DNA of 64,000 nt, taken from Centroscyllium fabricii (taxonomy: Eukaryota). Below, in pieces: positions 1 to 64,000 of this stretch. The number at the start of each line of letters is the position of its first letter. Position 1 is the first letter of the stretch. The stretch is taken from assembly GCA_051313645.2 (NCBI GenBank), contig JBNRSN020000019.1, positions 6,200,001 through 6,264,000 on the forward strand, written 5' to 3'. Position numbers and translations under genes: made by a program. The notes under the pieces were generated by a model. The model made no database searches, was not told the DNA's origin, and worked only from the letters and a program-made list of their open reading frames with translations.

Positions 1-1618
1 CCCCTGGCCTTTTTCAGCCGACAACTCCGGCCCCCAGAGGTTAAATACAGCGCCTTTGATAGGGAGCTACTCGCTCTCCATCTGGCGGTGCGACATTTTC
101 ATTTCCTCTTGGAGGGCCGACACTTTACAGCCTTCAGCCTTCAGCGACCACAAGCCACTCACGTTCGCAATGGCTAAGGTCACTGAACCCTGGTCGGCCA
201 GGCAGCAGCGCCAACTCGCGGCCGTGTCGGAATTTACAACCGACATTCAGCAAATTTCCGGCCGCGACAACGTGGTCGCTGACTGCCTCTCACGCCCCTC
301 CATTAACGCCGCCCAAATGGCGGTCGATTACGCCCAGCTGGCCGCTGACCAGCTGGCCGACCCTGACCTACTTAACGCAGCAACTAGTCTTCCCGGCCTA
401 CACTTGGCCAAAATCGCGCACGGCCCCGCCGCCACCGTCGTCTGCTGCGACGTTTCGTTACCGCAACCCAGGCCCGTCGTGCCCCACGCTTGGAGGCAAC
501 ATATCTTTAGGACCCTCCACGACCTGTCCCACCCCGGCGCCCGCGCGTCCATCAAGCTAATATCGGCCCGTTTCGTATGGCGCGGCCTGCGCAAAGACGT
601 CCCCCCCTGGGCCAGCTCCTGCATAGCCTGCCAGCGCTCCAAAGTGCATAAGCACATCAGGGCACCGCTGGAAAATTTTAAGGTACCGGCCAGGCGTTTT
701 GACCATGTCCATATTGACCTCGTCGGGCCACTACCGCCATCTCGCGGCCACACACACCTATTGACCATGGTCGACCGCAACACTCGCTGGCCAGAAGCAG
801 TCCCCCTCACCGCCACCGGCACCACGGACTTGGCCAGGGCGTTTATCGCCACCTGGGTCGCCCGATTCGGCGTGCTCACAGACATCACCTCCGACAGAGG
901 ACCCCAGTTTACGTCGACTTTATGGGCGGCCATCGCCCGCGACCTCGGGGTGACACTACACAGAACCACTGCATACCACCCACAGGCGAACGGCCTATGC
1001 GAACGGTTCCACCGCTCGATGAAGGCATCACTACGGGCCACTCTGAAAGATGCATCATGGACCGACCGCCTTCCATGGGTCCTCCTCGGGCTGCGCTCGG
1101 CAGTCAAAGAAGACCTTAATGCTTCAGCAGCGGAGCTCGTCTACGGCCAAGCTCTAACGGTGCCGGGCGAGTTCCTGGCTGAAGCCAACGCTCCCTGGTC
1201 AGCCGACCAGTATTTAAAGGACTTTGCAAACCCGGCACGAGCTTTCCAGCCACTACCAGTGGCCCGGCACGGAGAGCCGGCAGCTCGGGTGCCGGAGGAC
1301 ATTAAAAATGCTAAATTTGTGTTCGTCCGGCGCAATGGACACCGATCTCCACTACAGCCACCTTATGATGGCCCTTACAGAGTGCTTCGGGCGGGAGCTA
1401 AAACTTTTGATTTACAATTGGGTAACAGAACTGAAACTGTAACAATAGACCGGCTCAAGCCGGCACATGTGATAGCGGGCGAGACCACGGTCCCCGCACA
1501 ACCGCCTCAACGCGGTCGCCCTCCCGCAACAAAACCCGCCCACACTCCACCGCAGAACCAGAGACTACTAGCAACACGGTCCGGCCGCATCATCCGGCCA
1601 CCCCAACGGCACACATAG
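1..1618 (+). pseudogene. Ty3/Gypsy pol C-terminal part (RNase H end plus integrase), cut by the window edge, one frameshift
   Basis: Frame 1 reads PLAFFSRQLRPPEVKYSAFDRELLAL (RNase H). A 7-bp duplication at 129-142 shifts into ORF 56..1618, which has DHKPL, the HHCC zinc finger (HDLSHPG..CIACQ), the DDE core (HIDLVG, SDRGPQF, NGLCERFHR) and GPY (YDGPY). Confidence 0.95.
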
Positions 1619-1660
1619 ACACTTTCACTATTCCTCCCGGACGGATTCTGGGGGGAGCTG

Positions 1661-1906
1661 TGTGGCGGTACACCCACGGGGACATCGAATCCGCCACGGG
1701 GACTCCACGGAGCAAAGCCCCGCTCATCCGGGTGACGCGACTACGTCATCACGTCGGCCGACGCGATGACGTCACCAACGGCGGGACCGTTTAAATATGC
1801 CTGTCTCGAGTGGTTCTCTCTCTTTCTTGTACTGTAGTTGATAATTAAAGCTGTGTTTTCTCTAAGCTCTGGCTCACGTGTGGTCACTAGGCCTGCCGGC
1901 GCTACA
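1661..1906 (+). mobile_element. 3' LTR of the Gypsy element at the window start
   Basis: Purine tract GGGGGGAG at 1650-1657; termini TGTGGCG...CGCTACA; TATA-like TTTAAATA near 1790; ATTAAA near 1845. Confidence 0.8.
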
Positions 1907-2221
1907 GTACCAGCTTTTGCTACCCTCTCCAGCAATTTACTTGTGTGAGTATTTCTGCTGCTTTTTCAGAACAATTGTACTCTTCAGAGCAACAAACAAT
2001 GCTTAAAATGACATGTCGTTATGAAAAATATTTCAAAGAAAAGAATTGTTAATAATACATTTTTATTGACATGGAAGTGCAACCTGTTTTTCAACAAGTC
2101 CTGATCAGTAAAAGCGACGTGAAAACTGCCTTAAATGCAGGGAAATTGCAATCGCCATTGATTTTAATGGGGTGGGGTTGGGGGGCTGATTACGGAGGGA
2201 TGATAATTACCTTCTAACTAT

Positions 2222-5200
2222 TGATACCATCAATTACTCGAGTCTGAGAGCGAGTTAACATAGGCTTTAATAAACTTAGAACAAGCGTAAGGGATCACAG
2301 GTATCGTTAGTACAGTACAGTAGAGAGGAGGTCAGAACCCACGAGTGCTGACCTTTATACCCCCAGGGTCAGAGGCGTGGCCTACCCGAGGTCCTCCAGG
2401 TACAGGTCTCCCAAGTCTGGCTGGGCAAGAGTAGACACGCCCTAAGGCATGTACATACACATAGTTGGTGTTATAGCCAATATCACCACATTCACCCCCT
2501 GTTAAAGAATTTCAGTACCAGGGGGGGCACAAACAATACCTAACATATGTACAGACAGTATTTACAAAGGTTCCGAGATGTTCCAAAAAAATTGTGGCCG
2601 CCTGTTCATGCCAGGTCACATTGTGCAGACCAGGCGGTCTGGCTGGCGTCGCACCCTCGACGACCGTCTGAGCTGCTGGTCCTGCCGTTCGGTATCGGTA
2701 CCTGGGGAAGCCGAAGGAATATACGTTAGCAGCGCATCACCAGGGAATATGGCGGTATGGGTCGGTGGGGGGCTGGGCACGGGCTGCGATGTGGTAGGTG
2801 CCGGCTGGGCCCACGACGAGAGGAAGGGGGGTGGGGGCGGAGTTGTGGTCGCAGGGGCGCCTGCGGGCGCCAGGTCTTTAATAGAGACTGTGTCCTTCCT
2901 GCCATCAGGGAACTCCACATAGGCGTACTGCGGGTTAGCATGGAGGAGGAGTACCCTGTCGACCAGTGGGTCGGTCTTATAGTGCCGTACATGGCGCCGC
3001 AACAGTACTGGGCCCGGGGAGGCTAGCCACGACGGCAGCGACATCCCCGAGACGGACTTCCTGGGGAAGGAAAACATCCGTTCGTGCGGCGTTGCGTTGG
3101 TCGCTGTACAAAGAAGCGACCGTACGGCGTGTAGAGCGTCCGAGAGAACCGCCTGCCAGCGTGAGGCTGGAAGGCCCCTGGACCTGAGTGCCAGGCGGAC
3201 CGCCTTCCAGACAGTGCCATTCTCGCGCTCTACTTGGCCATTGCCCCGGGGGTTGTAGCTCGTTGTCCTGCTCGACGAGATTCCTCTCGCGAGTAGGAAC
3301 TGGCGCAGTTCGTCGCTCATAAAAGCAGACCCCCGGTCAGAGTGTATGAATGAGGGGAAGCCGAATATTGCGAATATCGGGGCGAGGGCGTTGATGACTG
3401 TGGCAGCAGTCATATCAGTGCAGGGTATCGCAAATGGGAAACGGGAGTATTCGTCCACGACTGTGAGGAAGTAGACATTCCTGTCGGTGGACGGGAGTGG
3501 GCCCTTAAAATCGATACTAAGGCGTTCGAAGGGCCGAGAGGACTTAATCAGGTGTGCCTTGTCCGGTCGGAAAAACTGCGGCTTGCATTCCGCACAGACC
3601 GGACAATCCCTGACTATCTCCCTAACCTCCGCAATACTATACGGTAGATTGCGGGCTTTGATAAAATGATAGAAGCGGGTGACCCCCGGGTGGCAGAGGT
3701 TATTATGCAGAGCCTGCAGTCTGCTCGCCTGCACGCTGGCGCAGGTCCCACGGGACAGTGCATCGGACGGCTCGTTGAGTCTACCTGGCCTGTACAAAAT
3801 ATCATAATTAAAGGTGGACAATTCGATCCTCCACCTCAAGATCTTATCGTTCTTAATTTTTCCCCGCTGTGTGTTACTAAACATAAATGCTACCGACCTC
3901 TGATCGGTGAGCAGGGTAAATTTTCTACCGGCCAGGTAGTGTCTCCAGTGGCGCACCGCTTCGATAATGGCTTGGGCCTCTTTTTCCACGGAGGAATGCC
4001 GTGCTTCCGAGCCCGAGAGGGTACGGGAAAAGAAGGCAACGGGTCTGCCTGCTTGGTTCAGGGTCGCCGCCAGGGCGAAGTCGGACGCGTCGCTCTCCAC
4101 TTGGAAAGGCACGTCCTCATCAATGGCGGACATTGCAGCTTTTACTATATCGGCTTTAAGTTGCTTAAAAGCCGTTAGTGCCGCTGCCGACAGGGGAAAA
4201 ACAGTGGCCCGCATCAGAGGCCGGGCTTTGTCCGCAAATTTCGGGACCCACTGCGCGTAATACGCGAACAGCCCCATGCACCGCTTTAGAGCTTTGGGTG
4301 TCTTGGGAAGGGGATACTCAATCAGCGGGCGCATTCGGTCAGGGTCCGGGCCGATTAGCCCGTTTTCCACCACACAGCCCAAAATAGCCAGGCGTCTGGT
4401 GCGGAAAACACATTTTTCTTTGTTGTAGGTCAAATTCAGGGATTTGGCTGTTTTCAAAAATTTAGCGAGGTTCTCGTCGTGGTCCTCGTCCGAGTGGCCG
4501 CAGATAGTGACGTTATCTAGATAGGGAAAAGTGGCCCTGAGCCCGTGTTCGTCTACCATTCTATCCATTTCCCTCTGGAAGACGGACACTCCGTTCGTCA
4601 CTCCGAAGGGAACCCGAAGGAACTGGTAGAGGCGACCATCCGCTTCGAAAGCGGTGTAGGGGCGCTCCTCTCTGAGGATTGGGACCTGGTGATATGCCGC
4701 TTTAAGGTCTATAGTCGAATAGACTTTGTATTGGGCAATTTCATTTACCATGTCCGAGATCCGGGGAAGGGGGTACGCATCGAGGAGTGTAAACCGGTTT
4801 ATGGTCTGACTGTAGTCGACCACCATCCTGTTCTTCTCCCCCGTCTTTACCACTACTACTTGGGCCCTCCAGGGGCTGCGGCTGGCTTCAATCACCCCCT
4901 CTGCCAACAGTCGCTTCACCTCGGTGCCAATAAACGCCCGGTCTGCAGCACTATACCGCCTGCTCTTTGAGGCAATCGGTGCGCAGTCCGGCGTGAGGTT
5001 CGCGAACAGTTTCGGGGGTGAGATCCGTAAAGTGGTGAGCCCACAAAGCGGGCGCTCACGGGGGGTACTCGACTCGACCGTCAGGGGTGGGAGAGGGCCG
5101 CCGTATGCCAAAGTGACACTCTGCAGGTGGCTCTGGAAATCGAGCCCCAATAACATTGGCGCGCACAAGTGGGGTAACACAAACAGTTTAAAATTACAGT

Positions 5201-6734
5201 ATTTTACCCCGCGAACTACAAGTGATACTACGCAACACCCCACGGCCTGCGCCGATTCTGAGTCCGCCGCCAAGGCAATGCGTTTTAAACAGGGGCGGAT
5301 CGACAGGTGAAGACGGTCAACAGTCTCGGGGGAAATAAAACTATCAGTACTACCCGTATCAAATAAACAGTTACAGTTTTGTCCGTTTACCTGGACGTCC
5401 ATCATTGATTTCTGCAGTTCATGGGGTTTTGATTGGTCCAAAGTGATGGACGCCAGCACGGTTGATGAGTCGTCTTCATCCGAATATTCGGGGTCGGAGT
5501 CAAGTCGAAGACTCTCAAAATGGCCGCTGCCTCGTGGTGATGAACTAAAATGGCCGCTCCTCCTAGCTGTGGCCTCAAGATGGCCGCCGCCTCGTGGTGC
5601 TCCCTCGCGGTCATCTACCTCCGTGTAGTAGGAACGTGGTGCCGCTCTCGCTCCGCTGCAGATGGGGGCTGCCTTCTTTTCCTGCCCTGTTGCGCGGCAC
5701 ATCGCGGCATAGTGCCCCTTCTTTCCACACCCCGAGCACGTAGCATCTTTGGCTGGGCAGCGCAGTCTAGAGTGCCTAGCTTTTCCGCAAAAGAAACACT
5801 TTTGGTTGGTTTCAGGCCTGCTTCTTCCTGCCGCTGCCGTTAGCGCTGGGGTAGGAGTTGGGGCTGGGGATGCCCACGTAGGCGCGCTTGGTTGGCCATA
5901 CGTGGTGGATCTCCGATCTGCATTGTCCAGATTTACAATCAGGGAGGCTGCTTCTTTTAACGTTAGCTCATCCCGTTCTAGCAGTCGGGCCCTGATATAT
6001 GGGGAGTATACCCCTCTTACCAGAGCGTCCAGTGCCAGTTCGTTGTAGTGTTCGTCCGCCGTCAGGGGGCCAGGGGCGCAATCTCGGGTCAGCGCACAAA
6101 TTTCTTTCACGAATTTGGCGCCCGGTTCCTCGGCGCTCTGGGCTCTCTGAGTCAACACGTGCCTTGAGTGAACAGCGTTGGCTGCTGGCACAAATTGTTC
6201 TTTCAGTTTCTTCATGGCCTGTTCGTAATCCGACTCCCCTTCGATGAGGTGGTAATGGTCAGCACTGATTCTGCAGTGTAGAATTCGGCTCTTCTGCTGA
6301 TCAGTTGAAGCAGTCTCTTTCACTTCGTCGATATAGCTCCTCAGCTGCTGTTCCCAGTGTTTATACCGGCGTTCGGCATCGGGAGCAGTCGCATCAATTT
6401 CCAAGATCGGGACAGCCAGAATTCGGTCCATTTTGGATTTTAGCGACGATCTAAGTTTATTAAATTGATACCATCAATTACTCGAGTCTGAGAGCGAGTT
6501 AACATAGGCTTTAATAAACTTAGAACAAGCGTAAGGGATCACAGGTATCGTTAGTACAGTACAGTAGAGAGGAGGTCAGAACCCACGAGTGCTGACCTTT
6601 ATACCCCCAGGGTCAGAGGCGTGGCCTACCCGAGGTCCTCCAGGTACAGGTCTCCCAAGTCTGGCTGGGCAAGAGTAGACACGCCCTAAGGCATGTACAT
6701 ACACATAGTTGGTGTTATAGCCAATATCACCACA
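2222..6734 (-). mobile_element. Full-length young Ty3/Gypsy LTR retrotransposon (4513 bp)
   Basis: 269-bp LTRs at 2222-2490 and 6466-6734, identical by eye, TG...CA; 5-bp TSD ACTAT (2217-2221, 6735-6739); PPT AGGGGGTGAA (2500-2491). Confidence 0.98.
2616..6431 (-). CDS. Intact single-ORF Gag-Pol polyprotein (1271 aa): Gag with CCHC knuckles, protease, RT, RNase H, integrase
   Basis: CFFCGKARHSRLRC and CSGCGKKGHYAAMC; LFDTGS; STIDLKAAYHQV, VPFGVTNG, FPYLDN; SDASD, SVEKEA, TDQRS; HNNLCH..CPVC, IDFKG, SDRGS, NGQVEREN. Confidence 0.97.
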   Translation of the reverse strand: MDRILAVPILEIDATAPDAERRYKHWEQQLRSYIDEVKETASTDQQKSRILHCRISADHYHLIEGESDYEQAMKKLKEQFVPAANAVHSRHVLTQRAQSAEEPGAKFVKEICALTRDCAPGPLTADEHYNELALDALVRGVYSPYIRARLLERDELTLKEAASLIVNLDNADRRSTTYGQPSAPTWASPAPTPTPALTAAAGRSRPETNQKCFFCGKARHSRLRCPAKDATCSGCGKKGHYAAMCRATGQEKKAAPICSGARAAPRSYYTEVDDREGAPRGGGHLEATARRSGHFSSSPRGSGHFESLRLDSDPEYSDEDDSSTVLASITLDQSKPHELQKSMMDVQVNGQNCNCLFDTGSTDSFISPETVDRLHLSIRPCLKRIALAADSESAQAVGCCVVSLVVRGVKYCNFKLFVLPHLCAPMLLGLDFQSHLQSVTLAYGGPLPPLTVESSTPRERPLCGLTTLRISPPKLFANLTPDCAPIASKSRRYSAADRAFIGTEVKRLLAEGVIEASRSPWRAQVVVVKTGEKNRMVVDYSQTINRFTLLDAYPLPRISDMVNEIAQYKVYSTIDLKAAYHQVPILREERPYTAFEADGRLYQFLRVPFGVTNGVSVFQREMDRMVDEHGLRATFPYLDNVTICGHSDEDHDENLAKFLKTAKSLNLTYNKEKCVFRTRRLAILGCVVENGLIGPDPDRMRPLIEYPLPKTPKALKRCMGLFAYYAQWVPKFADKARPLMRATVFPLSAAALTAFKQLKADIVKAAMSAIDEDVPFQVESDASDFALAATLNQAGRPVAFFSRTLSGSEARHSSVEKEAQAIIEAVRHWRHYLAGRKFTLLTDQRSVAFMFSNTQRGKIKNDKILRWRIELSTFNYDILYRPGRLNEPSDALSRGTCASVQASRLQALHNNLCHPGVTRFYHFIKARNLPYSIAEVREIVRDCPVCAECKPQFFRPDKAHLIKSSRPFERLSIDFKGPLPSTDRNVYFLTVVDEYSRFPFAIPCTDMTAATVINALAPIFAIFGFPSFIHSDRGSAFMSDELRQFLLARGISSSRTTSYNPRGNGQVERENGTVWKAVRLALRSRGLPASRWQAVLSDALHAVRSLLCTATNATPHERMFSFPRKSVSGMSLPSWLASPGPVLLRRHVRHYKTDPLVDRVLLLHANPQYAYVEFPDGRKDTVSIKDLAPAGAPATTTPPPPPFLSSWAQPAPTTSQPVPSPPPTHTAIFPGDALLTYIPSASPGTDTERQDQQLRRSSRVRRQPDRLVCTM

Positions 6735-7313
6735 ACTATTTTCAGCAAGGGTAAAGGTGGAGAGGCGCAAAAGTCCCCTGAAAATATGGCGTGCTGTAAG
6801 CAATGGCGTATGTCACTTACTCCATAATTTCCTCTTTTTGAACCGTTCAAGGGTTATTACAATGACACAAGTCCCCAGGAAAATCTGGGCCAACAGTTTC
6901 TGGGAGAAGAAAATTGCCATACGACTCAACTTAGCATTGAAAAAATAACAGTGGGTTTCTGTGTCTCATCAATGATGGTGAAGACGAGCAGTAATTATGG
7001 TTGATCATTTCTCCTGACAGATAATTGAGTGGTGCTGAGTTTTATTCATCTGTTAAGCGATGTGCAAGTCTGCTACATCCAACTTATTTCATCTGCTCTG
7101 CTGCTCGTTTCAGCTTTGCTACTGTCCTGCGCTGTGTGGGCCTTTACCCTTCACTTAGGTTTTTCAACTTGAGGTTGACTCTTAATTGTCCCTCTGAGAA
7201 AATATAACCTTGCCTTCACTTGGACCTCAGTAATGTCCTTGCTGAGATCAGGAACTCACGATGGGAGGGGGAGGAATTGGAAGGGAAAATCTTCTTCTTA
7301 GCTTTGTATCCTG

Positions 7314-7616
7314 TGTGGTAAACCATTAGCAGTAATGCTATACCACTGTTGTACTACCGTACTGTTATCTGTAACTACCTTGCTGCTGCCTATGTAAATA
7401 CTGTACTATGACCTGTAAATACCTGTATGCTAATACTTGTAGGAGCTTGCCCCAGCTGACCCCGCCCCTGACTCCACCTCCGGACTTAGGTGCTTACTCA
7501 TCCACCTCTGGTCAGTACACCTCTGAGCTCAGCCGAGACACGCTCCATTCTTTAGTGAATAAAAGCTGTATAGTTAAGGTTAACTCTTCGTCTTTGGCCT
7601 TATTGACGGTACATCA
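7314..7616 (+). mobile_element. Solo LTR, same family as the 54698-59701 element
   Basis: TGTGGTAAACC...GGTACATCA; TSD TCCTG (7309-7313, 7617-7621); clear similarity to the reverse complement of 59445-59701. Confidence 0.93.
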
Positions 7617-8379
7617 TCCTGCAGTACACTTGTGCCATTAGCCACTATACCATCAACCCTAGTCACCTGAGAACTCATTTTTAATGTGGAAGCAAGTCAT
7701 CCTCGGTTCCGAGGGACTGCCTAAAGCATTTTAGGTTTTAAAGGCTTCCTACTTAAATGCAAATTTCCTGTATGCCTGGTTTTATGCCTTTCTTTCTACT
7801 TGGTAATACTTTAGTTCTGTTAAGAGTGACCTTCCTTTTAATCTCGAGTCGGTAGCTGACACTGCATAATGCAAGTCCACACTGACAAGTTGCTCTGTAT
7901 GATCATATAACACTATGCTAATGAGCTTTTTGAAGTGCTCCATTTATCAATGTTTTTTCCCACCCAACAACGAGAAAGGATCCACGATTTGATCTCTTCT
8001 TTCTCCATTGCCCATTTGTCATATTGAACGCAACCACATTTTATTCTCACCTAATGTACTGTAATATTCACCAGACTTGCATTCTGCTTTCTCGATTGGG
8101 TCTATTCCTTGTATTTTTACAGGTTCAATCACAGCAGTTTTTAATTAAATTTTTGCATTGAGTTTTTCATCAATTTGCAACTAACCTATACTAAGGCTGT
8201 TAAGTGCAACTTTTGCTAATTCAACCACTGAGAAACTAATACTGAAAGTCATTTAATCCTTATATATTACAAAGATAATGTAAGCATTCACACATTTATA
8301 ATAACCAGGTTTTGAGTCCATTTGGGTCTAGTTGACTTCCTGATTGTGCTTTAATCCCACGAAACTGTTCAAAGGGATT

Positions 8380-8760
8380 CCATTTTTGATCTAAAATTGC
8401 ATACTTCCCCCAACCTCCGGTGAGCTAGCCTTTTCTAATTTAATTAAATCTAGCCACTGCTGTTTAAGAGGTGCTACTGGTGACCTTCATGCAATCATAA
8501 TAAGCCTTTCAGCCATCAGAAGGGAGAAGCGTATTATGCGTTTTATGATCTTTGAGGCTCCCAACTGGGAGGATCCCCATAAGGGAAACACCAACCCAAA
8601 GGCCAAGGTAGGAGAAGAGGGATGGGCCAGCTCAATCTTGACTGGAGTTAATAAAATATCTCCCACCTCATGCCAAGAGCAATTGAAGTATTCCTAGATC
8701 ATATGTAGACTGGAGCGTGGGATACCGAATGAACTGTACCGAGGAGCCATAGTTGAATAG
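8380..8760 (-). pseudogene. Old L1-like LINE ORF2 C-terminal remnant
   Basis: Minus-strand peptides SSLHMI* and FSLLMAERLIMIA*RSPVAPLKQQWLDLIKLEK resemble the C-terminus of fish-type L1 ORF2; highly decayed. Confidence 0.5.
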
Positions 8761-8900
8761 GTTAGAGATGGTGGGGTCGGAAAACTGGCAGCATCGGATT
8801 GGCCACACATTATACCACTCGCCCGATAATGGAAAGGAAAATTAGGAAGGGTGTATAATGGGCACCCAAAGACATGCAGGTTAGGTGAATTGGAGATAAT

Positions 8901-9661
8901 GGCCCAGAAATTGCAGTGGAGCCTTCGTGCGGGTGCAGTACCTGCTAGTTGCACTTGCACTGCCCATATTCAGGTTTGCTTTTTTGCACTCAGAAATTGC
9001 AGTTAGCCCAGCTTGTCAGAGCTCCGTGCGAACTTCATGGGCATCTGACGGGCGTAATTAGTTCGAGATGGCTTTTGAGACCATGTGATTGGCAGGGAGC
9101 CAATCAGTGGAACCAATTCTCCGTTCAAAACTTCCACTGAGAAATTTGTGCAAGTTCTGAAAGGAGAGATTGCCCAAAAGACATCTAAACTCAAAAATAA
9201 AATTTTACAAACACCACATTTTTTTAACATTACCCCAACTAACACAAATAACCTATTTTAAAGAAAAAATAAAAATTTACAGAAAATGTTTCAACTTCCA
9301 ACAGGTCTAAAAAAATACTTACCTGTCTTTAAAGTTATCAACAATTAAAAACCTGAAAAAACAACAATTAAAATCAATAAAATACACACTTACCAGATAA
9401 AAATGGAGACTTACGACTCCTTTTTCCCAGTTTAGAATCTCCTGGTCTTGGTCCATAGAAAAAGTTTTTTAAAAACCCTGAATTACTGGACGCAACCCGT
9501 ACTTCGCTGCTTCCTGCGAGAGCCCTCGCAGGAACTCCAACCCCCCCGCTGGGCGGCATAGAAAAACCTGAAGCAGCGCAACCGGCTGCTTCCTGCGGGT
9601 TTAAACTCTGGTGCGCTCGCAGAGCTCAAACCCGATATGGGCAGACTGCAATTTCTGGCCC
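8901..9661. mobile_element. Harbinger-type MITE (GGCCCAGAAATT-TIR family) inserted into a SINE
   Basis: Ends GGCCCAGAAATTGCAGT and ACTGCAATTTCTGGCCC; 3-bp TSD AAT; the SINE halves (about 8860-8900 and 9665-9850) rejoin across it. Confidence 0.85.
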
Positions 9662-10894
9662 AATAAAATTGCCCATGAGTATGTGTGTGAGATATAGTTC
9701 TTAGAGTTGGGGGTGTCAGGGGATAGGGGGAGAGGGTAGGAGGGGGGTGCTGGGTTTGGATCATCAGCCATGATCTCTTCAAAATGGTGGAGCAGGCTCG
9801 AGGGGCCAAATGGCCTACTCCTGCTCCTATCTTCTGTGTTTCTGTGTTTCTGGCAGTCCCTACTGAAGTTGAAAGTTACTCCCCCCCCCCCCCGAAAGAC
9901 TTTAGATGAGAAACCAAGTTGCCGATCAAACCCAGCTGCAGTTTGTATCGCCTGCTGATGCTCCTGCACGTCTCTCACATTCTGTCTGGGTACCATTTGC
10001 TATTTTTCTGAACGACCTTAAAAATAAAATAAAAAGCTGGGGAAACAAAATTAGGTTTTGATTGAGCTTAACTGGTAAAGACGCAAAGTAGGCTTATTTT
10101 AAAATGAAACCTTTCTACAATAGTTGATTTAGGCCTGATGCTAGAGCCGCTCAAGGTCAGACAGCATGGGAAGAGTGTTCCAAAAGCTGTAGTACCGCTT
10201 CCAACGTCCTGGGAAAAGATATGTCATGGATAAAGTACCGTTTGATTTGTACGTATACGGTTCAATCTTGTGTTCTGAAAGACTTCTTACATTTTTGAAC
10301 CATATATGCACTCTTCGATGGAGGGGCATGGAGGAAGGGAAAACCTACTAAGTTCTTGAGCCTCTCAGATCAGTGCCAGATGTTTTGGAATCTACCTTTA
10401 AGTGTTAAATAATGAAGCTGATCCACCTTTTTATGAACTGCTTAACGTGATTGAGTTTCTGAGTTGTGCAGGATTTTTAAATTTTCCTGAAAGCTTTTAT
10501 TTAGTCGAGCTATTCCTGATGAAACCAACACTTGTAAAAACATTTCCAAAGAAATTACCGCTGTATATATACCCTTCTGATCTCTGATCATAATCTCTCT
10601 AATTCAATCCGTTCCCATTTAAATTTCAGAAGGACTCATGTAATGCCCATCAAGTACTTGTCTGCTGGTAAAAACATAGTTGGTCTTTTGAACATTTTAT
10701 TGCACTTGAAAAGAGAACAGCTGGAACTGTGCATTTAGATCTGATCACCTACACGAGGAGGTTGATTGGCCTATGATGAGAAAGTGCATATGGACTGTGT
10801 CACATCCCTTAAAAACATTTTCAGTATCTAGGGTTGAAAATGTCATTAATCCAAGATGTACTTTCTTTTTGGTTAGAGGTGTGAAGTTGTGTTA

Positions 10895-12390
10895 CGGTAC
10901 AAAGGGATCTGGGGGTCCTGGTGCATGAAACACAGAAGGTTAGTATGCAGGTACAGCAGGTGATCAGGAAGGCCAATGGAATCTTGGCTTTTATTGCAAG
11001 GGGGATGGAGTATAAAAGCAGGGAAGTCTTGCTGCAGTTATACAGGGTACTGGTGAGGCCGCAACTGGAATACTGCATACAGTTTTGGTTTCCATATTTA
11101 AGAAAAGATATAGGGGGGGTTTCCTGGAGGTGCGGGAACCTGGCGGGGATTGGTCGGGGCGGGTTCCTGAGCCGCCCGGTCAAGGGCCTGGGAAGCCCAC
11201 ACTATTTTCGCCTAATCACTCAATTAAATCTCCGCATGCGGGGTGCCTCTGGTAAGTGCAGCAGTCCAGTCGCCAATTCCGGGGCTCAAACGGCATTGCA
11301 GGGGGTATTCAGACAGCTGCAGGAACTGTGTGTTTACAGTTCCCATGGAAACACTCCACTGTGACATCACAGTGGAGTGGAACCAATGGGAAAGGCCAAG
11401 TGCTGTTGAGTGACAGGTGGGCGGGCGGGCTTCAAATCTTTGACAGCTAGGTGCCGCCTGTCAGTAAATCTGGGAAGGTATGATTTCTAAGTTTTGGGCC
11501 ACAGCTGGTGGACTTACTCCTCCAGGCTGCTGAAGGCCTGGGAAGCATTTTGCTGTAGGTCCTTCAACACCTTGAAGGAGAAAGTTAGGAAGACCACTGT
11601 GCTCCCGCTGGGGTTTCACCAGCGGGGTTTTAAGATGGCGGGGGTTGGGTGGGAAGGGGGTGAAAATTGCTCAGGGCCCTTAAAATGGCATTACACATGC
11701 CAGTTTAGGGCCTTTAATGAGCTGACCAACCATCCTCGCCGGCCGCTGGCAGGAAAGATTCGGGGCGGGGGGACAGGGCGGCGGAAAATGCAAAAGCGGC
11801 GGGGATCCGATGGGCGCGGGGGGGGGGGGGCGCGATCCACCGGTTGGAGACTTGAAAATCCAGGCCATACTTGCTCTCGAGGCAGTTCAGAGAAGGTTCA
11901 CTTGGTTGATTTTGGAGATGAGGAGGTTGACTTATGAGGAAAGGTTGGGTAGGTTGGGCCTCTACTCATTGGAATTCAGAAGAATGAGAGGCGATCTTAT
12001 CGAAACATATAAGATTGTGAGGGGGCTTGATCGGGTGGACGCGGTGTGGATGTTTCCACTGATGGGTGAGACTAGAACTAGGGGGCATAATCTGAGAATA
12101 AGGGGCTGCTCTTTCAAAACTGAGCTGAGGAGAAACTTCTTCACTTAGAGGGTGGTGAATCTGTGGAATTTGCTACCCCTGAGAGCTGTGGCAGCTGCGA
12201 CATTAAATAAATTGAAAACGGAGATAGACAGTTTCCTAACTGATAGGGGAATAAGGGGTTACGGGGAGCAGGCAGTGAAGTGGACGTGAGTCTAAGTTCG
12301 GATCAGCCATGATCTTATTGAATGGCGGAGCAGGTCCGAGGGGCCGTATGGCCTACTCCTGCTCCTACTTCTTATGTGCTTACGTTATGT
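10895..12390 (+). mobile_element. CR1-type LINE 3' end, split by a MITE
   Basis: QVQQVIRKANGILAFI..LVRPQLEYCIQFW, then LEAVQRRFT..RMRGDLIETYKI..TRGH, followed by the CR1 tail (GATCAGCCATGATC...GGCCTACTCCTGCTCC). Confidence 0.92.
11113..11866. mobile_element. Harbinger-type MITE (poly-G TIR family) inside the CR1
   Basis: TSD ATA on both sides; the CR1 frame resumes after it; body shared with the copies at 21403, 28987, 33432, 42691 and 48285. Confidence 0.85.
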
Positions 12391-12619
12391 TCAAATATTT
12401 ATTTAAATCTTGACTCCTGTGGAAAATATGCCCCCTTCCCAAATACATCAGCCAAAAGACAATGGTGCAAGATGAACTCTTGCCTAATTGCCTCTTCTTA
12501 ATTGATCCATAAAGATGACATTGGGTTGCCCCAGGGAAACTAATTTCCGCGGGCCTCTTTATTTTAAGGAGGCGCAACTAATAAAAGAATTGATACGTAA
12601 ATTCCAATTTCAACAGAAC

Positions 12620-12990
12620 CTAAAGAAAGAAAGAAAAAAGACTTTACAGCCAATGAAGTCCTTTTGGAGTGTAGTCACTGTTGTAATGTGGGAAACGTGG
12701 CTGCCAATTTGCGCACAGCAAGCTCCCACAAACAACAATGGTGATAATGACCAGATAATTTGTTTTTGTTATGTTGATTGAGGGATAAATATTGGCCAGG
12801 ACACCGGATAGCTCCCTTGCTTTTCTTCAAAATAGCGCCATGGGATCTTTCACGTCCACAAGAGAGAGCAGACGGGGCATCAGGTTTAACGTCTCATCCG
12901 AAAGACGGTACCTCCGACAGTGCAGCTCCCCCTCAGCACTGCACTGGAGTGTCAGCCTAGCTTTATGTGCTCAGGTCCCTGGAGTGGGAC
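12620..12990 (-). mobile_element. DeuSINE/SacSINE1-like SINE
   Basis: Homologous to the + strand partial copy at about 19690-19910; family assignment from memory. Confidence 0.6.
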
Positions 12991-13276
12991 ACATCTGTGT
13001 GTGTCCTAGAATTGTACTTTCAAATGATAAGTATCTTCTTTCAACAATTCGAAATGCAAGGACTCTTCCATAGAATCCAAGAATGACTCATTTTACAGTC
13101 AGATTCAGTGTAAATTTGACCTGATGCTGTTGGTTAAGGGGAACCCCATAAAGCGTGATGTCAGGTTACTATTGAGTTTGGTAGCTTTTTTGTTTATCTA
13201 TTTAAAAGCCTGTGGTTAGCAGATCACACAGTGAAACTCAGGCACGACAGGTTTGTGCGGTTTTCCACAAAAGTTT

Positions 13277-14402
13277 AGGGGGGAATTTTCGCAAAGGTGT
13301 GGGAAGCTGGCATGTTTTGGGCGTGTCAGTTTTCTGACACAAATGTTTGAGGGCCCGGGAATCCCACGCAATTTTGGCTTAACTGGCCAATTATTTGCCT
13401 GTGTGTGGGGTGCCCCTGCCATATACAATTTCCAGTCGGAAAGCAGCCGGCTGGAGTTGACAGCCGCAGGTTTGATTGGCAGAACTGCCAGTGTGTTGTT
13501 AGTTTCTATGGAACCAGCCCATTGTGACATCACAATGGAGTGCAACCAATCTCAAAGCCCAAGTGGGTTGAGTGACAGGTCTAAGGACTCGCTGCAAAGC
13601 TTTCACAGTGAGTGACCATCTCTCTATGAAGCAGTGCAGCATCTGTCAAGGTAAGTGATTTGAGTGTATCCAATGCAGATGGGGCGTGGACAGGAGACCT
13701 CTTAATGTCTTTTCTCTTTATTCTCTCTTCTCTTTTGTTTTCTGTTCCCTCCCAGTCCACTGCCTTCCTACCTCTTTCATTTCCTGGCTTTTGTCTTGAC
13801 AAAGGGTTGGAACCTGAAACGTCAACTCTATATTTCTCTCCACGGATGTTGCCTGACCTGCTGAGTTTTTCCAGCATTTTCTGTTGTTATTTGGGATCAC
13901 AGTGGCTTTGGTCACTTTCACCTTCAAGGCATTGAAGGACCTACAGCAAAATGCCTTCCAGGCCTTCAACACCCTGGAGGTGTAAGTGACTCCCTTGGAT
14001 GAAGACCAGCTGTGGAGAAAACACTCAAATCACTGACCTTGACAGATGCTGCAGAGACGTCCCCTCACTGTGGAAGCTTTGCAGCGAGTCCTTAGACCTG
14101 TCACTCAAGTCACCTGGGCTTTGAGATTGGTTGCACTCCATTGTGATGTCACAATGGACTGTTTCCAAGAAACTAACAACACACAGCCTCTAGAACTGCC
14201 AATCAAACCTGCGGCTGTCAACTCCAGCCGGCTGCTTTCCGACTGGAAATTGTGTATTGGCAGGAGCACCCTGAAGGGTCTTCGACCTGAAATGTTGACT
14301 CTGTTTCTCTCTCCACTGATGCTGCCTGGCCTGCTGAGTTTTTCCAGCGTTTTCTGTTGTTATTTCGGATTTCCAGCACCCGCAGTATTTTGCTATCGTA
14401 AA
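13277..14402. mobile_element. Composite of MITE pieces in inverted duplication, interleaved with two Penelope 3'-tail fragments
   Basis: About 13420-13660 is the near-exact reverse complement of about 14030-14260; Penelope tails with decayed hammerheads at 13695-13890 and 14270-14400. Confidence 0.7.
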
Positions 14403-14962
14403 TAGGTCCCATCCTGAAGTAGCAAGGTTCATTGAGTGGACATTACAGCATCGTTATTTACAATGTACAAGCAACAGAAATGCTGTCAACAGCTGTTTAC
14501 AATATTGCCATAGAGGGGGCTATATTATCAAAATCACAAAGTGCTACAGAACCAAATAGCAAAGTATTTAGCAGTATTGGAAGCATAGCAGCTCCTTCTC
14601 CACTTAATTCCTTTGGAGTGCAATTTTCATAATTAATTTTGAAGCCAGTAGAGTACAGATTATGGACAATCACATCGCTATGTGGTGACGGATGCTTATA
14701 TTGCATTTGCACAATGTGAACTGAAGCAATAACAGAACCTTGCTTGCCTTCTGTTTATTGCATTGCATTTAGAACAAGAAATTTGTATAACTAGCTTATC
14801 CATTTTCATTGATCAATTCCATATTTCACCATATCCCTCAAATACATCTCCTTGATCCTTATGAATTCTACATTGGAATAAGTGGAATGGATGAATACAA
14901 AACATTTAAAAGCATTTTAAAACCTGTAGTTTTGCCATGCTTAGTAGCTGAGTGGACATATT

Positions 14963-15758
14963 GGGGTCAATTTTCCTGGAGCCAACAGGCAGCTTTTTCA
15001 GCGGCTGGGGGAGGAAAAATCACTAAAAGGGGGGGGGGCCGTGACCCTTTCCGCCAGCTTGTCAGTTTCAGGCCGGCGGGTCCAATCAGCCCATTTCAGT
15101 CCCGGCCGGCATTGGCGGGGATGGTCGTTAGGTTCATTAGGGGCCCTTAATTGATATGTATAATGCCATTTTAAGGACCCATTGCAAATTTCAGCCTGGG
15201 AACCCCGCCGGTGAAACCTAGTAGGGACACATTCGGTTTGCTGACTTTCACTTTCAAGGCATTGAAGCATCTGTAGCAGAATGGCTTCCTGGCCTCCAGC
15301 ATGTTGGAGGTATAACTGTCTCCCTAGGGTGCTCAAGATTAGTGGGAAAAAACTTTCAAAAACTTACCTTCCAGCTGCTTTCTAGTGATTGACAGATAGG
15401 CATTCCCTAGCTGTCAGGAGCCTGCCAGTCAAACAAACCACTTAGAGCTGTCAATCATCGACTTGCGGCTAGGTTCTGTTGACAGTGGATTGTGATGTCA
15501 CAATTCACTGAAACAACAGAAAGAAACAGACCAGACCACTTAGAGCTGTCAATCATGGGCTCTGCTGGTTACACTGTGGGAGCTCCACTGGCTTTCTATC
15601 TAAAATCAATCAATTGGCAGGGGCTCCCCATATGCGGCGATTTAATTGGCCAATTGAGCCAAAATTGCATGGGGCTCCCACACCGCTCAGAAAGCAGGAA
15701 GAAAAAGTGATCTGGGGGGAACCCACCAATTCCCCACACCTTGAAGAAAATTGACACC
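14963..15758. mobile_element. Harbinger-type MITE
   Basis: TIR GGGGTCAATTTT / AAAATTGACACC; TSD ATT. Confidence 0.85.
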
Positions 15759-16357
15759 ATTCTGTCTCTTTCAGTATTGAGAATAAAGCTGTTTATAAAA
15801 TGAAAGGTATCTTAATTCTAATTGGCAGGATAAGTAGTGATACATGACTGGCCCAAATCTCTGGGGTATCAATGGGGTGCATATCAGCACTGGAGGATTT
15901 ATCGTGGAATTTGCCAGGGACATGGTCTAGCTAAATAGGGAAGACCTAACGAGGATGCGTACTTTAATTACCGCTGCTTGATCTTCTGTATTTACTAATG
16001 AAATAACAGATAGATTTGAAATGTTTCAAACAAATTCTAGGCCAATTTTTAAGCATAACCCATCTTAGAAGGTATTCTATAGGTATAAATGAGAGTCTTG
16101 CAACCTATACAATTGATATTTAACATTTATGAAATCAAGAAAGACCATTTTTACACTAGATTTTAAACTTAATGGTCAGTAGAGTTTGATGTTAATAATA
16201 TGCAATCCCAAGTATCCATTTGAAGCACCCAGATTCACAGTAGAAAACCAAAGTGCCTAATTCTCCAAATGGCACACACACAACCATGAATTAAAAACCA
16301 TGCGACAGTCCCACAGTAGGTGCATGACATGCCCATTGCTAACGTTACAACACTACT

Positions 16358-18837
16358 TGTTGTGTCTCCTAGCGCTCGTAGTGCTTTGTAAAGATGACTC
16401 TGGACTCAGTAGTTTGATTTTGTTATCTTGGTACTTTACTTATTACAAATGGCTGCGCCCTCATGGTGCGGGCTGATACATCCGACTGCCAGTGAGACGG
16501 CTGCAGCACTTCTTTTCCAGCACCGTAGTGCTGCTGTTTGATTTAGGTGTTAGTACACTTGTATAAAGTAGTCCCACAAATAACTATGTAACATCCTTCT
16601 TTCCCAACAAAACTAATTACATCAATTTCTATATTACAAATGTTTACAGCTAACTAACGTTAACAAACTACAGAAACGTGAGCTTTCTTTGCTCATTTTA
16701 TGTACAGATATTTGTCCATGTTCTTCTACTGTTCCGTGCGAATTATAATTGTCTTATATAATTATTCGCGATACCGCTCAGGTGGTTGTATGTTACTCCT
16801 CCATCTTGTGGACTTGGCTGCAACTATTCCTTTCTGCGGTGTTTCGGTGTGTTCTTTCCTTGTTTTCAGTGCTGTTGTGTTTTGCTCAGGAGAGTGCATG
16901 TTCACAGTTGTTGTCTTTGCTGTGTTTGTTTCTGGCGTTATATTGTTGTCCGTATCTGGCATCATATCTGCTGTTAATGTTGTCCGCTGTTTGGCCACTT
17001 CAGGTGAGGGCCTGATATGGATCCTGTTTCTCCTGTATTGGTTCCCAGGTTCTGTCTCTACCAAGTAGGATCTTGGAGTGTCAGCTTTTCCAATAACCTT
17101 GGCTGGACTCCATGTTTTCGATAACGTTTTTTAGTCTTGTCAGGAAATCGTCGGCCGTTTCATCTGGTTCCTGTCTTATGCTTTGGAATTTATACCTGAG
17201 TATGCGGTAGTTTGATTTAGGCTCGAGATGGTTACTGAACCTTTCATAAATTTTCATAGGGTTCGTTTTATCCTCTTCGGTTAAACTCCAGCTGTTATAG
17301 AGATCTAAGCCTTTTTCTCCCATCCACAGTTGTCACAGGGTGCCTGTCCCTTTAAGATTTCAAAGACAGCTTGGTTGTGTGCTCACAGCTGAATTGAGGA
17401 CTTGTTCCCCTGTTATTCTATTAATCTTATCTATTATCTGTTTCACTTGACTGTGTGTCCCTGTTCTCATTGCCTGCAGCTTATTGGCTAACACCAAATG
17501 ATCTGTTTGCCGGTTTGGTTCATAAGCTGGAGGTAGTGATGAGGCAGGGGCGGGATCATTGAATTGCTACATTCATTGGATTGACTTTCTTCATACTGCT
17601 GGAGGAGTTGGTTTCTGTGCTGAGCTGCTCGAGAGGCAATGGGGTTTGGAGCTCATATCACTCAGCCTTGACATTGCACTCTGCTATTCTGCAGCTCAGG
17701 CTTGGACATTCATCTGTCGAGTAAGGGCGTCCCCCTGCTAGTGGATCAGGTATTCTCTTCCTCAGAAGACTCCGGGGGAGTGAGTCTCGACCGCAGGGCG
17801 GACTCGGAAGAGATTTCAGAATCTACTCCTTGGACATTTGGTCATTATCAACCGAACTCAGGTTTGGACGTTGCTGTAGGGTATGCAAGGAGTCCCAAGG
17901 ATTCTGGATGGTATTCTCTTCCTCAGAAGACTCAGTTGGAGTGAGTCTCGACCGCAGGGCGGACTCGGAAGAGATCCAGTTTTGCACCCACCTGGATTCA
18001 GGATTTGGACATGTATTCCTCGGGTCAATGATGCGCTTGGCTGCATAGCATTCCTCTACTCTATTCCACACAACTTTGGAAAGTATTGTACCAGTTCCGA
18101 ATGGAACTTGATTTCTATTTCTATCTTGTATTTTGTAACTGTAATGAAGCTTGTGCCAGTCTTCAGTAAAGACTTGTTTAGATGTTTAATAGATTTGTGT
18201 ATGTGTGAATGCAATTTATGAGGGTTTTGTTATTTATATATATTAAAGGAGTTTTGCTTTAGAAAGACGTTTCAGTGTCTCTGCATTTGGGCCCCACCAC
18301 AATCCGTTACAGCATTCCGTTACAACAGTAGAATGTAGTTGACTTTTTCTTCATCGGCAGAGCTTTTTAGAAAGCTTTTAAAAGTAAGACATTTTTGCTT
18401 AAATTTCTGGAAAGCTTCCACAACATCGTTGGCTTCCCAGTTCATAATGGGGAGCATATTTGCGGTCAGTGCATTGGACACCGCCATTTTAGCTGCCCAT
18501 ATGATTTGTGGTTAGAACACTGCAGAGATTACTTTTAAATATCTTCACTCTGAGATCGTTTTGTTTTGCGTAAGTTTTACTCACTTATACCGCTGCCACC
18601 ATGTTGTGTCTCCTAGCGCTCGTAGTGCTTTGGAAAGATGACTCTGGACTCAGTAGTTTGATTTTGTTATCTTAGTACTTTACTTATTACAAATGACTGC
18701 TCCCTCATGGTGTGGGTTGATACATCCGACTGCCAGTGAGACGGCTGCAGCAATTCTTTTCCAGCACCGTAGTGCTGCTGTTTGATTTAGGTGTTAGTAC
18801 ACTTGTATAAAGTAGTCCCACAAATAACTATGTAACA
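16358..18837 (-). mobile_element. Internally deleted (non-autonomous) Gypsy element with a tRNA-Leu PBS
   Basis: 236-bp LTRs at 16358-16593 and 18602-18837; TSD CTACT; PBS TGGTGGCAGCGGT (18601-18589) complementary to the tRNA-Leu 3' end ACCGCTGCCACCA; PPT GGGAAAGAAGGA; gag fragment (EEKVNYILLWMGEKGLDLYNSW..RQEPDETADDFLTRL) joined directly to an integrase tail (PRSYLVETEPGNQYRRNRIHIR). Confidence 0.93.
17331..18324. mobile_element. 994-bp solo LTR nested in the gag remnant
   Basis: TGTCAC...GTTACA termini; TSD ACAGT (17326-17330, 18325-18329); gag codons rejoin across it. Confidence 0.85.
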
Positions 18838-19689
18838 CTACTGACAGAGATTGAATTTAAATTCCATGCCACATTGAGTACCTCTACCTTAATCTGGCAT
18901 TGGATGTGAGAACTCTGGCACATTGTAGATCATCTTTCATGAATAGCATTAGTGGTAAGTGATGGCGCCAGTCTGTCTGGCTTCCATGGTAACTGGCATC
19001 GCCTGAGCTTCGGTAGTGTTTTGAGGTAGCGCCTCACTCCCTGATGTTTGCGCCTTAAGAGAGGTGTGTAGCGCCTGATTTAGTGCCCAAATCACCTCCA
19101 GGGGCGATAGAGGAAAATTTTGCAGACGGAGGCGATAATTAGCGCCGGTGCGCTAAACTTTGCGCCCAGCCGGTATTAGCACCTAAAATGGGCGATACCC
19201 ACTTCTTCCCCTTTGTTTTTAAAAGAAGTTAGTTTATGTACCATTATTCTGGGAATCTATTTTACACAGCCACTCTTCTGTGGGGATAACGTCTCCCAAA
19301 GGCTAATTAATTAATCAATCACATTATTAATTTTATGCCTAGTTTTGCAATTTACAGTGTAAGTTAATTTTTTTTTCATATATCGATATTACCCATAACT
19401 TTCAAAATGCTGAAAAAAACCTGGATGATGTCCCCTTTCAACTTGAGTTCTGTGAATCTTTCTTCATAACTTACAACATAAAACCCCAAATAATTTTGTT
19501 CTAGTTCTCTGAAAACTCTCCAGTACCTCCGTGCATTTTTGAAGGTAGATTGCCAAAAATGCCCATGAAATTTGAAAAGTAGCAACACCAATGAGTGACA
19601 CTGCATTAAAATCTGTTTTGACTTGCAATAAAAGGTATATTGCAATGTTAGTGTGCTGCATCACTGAAGCTGCATCTTAAGTGTCAAAC

Positions 19690-19910
19690 ATGGCTCAGTC
19701 TAGCACTCTCGCCTCTGAGTCAGAAGGATTCAAGCCCCACTCCAGAGATTTGAGCACAAAATGTAGGCTGGTACAATACTGAGGGCGTGCTGCCCTGTCG
19801 GACATGCCATCTTTTGGAGGGGACACGAAACCGAGGCCCTGTCTGCCCTCTCAGGTGAATGTAAAAGAGCCAATGGCTCTATTTCGAAGAAGAGCAGGGG
19901 AGCTCTTACC
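19690..19910 (+). mobile_element. DeuSINE/SacSINE1-like 5' part
   Basis: tRNA-like head (TGGCTCAGT...GGATTCAAGCCC); body homologous to 12620-12990. Confidence 0.6.
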
Positions 19911-20613
19911 TTGGTCCTCAGAATCCCAAAACAATCAGCCCCAATACCAGCATCACCGGGCACACCAGCAGCACCAACATTCACACCAACCTTCTCCGCA
20001 ATCAACTGATGCTGCACTGGTCACAGGGCATCATTGCCCGTGCACATTGCTGCCCGGGAGGCCAGCGATGGTCTCACCATGTCCAGATTTGCTTCATTTA
20101 ACACGTACACCCTGGCTGCCACATGATGCACCAGGTTGGCACTACCTAATACCAGCACCATAAAGCATTCCTACAATGTCCAAGCCATTCCTTTCACACT
20201 CATCACAATTGTGGTGGCGGTTGGGGGAGGTGTTATCTTTCACCATTCACTGGAACTCACTAAGACACTTTCAAAGGTGAACACAAATCTGTCCTAGAAG
20301 GCAAAGTGGGTGATAATAAGGATTTCACTGGTTGACAACACATTAACAGAAAGTTTACACGAACATTGACTAAAACACCCAAGTGCCTACCCTTGTGGGT
20401 TGTTAGTTTGCATGATTGGACTAGGATGAGGGTGAGTGTGAGCGGTGGTCAGTGAGATGAAGAAGTGATAATATAGATAGAGAGGGATGGATGGCAGTGC
20501 AAGGTAAGTTGGTGTAAGGATGTGCAGGAGTATGGTAGGGAAGGCAGAGTGATGGGGATGTGATGAGTGGCACAGCAGGATGAGGTTGAGTGTGGCTTTG
20601 CAGTAAGGTTTCG

Positions 20614-20823
20614 TGATCTACTGAGATACTTGAAAGGTTTACGCAACTGCAGCCTAGTCCTCCTGATGACATCCCTGCTTGTGTCGTCCTGTGCAATGTG
20701 CAACCAGGCTGTGTTGGTGTCCTGGGGAGGTCTTTTCTGCCCATGGGAAGGGAACCGAAGCTCCCTGCGTGCTGTGACTCCCTCCATAAGCATATGAAGG
20801 GAGTCATGGGAGAGCCTGGGTGC
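20614..20823 (-). pseudogene. Myb/SANT-like DNA-binding domain remnant of a Harbinger transposon
   Basis: APRLSHDSLHMLMEGVTARRELRFP..AWLHIAQDDTSRDVIRRTRLQLRKPFKYL follows the Myb/SANT-like (MSANTD) pattern of the Harbinger accessory protein. Confidence 0.75.
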
Positions 20824-21137
20824 AGCCGTGCACCTTTGTGCAGTGCTTGTCAGTGTTTGCAGCACCTCAATACTGTAGAACATTGACAGCACAAATGTCA
20901 AAATAAATTTGGACATGGTCCCTTTAAGGAAAGCGGCTGACGCGTCATCAAATGACATCATCAGTCCTGCTTCCTATGAAATGGGCTGGGAACCTCGCAG
21001 GGCGGACTTAACAAGTCCCATCATCATACAATTTTGTTGGAGGCCGGGATCGAGACAGTTGCCAGGACCCCACACAACACGGACGTCGCCCGCCACGGAC
21101 CCGCCAACGTTTCAGGTCTATGACTGTTCATTACAAC

Positions 21138-21235
21138 TGTTCTGATGAAAGGTCATCGACCTGAAACGTTAATTCTGTTGCTCTCCCTCCACAGATGCTG
21201 CCTGGCCGGCTCATTATTTCCAGCATTTTCTGTTT
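21138..21235 (+). ncRNA. Penelope tail with a minimal hammerhead ribozyme
   Basis: CTGATGA-AAGGTC-ATC-GACCT-GAAA-CGTT, followed by the typical CCACAGATGCTGCCTG tail. Confidence 0.7.
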
Positions 21236-21402
21236 ACACTTCAACATTACTTCACTGGCTATAAGGCGCTTTGGGAAACCCCGAGGTTGTGAAAGGCGCT
21301 ATATAAATGCAAGACTTTCTTTCTTTATCATACATTTGAATATTTCAATGAAGGAGTTATTTAAATCTTAATGAGATGTTATAAGTAAATGCTTGGATAC
21401 AA

Positions 21403-22174
21403 AGGTTTTCAGTCCCCGTGAGGCGGGGTCGGCCGTCAAAATCGCGGAACCGGCAGGTTGCAACCACCCCACCACCCCCCCGCCGGATCCCTGCCGCTTT
21501 GATATTGTTCCCCGCCCCGAAACCTTACCGCCGGTGGCTGGCGGGGATGGGTTGTCACCTCCTTAAGGGCCCTTAATTGGCATGTTTAATAACATTTTAA
21601 GGGCCCTTCTGAATTTTCATCCCATTCCCACCCTAACCTCGCCAGCCTAAAACCCCGCTGGTTAAACCCAGCGGGAGCACAGCGCTATTCATTACTTTCT
21701 CCTTCAAGGTGCTGAAGGATATGCTGCAAAATGCTTGGCATGCCTTCAGCACCTTGGAGGAGTAAGTCACTCCATGGTGGGTACACTAGCTGTGGGCAAA
21801 AACTGAGAAATCTCAGCTTTGCACATTTCCTGAAAGCCGCTGACTAGCTGTCAAAGGTTCGGAGCCCGCCCGCCCACCTGTCAGTCACCAGCACTTGACT
21901 TTTCCCATTGGTTCCACTCGACTGTGATGTCACAGTGGAGTGTTTCCATGGGAACTGTCAACAACCAGTGCTGGAACTGTCAATCAAGCTGCGAGCAGCC
22001 GGCTACAGCTCCGACTCGATTGAGTCAATTACCACCGGCTGCCGCATGCAGGGATTTAATTACTCAATTAAATGAAAATTGCGTGGGGTTCCCAGGTCTT
22101 TGGGTGGGCGGGACAGGAACCCGCCCCGATCAATCTCCGCCAGGTTCCCGCACTTCCGGCAAAATCGCCCCCCC
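21403..22174. mobile_element. Harbinger-type MITE (poly-G family), reverse orientation
   Basis: Closely matches 42691-43440; right TIR AAAATCGCCCCCCC, left end degraded. Confidence 0.8.
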
Positions 22175-22740
22175 AACGTTAAAAGCTCTCTGTCACAAGT
22201 GATCACATGGGTCATTTTACATCAACCATGGCTAGTAAAACCACACAGGCATTTTGAATATAAGCAGTTTTACGAAAATGTCTTAAAATGGGGACATCCA
22301 AGTAACTTATTCAGTTTGGCAGCAGTTGTTGATAGAGAAGATCTTCCCCAAGTGAAATATCTGGAGTATGGTCTGACTGACCTCAACAGCTGCTCTTTAT
22401 TTTGTGGTTAGGTTTCTCATGGAACGCAAGTCTGATGTAGAAGTAATTGCTCTGTCAATTTTTTTTTAAAGTTCTGTCTCACTCTTAATCGGCAATTCAT
22501 ACATGATTTGCTCTGTATGTGAAGTTTCAGATCACTTAAGTATATCAAACGAACAGAGCCACATAGGCAGGGCATTATTTATTGCTAACCTTGCTTACGA
22601 CTTTTGCCTTAAGAGGCATTAATAAGCATTGGAACCAATGTATATATTAGACCAATATATAAATTGGTCACTTTAACATTGTTATCTAATGCATTCTTTA
22701 CCTTCACCTTTGTTTTCCCTGGCTCTTTTTTTGGTGTTAG

Positions 22741-22914
22741 TGCTCAGTGACCTGTGGAGCGGGGTTTCAGCAAAGGGAAGTCTTCTGCAGGCTGAAGGGC
22801 GTAGGTCGAATCATTGAAGAGGCGTGCGATCCATTCTCTCGCCCAGCCAGCACACAGCAGTGCCGACTGCCTGACTGTCTACGCTATGAATGGCTTGCAG
22901 ATAAATGGCAAGAC
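22741..22914 (+). CDS. adamts20: Internal exon encoding a thrombospondin type-1 repeat, ADAMTS20-like
   Basis: Polypyrimidine tract plus TAG acceptor, GTAAGT donor, 174 bp, phase 0-0: CSVTCGAGFQQREVFCRLKGVGRIIEEACDPFSRPASTQQCRLPDCLRYEWLADKWQD. The CRLKGVG segment matches ADAMTS20 as I recall it. The exon call is firmer than the gene symbol. Confidence 0.85.
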
Positions 22915-23471
22915 GTAAGTATGGCCTGATAAGATGAAAAAGTTAACGTCAGAAATGACAGAGGGGCTTCTTTTATGGGGCTTCCTCTCGAATAGGGACT
23001 TCAAATAAATGTTTGCGTGTTCCGGCATAAATAGTGCCTACAGTTATTTGACCAGGTGCCAAACCAGATATGCATGGGAACTCGAAAGGAAGCCGCAAAC
23101 TGTGTCTCCAAAAATCCAGACAGTATTGTTTAAATGTTCCTTTTTTTTGGTACCAGAACTTTAACCCTATAGTGTGGCTGTTTCGCTCATTTTTAAAGAG
23201 CCTGCCCAGCGACATATTCCTTGATTGTCTCTGTGTTCTTTGTAATAGGTTGTATTCCTGCTCTTTTCTTTCTGTGCTCGGCTGAATTTCAGTCATATCA
23301 AAATTAATGTAATTTTGCACCTTCAGAATGTTTAAAAAGTATTTTATTCTAGGCATTAACTCTTTGGGTGAAGAAGTAATTTATAACATCAATCCTTTTA
23401 CCAGTTTCTACCAATGTCCCCATTACAAATTCTGGTCTGCCTTCGATACCTTCTTTCGTTTAGTTACGTTT

Positions 23472-23870
23472 GCGGCACGGTGGCACAGTGGTTAGCACTG
23501 TTGCCTCACAGCACTAGGGGCCCGGGTTCAAATCAAGCCTCGGGTACTATCTGTGTGGAGTTTGCACATTCTCCCCGTGTCTGCGTGGGTTTCCTCCGGG
23601 TGCTCCGGTTTCCTCCCACAGTCCAAAGATGTGCGGGTTAGGTTGATTGGCCAGGATAAATTGACCCATAGTGTTAGGGAGATTGAATATGTGGGGTTAC
23701 GGGGATAGGGTGGGATATGTGTCAGTGCAGGCTCGATAGGGATATGGGGAGAAGGCAGGGACAGGGTACTAAATTTGGATGATCAGCCATGATCTCATTG
23801 AATGGCGGAACAGGCTCGAGGGGCCGAATGGCCTACTCCTGCTCCTATCGTCTATGTTTCTATGTTTCTT
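23472..23870 (+). mobile_element. tRNA-derived V-SINE (HE1-like) with a CR1-type tail
   Basis: A box TGGCACAGTGG, B box GGTTCAAATC, V-domain TGTGTGGAGTTTGCACATTCTCCCCGTG, (CTATGTTT)n tail. Confidence 0.9.
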
Positions 23871-24294
23871 TTACATCAATCCTTTTACTAGTTTCTACCA
23901 ATGTCCCCATTACAAATTCTGGTCTGCCTTCGATACCTTCTTTTGTTCAGTTACGTTGGTCGTCCAGTGAGTGTCTTACTTGATTCACAATACCCTATAT
24001 AGGTATCTACTTGTATTATAGCAGAATTTAGAGATAAAGCAGCAGCATATCCTTGTGTTCTGGCCTGGCTATTCATGTCTTTCACACCAATCTCCCTGAA
24101 GGCAAAATGCTTGATAAGGTGAAGCTTAATTTGAATCATTAAGCTGCTTTATTTCACAGTAGGTGAACATACAAAGCAACAGTTATGGTAAGGTTCACTT
24201 AGTTCAGTCGGCACAACTTAGCTTCGTATAATGATACCAAATAAAGGACATGCTACGCTTCCTCACATCATTGGGTTGTCTTACTGGACTTAAT

Positions 24295-25456
24295 GGGGTC
24301 AATTTTCCCTCGGGTGTGGGAAATTGGCGGTTTTAGAGCACAAGAAATAGGAGCAGGAGTAGGCCATTCGGCCCCTCGAGCCTGCTCCGCCATTCAACAA
24401 GATCATGGCTGATCTGATCCTAACCTCAATTTTATTTTTACTCTCCATCCCGCCCGACCCCATGTGATCTCCCGGGGAGAGGCGAAAAACCAGATAAAAA
24501 ACCCAGTGGCCAATTTGGGAGAAAAAATCTGGGAAATTCCTCTCCGACCCATCTAGGCGATCGAAAACTGGTCCAGGAGATCACATGGCCGATCTGAACC
24601 TAGCCTCACGTCCACTTACCTGCCCGCTCACCATAACCCCTAATTCCCAGAATTCCCTTGACTTCCAGCGGGTCATGTTTCCCACACGAATACTAAAGGG
24701 CCTGGGAGCCCCACACAATTTTGGCTCAGTTGGCCAATTGATTCCCCACGTGTGGGAACCCTTGCCAATTGACTGTTTCCAGTCTGAAAGTCAGTGGCGC
24801 CGGAATGGTGCCGGCTGCTTAAAGATGAGAGCCCCGTTTCAATGCGAAGTGCTGGAGAGCCCTTTGATTGACAGCTGCTGGTCAGTTTCAATGCAAAGTG
24901 CTGCAGAGCCCTTTCATTGACAGCTGCTGGTCAGTTTCAATGAGAAGTGCTGCAGAGCCCTTTCATTGACACCTGCTGCAGAGCTATCTGTCAAACATAA
25001 AAAAGAACTGCAAGGTGAGTTTATAAAAAGCTATAATCTCACTGATATTGTATACACTGGGGATACAGTTAGCCCTCCTGCAGGCTGCTACCTAGGGACA
25101 ACTTCTGGTACAGCTGATTGCATGTCATCCTTTGACTTGCAGCTGATAGTCAGCAAGCCGATTGTGTCCCCGCCAGGTTTCATCAGCGGGGTTTCCAGCT
25201 GGCGGTTTATGGGTGGGGAATGCCTGAAAATTGCAAGGACCCCTTAAAATGGCATTATACATGCCAATTAAGGGTGCTTAAGTAGTCTAATGACCATTCC
25301 CGCTGGTTGCGGGCAGGAAAGTTTTGGGCCGGACAGACACGGCCGTGGGAAATCGGAAAGCGGCGGAGGGTAGGGGGGTCAGGACCCCCCGGTTTTGCGA
25401 TTTTCCACCCCGCTGCACCGGAAAACCCGCCTCGCGGCCCGAGGAAAATTTACCCC
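24295..25456. mobile_element. Harbinger-type MITE carrying a nested CR1 3' fragment (about 24337-24650, minus strand)
   Basis: TIR GGGGTCAATTTTCC / GGAAAATTTACCCC; flanks AAT/ACT. Confidence 0.8.
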
Positions 25457-27075
25457 ACTGTCTTCTAGGTGTTCCTCCAACAGTTAAGTCTTTCTGAGCC
25501 ATCCTGAAGCATTCTCAGTTGTCTGCTTTCCCTCTACCTCTGCCCAGGCAGATAGGGATGAAAGTGTTTTCCAACTCAATTGGGGAAGTTTTAACATCCC
25601 ACCCCCTCAGCCACCATGGGTGAGAGAAGAGCGGGTGGGGTAGGTAAAAGTTTGAAACCCACCTGGAACGTTCCCACTTCCGATTTTATTTGAGGCAGGT
25701 TGGACGAGTGGGTGACTAACCTGCTGTCATCTGGTAGCTCAATTATTTAAAAGTGCTCGTTAGGCTGCTGCCTTACATTTTAACAGACTTTTACATGTAA
25801 CGGCTGCGGGACAGATTTCCTCTGGTTCAGGAAATCCAGCAGTTGAAGGGAGGGGAGAATGGCCGGCTCCAGCAGGTGAGTGCCTTTCCAGCACTGCTTG
25901 TGGGCCAGGAGGAGCAGGCATGCTTTGCCCCAGCGCCTCAAGCAAACCTTCATCCCTCCCTGCGATCGGCCACCTACCCCCACGATCCGCCACCCCCTCC
26001 GGGATTCAAAGCCCCTCCGGTCCAAAGCCCCCCGACTCGCAAATTTTTCAATTTACCCCTCCCCTCCCCGCGATAACCTCTTGACCCATGGTCTGTTTAA
26101 TTCCCTCTCTCCGATATTGCCCCTCCCGCACTCGACCAGCGATCTCTTCAACCCCCTGCGTTCTCGCTCCCTCCTTCCTCTCCGCCCCCAGCTGCAGCCT
26201 TCCAGTGCAGACCACTCAATCTGGCTGGCTGCAGACCGGCTTTCCCAGCCGCTATGACACCCATCGGCTTTCTCCCCGTAAATATCAGGGCCAATGGGTT
26301 TGAGGTATTTTGCTGTTACCTAGATAAGCAAACACCTGTTTTCCAAGAGTTTCCTTATGACATTTATTCTTGCACACTTTATGAACTTGACAACTTTCCG
26401 AGATATGTAATATTGATTGTAAAGCCATCTTGCATCTGCAAGCTTAGGAGTGTGTTGTCTACCACTGACATTAAGATCCAACCCATCATTCAACATTGTA
26501 TCCTGCAGAAAACCAATTGGCCAAACAATTAACGTTGCAGTTTCATCCATTTGTACAATTCAAAACTCTGCTAATTTTGAAATAAATCTGTATGGTTTCC
26601 TTGAAGTTCAATCTCTTGTGCCATCTTCCCACAAGTAGTTTGATAATTTTAAGCTTCGATTGCTGTCAATTCTTCTGAACCTTTGGGCTGAATTTTACAC
26701 AAAAATCGGTGGGTTAGGGTCGGGTCAGATGTTAAAATTAAAAAAATCAGAAGCCCAATCTCAACCCGCCCACTTCTGGACAACCAACCCACTCTCAGGA
26801 GGTGGGTTGGTAATTTAACTATTTTAATGAGGCTGGCAGTCCCTGATTTAACCGGGCGGCCGGGATTCCCAGGCCTCCGGACACCCGACAGCTGAAGTGA
26901 GGCAAGGACAGCTTCGGGGAGAAGGTAAGGGCCTTCACAGGACTGCTTGTGGGCCGGGGCGGGGGGGGGAGTGCGGCAGGATTGCTTCTCCCCAGCCCCC
27001 CAAGATTCCTCCCATCAGATACCTCCCACCCCCCCACCACCATACAAAGGCCCCTGGGATTTTGGATTGGACCCC

Positions 27076-27360
27076 TGATGTACGATCAATTACCACGAGT
27101 CGACGAAGTAAGGTAACTGAGGCTTTTATTAGCAAAGAACTGGAGTACAGGTCTTGTCACTATCAGGTCCTGGAATGCCACGAGGTCAGCAGGGCTGCCA
27201 CCTTTATACAGCCGTCTGTGGGTGGAGCCAGGAGGCGGAGCCGGCTGAGGCGGAGCCGGCTGAAGCATCCCAGGTAGATCTCAGGTGGGCAAGAGGTAAC
27301 TATATACCATACAGAGACTATATACAATACAGCAGTATTAGTGGTAAATGGTTTACCACA
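27076..27360 (-). mobile_element. Solo LTR of the compact Gypsy lineage
   Basis: Minus strand TGTGGTAAACC...ACATCA, with TATAAA and AATAAAAGCC; TSD ACCCC (27071-27075, 27361-27365); sits in an older MITE-like remnant. Confidence 0.92.
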
Positions 27361-27637
27361 ACCCCCCCCCCACCCACCCCGGTCAGGGCCAAAAGGCACA
27401 CACTGTGGAGTTCAAATTCTACAGCATGCTCTGCCCACACCCCGCCCATGTTAATATCCAGGCCTTTTAGTCTGTTGATGTTATCTGCATTCCACCCGCT
27501 CTATATAAAAAAGATTATTTGATATCAACTGTCGACCTTTCTAAAACTACTTTTTTCTGAATAATGGCACTGAAAATTTGGGTCTCTCTGAGGCAGATAG
27601 AAAGCTCCATCACTATTTCTTGCACACAATGCACAAT

Positions 27638-28029
27638 GGGCGGCACGGTGGCATAGTGGTTAGCACTGTTGCCTCACAGCACTAGAGACCCGGGTTTAAA
27701 TCCAGCCTCGGGTACTCGCTGTGTGGAGTTTGCACATTCTCCCCGTGTCTGCGTGGGTTTCCTCCGGGTGCTCCGGTTTCCTCCCACAGTCCAAAGATGT
27801 GCGGGTTAGGTTGATTGGCCAGGATAAATTGACCTTTAGTGTTAGGGGGATTAAATATGTGGGGTTACGGGGATAGGGTGGGATATGTGTCGGTGCAGGC
27901 TCGATAGGGATGTGGGGACAAGGCAGGGACAGGGTGCTGGGTTTGGATGATCAGCCATGACTTCATTGAATGGCGGAGCAGGCTCGAAGGGCCGAATGGC
28001 CTACTCCTGCTCCTATCTTCTATGTTTCT
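27638..28029 (+). mobile_element. Full-length V-SINE (HE1-like)
   Basis: GGGCGGCACGGTGGC head, A and B boxes, CR1-type tail; 9-bp TSD ATGCACAAT. Confidence 0.92.
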
Positions 28030-28349
28030 ATGCACAATTAATCGTGTTGTGGTAGGTGAAGAATTATTTAACACATCTTCCTATCTAACATTATTCGGGC
28101 ATTCCATGAAACTTCAGTAGGAGTTAAATGAAAATTAAAGCCTTGGGAGTTATGGGAGTTTTTGCACCTTCTGCACTGGTTGTACAGATGCCCCTATAAA
28201 GAGGAGAATGGGAATGAAGGCGGCTTTGAGATAGTGAGGTTCAGGATTGTGATACACACCTTATTCAAAACCAAATTGGAGAGTTTGAAGCATTAATAAC
28301 TCTGAAGGGATATGATATAGTAACTATGACAGATGTAGAAAGGACTCGG

Positions 28350-28600
28350 GCCATAATGTTTCTTCACCTCTCACCGACCTTCCCTTTTGTTCTTTCATCC
28401 CCTCCCCCATTTCCCAGCCCCCAAACTGGCCTTTTAACCTGTTTAATGTCCTGCTTTTTTCTCAGTTCTGACGAAGGGTTTCGAGCTGAAACGTTGACTC
28501 TGTTTCCCTCTCCACGGATGTTGCCTGGCCTGCTGAGTTTTTCCAGCGTTGTCTGTTGTTATTTCAGATGACCAGCATCCGCAGTATTTTTCTATCGTAC
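28350..28600 (+). mobile_element. Penelope 3' pseudo-LTR fragment with a decayed hammerhead
   Basis: Homologous to 50800-51005; CTGACGA AGGGTTTCGAGCT GAAACGTT at about 28468-28495. Confidence 0.8.
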
Positions 28601-28619
28601 TCGGGCCTTAATATGCCTG

Positions 28620-30620
28620 GTTATAACATTTTCAGGAGGATAAACAGGAAAAGTGCATTGGAGTGGTAGTGCTAGTAAAAGATTCGATAATTCACTAGAA
28701 CGTGAGTATGTCCTGAGGCAGCTGCATTAAAACAGAATCCTGATGGATAGAGGGAGAAATAGGAAGGCAAATGATACAATTCTCGGGGCGCATTATCGGC
28801 CAGCAAACAGTGGTGAGAAGATGGAAGGGAATATCTGCGGACAGATCAGAAAGATATGCAAGAATAACAGTGCAATGATACTGGGTGATTTGAACTATCC
28901 CCACATAGACGAGGATAAAGGTAATGCATGTGGTTAAAGTGGGGAATGTGTTTTAGAATGCATCCAGGACCACTTTCTAAATCAGTGGGGGGGATTTCCC
29001 CAAAGGTGCGGGAACCTGGCGAGGATTGGTCGGGTCGGGTTTCTGTCCCGCCCGCCCAAGAGCCTGGAAACCCACTGCATTTTTCCATAAATTGATCAAT
29101 TAAATCCCCGCGTGCGGGGAGCCACTTGGAATTGCCTGACTCGAGTCGGCAATCAGGGAGCTGCAGTGGGGAGCGAGGAGTTTGACAGACAGTTCCAGGG
29201 ACTGTCTGTTGAGAGTTGCCATGGAAACACTCCATTGTGACATAACAATGGAGTGCAACCAATCGCAAAGGCCAAGTGGTTTGAGTAACAGGTGGATGGT
29301 CAGGCTGCAAATCTTTGACAGTTAGGGAGCGTCTCTCAATCGATCTGTCAAGGTAAGGTTTTTAAGGTTTTTCTCCACAGCTGCTCTTCACCCAAGGGAG
29401 TCACTTACACCTCCAGGGTGTTGAAGGCCTGGAAAGCATTCTGCTCTAGGTCCTTCAATGCCTTGAAGGCGAAAGTGACCAAGGCCACTGTGCTCCCGCT
29501 GGGTTTCAGGATGGTGGGGTTTGGATGGGAAGGGGTTTAAAATAGGTGAGGGCCCTTAAAATGGCATTATCCAGTCCAATTAAGGGCCCTCAATTACTTC
29601 AACGAACATCCCAGCCGGCGGCGGGCGGGAAAAATTCGGGACACGCTGCCCGAAACTTACAAGCCGGCGGCGATCTGGCGGGGGGCGGGACCACCCGGCT
29701 CCGTGATTTTAGGCCCCGCCGGAAAGCCGCCCTCACGGATCGAGGAAAATCACCCCCATTATGTTTCTAGTCCAACAAGGAAAGATACGTTGTTTGATTT
29801 AGTTCTGGGATATGAAGTAAGGCAAATAGCAGATGAGAGTAGAGGAACTATTGGGAAATAGATATCACCACAGAATTAGGTTCAATGTAAAAATAGAAAA
29901 GGAGAATGAAGAGTCAAATATAAGGCTGCTGGACTGGCAAACAGTCAAGTTTAATTATTAGAGATAACTGCAGAAAAGGAATTGCTTCTGAAAGAATTAG
30001 CAGATCTCAAGGTGACTAATTCACCACACCCGGTAACATCCATCCTAGGTTGTTGAAAGAAATCAGAGAAGACAAAGAAAACAGTGGTTAGCACTGTTGC
30101 CTCACAGCGCCAGGGACCGGGTTCAAATCCAGCCTCAGGTACTATCTGTCTGGAGTTTGCACATTCTCCCCGTGTCTGCGTGGGTTTCCGGTTTCCTCCC
30201 ACAGTCCAAAGATGTGCGGGTTAGGTTGATTGGCCAGGATAAATTGACCCTTAGTGTTAGGGGGATTGAATATGTGGGGTTACGGGGATAGGGTGGGATA
30301 TAGAAACATAGAAACATAGAAACTAGGAGCAGGAGTAGGCCATTTGGCCCTTCGAGCCTGCTCCGCCATTCAACGAGATCATGGCTGATCATCCAAACCC
30401 AGTACCCCGCCCCTGCCCTCTCCCCATATCCCTATCGAGCCTGCATCGACACATATCCCACCTTATCCCCATAACCCCACATATTCAATCCCCCTAATAT
30501 GTGTCAGTGCAGGCTCGATGGGCCGAAATGGCCTCTATCTGCACTGTAGGGATTCTATGATTCGATGATAAGAGATAACTGAGGCTTTGGCCATAATTTT
30601 TCAATCCTCCTTAAGTAGGT
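28620..30620 (+). mobile_element. Decayed CR1 endonuclease-region fragment interrupted by a MITE (28987-29757) and SINE pieces (30082-30560)
   Basis: ILGAHYRPANS..MILGDLNYPHID..FLNQ/YVSSPTR..LFDLVL motifs; MITE with GGGGGGGATTT / AAATCACCCCC ends. Confidence 0.75.
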
Positions 30621-31439
30621 GCTGTTGGACTCGAGAAAGGGAGAACACAATAAACTCTGTAGGGATGCTCCCTTTTACTTTCCCCCCCTTCCTTAAACTT
30701 GATAACTTAAACTTATCAACTTGTAGAAGAGTCTGTCACCCAGCACAGTGAGTGCTGGTTCAATTGAAGCACTCAAAAGGGATTTAGACAGATTCCAGAT
30801 TCAGCGGGGACTATAGAGATCTACGTTTGAGATCAGAGAAATATGAAAAATTGTCAGTACAGATTTTGAAAGAGTACCTAAATAACAGGGCAAGCCAAAT
30901 CGACTAAATGTATAATTCCACTCCAAAAAGGTAATTCATTGTGTGAAGTACATTGAGACATTCAAACATAACAAGGTGATATATGTAAGTACTTTTTCTT
31001 CATCCTGTTATTAAATGGCCACCTCCGTTTGAAATATTCTGTTCTTATTGAATGTAACATACAAAGCCAATCTGGATGTCCCTCCAGTGATGTGGATACC
31101 TCCATCTTTTCACATACTTTTAGACTAACTTATTTCCACCTCTGTACAAATCTGTCCAGAGATCCACAGTCTAAGCAACCCACTAATGTCTGTATCATGG
31201 GCTGAACATTCCATGACACAGGGCAGCGCCATGGAATGTGGAGAGCTATACATGGGTTACTTTATTTACTCTACACAGGATGCCCCAGTGGACTCCAATT
31301 TACATTGCAGTGAAAACCGCGTGGGCCAAGCTTCTCATTTTTAATTCAGAAAAGGCCAATTTAAGCCGTGCAATGTTTCTACAGATTTGTTAATTGAAAA
31401 TAATGGATGCATTGAGTAGTTCATCAGTAAGTACATGTT

Positions 31440-32490
31440 ATAGAATCATAGAATGGTTACAGCACAGAAGGAGGCCATTCGGCCCGTCGAGCCTGTGCTG
31501 GCTCTCTGCAAGAGCACTTCAGCTAGTCCCAGTACCCCGCCTTTCCCCGTAACCCTGAAAATGTCTTTCCTTCTGATACTTATCCAATTCCCTTTTGAAA
31601 GATAAGATTGATTCTGCCTCCACCACCCTTTTAGGCAGTACATTCCAGATCTTAACCACTCGCTGCATAAAAAAGCTTTTTCTTCATGTCGCTTTTGGTT
31701 CTTCTGACAATCGCCTTAAATCTGTGTCCTCTGGTTCTCGACCCTTCCACCAATGGGAACAGTTTCTCTCTATCTACTCTGTCCAGACCCCTCATGATTT
31801 TGAACACCTCGATCAAATCGCCTCTCAATCTTCTCTGATCTAAGGAGAACAACCCAGTTTCATAGAATCATAGAATCCCTACAGTGCAGATAGAGGCCAT
31901 TTCGGCCTATCGAGCCTGCACCGACCCATATCCCACCCTATCCCCGCAACCCCACATATTTAATCGCCCTAACACTAAGGGTCAATTTATCCTGGCCAAT
32001 CAACTTAACCCGCACATCTTTGGACTGTGGGAGGAAACCGGAGCACCCGGAGGAAACCCACGCATACACGGGGAGAATGTGCAAACTCCGCACAGGTGGT
32101 CACCAGTCTATCAACGTAACTGGAGTTGCTCATTCCTGGAATCATTCTCGTAAATCTTTTCTGCATCCTCTCTAAGACCTTCACATCCTTTCTAAAATGT
32201 GGTGCCCAGAATTGGACACAGTATTCCAGTTGGGGCCGAACCAGTGTTTTATCATAATTTATAGGTTCATCATAATTTCCACACTTTTGTACTCTATATA
32301 CCTCTATTTATGAAGCCTAGGATCCCGTGTGCTTTTTTTTCACCGCTTTCTCAACCTGCTCTGCTACCTTCAACGATTTGTGCACGCATACCCCCAGGTC
32401 TCTTTGTTCCTGCACCCCCTTCAGGATTGTACCCTTTAGTTTGTACGCCCTCTCCTCATTCATTCTACCAAAATGTATCACTTCACACTT
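31440..32490 (-). mobile_element. CR1 3' end with a nested SINE (31861-32095)
   Basis: FSLDQRRLRGDLIEVFKIMRG..TRGH and a (CATAGAAT)n tail; the reverse SINE copy splits it. Confidence 0.88.
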
Positions 32491-33431
32491 TTCTGTTCGC
32501 AGATTGAATGTAGTATTTAGTCATTCAAATCTTTTTCAGTAGCCTTGAAACCTAATACGGGATCTTTTTCTCTCAGATGCATAGGACGTCTTAAACCCTC
32601 ATTGGAAATCTTGTATAGATACCAGATGATTTAGTGAGTGCAATTAGCGCTGAAGACAGATTTCCAGCCGGTATAAAGTAGACTTGTATTTATGATCCAT
32701 TGTAGGCATATTCACTGCACTCATTCAATCCCAATACACTCTTAACTGTTAATGCTAATTACTGTGTTACAGATTTAGATGTCAAGCTGTGAGGGAGAAC
32801 TGCTGGGATTTGCTGGAAAGAATACTAGGAAGCAATTCGAGCTCAACCTATTAGTGCCTCACTTTACACACCATTTTATAACAAACAGGGCTAATCTGCT
32901 GCAGATGGCAAGAATATTAGGCAGTGTGCATGTTAGAAAAGTGCACTATACATATTTGGGAATATTAAGTTACTGAGCAGTAAGCACCAACTTTCAACAG
33001 GATACGCTTGAATCTCAGTTGAAAATAATCTCAAATTCTGTTGAAGATTTCACAACAATTTCTGCGCAAAATTGAACTGAAGTTAAAAATGGGTTGGATG
33101 ACCACAGAACTATGTTATGGTCTGTCTGGAATCTTCACCTGTCAGTGATACTTGAACAGAAGCCTGAAGAGGAGGCTTATCATCACAATCCCTTTGTGAA
33201 AAGCAAATCATAAAGAGTGGGTCATTTTCACCTTCACCCCTTGGGCAGTAAACTGATGGATTGGATCGGCCATCCAGTGCACGATTGTCCCGGGTTTTCC
33301 ATGGCTTTTCCATCAAAGTTAAGGCAGACGAATGAGAGAGTCTCTACGGAAATTGGCCCCCAAGATTTTCAATATATTATAGAATATTAGTAGATACTAA
33401 TGACCTAGTTCTGACGAAGGGTCATCGACCT

Positions 33432-34262
33432 GGGGGGGACTTTGGCGGAAGGGCGGGAACCTGGCGGGGATTGGTCTGGGCGGCTTCCGGCCCCGCCCGC
33501 CCAAACAGCTGGGAAGCCCACGCAATTTTAGTTTAATGAGGTTGTTAAATCCCCGTCTGCGGGAGCAGGAGGTAATTAGGTCAATCGAGTCGGGCTGCAG
33601 TGGAGCTGCGAGCACTTTGATTGACAGTTCAAGCACTGGTTGTTGTCAGTTCCCATGGAAACACTCCACTGTGACATCACAGTGGAGTGGAGCCAATGGG
33701 AAAGGCTAAGTGCTGGTGACTGACAGGTGGGCGGGCGGGCTCAGAATCCCTCACAGCTCGGCAGCGGCTGTGAGGACATGGTCAGAACTGAGATTGCTCA
33801 GTTTCTGTTCACAGCTGATGCTGAAGCCAGAACGGAGGTACTTACTCCTCTAAGGTGCTGGAGGCATGCCAAGCATTTGGCAGCATGTACTTCACACCTT
33901 AAAGGAGAAAGTAATAAATTCAAGAAGTCACACAACACCAGGTTATAGTCCAAAAGTTATAACCAGTGCTGTGCTCCCAGCGGGGTTTAAGGTGGCGGGG
34001 TTAGGGCGGAAAACAGGGCAAAATGGCTGAGGGCCCTTAAAATGGCATTAGAGATGCCAATTAAGGGCCCTTAACGAGGTGACAACCCATCCCCACCGGT
34101 CGGCGGCGGGAAGGTTTCGGGGCGGGGAATCTGGGTGGGCAAAAATGAGAAACTGGCGGGGATCTGGCGGGTGGGGTGGGGGGGGCGGGATCCATCGATT
34201 CCGCTATTTTGCCGGCCGGGCTACCCAAAACCCCGCCTCACGGGGACATGAAAATACCCCCC
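33432..34262. mobile_element. Harbinger-type MITE inserted into a Penelope hammerhead
   Basis: Poly-G and poly-C ends; left flank CTGACGAAGGGTCATCGACCT, right flank TTAACTCTG..CCACAGATGCTG. Confidence 0.85.
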
Positions 34263-34469
34263 ATTAACTCTGTTCTGTCTCCACAGATGCTGCTTGACCT
34301 GCTGAGTATTTCCAACATTTTCTGTTTTTATTTCAGATTTCCAGCATCCACAGTATTTTGCTTTTGTATTCGTAGATACCTGATGTGGGACTAAATTGTA
34401 CAACTCTTTCAAAGAGCTGGCACAGGCAAGATGGGTCGAATGGTCTCCTGCTGTGCTGTAAGATTCTAT

Positions 34470-35206
34470 GGGGGAAAAATTGGGTTGTGCCCCGTTTGGG
34501 GCGCTAACCTCGGAAAGTAGCGCCCCGAAAAAGTAAGCGCCGTTCCGCCTTAAATTGGGTTTTAGCACCCCAAGTAGGAGGTGGAGCGCTACTGCAAGCA
34601 CCCCACCTCGTTCCTTGGGCGCAACAACTGAAGTTTGGGCCAGTGTCGCTGCGCCACACTCTGCAGCCATGGTACTGCAGGCCTCCCGCCCCTTCTTAAA
34701 AGGGAGTGGCCTAGCGTTGCGCGGACCGGCGCCCTGCTGGACCGCTGGGGATTGGAGTGCCAGCAAAGGAGCCCGGCACTCGAGGGAAGTGCCGGGCTCA
34801 CGGAGCACAGCCAGCACTCCTAGGGGACATCGGGGAAGGCCGGGGATGGCAGAGGGGGCAGGTGCTGGCAGTCGGCCAGCAAGAAAAATGGCCACCCGGC
34901 ACCCCCCCTTTAAATAGCGCTGCCCCGGCTGCAACTGCCGCCCCCCTGACCCTGTCGGTGACAGCATCGGGGACTAAGTCAGGGGGCATGACTGAAGTTC
35001 GCGGCCGGGTCGCGAGCGAGGCGCTGCGCATGGCGATGACGTCATCACCAGTGGCGCAGTGCCACGGGGTGCTAACGGCTGCCGCCGCCAGCACCCCGCT
35101 GATTATCACAGGAGGCACTAGCCCAGGCGCTAGGTGCCGTGCGCCTCCATTAGCAGCCCTCTTAGGGTGCTAACGGCTGCTGCAAGCCACCCTACTTTCC
35201 CCCCCC
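34470..35206. mobile_element. GC-rich non-autonomous DNA element with TAGCGCC repeats (probably Harbinger-type)
   Basis: GGGGGAAAAATTGGG...CCCTACTTTCCCCCCCC ends; related remnants at about 18960-19210 and 36235-36570. Confidence 0.6.
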
Positions 35207-36572
35207 AGATTCTAGACGGATATACAGCGAAACAGAACAGATGCACTCATAAATGGAGTGGGGTGAGAAAGAATAGGGAATGCAGTAGTAATATCTACTG
35301 ATGTTAATTGGCTTGCTTGCCTGCATTCTTGGGCATAGCAACTCACCCAAAGCCACTGGCCCACAGTGATATCCACCAACTTTATTTAAACAAAAATATT
35401 TCATTTAAATGTGGCCCAAAGTGCACCACGTTCCCTGCTCCCAGTTCTTGGCCCATATATCAGAATCTTACCTGTTGATGGGTTTAAAAAGCCAGCAACA
35501 TCACAAAGGGCAGAAGTTAATTTCACTCCCCCTGGTGGTATTTGGCATCTGGCAGTGGGACTCCCCAGTGGTCATTTTCCGACTTGGCACTGCCAGCGGG
35601 GAGCCTCGCCCATGGACAGCACATATCGGAACTTGATGCTTGCTGTGCATGGATCCCAAACTCGTTGATCAGAAAATTACGTGTAGCAGGCAACCAAATT
35701 TCCAATATGTGCTCTCTGCTGGCAACGATTCCTGTCAGCATCATAACAACAACTTGCATTTAATAAAGTGCCTTTAACATAGTAAACCGTCCCAAAGTGT
35801 TCACAGGACCGTTATCAAAGAAAATTTTGGCACCAAGCCACATAATGAGATATTGGGACAAGTGACCAAAAGCTTACATATGAATTAGGAGCAGGAGTAG
35901 GCCACTCGGCCCCTCGAGCCTGCTCCGCCTTTCAATAAGATCATGGCTGATCTGATTACTCCACATTCCCGCCTACTCCCGATAACCTTTCACCCCCTTG
36001 TTTACCAAGAATCTATCTCCCTCTGCCTTAAAAATATTCAAAGACTCTGCTTCCACCACCCTCTGAGGAAGAGAGATCCAAAGACTCACCACCCTCTGAG
36101 AAAAAATATTCTCCTCATCTCTGTCTTAACTGAGCAACCCCTTATTTTTAATCAGTGACCCCTAGTTCTAGATTCGCCCACAAGAAGAAACATCCTCTCC
36201 ACATCCACCCTGTCCCGACCCCTCAGGATCTTATGGGCATGAAATTGGTGCCTTAGCGCTGTCTGTGTAGCGCCGAAAAATGGGCGTAGGAGGGGTTTGC
36301 GCTGAGCGCAAAAAATTTAGCGCCGGGCACTAAATTAGCCACCCGACCAGCGCCGGCGCTAAATGTTAGCACGCGCTAATTTGCGATCGGCAATCATCGT
36401 GCATATCCGGGTGCAACGCCCGCCCGCCGGGCTGCACCTGAAATTCGCCTTTGCGCCAGTCCCCCCGGTGCAGCGCTGCCAGCGCCAGCTTTGGCAAGCG
36501 CTGCTGAGGGTCTGAGTGGCCGCTGCAGCGCTGCTAAAAGGGCAACACTCCCTTTCCTCAGTAGCCTCTTCG

Positions 36573-36705
36573 GCCCGAGATCGGCCAGTTGCTGCGGGAG
36601 GGGGGTCAGCCCGAGATCGGCCAGTTGCTGCGGGAGGGGGTTCAGCCCGAGATCGGCCAGTTGCTGCGGGAGGGGGTTCAGCCCGAGATCGGCCAGTTGC
36701 TGCAG
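36573..36705. repeat. 36-bp minisatellite, about 3.7 copies
   Basis: GCCCGAGATCGGCCAGTTGCTGCGGGAGGGGGTTCA starting at 36573, 36609, 36645 and 36681. Confidence 0.9.
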
Positions 36706-36926
36706 GAGGCGGAGAGATTTAGAGAGGGAATTCCAGAGCTTGGGGCCTAGGCCGCCAATGGTGGAGCGATTAAAATCGGGGATGCGCAAAAGGACAATTA
36801 TCCTCACATCTACTTGGAGTTCTCTGTATGAGTAATCCATTGGCTGTTTATCTGGTTAAAATCAGGTATTTGCCTCTGGTTGGGCGAGGACTTTTCTCAT
36901 GAACAACTACAACTTGTGTCACAGTA

Positions 36927-37607
36927 CAGGTTGTGCACCATTAATCCGGCACGGGCGGGACCAGGCCCATGCCGTGAAAGTGAAAAAACCAGGAGAATGA
37001 AGTTGGACAATGCGCATGCGTGCACCATTCAAAATGGCCGCACGCATGCAGATAACATTGGGAGTGGCTGGCGAGCGCATGCGCAGATCATCCAATAATG
37101 GCCGCCGCAAAGTTTTTTGACGGGCTCAGGCTTTTGTGGCGTTCCGTTTGCCTTTTAGGGCTGTTGGGCAGCAGTGAAAGGCCGGTCTTGCAGGGGGGAA
37201 GGAGGGTTGTGCGGGCGCGGGTCGGGCCCAGTAGGTCCGCCTTCCCTCTCCATCGCCTTTGGGGTTGCTGCTGCCGCCGAGCCGGACTCGGGCTGACAGC
37301 TGCTGCCTGGTGACTGTCCGCCTCAGTCAAGGGGCTCAGCTGTCGAGAAAATAACCGGCGGCCGTATTGAATTATCTGTGCATGCGCTAGCCGTCCGGCG
37401 ACGCATGCGCAGATCATTCAAAACACCCGGCAGCCGTTTTGAATGATCTGCGCATGCGCTCGCCGTTTGGCGGCGCATGCGCAGATCATTCGCCGAAGCC
37501 GCGATCGCGGCTGCCATCTTGCGCATGCGCAGTGCAGTCGGGGCAATTTGTGCCGGCAGACTGAAGCTGCCGCCGTTTCAGGTCACGGATTTTCGGTGCA
37601 CAACCTG
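36927..37607. mobile_element. Tc1/mariner (pogo/Tigger-type) MITE
   Basis: TIR CAGGTTGTGCACC / GGTGCACAACCTG; TA on both sides. Confidence 0.88.
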
Positions 37608-37646
37608 TACTTCAATCTCTCCTGAAGTCCTCAATGGAAAAACTCT

Positions 37647-38513
37647 GGTGTCAGTTTTCCCACAGGTGTGGGGAACTGGCGGGTTTCGGGTGGGTCAGGT
37701 TTCTGACACGAATGTTGAAGGGCCTGGGAGCCCCACACAATTTTGGCTCAATTTGCCAATTAATTCCCCGCATGTGGGAACCCTTGCCACTTGACTGTTT
37801 TCAGTCTGAAAGCTGGCGGGGTGCCGGCTGCTTAAAGACCAGAGCCCTGTTAGCCTAGTAAAAATCGCAGCCCTTGACTGACAGCTGTAGTAAGTTTCAA
37901 TGGCTAGTAGAAACACAGCCCTTGATGAACAGCTTTATGACATCACAACGCCTAGTAGCAACCACAACCCTTGACTGACAGCTGTAGTAAGTTTCAATGG
38001 CTACCTGCTGCAGCAGACCCATATCATTGACAGCTAATGAAGGGCTATCCGTCAAAGATTAAAAATCAGTTGCAAGGTGAGTTTCTGAAAGTTTTTTCCC
38101 CACTGATCTTATACACCCTGGGGATACAGTTAGCCCTCCTGCAGCCTGCTGGCCAGGGACGACTTCTGCTATCGCTGTTTGCATGTCATCCTTTGACTTG
38201 CAGCTGTTTGTCAGCAAGCTGATTGTGTCCCCGCCAGATTTCACCGGCAGGGTTTCAAGCTGGTGGGTTATGGGTGGGGAACTCCGGAAAATAGCAAGGG
38301 CACCTTAAAATGGCATTATACATGCCAATTAAGGGTCCTTAAGGACCTTAACGACCATTCCTGCCGGGCATGGGTGGGAAAGATTCGGGGCGGGCAGACA
38401 CGGTGGCGGAAAATCACAAAGCAGCGGGGATCTGGCGGGGGGAGGGGGGGTTTGCTATTATGCGCCCCGCCCCACCGGAAAACCCGCCTCACGGCCTGAG
38501 GAAAAATGACCCC
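37647..38513. mobile_element. Harbinger-type MITE
   Basis: GGTGTCAGTTTTCC...GGAAAAATGACCCC; homologous to 24295-25456. Confidence 0.8.
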
Positions 38514-38819
38514 ACTGTATCAAGTTTATTCTGAAGTAAAAAAGTTTACATTTGCCAACCTACACCTATCCCTTGCATAAGTCATAAATATCCCATGTAT
38601 ATATTTAACACCTTATCATGTCAAAACGCTTTGCACACAATATATTACTTTTGAAACACCGTGATATATTGATATATCGGCAAAGGCAGAAGCTATTCTT
38701 AGGAAAGTGGCATTGGAACAATTTTACTGTACTGGGGCATCGTGTTCTTGAAAAACTATTTCAAAAAATCTTTAACGGGGAGAAAGTTATTACTACCTGT
38801 GAGCAACAAAGGGTATAAT

Positions 38820-40142
38820 GGCCCAGAAATTCCACACATTGCATATCGGGTTTAAGCTCTGGTTCGAGCGCACCAGAGCTTAAACCCGCAGGAAGCTGCC
38901 GGTGCCCACGTTTCAGGCTTTCCTGTGCCGCCCAGCGGGGGGTCAGTGCTTCCTGCGAGGTCCATCGCAGGAAGCATCGAACTACAGGACCGCCCAGACT
39001 TTCCACTGGTTTTTTTAACTTTTTCTACGGACCAAGAGAAGAAAAATCAACGCTGGGAAAAAGCAGTCGTTAACACCCGTTTTCATCTGGTAAGTGTATA
39101 TTTTATTGATTCTAATTGTTGTTTTTTCAGGTTTTTAATTGTTGATAACGTTAAAGACAAGATGGCGGCGCGCATAGAGGCAACGACTTTGCGTCTCCCA
39201 GATTGATGGTGTCCCTGGTTCCCGCACTGTTCCTGGAGAGGACGGCGGGGTTGGTGGAGTAGAGCACCAGTGCTCCTCAATCGGAGCACCGGTGTTGACA
39301 CACCAAAGCCGTCGTGGTCGGAGCGCCGGGGTGTTGAGAGCAACGGGGCCGTCGGGGGCCAGGAGCTGCGAGGCCGTCGGGGGGGCGGGACCTGCGAGGC
39401 TGTCGGGGGCCGGGAGCTGCGAGGCCGTCGGGGGCCGGGAGCTGCGAGGCCGTCGGGGGCCGGGAGCTGCGAGGCCGTCAGGGGCCGGGAGCTGCGAGGC
39501 CGTCGGGGGCCGGGAGCTGCGAGGCCGTCGTGGCCGGAGCGCCGGGGCCTGCGTGGCCGGACACCGGGAGCATCGTGGCTGCAGCGCCCGGTCGTCCTGG
39601 TGGGATGGAATGGATCAGTCTGGGACTAAAGGACATTTTAATATCTTGGGAGATTGCATGTTTGCATTTCGTTGTATTGTGTATGTTCACTTTACAATGA
39701 CAATAAATTGAATTGAATTGAATTGAACAGGTAAGTATTTTTTTAGACCTGTTGGAAGTGAAAAAATGTTTCTGCAAATTTTTATTTTTTCTTTAAAATA
39801 GGTTATTTGTGTTAGTTGGGGTAATGTTTAAAAAATGTGGTGTTTGTAAAATTTTATTTGTGTGTTTAGGTGTCTTTTGAGATTCTCCCTTTTCAAAACT
39901 CGCACAGATTTCTCTGTGGAAGTTTTGAATGGAGAATTGCTTCCACTGATTGGCTCCCTGCCAATCAGCTGGTCTCAAAAGCCACTTCACACTAATTACG
40001 CCCTTCAGAACTCGCACGGAGCTCTGACAGGCAAGGCTAATGGGAATTACTCAGTGCAAAAAAGCAAAACTGAATATGGGCAATTAAAGTGCGTTAAGCA
40101 GCACTGCACCCGCATGAAAGGCTCCACTGCAATTTCTGTGCC
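38820..40142. mobile_element. Harbinger-type MITE (GGCCCAGAAATT family) with a nested insertion
   Basis: Near-identical to 46528-47258 apart from the insert at about 39156-39727. Confidence 0.88.
39156..39727 (+). mobile_element. Short non-autonomous non-LTR retroelement with an internal 25-bp minisatellite
   Basis: Starts AAGATGGCGGCG; about 7 copies of GGCCGTCGGGGGCCGGGAGCTGCGA (39347-39530); ends AATAAA(TTGAA)n; absent from the sister MITE. Confidence 0.75.
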
Positions 40143-40678
40143 ATTATAGTAAACATGACAATGAGTGCAGTTGAAAGAAAAAATGGCGTGATTGTGGGGC
40201 TATGTAATTTTGATGTCTGCAGTAGTTTACTTGTAATGTGGAGGTGCCGGTGTTGGACTGGGGTGGACAAATGCAAGAAGTCACACAACACCAGATTTAT
40301 AGTCCAACGGTCCAAGTTTACTTGGACAGCCATGGTAGGTGTGAATTTCTCAAATTTTAGAATGCAGGCTATTGAAGAGAAAGTCATAAGATAGATGATA
40401 AAGTAAATTTTCATTGTCTTGCAAATGTCTGGCCACACACGTGCAATACCATATAGGCTACTGTGTCTGACTGTACAGAGTCCTATCTGTGACAGTATGG
40501 ACGCGTATAGATATGTCTAAATCGATCAGTAAAATAGATCATATTGGATTCCAAATTCAGTTAAGACTGCAGATGGCCCTGAAAGTCCATGGGATTCTGT
40601 ACTCAACACCGAGTCTGCAAAAACTGAAAGAAATCCCACATCTGTGCTTCTTACACATGTTTTTGTTCCTGTTTCTAG

Positions 40679-40849
40679 TGCTCTGTACCATGTGGTCAAG
40701 GTATGCAAAACCGCAAGGTGCTGTGCGTCAACCACATCCAGGAGCAAATGGAAGAAAGTTACTGCAACTTTTCAACCAGGCCTCCTGCTCTGCAAAACTG
40801 TGTCACTGCACCTTGTGAATATGTCTGGATTACAGGGAAATGGTCACAG
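40679..40849 (+). CDS. adamts20: Internal exon encoding the next thrombospondin type-1 repeat, ADAMTS20-like (not recovered as such by the ORF track)
   Basis: TTTTTGTTCCTGTTTCTAG acceptor, CAG/GTAACG donor, 171 bp, phase 0-0: CSVPCGQGMQNRKVLCVNHIQEQMEESYCNFSTRPPALQNCVTAPCEYVWITGKWSQ; joins in frame to the 22741 exon (WQD|CSVPCG). Confidence 0.85.
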
Positions 40850-41314
40850 GTAACGATTATTTAGAACCTTGAAAGTGATGCTATTTTTGTGACATTTGTA
40901 ACATTCTCAAGACATATAATGGCCTTGAATTCATTACACAGTGACTACATTTCAAAAAGTACTTCATTGGCTGTAAAGCACTTTGAGATGTCCGGTGGTC
41001 GTGAACGGCGCTATATAAATGCAAGTCTTTCAATTCTTTCTTTATGGTCGGTATGACGCTGATCTGTCAAGTTCCGACTGCACATGGGCTTCACCAGCAC
41101 GTTGCACCTTCTCAATCAAATCAACGTGCTGGCGAAACGTTGGGCTAATTGCCCACCTACTGCAAATTAATTGCCCTGAAAATGTTTACATCTGGTGCAA
41201 GCAGACAAAGGAAGCCTGTTGCACAGTGTAATGGGAGGGCGATGAGAAAATTGTATTGCAAACCTTGCTGCTGTCACACAAAAAGCAAATATGTTTCCAA
41301 CAGATTAGATTATT

Positions 41315-42074
41315 GACCCAAAAATTAGCCTCGGAGCCTTGCCGCAGGTGCAAGCTTCAAACCTACCCTTACGGAGCACACCTGCCGTTGTTCTCTTCTG
41401 GGATTTGAAATCCCGATTTTCTGGCCAACTCCAAGCTCCACGCGCCATGCTGAGGCAACTCAGCATCGTAGTTACTGGGCAAGCTCCGCGCGGGACCACG
41501 TGGTCCGCGGGGAGCCAATCACTAACAAGGATCCTCCATTCCGAGCTGTCAAAGTTAATGAATTACTAGAGCCCCAAAAACACACTAAACAATAAAATAA
41601 ATGCAAAAAAACCCCACATTTTTTAACATTACTATTCCTAACATAAATTACCTATTTTAAACAAAAAATAAAAATTTTGAAAAAATATTTTATGTTTTTA
41701 ACTTGTCTAAAAAACTACTTACCTTTGTTTAAATTATTTAAAAATAAAAAAACCTGTGAAAGAAATACATACATTGAATAAAATAGAGACTTACCTGCTA
41801 AAAATGGGTAGTTACGGCTGATATTTTCAGTCGTATCTTTTCCGATACTTACCCTGATAAAAAAAAATTTAAAAACGGAATTGCACTGCGCACCTCCTGG
41901 TGCGCAGGCCAAGGCGTTCCAGCTTTTGACCCCCCCCGGAACCGGCATCGGAAGCACTGGTTCTGTGCGCATGCTCGGTGCACGCACAGAACCAGTACTT
42001 CCGAGGGCCGCACGCGGGAGTACCCGCTCCGTACTCACGTGTTTGGCCTCAGGGGCCATCGGAAAATCCGGGCC
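41315..42074. mobile_element. Harbinger-type MITE (distant GGCCC family member)
   Basis: GACCCAAAAATT...AAATCCGGGCC; TSD ATT. Confidence 0.7.
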
Positions 42075-42690
42075 ATTCATACTCACCCAAAGACATGCAG
42101 GTTAGGTGAATTGGAGATAATAGTTCTTAGAGTTGGGGTATCGGGAGATATGGGGAGAGGGTAGAGGGTAGGAGGGGGGTGCTGGGTTTGGATGATCAGC
42201 CATGATCTCATCAAAAATGGCGGAGCAGGCTCGAAGGGCCGAATGGCCTACTCCTGCTCCTATCTTCTATGTTTCTGTGTTTCTGTGAAAGAAAGGGATT
42301 ATGTCCATTATTCCAGCTGTGTTTTGCATTTAGCAATAGAGTTAATCTTGATTATTGGGTAGAAATAGTTTGAGAAAAGTGAATAGAGCTAATATCACAC
42401 CTACGTTTTATTAACGGACAATTGTTTTATGAGGTGAGCCATGGCCAGGATTGTCAAAACTCCCCCCTTTTAGAAGTCAGATGGGATCGGACTGGGTCAC
42501 CTTACCCGACCAGAAGTTGAAGGGTTCCCGCTTGGGGAAACGAGTTGCTCCCAGCAAAAGCTCACTGTGCATTTATGGCAGAAATAGTCTGAGTAAATAC
42601 TTGTTTCTATTCAGCAACAGAAGTTGTTGCAGAAAGAAAATTACAGACAAGTACAGGTAATCTTTAGAATCAGTGAGTGATAGAAACAAC

Positions 42691-43440
42691 GGGGGGATTT
42701 TTGGCTCCCCGTGAGGCTTGGTTTTTGGCGGATCGGACATCAAAACCACGGAGCCGGCGGGTCACGACACCCCGCCGGATCCCCGCCGCTTTGACATTTT
42801 CACCTGCCCTGACTCCCCACCCCGAAACCTTCCTGCCGGCGGGGATGGGTTGTCACCTCGTTAAGGGCCCTTAATTGGCATGTTTAATGCCATTTTAAGG
42901 GCCCTTCCGATTTTTCATTCCATTCCCACCCTAACCCCGCCAGCCTAAAACCCCACTGGGGAAACCCAGCGGGAGCACAGCGCTGTTCATTACTTTCTCC
43001 TTCAAGGTGCTGAAGGACATGCTGCAAAATTCTTGGCATGCCTTCTGCACCTTGGTGGGTACACTAGCTGTGGGCAAAAACGGAGAAATCTCAGCTTTGC
43101 ACATTTCCTGACAGCCGGTGCCGAGCTGTCAAGGATTCAGAGCCCGCCTGTCAGTCACCAGCACTTGACCTTTTCCATTGGTTCCACTCGACTGTGATGT
43201 CACAGTGGAGTGTTTCCATGGGAACTGTCAACAACCAGTGCTAGAACTGTCTGTCAAGGTGCGAGCAGCCTGCTGGAGCTCCGACTCGATTGAGTTCATT
43301 ACCACCGGCTGCCGGATGCGGTGATTTAATTACTCAATTAAATGAAAATTGTGTGGGGTTCCCAGGTCTTTGGGAGGTGGGACAGGAACACGCCCCGACC
43401 AATCCCTACCAGGTTCCCGCACTTCTGGCAAAATCCCCCC
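42691..43440. mobile_element. Harbinger-type MITE (poly-G family)
   Basis: TIR GGGGGGATTTT / AAAATCCCCCC. Confidence 0.85.
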
Positions 43441-43636
43441 CACATAAGGGGATTGGCTGAAAAGAGGGAGTAAGTGAAACATGTTCCACACATACTGCAA
43501 CTGTGTTCTAAACATGCATTTTGTGAAACAAAGAAGTAAATTTAAGAAGAAAGCTTACAGTGAACATTGAAAAGAAGCAAACACTTTAAAACAACAGAAA
43601 CTGGAAAAGTAAAAATAAAGAATTGAGCTCTGAGCA

Positions 43637-45280
43637 GTGGATGCATTGGTTGTCATCTTCCAAAATTCTATAGATTATGGAACAGTTCCGGCAAATGTAA
43701 CCCCACTATTTAAAAAAGGAGGGAAAGAGAAAACAGGGAACTACAGTAGCCTAATATCAGTAGTAGGGAAAATGCTAGAGTCTATTATAAAGGATGTGAT
43801 AACAGGACACTTAGAAAATATTAACGGGATTAGACAAAGTCAGCATGGATTTATGAAAGGGAAATTATGTTTGACAAACCTACTGGAGTTTTTTGAGGAT
43901 GTAACTAGTAGAATAGATAAGGAAGAACCAGTGGATGTGGTGTATTTGGATTTTCAGAAGGCCTTTGATAAAGTCCCACATAAGAGGTTAGTGTGCAGAA
44001 TTAAAGCACATGGGATTGGGGGTAATATACTGGCATGAATTGAAAATTGGTTAACATACAGGAAACAGAGAATAGGAATAAATGGGTCTTTTTCAGGGTG
44101 GCAGGCGGTGACTAGTGGGGTACCGCAGGGATCAGTGCTTCGGCCCCAGCTATTCCAATTGGCCCAGAAATTCGGGGGCCCAATGTGTGAGTTACAAGGG
44201 GTACTCACGCGTAGGCCCAACGAAAGTGCCGGTTTCGTGCATGCACTGCTCATACGTGGGAAACCGGAACTTCCGTTCCCCTGAAAAGAAGGGGTTAAGA
44301 GGTGGAATGTGTGCACGGGAAAGGCAGTGCGTGCGCATCGAGCTTACTTTTTTTTGCAGGTTTCTCCGGGAGGGTAAGTCTCCAGCAGCTACGCTTTTAA
44401 AATACAGTCGCAAGGCCAATTTTAACAAGGTAAGTGGTTAATTAATTAAAATTAAAACATTTTTGCCACAAGTTTATTATTTTTAAATACTTTAAAGAAA
44501 GGTAAGTTTATTTTTAGCCCCGTTAGAAAATGTAATTAATTTTTTTTAAAAATTAAATCATTGTTTAAAATAGTTAATTCATGTCATTTATAGTTATTTT
44601 AAAAATTTGATTTAAAAAAAAATGTATTTGAAGTTTTAGTTACGTTTTGGGGCTTATAGTATTTATAGGTTTGACAGCTCTTCCTGTCAAACTTATGAAT
44701 GAAGCTTTCCCTGCTACCACTGGCTCTCCATGGCCCACGTGATCCCAGGGGACGCACCATACTAACTGCGCCCCTGGGACACGCAAGCACTGCGCGCCAG
44801 CAGTTGGAGGAGGCCCAGGATCGCAATCCCACGCGGGCCCACAGCTCAACAGCCAACGTGCTAGGTAAGTGCAGGTCGGAGGCTTACACCCACGGGAAGC
44901 CTCCGACCCGAATTTCTGGGCCAATATATATCAATGATTTTGATATGTAATATTTCCAAGTTTACTGACGACACAAAACTAGGTGGGATTGTGAGTTGTT
45001 AATAGGATGCAAAGAGGCTTCAAGGCGACTTAGACAAGTTGAGTGAATGGGCAAATATATGGCAGATGCAGTATAACGTGGATAAATGTGAAGTTATCCA
45101 CTTTGGTAGGAAAAACAGAAAGGTAGTGTATTATTTAAATGGTGATAGATTGGGAAATGTTGATGTACAGAGGGACCTGGGTGTCCTTGTACACCAGTCA
45201 CTGAAAGCAAACAAGCAGGTGCAGCAAGCAGTTAGGAAGGAAAATGGTATGTTGGCCTTCATTGCAAGAGGATTAAAATA
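43637..45280 (+). pseudogene. CR1 LINE RT fragment split by a MITE (44161-44922)
   Basis: ANVTPLFKKG, QHGFMKG, VYLDFQKAFDKVPH, SGVPQGSVL, FTDDTK, WQMQYNVDKC; MITE TIR GGCCCAGAAATTCGG. Confidence 0.93.
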
Positions 45281-46527
45281 GCTTCACTGGGCTTGGGCCT
45301 ACTACAGGTGCAGACGCAGCAACGCTTCATGGAAATCCCAAGACAGCGCAGTGGGGACGGAGACTGACTTTACAAGTCTCCATCCATTTCTCCTCCGTCC
45401 ATTTCTCCAAGCACAGCGCAGAGGGAAATTTTCCCTGCTGTTGATTGGCCATGATAAATTGACCCTTAGTGTAAGGGGGATTGAATATGTGGGGTTACGG
45501 CGATAGGGTGGGATATGTGTCGGTGCAGGCTCGATAGGGATCGAGGGATATGGGGACAAGGCAGGGACAGGGTACTGGGTTAGGATGATCAGCCATGATC
45601 TCATTGAATGGCGGAGCAGGCTCGAAGGGCTGAATGGCCTACTCCTGCTCCTATCTTCTATGTTTCTTCCATGAGTGACACCACAGGAGATTCACTGACA
45701 ATACATGACAAGTCTTGTATATAGCGTGCAGTACACTTTAAAAGTGTGTGTTGCAGCCAAAAAAATCATGACCAAAAGATTACGGTCGGCGGCGTAGCTA
45801 CAGAGTACACTGCCGACGTCCGAAAAGAATACGAATTTACCTTGTGCGAGGCCCAGAACGTTGACTTGCTCTTCGGCGCTGCAGAGTTGTGAGTAGCGTA
45901 TTACATCAGGAAGGTCAGGAGCGCTGCATACAGCCTATCCATAAGGGACGACATGCCCACAAAATCTGTCATAACTAAACCATGCCCACAGAAACTTCTT
46001 TCAGTCTCTGCCATTGAAATTACACTTTAAAAACTTTTTTAAAACTTTTAATTAAACTGGTACTTGGACTTATTTCATACATCAGCATTTTGTTAAAATT
46101 ATGCAACAAAATACCAACAATAATTTGGCATCTGTTTTCCACTTGAAGATTAAAAAAGATATGGCCCAGAAATTCGGGTCGGAGGCTTCCCGCGGGTGCA
46201 AGCCCTGACCTGCACTTACCCAGCGCACCGGCCATTATTCTTTTAAGGCTAGCATTTCATATCCTGTCAAAGGTCCATTAGTGAAAAGAGATGTCGGATT
46301 GGGATGTAACAGCACTGAAAGGCGTTGGCAATGATCCTTTTGATTTACTATACACCATGCACGTAGCACACCAGTTGTGGGGCAGCTTTAAATATATTAA
46401 ATAAAATAATTTCATAGCAAAAGGGTTTTATTTCATACATTTGGAGGAAGTATAAATGACCTGTGCCAAATGCCCAATTCTTCATCGTACAATTGGAGTG
46501 CAGAAAACATTGATAATTTAAAATATT

Positions 46528-47258
46528 GGCCCAGAAATTCCATGCATCGCATATCGGGTTTAAGCTCTGGTGCGAGCGCACCAGAGCTTCAACCCGCAGG
46601 AAGCTGCCGTTGCGCACGTTTCAGGCTTTCCTGTGCCGGCCAGCGGGGGGATCAGTGCTTCCTGCGAGGTCCATCGCAGGAAGCATCGAACTACAGGACC
46701 GCCCAGACTTTCCACTGGTTTTTTTAACTTTTTCTACGGACCAAGAGAAGAAAAATCAACGCTGGGAAAAAGCAGTCGTTAACACCCATTTTCATCTGGT
46801 AAGTGTATATTTTATTGATTTTAATTGTTGTTTTTTCAGGTTTTTAATTGTTGATAACTTTAAAGATAGGTAAGTATTTTTTTAGACCTGTTGGAAGTGA
46901 AAAAAACTTTCTGCAAATTTTTATTTTTTCTTTAAAATAGGTTATTTGTGTTAGTTGGGGTAATGTTTAAAAAATGTGGTGTTTGTAAAATTTTATTTTT
47001 GTGTTTAGGTGTCTTTTGAGATTCTCCCTTTTCAAAACTCGCACAGATTTCTCTGTGGAAGTTTTGAACGGAGAATTGCTTCTACTGATTGGCTCCCTGC
47101 CAATCAGCTGGTCTCAAAAGCCACTTCGCACTAATTACGCCCTATGAAACTCGCACGGAGCTCTGACAGGCTGGGCTAATGGGAATTTCTCAGTGCAAAA
47201 AAGCAAAACTGAATATGGGCAATTAAAGTGCGTTAAGCAGCTCTGCAATTTCTGGGCC
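46528..47258. mobile_element. Harbinger-type MITE (GGCCCAGAAATT family)
   Basis: Perfect 12-bp TIR; TSD ATT. Confidence 0.9.
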
Positions 47259-48039
47259 ATTGTCATATTTTATATCTTTTCATGTTTCTAAATGTTGTCA
47301 CTCGGTACATGTATTTTATTGTGAAGTGATACCAGAACAGATAATAATCCTTTCGGACACACTCAAATGGGTTCCTTTCACAGTGAAATAAGCACCTGCG
47401 CCAATTTCACTGACCGCAACATTTTCAGATGTAATTGCTGGGCAGTTGGGGGGCAATTCGCGCAACTCTGCCCCAGAAATGAGTGCTTTCCCGTCGGGGC
47501 GGATCATCCGTCAGCGCGTTTTCTTGACAGATCGCCAGTTTGGGAGAAATCCCGAACTTGCGGTCAATTTCAAAGGCGGTAAGATGGCGTGCTGTCAGAG
47601 GACGCTGTCATACCCACCGCAAAATCTGCCCCTTTGTCTTTTCGATTGGTTCAAATTTCCCAGAAGCCAAAACAAGCGTTTTGCTTCTGTTGACATAATT
47701 TGATTGGCTGAACCAATTAAAACACGCTACCATTATCCACTTACAACCTTCTAGCATATGCAATAATTCACTGTGAGCAATCGATTGGAGATCCACGAGC
47801 AGTGGGTAACAAAGATGTAAATTAATCATCTGCTTTTACTGTGTAAATACTGTAATCACAAAATTCTACATTGTAACTATTCCAATTTGGGGGAATTCGA
47901 TTGATTTTATTTAACCACACTTAACTATAACCCTGAGACTGCTACAAACTATAACTTGGCCTAGTTCCATGCTATTGGTTTGGAAGAACAGACGATTTAC
48001 AAGGTGAAACTCATTTAAATCACTTTCTGGCCTGGGCTG

Positions 48040-48257
48040 TGTAATGATGTGATGTATGATGTATGCACTGTCAGGGGCTGGTGGACATGCTTTACAGCTG
48101 CAGTAAAGACACCAGCCTCTGAGTATAAAAGGAAGCCATCTTGACCACATGGTCAGAGTGCACAGAGCAGGCAATGTATTGAGACCTCATTAAAGTACAG
48201 GAGTGAATCTCATCTCGTGTGGCTCTCAGTAATTTACTGTAAGATAGTAACATTACA
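48040..48257 (+). mobile_element. Solo LTR (218 bp), a separate family
   Basis: Inverted termini TGTAATG...CATTACA; TATAAAA near 48124; ATTAAA near 48189; TSD GGCTG. Confidence 0.88.
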
Positions 48258-48284
48258 GGCTGACTCGCTAATGTCAGTCACTTC

Positions 48285-49113
48285 GGGGGGGATTTTGCTG
48301 GAAGGGTGGGAACCTGGCGGGGATTGGTCTGGGCTGCCTCCGGCCCTGCCCGCCCAAACAGCTGGGAAGGCCATGCAATTTTAGCTTAATTAGGTTGTTA
48401 AATCCCCGTCGGCGGCAGCGGGAGGTAATTAGGTCAATCGAGTCGGGCTGCATCGGAGCTGCGAGCAGTTTGATTGACAGTTCCAGCACTGGTTGTTGTC
48501 AGGTCCCATGGAAACCCTCCACTGTGACATCACAGTGGAGTGGAGCCAATGGGAAAGGCCAAGTACTGGTGACTGACAGGTGGGCGGGCGGGCTCCGAAT
48601 CCCTCACAGCGGCTGTGAGGACATGTTCAGAACTGAGATTTCTCAGTTTCTGTTAACAGCTGCTGGTGCAGGCAGAACGGAGTTACTTACTCCTCTAAGG
48701 TGCTGGAGGCATGCCAAGCATTTGGCAGCATGTCCTTCACACCTTGAAGGAGAAAGTAATAAATGCAAGAAGTCACACAACACCAGGTTATAGTCCAACA
48801 GTAATAACCAGTGCTGTGCTCCCGCTGGGTTTCACCCAGCAGGGTTTAGGGTGGCGGGGTTACGGCGGCAAACAGGGCAAAATGGCTGATGCCCTTAAAA
48901 TGGCATTAAAGATGCCAATTAAGGGCCCTTAATGAGGTGACAACCCATCCCCGCCGGTCGGCGGCGGGAAGGTTTCGGGGTGGGGAGTCTGGGCGGGCGA
49001 AAATGAGAAAGCAGCGGGGATACAGTGGGGAGGAGCGGGACCTGCCGGTTCTGCTATTTTGCTGGCCACGGCCGCCAAAAACCTCACCTCACGGGGACAT
49101 GAAAATCCCCCCC
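48285..49113. mobile_element. Harbinger-type MITE (poly-G family)
   Basis: TIR GGGGGGGATTTT / AAAATCCCCCCC; TSD TTC. Confidence 0.9.
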
Positions 49114-49264
49114 TTCAATTGCACGTCTGCAACAGAATTCCGAAACCCAGATTGCTAGTACAGGTACGATAGCAAAATACCGCGGATGCTGGAAATCTGA
49201 AATAACAACAGAAAACGCTGGGAAAACTCAGCAGTCCAGGCAACATCCGTGGAGAGAGAAATAG

Positions 49265-49300
49265 AGTCAACGTTTCGGGTCAAAACCCTTCATCAGGACT
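49265..49300 (-). ncRNA. Minimal type I hammerhead ribozyme
   Basis: AGTC-CTGATGA-A-GGGT(TTTG)ACCC-GAAA-CGTT-GACT; intact core. Confidence 0.85.
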
Positions 49301-50901
49301 GAAAAAACACAGGAAATGAAACAGATTAAAAGGCCAGTTTGGGAGCTGGGAAATGGGGATGAAAGAACAAGAGAGAAGTGAAGAGACATTAAGAGGGATG
49401 AAATGTCGACTCTATTTCTCTCTCCATGGATGTTGCCTGGCCTGCTGAGTTTTTCCAGCATGGGTCCTAGCTATGCCTGCCTTTTCGTGGGATATGTGGA
49501 ACACTCTTTGTTCCAGTCCTACTCGGGTCCCCTCCCTCACCTCTTTTTCTGGTACATTGATGACTGTATCAGTGGCGTTTCCTGCTCTCGCCCTGAACTA
49601 GAGAATTTCATTCACTTTGCCTCCAATTTCCACCTTTCTCACCTTCACATGGCCCATCTCCGACTCTTCCCTTCTTTTCCTCGACTTCTCCATCTCCATG
49701 GATAGGTTATTGACCAACATTCACTGCAAGCCCACTCACTCCCACAGCTACCTGGTCTACAATTCCTCCCACGCACCTCCTGTAAGGACTCTATTCCATT
49801 CTTCCAGTTTCTCTGTCTCCGCCGCATCTGCTCCGACGATGCCACCTTCCGCACCAGTGCTTCCGACATGTCTTCCTTTTTCCTCAACCGATGATTCTCC
49901 TCTACTGTGGTTGACACGGCCCTCAACTGTGTCTGTTTTATCTTCCGCACTTCTGCTCTCACCCCTGCCCCTCCCTCCCGGAACCACAATAGGGTTCCCC
50001 TTGTCCTCACTTTTCACCCCACCAGCATCCACATTCAACGGATCATCCTCCGCCATTACCGCCACCTCCAATGTGATTCCATCACCAAACACATCTTCCC
50101 CTCCCCTCCCCTTTCAGCACTCCGTAGGGAGTGCTCCCTCCGAGACATCCTAGTACACTCCTCTATCACCCCCAACACCCCTTCCCCTTCGCCCGGCACC
50201 TTCCTCTGCAAGCACAGGAGATACAACACCTGCCCTTATACCCCCACCCCCCTTCCCACTGTCCAGGGCCCCAAACACTCCTTTCAGGTGAAACAGCGAT
50301 TTACTTGTACTTCTTGCAATCTGGTATCCTGTATTCGCTGCTCACAGTGTGGTCTCCTCTACATTGGGGAGCCCAAACGCAGATTGGGTGACGGCTTGGC
50401 AGAACACCTCCATTCAGTCTGTAAGGGTGACCCCGAGCATCCGGTCACCTGTCATTTTAATTCACCGCCCCATTCCCACTCAGACCGCACTGTCCTCGGG
50501 CTCTTGCATTGTTCCACGGAAACCCAGCGTAAGCTCGAGAAACAGCACCTCATCTTCCAATTAGGCACTTTACAGCCTTCCGGACTCAATATCGAGTTCA
50601 ACAATTTCAGATCATAACCTCGGCCCCCATTATATTTTAACATATTTTTTATCCACACCTTTGTTTTGTGCCCTTCCCCCTTTTTCTCTCCCACAAGGCA
50701 GCTGTCTCTCATTCTGCCAACGCATTTCACACCTAATCTAGCGCCGTCTTTTGTCTCTTTACTCGTCCTATCACCATCTTGTCCCGTTTTGTATACCTCT
50801 TAATGTCTCTTCACTTCTCTTAATTTCTCTTTTGTTCTTTCATCCCCATTTCCCAGCCCCCAAACTGGCCTTTTAATCGGTTTCATTTCCTGTGTTTTTT
50901 C

Positions 50902-50937
50902 AGTCCTGACGAAGGGTTTCGACCCGAAACGTTGACT
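50902..50937 (+). ncRNA. Minimal type I hammerhead ribozyme
   Basis: AGTC-CTGACGA-A-GGGT(TTCG)ACCC-GAAA-CGTT-GACT; palindromic AACGTT stem III. Confidence 0.87.
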
Positions 50938-51105
50938 CTATTTCTCTCTCCACGGATGTTGCCTGGCCTGCTGAGTTTTTCCAGCATTTTCTGTTGTTAT
51001 TTTGCTAGTACAGGTACTCACTTTCACACATTGCTCAACTTTTACATTGTTAGAACCAGTATATGAAACATTGCAGAAGGCTTCACCAGGGGTTCAGCTG
51101 ATTAG

Positions 51106-51497
51106 GGCGGCACGGTGGCATAGTGGTTAGCACTGTTGTCTCACAGCTCTGGAGACCCGGGTTCAAATCCGAGCTCGGGTACTATCTGTGTGGAGTTTGC
51201 ACATTCTCCCCGTGTCTGCGTGGGTTTCCTCCGGGTGCTCCGGTTTCCTCCCACAGTCCAAAGATGTGCGGGTTAGGTTGATTGGCCAGGATAAATTGAC
51301 CCTTAGTGTTAGGGGGATTGAATATGTGGGGTTACGGGGATAGGGTGGGATATGTGTCGGTGCAGGCTCCATGGGGATCGAGGGATATGGGGAGAGGGTA
51401 CTGGGTTTGGATGATCAGCCATGATCTCGTTGAATGGCGGAGCAGGCTCAAAGGGCCAAATGGCCTACTCCAGCTCCTATCTTCTATGTTTCTATGT
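51106..51497 (+). mobile_element. Full-length V-SINE (HE1-like)
   Basis: Same head, V-domain and tail as the 27638 copy. Confidence 0.92.
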
Positions 51498-51584
51498 TAA
51501 GGCAGTTAGCAACTGGGCCATTCAGGCCAGGAAGTTTCTTACGAATGTGGCTTTGATGACTGCTGTATTAGTTCATCTGTTGCA

Positions 51585-52900
51585 CAGCATTTACAGCGCA
51601 GAAACAGGCCATTCGGCCCAACTGGTCCGTGCCTGTGTTTCTGCTCCACACGAGCCTCCTCTCACTCTACTTCATCTAAACCCTATCAGCGGATCTTTCT
51701 ATTCCTTTCTGCCTCTCATGTGTTTATCTCACCTCCCTTTAAATGCATCTACATCGAAACATAGAAACATAGATGATAGGAGCAGGAGTCGGCCATTCGG
51801 CCCTTCGAGCCTGCTCCGCCATTCAATGAGATCATGGCTGATCCTTCAGTTCAGTATCCCGTCTATGCTATTCGCCTCAACCACTCCACGCGGTAGCGAC
51901 TTCCACTTTCTCACCACGCTCTCGGGTCAAGAGGTTGCTCCAGAATCCCTTATTGGATTATGACCCGTAGTTCTGGACTCCCCCACCAGTGGAAACATCT
52001 TCTATACGTCTACCCTATCAAACTCCTTCATAATTTTAAATACCTCCAGCCTTTTCTGGAGAAAAGAGTCCCAGCCTGTTCAGTCTTACCTGATAGTTAT
52101 AACATAGAAACATAGAAACATGGAAAATAGGTCAGGAGTAGACCATTCGGTCCTTTGAGCCTGCACCGCCATTTAATGCGTTCATGGCTGAACATGCTAC
52201 CTCAGTACCCCATTCCTGCTTTCTCTCCATACCCCTTGATCCCCCTAGTTGTGAGTATTATATCTAACTCCCTTTTGAATATATTTAGCGAACTGGCCTC
52301 AACAACCTTCTGTGGCAGAGAATTCCACAGATTCACCACTCTCTGGGTGAAGAAGTTCCTCCTCATCTCAGTCTTAAATGGCCTCCCCTTTATCCTTAGA
52401 CTGTGACCCTGCGGGTTAGGTTGATTGGCTATGATAAATTGACCCTTAGTGTTGGGGGGATTAAATATGTGGGGGTTACGGGGATAGGGTGGGATATGTG
52501 ATAGTTCTTAGAATTGGGGGGTGTCGGGGGATGCTGGGTTTGGATGATCAGCCATGATCTCATTGAATGGCGGAGCAGGCTCGAAGGGCCGAATGGCCTA
52601 CTCCTGCTCCTATCTTCTATGTTTCTGTGTGTGTGTTTCCCTAATATTGGAAACATTCTGCCCGCATCTAACTTGTCTAAACCAGTCAGGATAACCTCTC
52701 AGTTCTGGTATTAGCCTTGTAAATTTTTTATGCACCTTCTCAGTGCCTCTATATCCCTTTTGTAATATGGAGACCAGAACTGTGTACAGTACTAAGTGTG
52801 GTCTAGCCAAGGTTCTGTGCAAGTTTAACATAACTTCTTTGCTTTTGAATTCTATTCCCCCAGAAATGAACCCTAGTACTTTGCATTTTTTGTGGCTAAT
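51585..52900 (-). mobile_element. Cluster of nested CR1 3' fragments plus a SINE 3' half (about 52409-52632, + strand)
   Basis: Repeated CR1 tails (CATAGAAA)n and the RT-end peptide LARPHL. Confidence 0.75.
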
Positions 52901-53047
52901 TAGATTAGATCAGTATCACAATACCCGCTCTCAGATCGATGTCTAACTTTATATTCTGATGTAGAGGTGCCAGTGTTGGACTGGGGTGAACAACTGTAAG
53001 AAGTCACACACAACACCAGGTTATAGTCCAACAGTTTTATTTGAAAT

Positions 53048-53082
53048 CACAAGCTTTCGGAGCGCAGCTCCTTCATCAGGTG
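53048..53082 (-). ncRNA. Minimal hammerhead ribozyme of a second Penelope family
   Basis: CAC-CTGATGA-A-GGAGC(TGC)GCTCC-GAAA-GCTT-GTG. Confidence 0.85.
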
Positions 53083-55607
53083 TAAGTAAAAGAGATTCAT
53101 TTAAACACAGCATATATAAAAGGAGAGAGCAATGTAATCTTTCCAACTGTCCTACATCACACCGCAGCAGAGAGACATTCATAGGAATCAAAGGTGTGAA
53201 TGGTGTTTTAACAGATCAGTCAGGCACCACCCTGAGATCAATGCGGTGCAGTCACAAAGGGTCAAATGTTGCAGTCTGGTGTCTGTGTGAAAACCCACAC
53301 AGAATGATTTAAAAAACAAAGATTTTTCTTGCTGTTAAAACACCATTCACACCTTTGATTCCAATGAATGTCTCTCTGCTGAGGTGTGATGTAGGACAGT
53401 TGGAAACTTTATGTTGTGCTCCACCTCGCCATACAGCTGGGAAGTACTGCTTTGCCGTTGCTGTTCTGTGACCACTCCCAAACACAGTGCACGAGAATGG
53501 TCCCTTGCCCCACAGATTTTCTCTCCCTCGCTATTAAGAAGCCGGTTAGTCTCTGTTGAATTCTTAAATATGTCACATAATAAATTACTTGAGTTCATAC
53601 AATGCTACGCACAATTAATTCATGGTGCCCATTACCTGGACCTCGAGACCATTTCCAACAGAAATAGGTCACTCGAAAGAAGCATTTAATAAAATGGAAC
53701 TTTCCTGCCTCTAAAACCTCTAATCTTTAGGCAGGCTGCTGCCGATTACAGGGACCTACTGGAAACAAAAAGCTAAAATGATGTTTCCCAGCCTCCCTCA
53801 CAAATATCCCACCAAACTATGTGACCAGGTGATAATCACTAGAGAGACTGACAATATTCATTCAAAGATCCTGAATAATTACGTGGATGGGTTCAGGAAG
53901 GACAGATGGATTTTAATTTGGAGATATAAATGTAAAGCTATGAATATTGGAAGATAACATAAAACATACATATGAAGAAGGGATGTCCATTAGCAAAGGT
54001 GGAAAAGCAAAATGATTTAGGTATGATTAGTAATAATTCACTGAAAATATACAGTCAATGTAAAGACTAATCATGTAATGGCATCCCTCTGAAAGGATTC
54101 TGACTGAGTCAAAACAACTTATTCTAACCTCACACAAATTATTGGTGGAACCACATTTGGAAAACGTGCAACCTGTATTTTTTGACATCTCCGTGGCGCA
54201 TTTACTGTAGATTAAGGCCTCTTTTTGAAGTCCTCAATAACTCTGAAATGCAGTCAAATGCAAATTTGTTTTGTAAAACTTTCACATTGTGTACTGTGTA
54301 ATGCAGCAACTAAATTCAGCCTGCCTGTTTTATTTTGCACTATATTCCACCTATACATTATGGTCAGGGTCCAGACAACAGGGTGGAGTTGGGGCCTGAG
54401 TGCTCGATCCAACTCCGGGACTAAGCATGACTCTTCAGTGAGTTGTCTGCAGCAATGACCCACTCTAGATTGTTTGCTCATGGTAAATTGTGTGACGAGC
54501 CCTGTTGTCCCTGACCTTATTCAATATAAAAACAATGACAAAACATTTGGTTTAGTTTTCCTATTATATACTACCTAAAAATTGGATGATAATTCAGAGG
54601 CCAAAGATGTAACAAAATGCAGAATGCATTTAGTGCGAGAAATGTCAATTTTTCTATCAAGATTCTGCATAGAGCAACCAGTCTGACGGTTGATGTGTGA
54701 CGGACCATCAATAAGGCCAAAGACGAAGAGTTAACCTTAACTAAGCGGCTTTTATTCACTAAAGAATGGAGCGTGTCTCGGCTGAGGACCGTGGTGTACT
54801 GACCAGAGGTGGGTGAGCAAGCACCTATATACCTGAGTCTGGAGGAGGAGTCAGGGGCGGGATCAGCTCCTGCATGTATCAGTATACAGGTATTTACAGG
54901 CAGCAGTAAGGTATTTACACGGGCAGCAGTAAGGTATTTACAGACAGCAGTACAACAGTGGTATGTCATTAGTAATAATTCTGCAGAATGAGTCCGGCGG
55001 GGTGAATGCTTGTCCGAGTCCGCTATCAGAATTGTGTAATCAGTCTCTCCGGTGGTTTCGCCTGTCGGAGGGACCATCAAGGCGCCGGTTGCGGTGGTTC
55101 AGGCAGAGGGGCCCGGGGCGTGTTGTCAGCCACGGGTGCTGGCGGCATGGCATCATCCCCCCAGCTGCTGGCTGGCGGTGTCAAGGGCCCCGGTGTGTTG
55201 CGTGTGTGGGTGGGCCAGGGTGTCTTGTGGCGGATGGGTGGCGGTTGGCAGAGCCGGGGCTCGGCGTCCGTGGCACCGGCGGGCGCCAGGTCCCTTATCG
55301 AGACCGTGTCCTCACGCCCGTCCGGGTATGCCACATACGCGTACTGCGGGTTGGCGTGGAGCAGGTGCACCCATTCCACCAGGGGGTCCATCTTGTGGCC
55401 ACGGACATGTCTCCTAAGCAAAACGGGCCCCGGGTTGGACAGCCACAGCGGGAGCGCTGTCCCCAAAGTCAACCTCCTGGAGAACGAAAACAGTTTGTCG
55501 TGAGGCATGGCATTAGTGGTGGTACACAAGAGGGAACAGATGGAGTGTAGCGCATCGGGGAGGACCTCCTGCCAACGGGAGACCGGAAGGCTTCTGGATT
55601 TGAGGGC

Positions 55608-55844
55608 TGATGTATCGTCAATTAATACACAAAGACGAGTAGTTACCTAAACTACAGGCTTTTATTAACTAAGAATGGAGCTGGTCTCCTGATGAGGTCA
55701 AGGTGAAGAATGAGCGGGGGCAGGGCAGCACTCACCTATATACTCCGACCTGAGGGGAGGAGTTAGGGGTGTGGCTGACCTGGCCTGCAATACAGTACAG
55801 GTGAACCAGCAACTATTTACAGTGGTTATTACACGATTACCACA
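55608..55844 (-). mobile_element. Solo LTR of a sister family nested in the integrase region
   Basis: Minus strand TGTGGTAATC...ACATCA; TSD AGGGC (55603-55607, 55845-55849); integrase codons rejoin across it. Confidence 0.93.
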
Positions 55845-58148
55845 AGGGCCAAGGTGACGGCCTTCCAGATCGTCCCGTTCTCTCTCTCTACCTGGCCGTT
55901 CGCCCGGGGTTATAACTGGTCATTCTGCTCAAGGCAATCCCCTTCTGGAGCAGAAACTGATGCAGTTCGTCGCTCATGAATGTTGACCCCCGGTCGCTGT
56001 GGATGCAGCTGGGGAGACTGAAGATCGCGAAGAGCGTGGTGAAGTGTTTGATCACCGTCGCGCTCATCATGTCTGGGCAGGGGAAGGCAAAGGGGAATCG
56101 GGAGAACTCATCAATGACCGTGAGGAAGTGCGAGTTGCGGTCAGTGGAGGGGAGAGGACCTCTGAAGTCCACACTCAGGCGCTCGAAGGGGCGGGTGGCC
56201 TTGATGAGGTGCCCCCTGTCTGGCCTGTAAAATTGGGGTTTGCACTCGGCACAGACAGGGCACTCTTTGGTCATGGCATTAATCTCCGCAATGGAGTAGG
56301 GGAGGTTGCGGGACTTGACGAAGTGAGCGAGCCTGGTGACACCAGAGTGGCAGAGGTCATCGTGGAGGGCCTGCTGTCTGTTGAGCTGGGCACTGGCACA
56401 CGTTCCCCGGGACAGGGCGTCCGGAGGCTCGTTGAGCTTACCGGGCCGGTAAATAATGTGGTACTCGTAGGTCGAGAGTTCGATCCGCCACCTGAGGATC
56501 TTATCATTCTTGATTTTACCCCGTTGTTTGTTGTTAAACATAAACGCCACGGACCGTTGGTCCGTGAGCAGGGTAAATTTCTTACCGGCCATGTAGTGGT
56601 GCCAGTAGCGCACTGCCTCCACAATAGCTTGGGCCTCCTTCTCTACCGAGGAGTGGCGAACTTCGGGCCCCTGTAGGATTCGGGAATAGAAAGTGACAGG
56701 CCTGCCCGCCTGGTTGAGAGTGGCGGCCAGGGCGAAGTCCGATGCGTCGCTCTCGACTTGAAAGGGAATTGACTTATCAATGGCGTGCATGGTTGCCTTG
56801 ATGACGTCTTGTTTAATCCGGGTGAAGGCCGCCTGGGCTTCTACCAGGAGTTGGAAAACGGTAGCTTTGAGGAGAGGCCGGGCACCCATTGAGCGTAATA
56901 GGAGAAAAAACCCAGGCATCTCTTCAAAGCTTTGAGATTGTGGGGTAGGGGCAGCTCCTGCAGGGGGCGCATATGATCAGGATCAGTGCCGAGGACCCCG
57001 TTCTCCACCACGTAGCCGAGGATGGCGAGGTGGGTCGTGCTAAAGGTACATTTGTCCTCATTATACGTGAGGTTTAGACGCCGGGCCGTACGGCAAAATT
57101 TGTCGAAGTTAGCGTCATGGTCCTGCTGGTCATGGCCGCAGATGGTGACGTTGTCTAAGTAGGGGAAGGTGGTCTGCAACTTGTTCTGGTCAATCATTTG
57201 GTCCATGTCCCACTGGAAGACTGACACTCCATTAGCAACACCGAAGGGGATCCGGAGGAAGTGGTAGAGGCGCCCGTTCGCCTCGAAGGCGGTGTACCGG
57301 CGATCCGCAGCCCGAATGGGGAGCTGGTGGTACGCCGACTTAAGGTCGATGGTGGAAAAGACCTTGTACTGGGCAATCTGGTTGACCATGTCTGTGATAC
57401 GGGGAAGGGGGTATGCGTCGAGCCCGGTGTAGCGGTTAATGGTCTGGCTGTAGTCTATGACCATGCGCAGCTTTTCACCAGTCTTAACCACGACGACTTG
57501 GGCCTGCCAAGGGCTGTTACTGGCCTCAATGATCCCTTCCCGTAGCAGTCGCTCAACCTCTGTCCTGATAAATGCCTGGTCCCCTGCACTGTATCGCCGA
57601 CACTTGGTTGCAATGGGTTTGTAGTTGGGGTTGAGGTTGGTGAACAGCGAACAGTGAGGGGGGTCAACTTTTAGCGTGGACAGGCCGCAGGTCGAACGCT
57701 GTGGTAGGCTGGGGTCATCCCGGCTACTGACCATGAGGGGGGACAGAGGCCCACTCTGCAGGTTGCACTGGAAATCCAGTCCCAGTAACACCGGTGCGCA
57801 GAGCTGCGGGAGGATGTACAATTTAAAATTGCGGTACGTTGACCCCTTAACGGTGAGCATGACCGTGCAGTAGCCGGTGATGTCCACAGTGTGGGACTTG
57901 AAGGCCAGGGAGATTTGGTAGCACGTGGGTCTGACCGTCAGTGCGTAGCACCGCACCGTGTTGGGGTGTATAAAATTCTCCATACTCCCGGTATCAACCA
58001 GGCAGTTTGTGACGTGCCCCTCGACCTTGATTTCCATCATGGAATTAGTCAAGGGGTGTGGCCTGGACTAGTCGACAGTGGCTGAGGCTAGTGTTGTGGG
58101 TGTGCTGGGGCCCTCAGATGGCTGGGGTCATCTCCGGGGTGAGTGGCA

Positions 58149-58590
58149 AGATGGCAGCACTGGAGATGGCGGTGCCCGTGATTCGCACGCGGCTGGCCGC
58201 TGCCGACGCGAAGATGGCGTTGCCCGTGATTTGCATGCGGCTGGCCGCAACTGTATTAAAGATGGCGGCACCTGTGATTCACACACGGCTGATCGCGACT
58301 GTATTAAAGATGGCAGCACCCGTGATTCGCACGCGGCTGGCCGTGACTGTATTAAAGATGGCGACACCCGTGATTTGCACGTGGCTGGCCGCAACTGTAT
58401 TAAAGATGGCGGCACCTGTGATTCAGACGCGGCTGATCGCGACTGTATTAAAGATGGCAGCACCCGTGATTCGCACACGGCTGGCCGTGACTGTATTAAA
58501 GATGGCGGCACCCATGATTTGCACGTGGCTGGCCGCAACTGTATTAAAGATGGCGGCGCCCGTGATTCGCACGCGGCTGGCCGCTGCCGG
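58149..58590. repeat. 48-bp in-frame minisatellite (about 8 copies plus partials) between gag and protease
   Basis: Unit AAGATGGCGGCACCCGTGATTCGCACGCGGCTGGCCGCAACTGTATTA; encodes 16-aa repeats such as PAACESRAPPSLIQLR. Confidence 0.95.
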
Positions 58591-60081
58591 GTCACGCTGC
58601 AGCACCGTACCTGTGGCCACGGAGTGGCTTCACTCGATTCGCAGGCCGTGCTGTTGGGTCTGGAGGCCGGGCCAGATTTACAGACTTTCGCGAAGTGGCC
58701 CTTCCTCCCGCACTTAGCGCAGGTTGCGCTCCTCGCGGGGCACAGCTGTCGCTGGTGTTTCGCCTGGCCGCAGAAGTAGCATTTGGGGCCTGCTGGAGTC
58801 TTCGCGGGGTCGCAGCAGCCGCTGCCGTTGTTGGGGCCTGCGCTGGGAGCAGCGTTTGTGATGCCCAGGGGTTAGATAGGCCCGCATGGGGGTTACCCGC
58901 CGAGTTGGAGTCCATGCTCCGGAGGGCCCCGCTGACCGCATTGGACAGCGAGCCGGCGGAGTCGAGGGAGAGTTTGTCCTGCTCCAGCAGCCACTGGCGG
59001 GCCTGGCCGGACTTGAGCCCCGCCACATACGCATCTCGGACCAGGTAATCTGTGTGCTCTTCGGCAGTCACCGCGACGCAGTCGCAGGCCCATACGAGGG
59101 TCTGGAGCGCCCGGAGGAACTCTGCGTTCGAATCACCCGGCGGTTGCCTTCTGGTAGCCAGTGGGTGTCTGGCGTACACCGAGTTGACCGGGCGTAAGTA
59201 ATGACCCTTCAGCTTTCCGACGGCGTCTTTGTACGTTTTGGTGTCTCGGATGAGTGAGTACACCCGGCCGCTGACTCTGGAGACCAGCACTTTGCGTTTA
59301 TCGGCATCACCGACCTTCGCGGCCTCCAGGTAAACTTCGAAGCAGTTGAGTCAGTGCTCAAAGTCATTCGGTGCCTGGGGATCGAGGTCTAGGCGTTCTG
59401 GTTTCAGTACGTTCTCCATTGTCGAAAAATTTAGTGAATAAAATTGATGTACCGTCAATAAGGCGAAAGACGAAGAGTTAACCTTAACTAAGCGGCTTTT
59501 ATTCACTAAAGAATGGAGAGTGTCTCGGCTGAGCTCCGTGGTGTACTGACCAGAGGTGGGTGAGCAAGCACCTATATACCTGAGTCCGGAGGAGGAGTCA
59601 GGGGCGGGGTCAGCTGGGGCAAGCTCCTGCATGTAAGCAGTAAGGTATTTACATACAGCAGTACAACAGCGGTATGTCATTAGTAATAACGGTTTACCAC
59701 AATGTGATAAGTCAGCTTGCACTTATTACGTACAACCTGCTTTCAAAAACACATTGAGACACTTGCTGGGAATTTCCTCGGAGCTGCTTCCACTCCGCCG
59801 CTGTAACTTTTTCACTGCAACTGCAAGAGAATTCCAGGTCATAAAAAAAGAGTTCCAGGAAGAGAAACGAGTAATCCACAATCTTAGGAAAAAGACTGAA
59901 AAGACACGATCCAGGTACATGAAATGCCAACAAAAGTAGATAGTAATAGGTAGCTTAATTTAGAGCGTGCAACCACAGAACTAGCGTATGAACACGCCTC
60001 CAGGAAGACTAGAGATTAAAAACAATTTCATAATGGGGCAGATGTGGAATAGACTCCCAGCTAAGACAATTAATGCTAATT

Positions 60082-61265
60082 AACAACTTGCATTCATATA
60101 GCACCTTTAACATAGTAAAACGTCCCAAGGAGCTTTGTAGGAGCGTTAACAAAATTTGATTCCGAGCCACATATGGAGATATTAGGACAGATGATCAAAA
60201 GCTTGGTCAAGAGGTAGGTTTTAAGGAGCATCTTAAAGGAGGAGAGAGGTGTTTAGGGAAGGAATTCCAGAGTTTAGGGCTGAGGCAGCTGAAAGCACGG
60301 CTACCAATGGTGGAGCAATTAAAATCGGGGATGCGCAAGAGGCCAGAATTGGAGGACCACAGAGATCTCAGAGGGTTGTGGGACTTTTTTTTTTAACCCA
60401 TTGATAGGATGTGGGCGTCGCTGGCTGGCTAGGCCTGCATTTAGAGCCCATCCCTAATTGCCCTAGAGAAGATGGTGGTGAGCTGCCTTCTTGAACCACT
60501 GCAGTCCATATGGTGTAGGTACGCCCACAATGTTGTTAGGAAGGAAGTTCCAGGATTTTGGCCCAACGACAGTGAAGGAGCGGCAATACAGGTCCAAGTC
60601 AGGATGGTGTGTGGCTTGGAGGGGAACTTGTAGGTGGTGCTGTTCCCATGCGTCTGCTGCCCTTGTCCTTCTAAGTGGTAGAGGTCGCGAGTTTGGAAGG
60701 TGCTGTTGAAGGAGCTTTGGCGAGTTGCTGCAGTGCATCTTGTAGATGGTACACACTGCAGCCACAGTGCGCCGGTGGTGGAGCGAGTGAATGTTGAAGG
60801 TGGTGGATGGGGTGCCTATCAAGCGGCCTGCTTTGTCCTGGATGGTGTTGAGCTTCTTGAGTGTTGTTGGAGCTGCACTCATCCAGGCAAGTGGAGAGTA
60901 TTCCATCACACTCCTGACTTGTGCCTTGTCGATGGTGGAAAGGCTTTGGGGAGTCAGGAGGTGAGACACTCGCCGCAGAATTCCCAGCCTCTGGCCTGCT
61001 CTTGTAGCTGGAGGAGATTGCAGAGATAGGGAGGAGCAAGGCCATGGAGAATTTGAAAACAAGGATGAGAATTTTAAAATCGAGTTGCCAGACCGGGAAC
61101 CAAGGTCTACGAGCACAGGTGTGATGGGTGAATGTGATTTAGCGCGCGTTAGGATACGGGCAGCAAAGTTCCAGATGAGCTCACGTTGACGGAGGGTGGA
61201 AGATGGGAGGCCGGCCAGGAGAGCTTCAGAATAGTCAAGTCTAGAGGTAACAAAGGCCTGGGGTT
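60082..61265 (-). mobile_element. L2-like 3' end interrupted by another LINE 3' end (about 60385-61005)
   Basis: Inner piece encodes QRLGILRRVSHLL..KAQVRSVMEYSPLAW..LNTIQDKA; the outer piece has the AACAACTTGCATT tail, also seen at about 35750. Confidence 0.75.
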
Positions 61266-61891
61266 AAGGTTTCACATTAACTCCTTTAAAAGAGCTGGTT
61301 TGGGGCAGCGATAGAAATGCTACCATTAGCCTCAGCACCTCTCACTCATGATTAGGGTGTCCAGGCCTCATTAATATTCTGCAACTCTGACAAGTGTGTC
61401 AACACGAGGTAGGAACAGGAGCAGGCTCAGATGTAAGTGCTCCCGCAGTCAAGTAGCCTGAGGGAGCACTCTAGGCTCACTTGGGCAATGCAGCACAGCA
61501 TGAATCTTAGCTGTAGCTCTGTATCAAATAAAGGAATCAATGCCTCCAGGAGAGGGGTTGAACAGGGTGACAAAGACCACCAGGAAAGGGCGCAGAAAAA
61601 ATACATTTCACAGGTTTTGTAAATGTTACACAATTGAAAAATGTGCTTATTTGTAAAACTGAAAAGGTCTCTCAATCTTAGCCCTCCATTCACACATGTC
61701 ATACGAGCTAGAACAAACACTACAGAACTCTTAGCTCAGATGCGTTTTGGGTTGGAGACTGCCATCTACCAGTTTCTTTCTAAACTCTTGGAGATAGAAT
61801 TTTACTGATCTGCTAGAGAACCAGTGCCTTAAAAAATAAATTGCAAAAAGTCACACAACACCAGGTTATAGTCCAACAGTTTTATTTTAAA

Positions 61892-61929
61892 TCACAAGCT
61901 TTCGGAGCTTCTGCCCCTTCCTCAGGTGA
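61892..61929 (-). ncRNA. Minimal hammerhead ribozyme in a short Penelope tail
   Basis: TCAC-CTGAGGA-A-GGGGC(AGAA)GCTCC-GAAA-GCTT-GTGA. Confidence 0.8.
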
Positions 61930-62153
61930 AAGAATAAAAATAAAGTTAGTGAAATGGTTGTAAACAAAGCCAATGTCGTATGCGAGCCCTAGTCCTGAAT
62001 CTTTAAACCTACAAAGATTTAATGGCCATCAATTCTTCGGCACAAATAATGAAAAGATTCAAGTTAAAATAAAAACTAATGAACACATACATTTTTTTAA
62101 TTGGCAGCATATTTATTGCTTCAAGCACACAACAGTTGTTAGGTCAGTTAGTA

Positions 62154-62658
62154 CAGGTTGAGCACCGGTAATCCGGCACCCGATGGTCGGCACCCTCAGT
62201 GGTATGGCACGAATCGAAACCGGCGGTCTTCAGTTTGCGGAGCAGCCGCTTGGCGGTGCCACCATTTCCCACGAAGGGTGGGCGAGTGCCGAAGGCGTCG
62301 GGCGCTTGGGTTGCTTTTTTTTAGGTCTTGTAAGTGTTCTATCCCCGGGCTCCCTCCCGGGGAGTGTTCTACCCGCGCACTCCGGACCCCGGGGAGTGTA
62401 CTACCCGCGCACTCCGGGCCTCGGGGAGTGTTCTACCCGCGCACTCCGGGCCCCGGGGAGTGTTCTACCCGTGCACTCCAGGCCCCGGGGAGTGTTCTAC
62501 CCGCGCACTCCGGGCCCCGGGGAGTGTTCTACCCACACGCTCCGGGCCCCGGGGAGTGTTCTACCCGCGCGCACCCCCGAACCTTCAGTGGTTCAGAATT
62601 TTCAATGGTCCGGCACCGACCTGGTCCCGAGGGTGCCGGATTAACGGTGCTCAACCTG
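62154..62658. mobile_element. Tc1/mariner (pogo/Tigger-type) MITE with an internal 32-bp minisatellite
   Basis: 28-bp TIR CAGGTTGAGCACCG(G/T)TAATCCGGCACCC; TA on both sides; about 7 copies of CGGGGAGTGTTCTACCCGCGCACTCCGGGCCC. Confidence 0.92.
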
Positions 62659-64000
62659 TAGTTTGAACACACACCAAAATAAAAGTCATTACAATGGATC
62701 AATAATATTTCATTACCATGTTTGAATTGCAACATCCAGCACATATTTTTATCACCATTAAAAACTGGGGTAAGTGATGTAATTATCTGACTGGGCGATT
62801 TTAAATGGTCGATGTACCTTGTGCAGTGGAACTGATTGATAGAAAATGTATCGCAGTATGCTGTTATCATCAGTTTTGAGCTGAAGCTGGACATACTCAA
62901 TGTCCCATTTCCTGAACGATTCAGCAGCTCTTGTGGATTTGTTCATAGCTGTAAAGCAGAAGAAAGTGAAGGTTGGCCATAAATGAAATAATCTGAACCA
63001 GATCTGAGCAGTTATATAAGAGACAAAACCTGGAGTAGATGAGAAACACAAGCAGAGAAAGGAAGATTAACGAAGAGACAAATCTGACAAAAGGTATTGT
63101 AATAAAAGGGCAATTGGGCGGGAATATACCACATGGTTGACTTGAAGGTGGGGAATTTGGCAGCAAAGTACAAATATTTAATATTCAAGGTAAACATATG
63201 CTCATTAAGGAACCGATCGGATTAAAAGAAACCAAAACTTGTTGGAGCCCATCCAAAATGAGCCATCAATATAAATTCATTCAGACTAGTTTGCAGAGTG
63301 CTTTGTTTCATTTTAGATTAGTTCCAGTTGTTCTCCTGCGCATAATCATGGCACCACATTGATAGTGATTTCTGTACAGCTGACAACAACTAAGATTAAT
63401 CATTAATACACTAAACACAAGGTTGCCAAAATTCCGCTGTTGGCCAAACATGGCACAAACTGGCTGCCACGTTTCCTACATTTGAAGTGACTACACTTCA
63501 AAAAAAGTAATGAATTGCCTGCACGGCGCTTTGGGACATCCCGAGGTCATGAAAGGTGCTTCATAAATGCAAGTTCTTTTTTTTATGTACATTTCACTTC
63601 CCGTAATTTCCTGATATGCCAGTTGGTGGGCAAAGCTCTCCACTGGCACCGTGCACTGAGAAAATCAGCCCCCAGGGATCAACTTCTTTAAAGTGGCAAA
63701 ATAAATGAAATGACTGGGCTACACTTCCAGAAAAGAACTAATTTCCATTATAAAATATACAGATATTCCATAGACTTTGCTCGATGTAAAATATTTTCTA
63801 CGGCTTCAGATGCCTCTATTTCATGCAGCAGGTGAGAGGTTCAGAAAAGTCAGAAATGTCACTTCAAACAAACAGTAACTGTGCAGCTTCCAATAAAAAT
63901 CTGAAAGAATATTTGCCCAGATATTGCTGCCAAGCTAACGTCAAGTTTAATGCGCAAATCATCCAGCAATTTGTGGCCGTGCTTTGCGAATCGCCACAAG

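Follow-up and report, generated by a model that had tools for sequence, protein, structure and literature searches.

The reverse transcriptase (RT) of an intact LTR retrotransposon in the Centroscyllium fabricii genome has the active-site motif YLDN, and comparison of its protein sequence with those of its relatives indicates that YLDN is a fixed trait of a large, animal-wide Ty3/Gypsy clade present in sharks, rays, corals and others. The active-site variant is real and clade-wide and is apparently functional, and for it the YVDN motif of BEL/Pao elements is the precedent. In the window, by which we mean the whole 64,000-nt stretch of DNA analysed here, the motif is encoded twice on the minus strand, as TAT CTA GAT AAC at 4512-4523 in element 1 and as TAC TTA GAC AAC at 57150-57161 in element 2. 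Both copies lie within the peptide FPYLDNVTICG, the synonymous codons of the two motifs differ, and a six-frame scan for [YF][LVIMA]D[DN][ILVM] found no other match in the window. A preliminary description of this DNA had reported YLDN in both elements and had read it as a lineage trait rather than decay. The first statement is confirmed, and the second is supported by young intact copies that carry YLDN.

Element 1 occupies positions 2222-6734 on the minus strand (4,513 bp) and is flanked by a 5-bp target-site duplication at 6735-6739 and 2217-2221. The 5' LTR (6466-6734) and the 3' LTR (2222-2490) are each 269 bp long, run from TG to CA and are identical; a TATA-like box lies at 6596-6606 of the 5' LTR and a polypurine tract (2491-2503) adjoins the 3' LTR. 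A single ORF (2616-6431, first ATG at 6431) encodes Gag, protease, RT, RNase H and integrase, and residue numbers are given here in its stop-to-stop frame of 1,285 aa from position 6473. The ORF contains two CCHC zinc knuckles (5697-5798), a DTGS protease active site (5349-5360), an RT core (Pfam RVT_1, aa 543-701, 4371-4847) with the motif A aspartate Asp589 at 4707-4709, an RNase H domain (3756-4178) in which the four acidic residues D795, E832, D857 and D904 are present, and an integrase with an HHCC motif and a D,D(35)E core (3216-3707). In this gag-pol ORF no Pfam match to an env or a chromodomain was found at an E value of 0.01. The nearest named proteins are those of a catshark and rays, at 75-81%. 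Near-identical DNA of the element (window positions 4350-4900) was also observed in runs X1, X2 and X6, which represent three coded organisms and three studies; close relatives, diet or transfer are candidate sources of this near-identity.

The affiliation with Ty3/Gypsy (Metaviridae type) follows from the Pfam order protease-RT-RNase H-integrase, the TG...CA LTRs, the polypurine tract and the 5-bp duplication, which was seen both in the window and around 18 of 19 further copies. The closest solved structure is Ty3 RT, both by sequence (E 2.7e-50) and by fold. An AlphaFold model of the RT (97 sequences, pLDDT 91.2) matched Ty3 RT best, with a Z score of 31.7 and an rmsd of 3.5 over 369 residues, and XMRV RT ranked second (Z 30.6). 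In the HMMER alignment with Ty3 RT (4ol8_A), YLDN lies residue for residue opposite YLDD, so the asparagine stands in for the second aspartate of the motif, Ty3 D214. Asp589, Asp653 (4515-4517) and Asn654 (4512-4514) are the counterparts of Ty3 D151, D213 and D214, and with YLDN in place of a YxDD that has both aspartates, the canonical triad of three aspartates is not present. YLDN is not an assembly error, which is excluded by 1,185 exact genome copies and three covering runs. The exact 35-nt stretch around the motif had 1,185 matches in the genome, none with a base other than A at the first position of the Asn codon. Three of four public runs over 4350-4900, one of which may be the source of this DNA, covered the region, with no other letter listed at 4512-4523.

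Judged by its markers, the likeliest named clade for element 1 is Cigr-1. Two CCHC knuckles, a GANG-type flap in the protease, an integrase located after RNase H, loss of GPY/F, and the lack of a chromodomain and an env were all found, and this is the marker set described for Cigr-1 of Ciona intestinalis and for elements of molluscs and an annelid (PMC2774666, PMC6238403, PMC8556966). The likeness is one of markers, and the same set is also common to part of the Osvaldo clade and is not diagnostic. The available parts of the three Cigr-1 descriptions (PMC2774666, PMC6238403, PMC8556966) are silent on YxDN and on the primer site.

Element 2 (54698-59701, minus strand) is an older copy from another family of the same clade. 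Its coding region is spread over several frames, its LTRs are about 88% alike, it has a 5-bp target-site duplication, and it shares 73% identity with element 1 in the RT segment. A 48-nt in-frame tandem repeat occupies 58116-58643 in its gag region. A probable solo LTR of its family lies in the opposite orientation at about 7400-7616 on the plus strand, at 91-93% to both element 2 LTRs over 130 nt. Elsewhere in the window, positions 1-1905 (plus strand) hold the 3' part of a different Gypsy element, which we take to be CsRN1-like, with an integrase frame at 2-1618 followed by a polypurine tract and an LTR-like stretch. Element fragments at 49602-50617 and 60463-61263, presumably Penelope-type and LINE-type, lie amid many SINE-like repeats.

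The distribution of the asparagine was followed through the homologs of element 1. Among the 120 best, 94 carried YxDN, 25 YxDD and one YLNK, and the named clade members came from rays, a sea anemone, corals, a nematode and a damselfly. In the tree set, which included a 50%-cluster search, RT and RNase H were sufficiently covered in 247 of 270 proteins. A single clade at 40% identity or above held 187 of these, and the 60 more distant proteins all had Asp. Within the clade the third site was Asn in 117 proteins, Asp in 69 and Lys in one, and Asp589 and Asp653 were kept in 186 and 185 of the 187, respectively. Asn was found in none of 120 proteins from another Gypsy lineage (115 had Asp), and the viral contigs contained no clade member, with Asp in 73 of 73 sequences at 22-33% identity. 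YIDN in a distant tRNA-type Gypsy element (L285:3304-5157) was considered as a further origin and rejected, as none of 120 relatives had Asn; this element has a TGG-type primer site and its YIDN is a sporadic change.

The early-branching rows of the clade were mostly Asp, and parsimony counted 19 changes between Asp and Asn on a 193-row FastTree tree from which the column of the site itself had been removed. A hand-picked 58-row IQ-TREE tree, with SH-aLRT support only and a long-branch warning near the root, gave 13 changes; its starred Asn groups contained nested Asp rows, and Asn was gained separately once. Clusters at 90% were uniform in state, with 60 Asn members in seven and 16 Asp members in two others of the ten clusters in all. 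Side observations from this sampling concern two sets of proteins. The members of the 90% cluster P0080 have YLNK (four) or YLDK (two) in long frames and possibly represent a non-autonomous or decaying family. Clade members in L276-L283 lie inside records labelled as bacterial MAGs; these are likely host contamination, which would account for the bacterial names on P0012 and P0044.

The preliminary description had proposed that compensating changes accompany the asparagine. We found no such residue: none of 395 RT and RNase H columns co-switched with Asp/Asn over 10 independent pairs in what is a low-power test, the best column scoring a mean of 4.6 with the switch versus 1.2 opposite to it and the other extreme 0.6 versus 4.9. 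Columns that were naively associated with Asn (best N806, p 3.7e-20) vanished on the independent pairs and thus reflect kinship. Any compensation would therefore be clade-wide and older than the Asn.

In the 7.2-Gb genome, the clade motif had 212,968 matches with Asn and 295 with Asp, the latter figure counting only elements that match the motif flanks used. Two mutation controls, each also a single A-to-G change, gave 456 matches for Ser and 819 for a change of the first Asp to Gly. As the Asp matches are fewer than either control, the Asp copies represent background mutations. Thirty Asp copies were fetched, of which 27 could be aligned without shifts. They were spread over several families, several contained stops, and the distance from each sampled copy to an Asn copy was similar to that to another Asp copy. 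The preliminary description had allowed for two contrary outcomes, namely that young copies mostly carry YLDD or that YLDN elements are mobilised in trans. Young genomic copies instead carry YLDN, and the motif counts gave no sign of an Asp-type helper.

The age of the copies and the selection acting on them were estimated from fetched sequences. The RT protein was 100% identical in 150 of 150 scored genome matches, these being the best 150 of 556,276 candidates. Twenty of these copies, a young-biased sample, were fetched and showed 98.8-99.8% identity to element 1; among the 19 that could be analysed (L043 was dropped), 11 had identical LTRs and 18 a perfect 5-bp duplication. For comparisons between families, 32 Asn copies (30 fetched and the two in the window) were assembled and the 23 that were stop-free and ungapped were used. 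The median dN/dS over 135 between-family pairs was 0.066 at a median dS of 2.0, an approximate value because dS is near saturation. The Asn codon was AAC in 20 and AAT in 10 of the 30 fetched Asn copies. With the Asn-type RT kept at a dN/dS of about 0.07, function in cis is the likely reading of these data.

A second property of the clade is its primer-binding site. In every family an AT-rich site one base past the CA of the LTR is the complement of an arm of the element's own LTR. The arm holds an A(A/T)TAAA-like poly(A) hexamer, and the A-run at its end is followed by GCC or ACC. In element 1 the site (6450-6464, minus strand), which does not start with TGG, is the exact complement of a 15-nt arm at 6510-6524, which includes ATTAAA, a hexamer like a poly(A) signal, and has a second copy at 2266-2280. 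The site of element 2 (59430-59443, minus strand) differs in sequence from that of element 1, and its 14 nt are complementary to its own LTR arm at 59497-59510. The duplex started one base after the LTR CA in 27 of 27 junction rows, and a TGG start was seen in 0 of 27. Fifteen of the rows are from this genome, in which 24 motif matches were obtained and seven without a paired LTR and two with a non-LTR repeat were set aside. The other 12 are metagenome rows, eight Asn and four Asp, of which the Asp rows were chosen by an inverted-repeat scan of 17 loci and are biased. No tRNA genes lie within the window. The sequence TGGTATCA at the LTR end of element 1, which we took to resemble a tRNA-Met site, was rejected as a primer site: it is internal to both LTRs, and other families lack it.

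Among the rows were 16 distinct sites, in each of which 11-14 of the 14 positions pair. Where the 16 distinct elements vary, 120 of 128 pairs were Watson-Crick; 10,000 shuffles, which did not correct for kinship, averaged 75 and reached 97 at most. A single junction had a folding z-score of only -1.92, so the case for the duplex rests on this covariation. When loci were anchored at the gag start, at least 12 of 14 positions paired in 15 of 15 Asn loci and in 5 of 6 Asp loci, the latter from one family; a second Asp family (L278, 46% identity) showed 15 contiguous pairs. A published screen for self-priming elements looked for at least 10 bases, located 0-5 nt after the 5' LTR, that are complementary to the LTR (PMC6317226). 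The corresponding stretches measure 15 nt in element 1 and 14 nt in element 2, and the complementarity covaries across the 16 distinct elements.

We lean towards self-priming of minus-strand synthesis in Asp-type and Asn-type elements alike. The LTR arm with its poly(A) signal would pair with the primer-binding site, and the RNA would be cut just after the A-run of the arm to yield the 3' end of the primer. In the duplex, the 5' poly(A) signal would also be masked. The TATA-like box lies 138 nt and the arm 59-45 nt before the LTR end, which places the arm about 50 nt inside the predicted transcript; this predicted start suggests that the arm is internal to the transcript and is not the mRNA 5' end. 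Self-priming chromoviruses of the Tf1/sushi group, and Tcn1 and TAR of plants, are likewise described as having a primer-binding site complementary to their own 5' LTR and not to a tRNA (PMC4600332, PMC6317226). In Tf1 and Tj1, however, the primer is the mRNA 5' end (PMC4600332), whereas the arm of this clade is formed by the poly(A)-signal region, at a predicted position about 50 nt inside. The Tf1/sushi chromoviruses also have a chromodomain at the integrase C-terminus, and none was found in element 1 (Pfam, E 0.01).

It is unlikely, although still worth serious consideration, that another primer is used and that the duplex just hides the poly(A) signal of the 5' LTR against premature polyadenylation. 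This would suit an arm in which the A(A/T)TAAA-like hexamer is always present and whose predicted place in the transcript is about 50 nt from the 5' end rather than at it, and Ty3 RT is reported to prime de novo in Mn2+ (PMC10415136). Against this, the duplex starts at the exact place of a primer's 3' end in all 27 junction rows, none of which has TGG, and the hiding of a poly(A) signal and a role in priming are compatible.

The consequences of an asparagine at the third position are known from yeast elements. In Ty3, D151N and D213N abolish polymerase activity and D214N keeps activity with lower processivity, and each of the three mutations is lethal to transposition (PMC5371799). The Ty1 mutant D211N has a kpol lowered 223-fold and does not transpose, and RNase H suppressors restore 5-10% of transposition (PMC2148107); the preliminary description had given this mutant correctly as one that retains polymerase activity and does not transpose. 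Because the yeast Asn mutants are dead for transposition, the tolerance of Asn in this clade needs a cause. We consider it probable that these elements have a two-aspartate polymerase with a third site that tolerates Asp or Asn, and that the Asn-type families copy themselves with their own RT. By the biochemistry of Ty3 and Ty1, Asp589 and Asp653 would hold the catalytic metals and do the chemistry. The third residue would help with one side-chain oxygen, which Asn retains, and a single oxygen would fit a site that accepts only Asp or Asn. In the weakest of these inferences, a clade-wide background older than the Asn may lift the penalty in processivity or rate that is fatal to the Ty1 and Ty3 mutants. 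Candidates for this background are, in the RT, Gln538 (177 of 185 proteins), Gly628-Val629 (Gly628 in 161), Thr656 (151) and Gly659 (181), and further on Arg731 (174) and Gln858 (170); these are clade-wide markers only, and many will be unrelated. Some RNA-virus polymerases have a GDN motif, which parallels YxDN.

Other accounts of the asparagine were weighed against this two-aspartate polymerase. An enzyme without compensation, slower or less processive but tolerable or useful in a 4.5-kb element, at a site that drifts between Asp and Asn, seems improbable to us. It would sit well with the lack of a co-switching residue, with the fixation of both states in separate 90% clusters and with the activity, at reduced processivity, of Ty3 D214N (PMC5371799), and we infer that a CpG across GAC-GAC codons would favour the change from Asp to Asn. 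Asn is nevertheless unfixed in other Gypsy lineages (0/60 and 0/120), so that something specific to the clade permits it, and 212,968 Asn motifs speak against a weak enzyme. We are more doubtful still that the asparagine co-evolved with and serves the unusual self-priming, a link that the preliminary description had suggested. Asn is frequent only inside the clade with the self-complementary site, and self-priming could be a permissive precondition. However, the same duplex occurs in two Asp-type families (5 of 6 loci of one, and L278), so priming does not explain the Asn, and YVDN also occurs in BEL/Pao elements (PMC554778, PMC9094657).

Least credible, to about the same degree, are the two accounts in which an Asp-type enzyme does the work. 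Were the Asn-type elements non-autonomous for polymerase and copied in trans by an Asp-type RT, the source could be Gypsy elements of other lineages, whose Asp-type RTs are probably in the genome (as the integrase at 2-1618 indicates), and the laboratory Asn mutants of Ty1 and Ty3 are indeed dead. Yet Asp motifs of the same clade are rarer than the mutation controls, and the Asn-type RT is under strong purifying selection with the other two aspartates kept. Asp might instead be restored either in the transcript, where A-to-I editing would convert the Asn codon by a single A-to-G change, or in the protein, by deamidation; both would agree with a site that allows only Asp or Asn. Edited RNA would, however, yield Asp-type DNA, and the Asp copies do not reach background; deamidation, moreover, is slow for an Asn that precedes Val or Ile. 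The composite picture, in which a fully efficient two-aspartate RT with a free Asp/Asn switch is joined to hairpin self-priming by the poly(A) arm that also silences the 5' poly(A) signal and has built up to ~1 Gb, is a tentative one that we regard as plausible but short of probable.

The preliminary description overstated the uniqueness of YxDN, as YVDN is in print for nematode BEL/Pao elements: Cer7-Cer12 of C. elegans (PMC554778, citing Bowen and McDonald) and the hookworm belpaoviruses, including Atlas virus (PMC9094657). In these Belpaoviridae, too, Asp is naturally replaced by Asn at this position, in elements that are intact and have identical LTRs, and the 2005 paper stated that the activity of the natural YVDN remained to be determined (PMC554778). 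BEL/Pao is a different superfamily, with three zinc knuckles (PMC554778) and, in Atlas, an env, whereas element 1 has two knuckles; YxDN therefore had an independent origin in the two. Asp/Asn switching, copy-number evidence and an enzyme assay are absent from the available parts of these sources (PMC554778, PMC9094657). Ty3 RT (4OL8) has the same fold and triad positions, and Ty3 D214N and Ty1 D211N are likewise polymerase-active in vitro. The yeast Asn mutants do not transpose, whereas the Asn form here is natural, with about 213,000 motif copies, and Ty3 is tRNA-primed. In the literature searched, which had few subscription journals and neither GyDB nor Repbase, no report of a natural YxDN in Ty3/Gypsy was found.

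Ever since mutants of Ty1 and Ty3 proved active in vitro and dead in vivo, what the second YxDD aspartate does has been a question. The clade described here offers evidence from a genome that massive transposition can run on an Asn enzyme, and its natural Asp and Asn sister enzymes allow the two states to be compared unaltered. If the prediction holds, the arm with the poly(A) signal represents a new self-priming layout. A very large class of repeats would be misclassified by annotation rules under which YxDN elements count as dead, since 212,968 copies would amount, in a rough estimate that takes all of them as full length, to up to ~1 Gb or 13% of the assembly.
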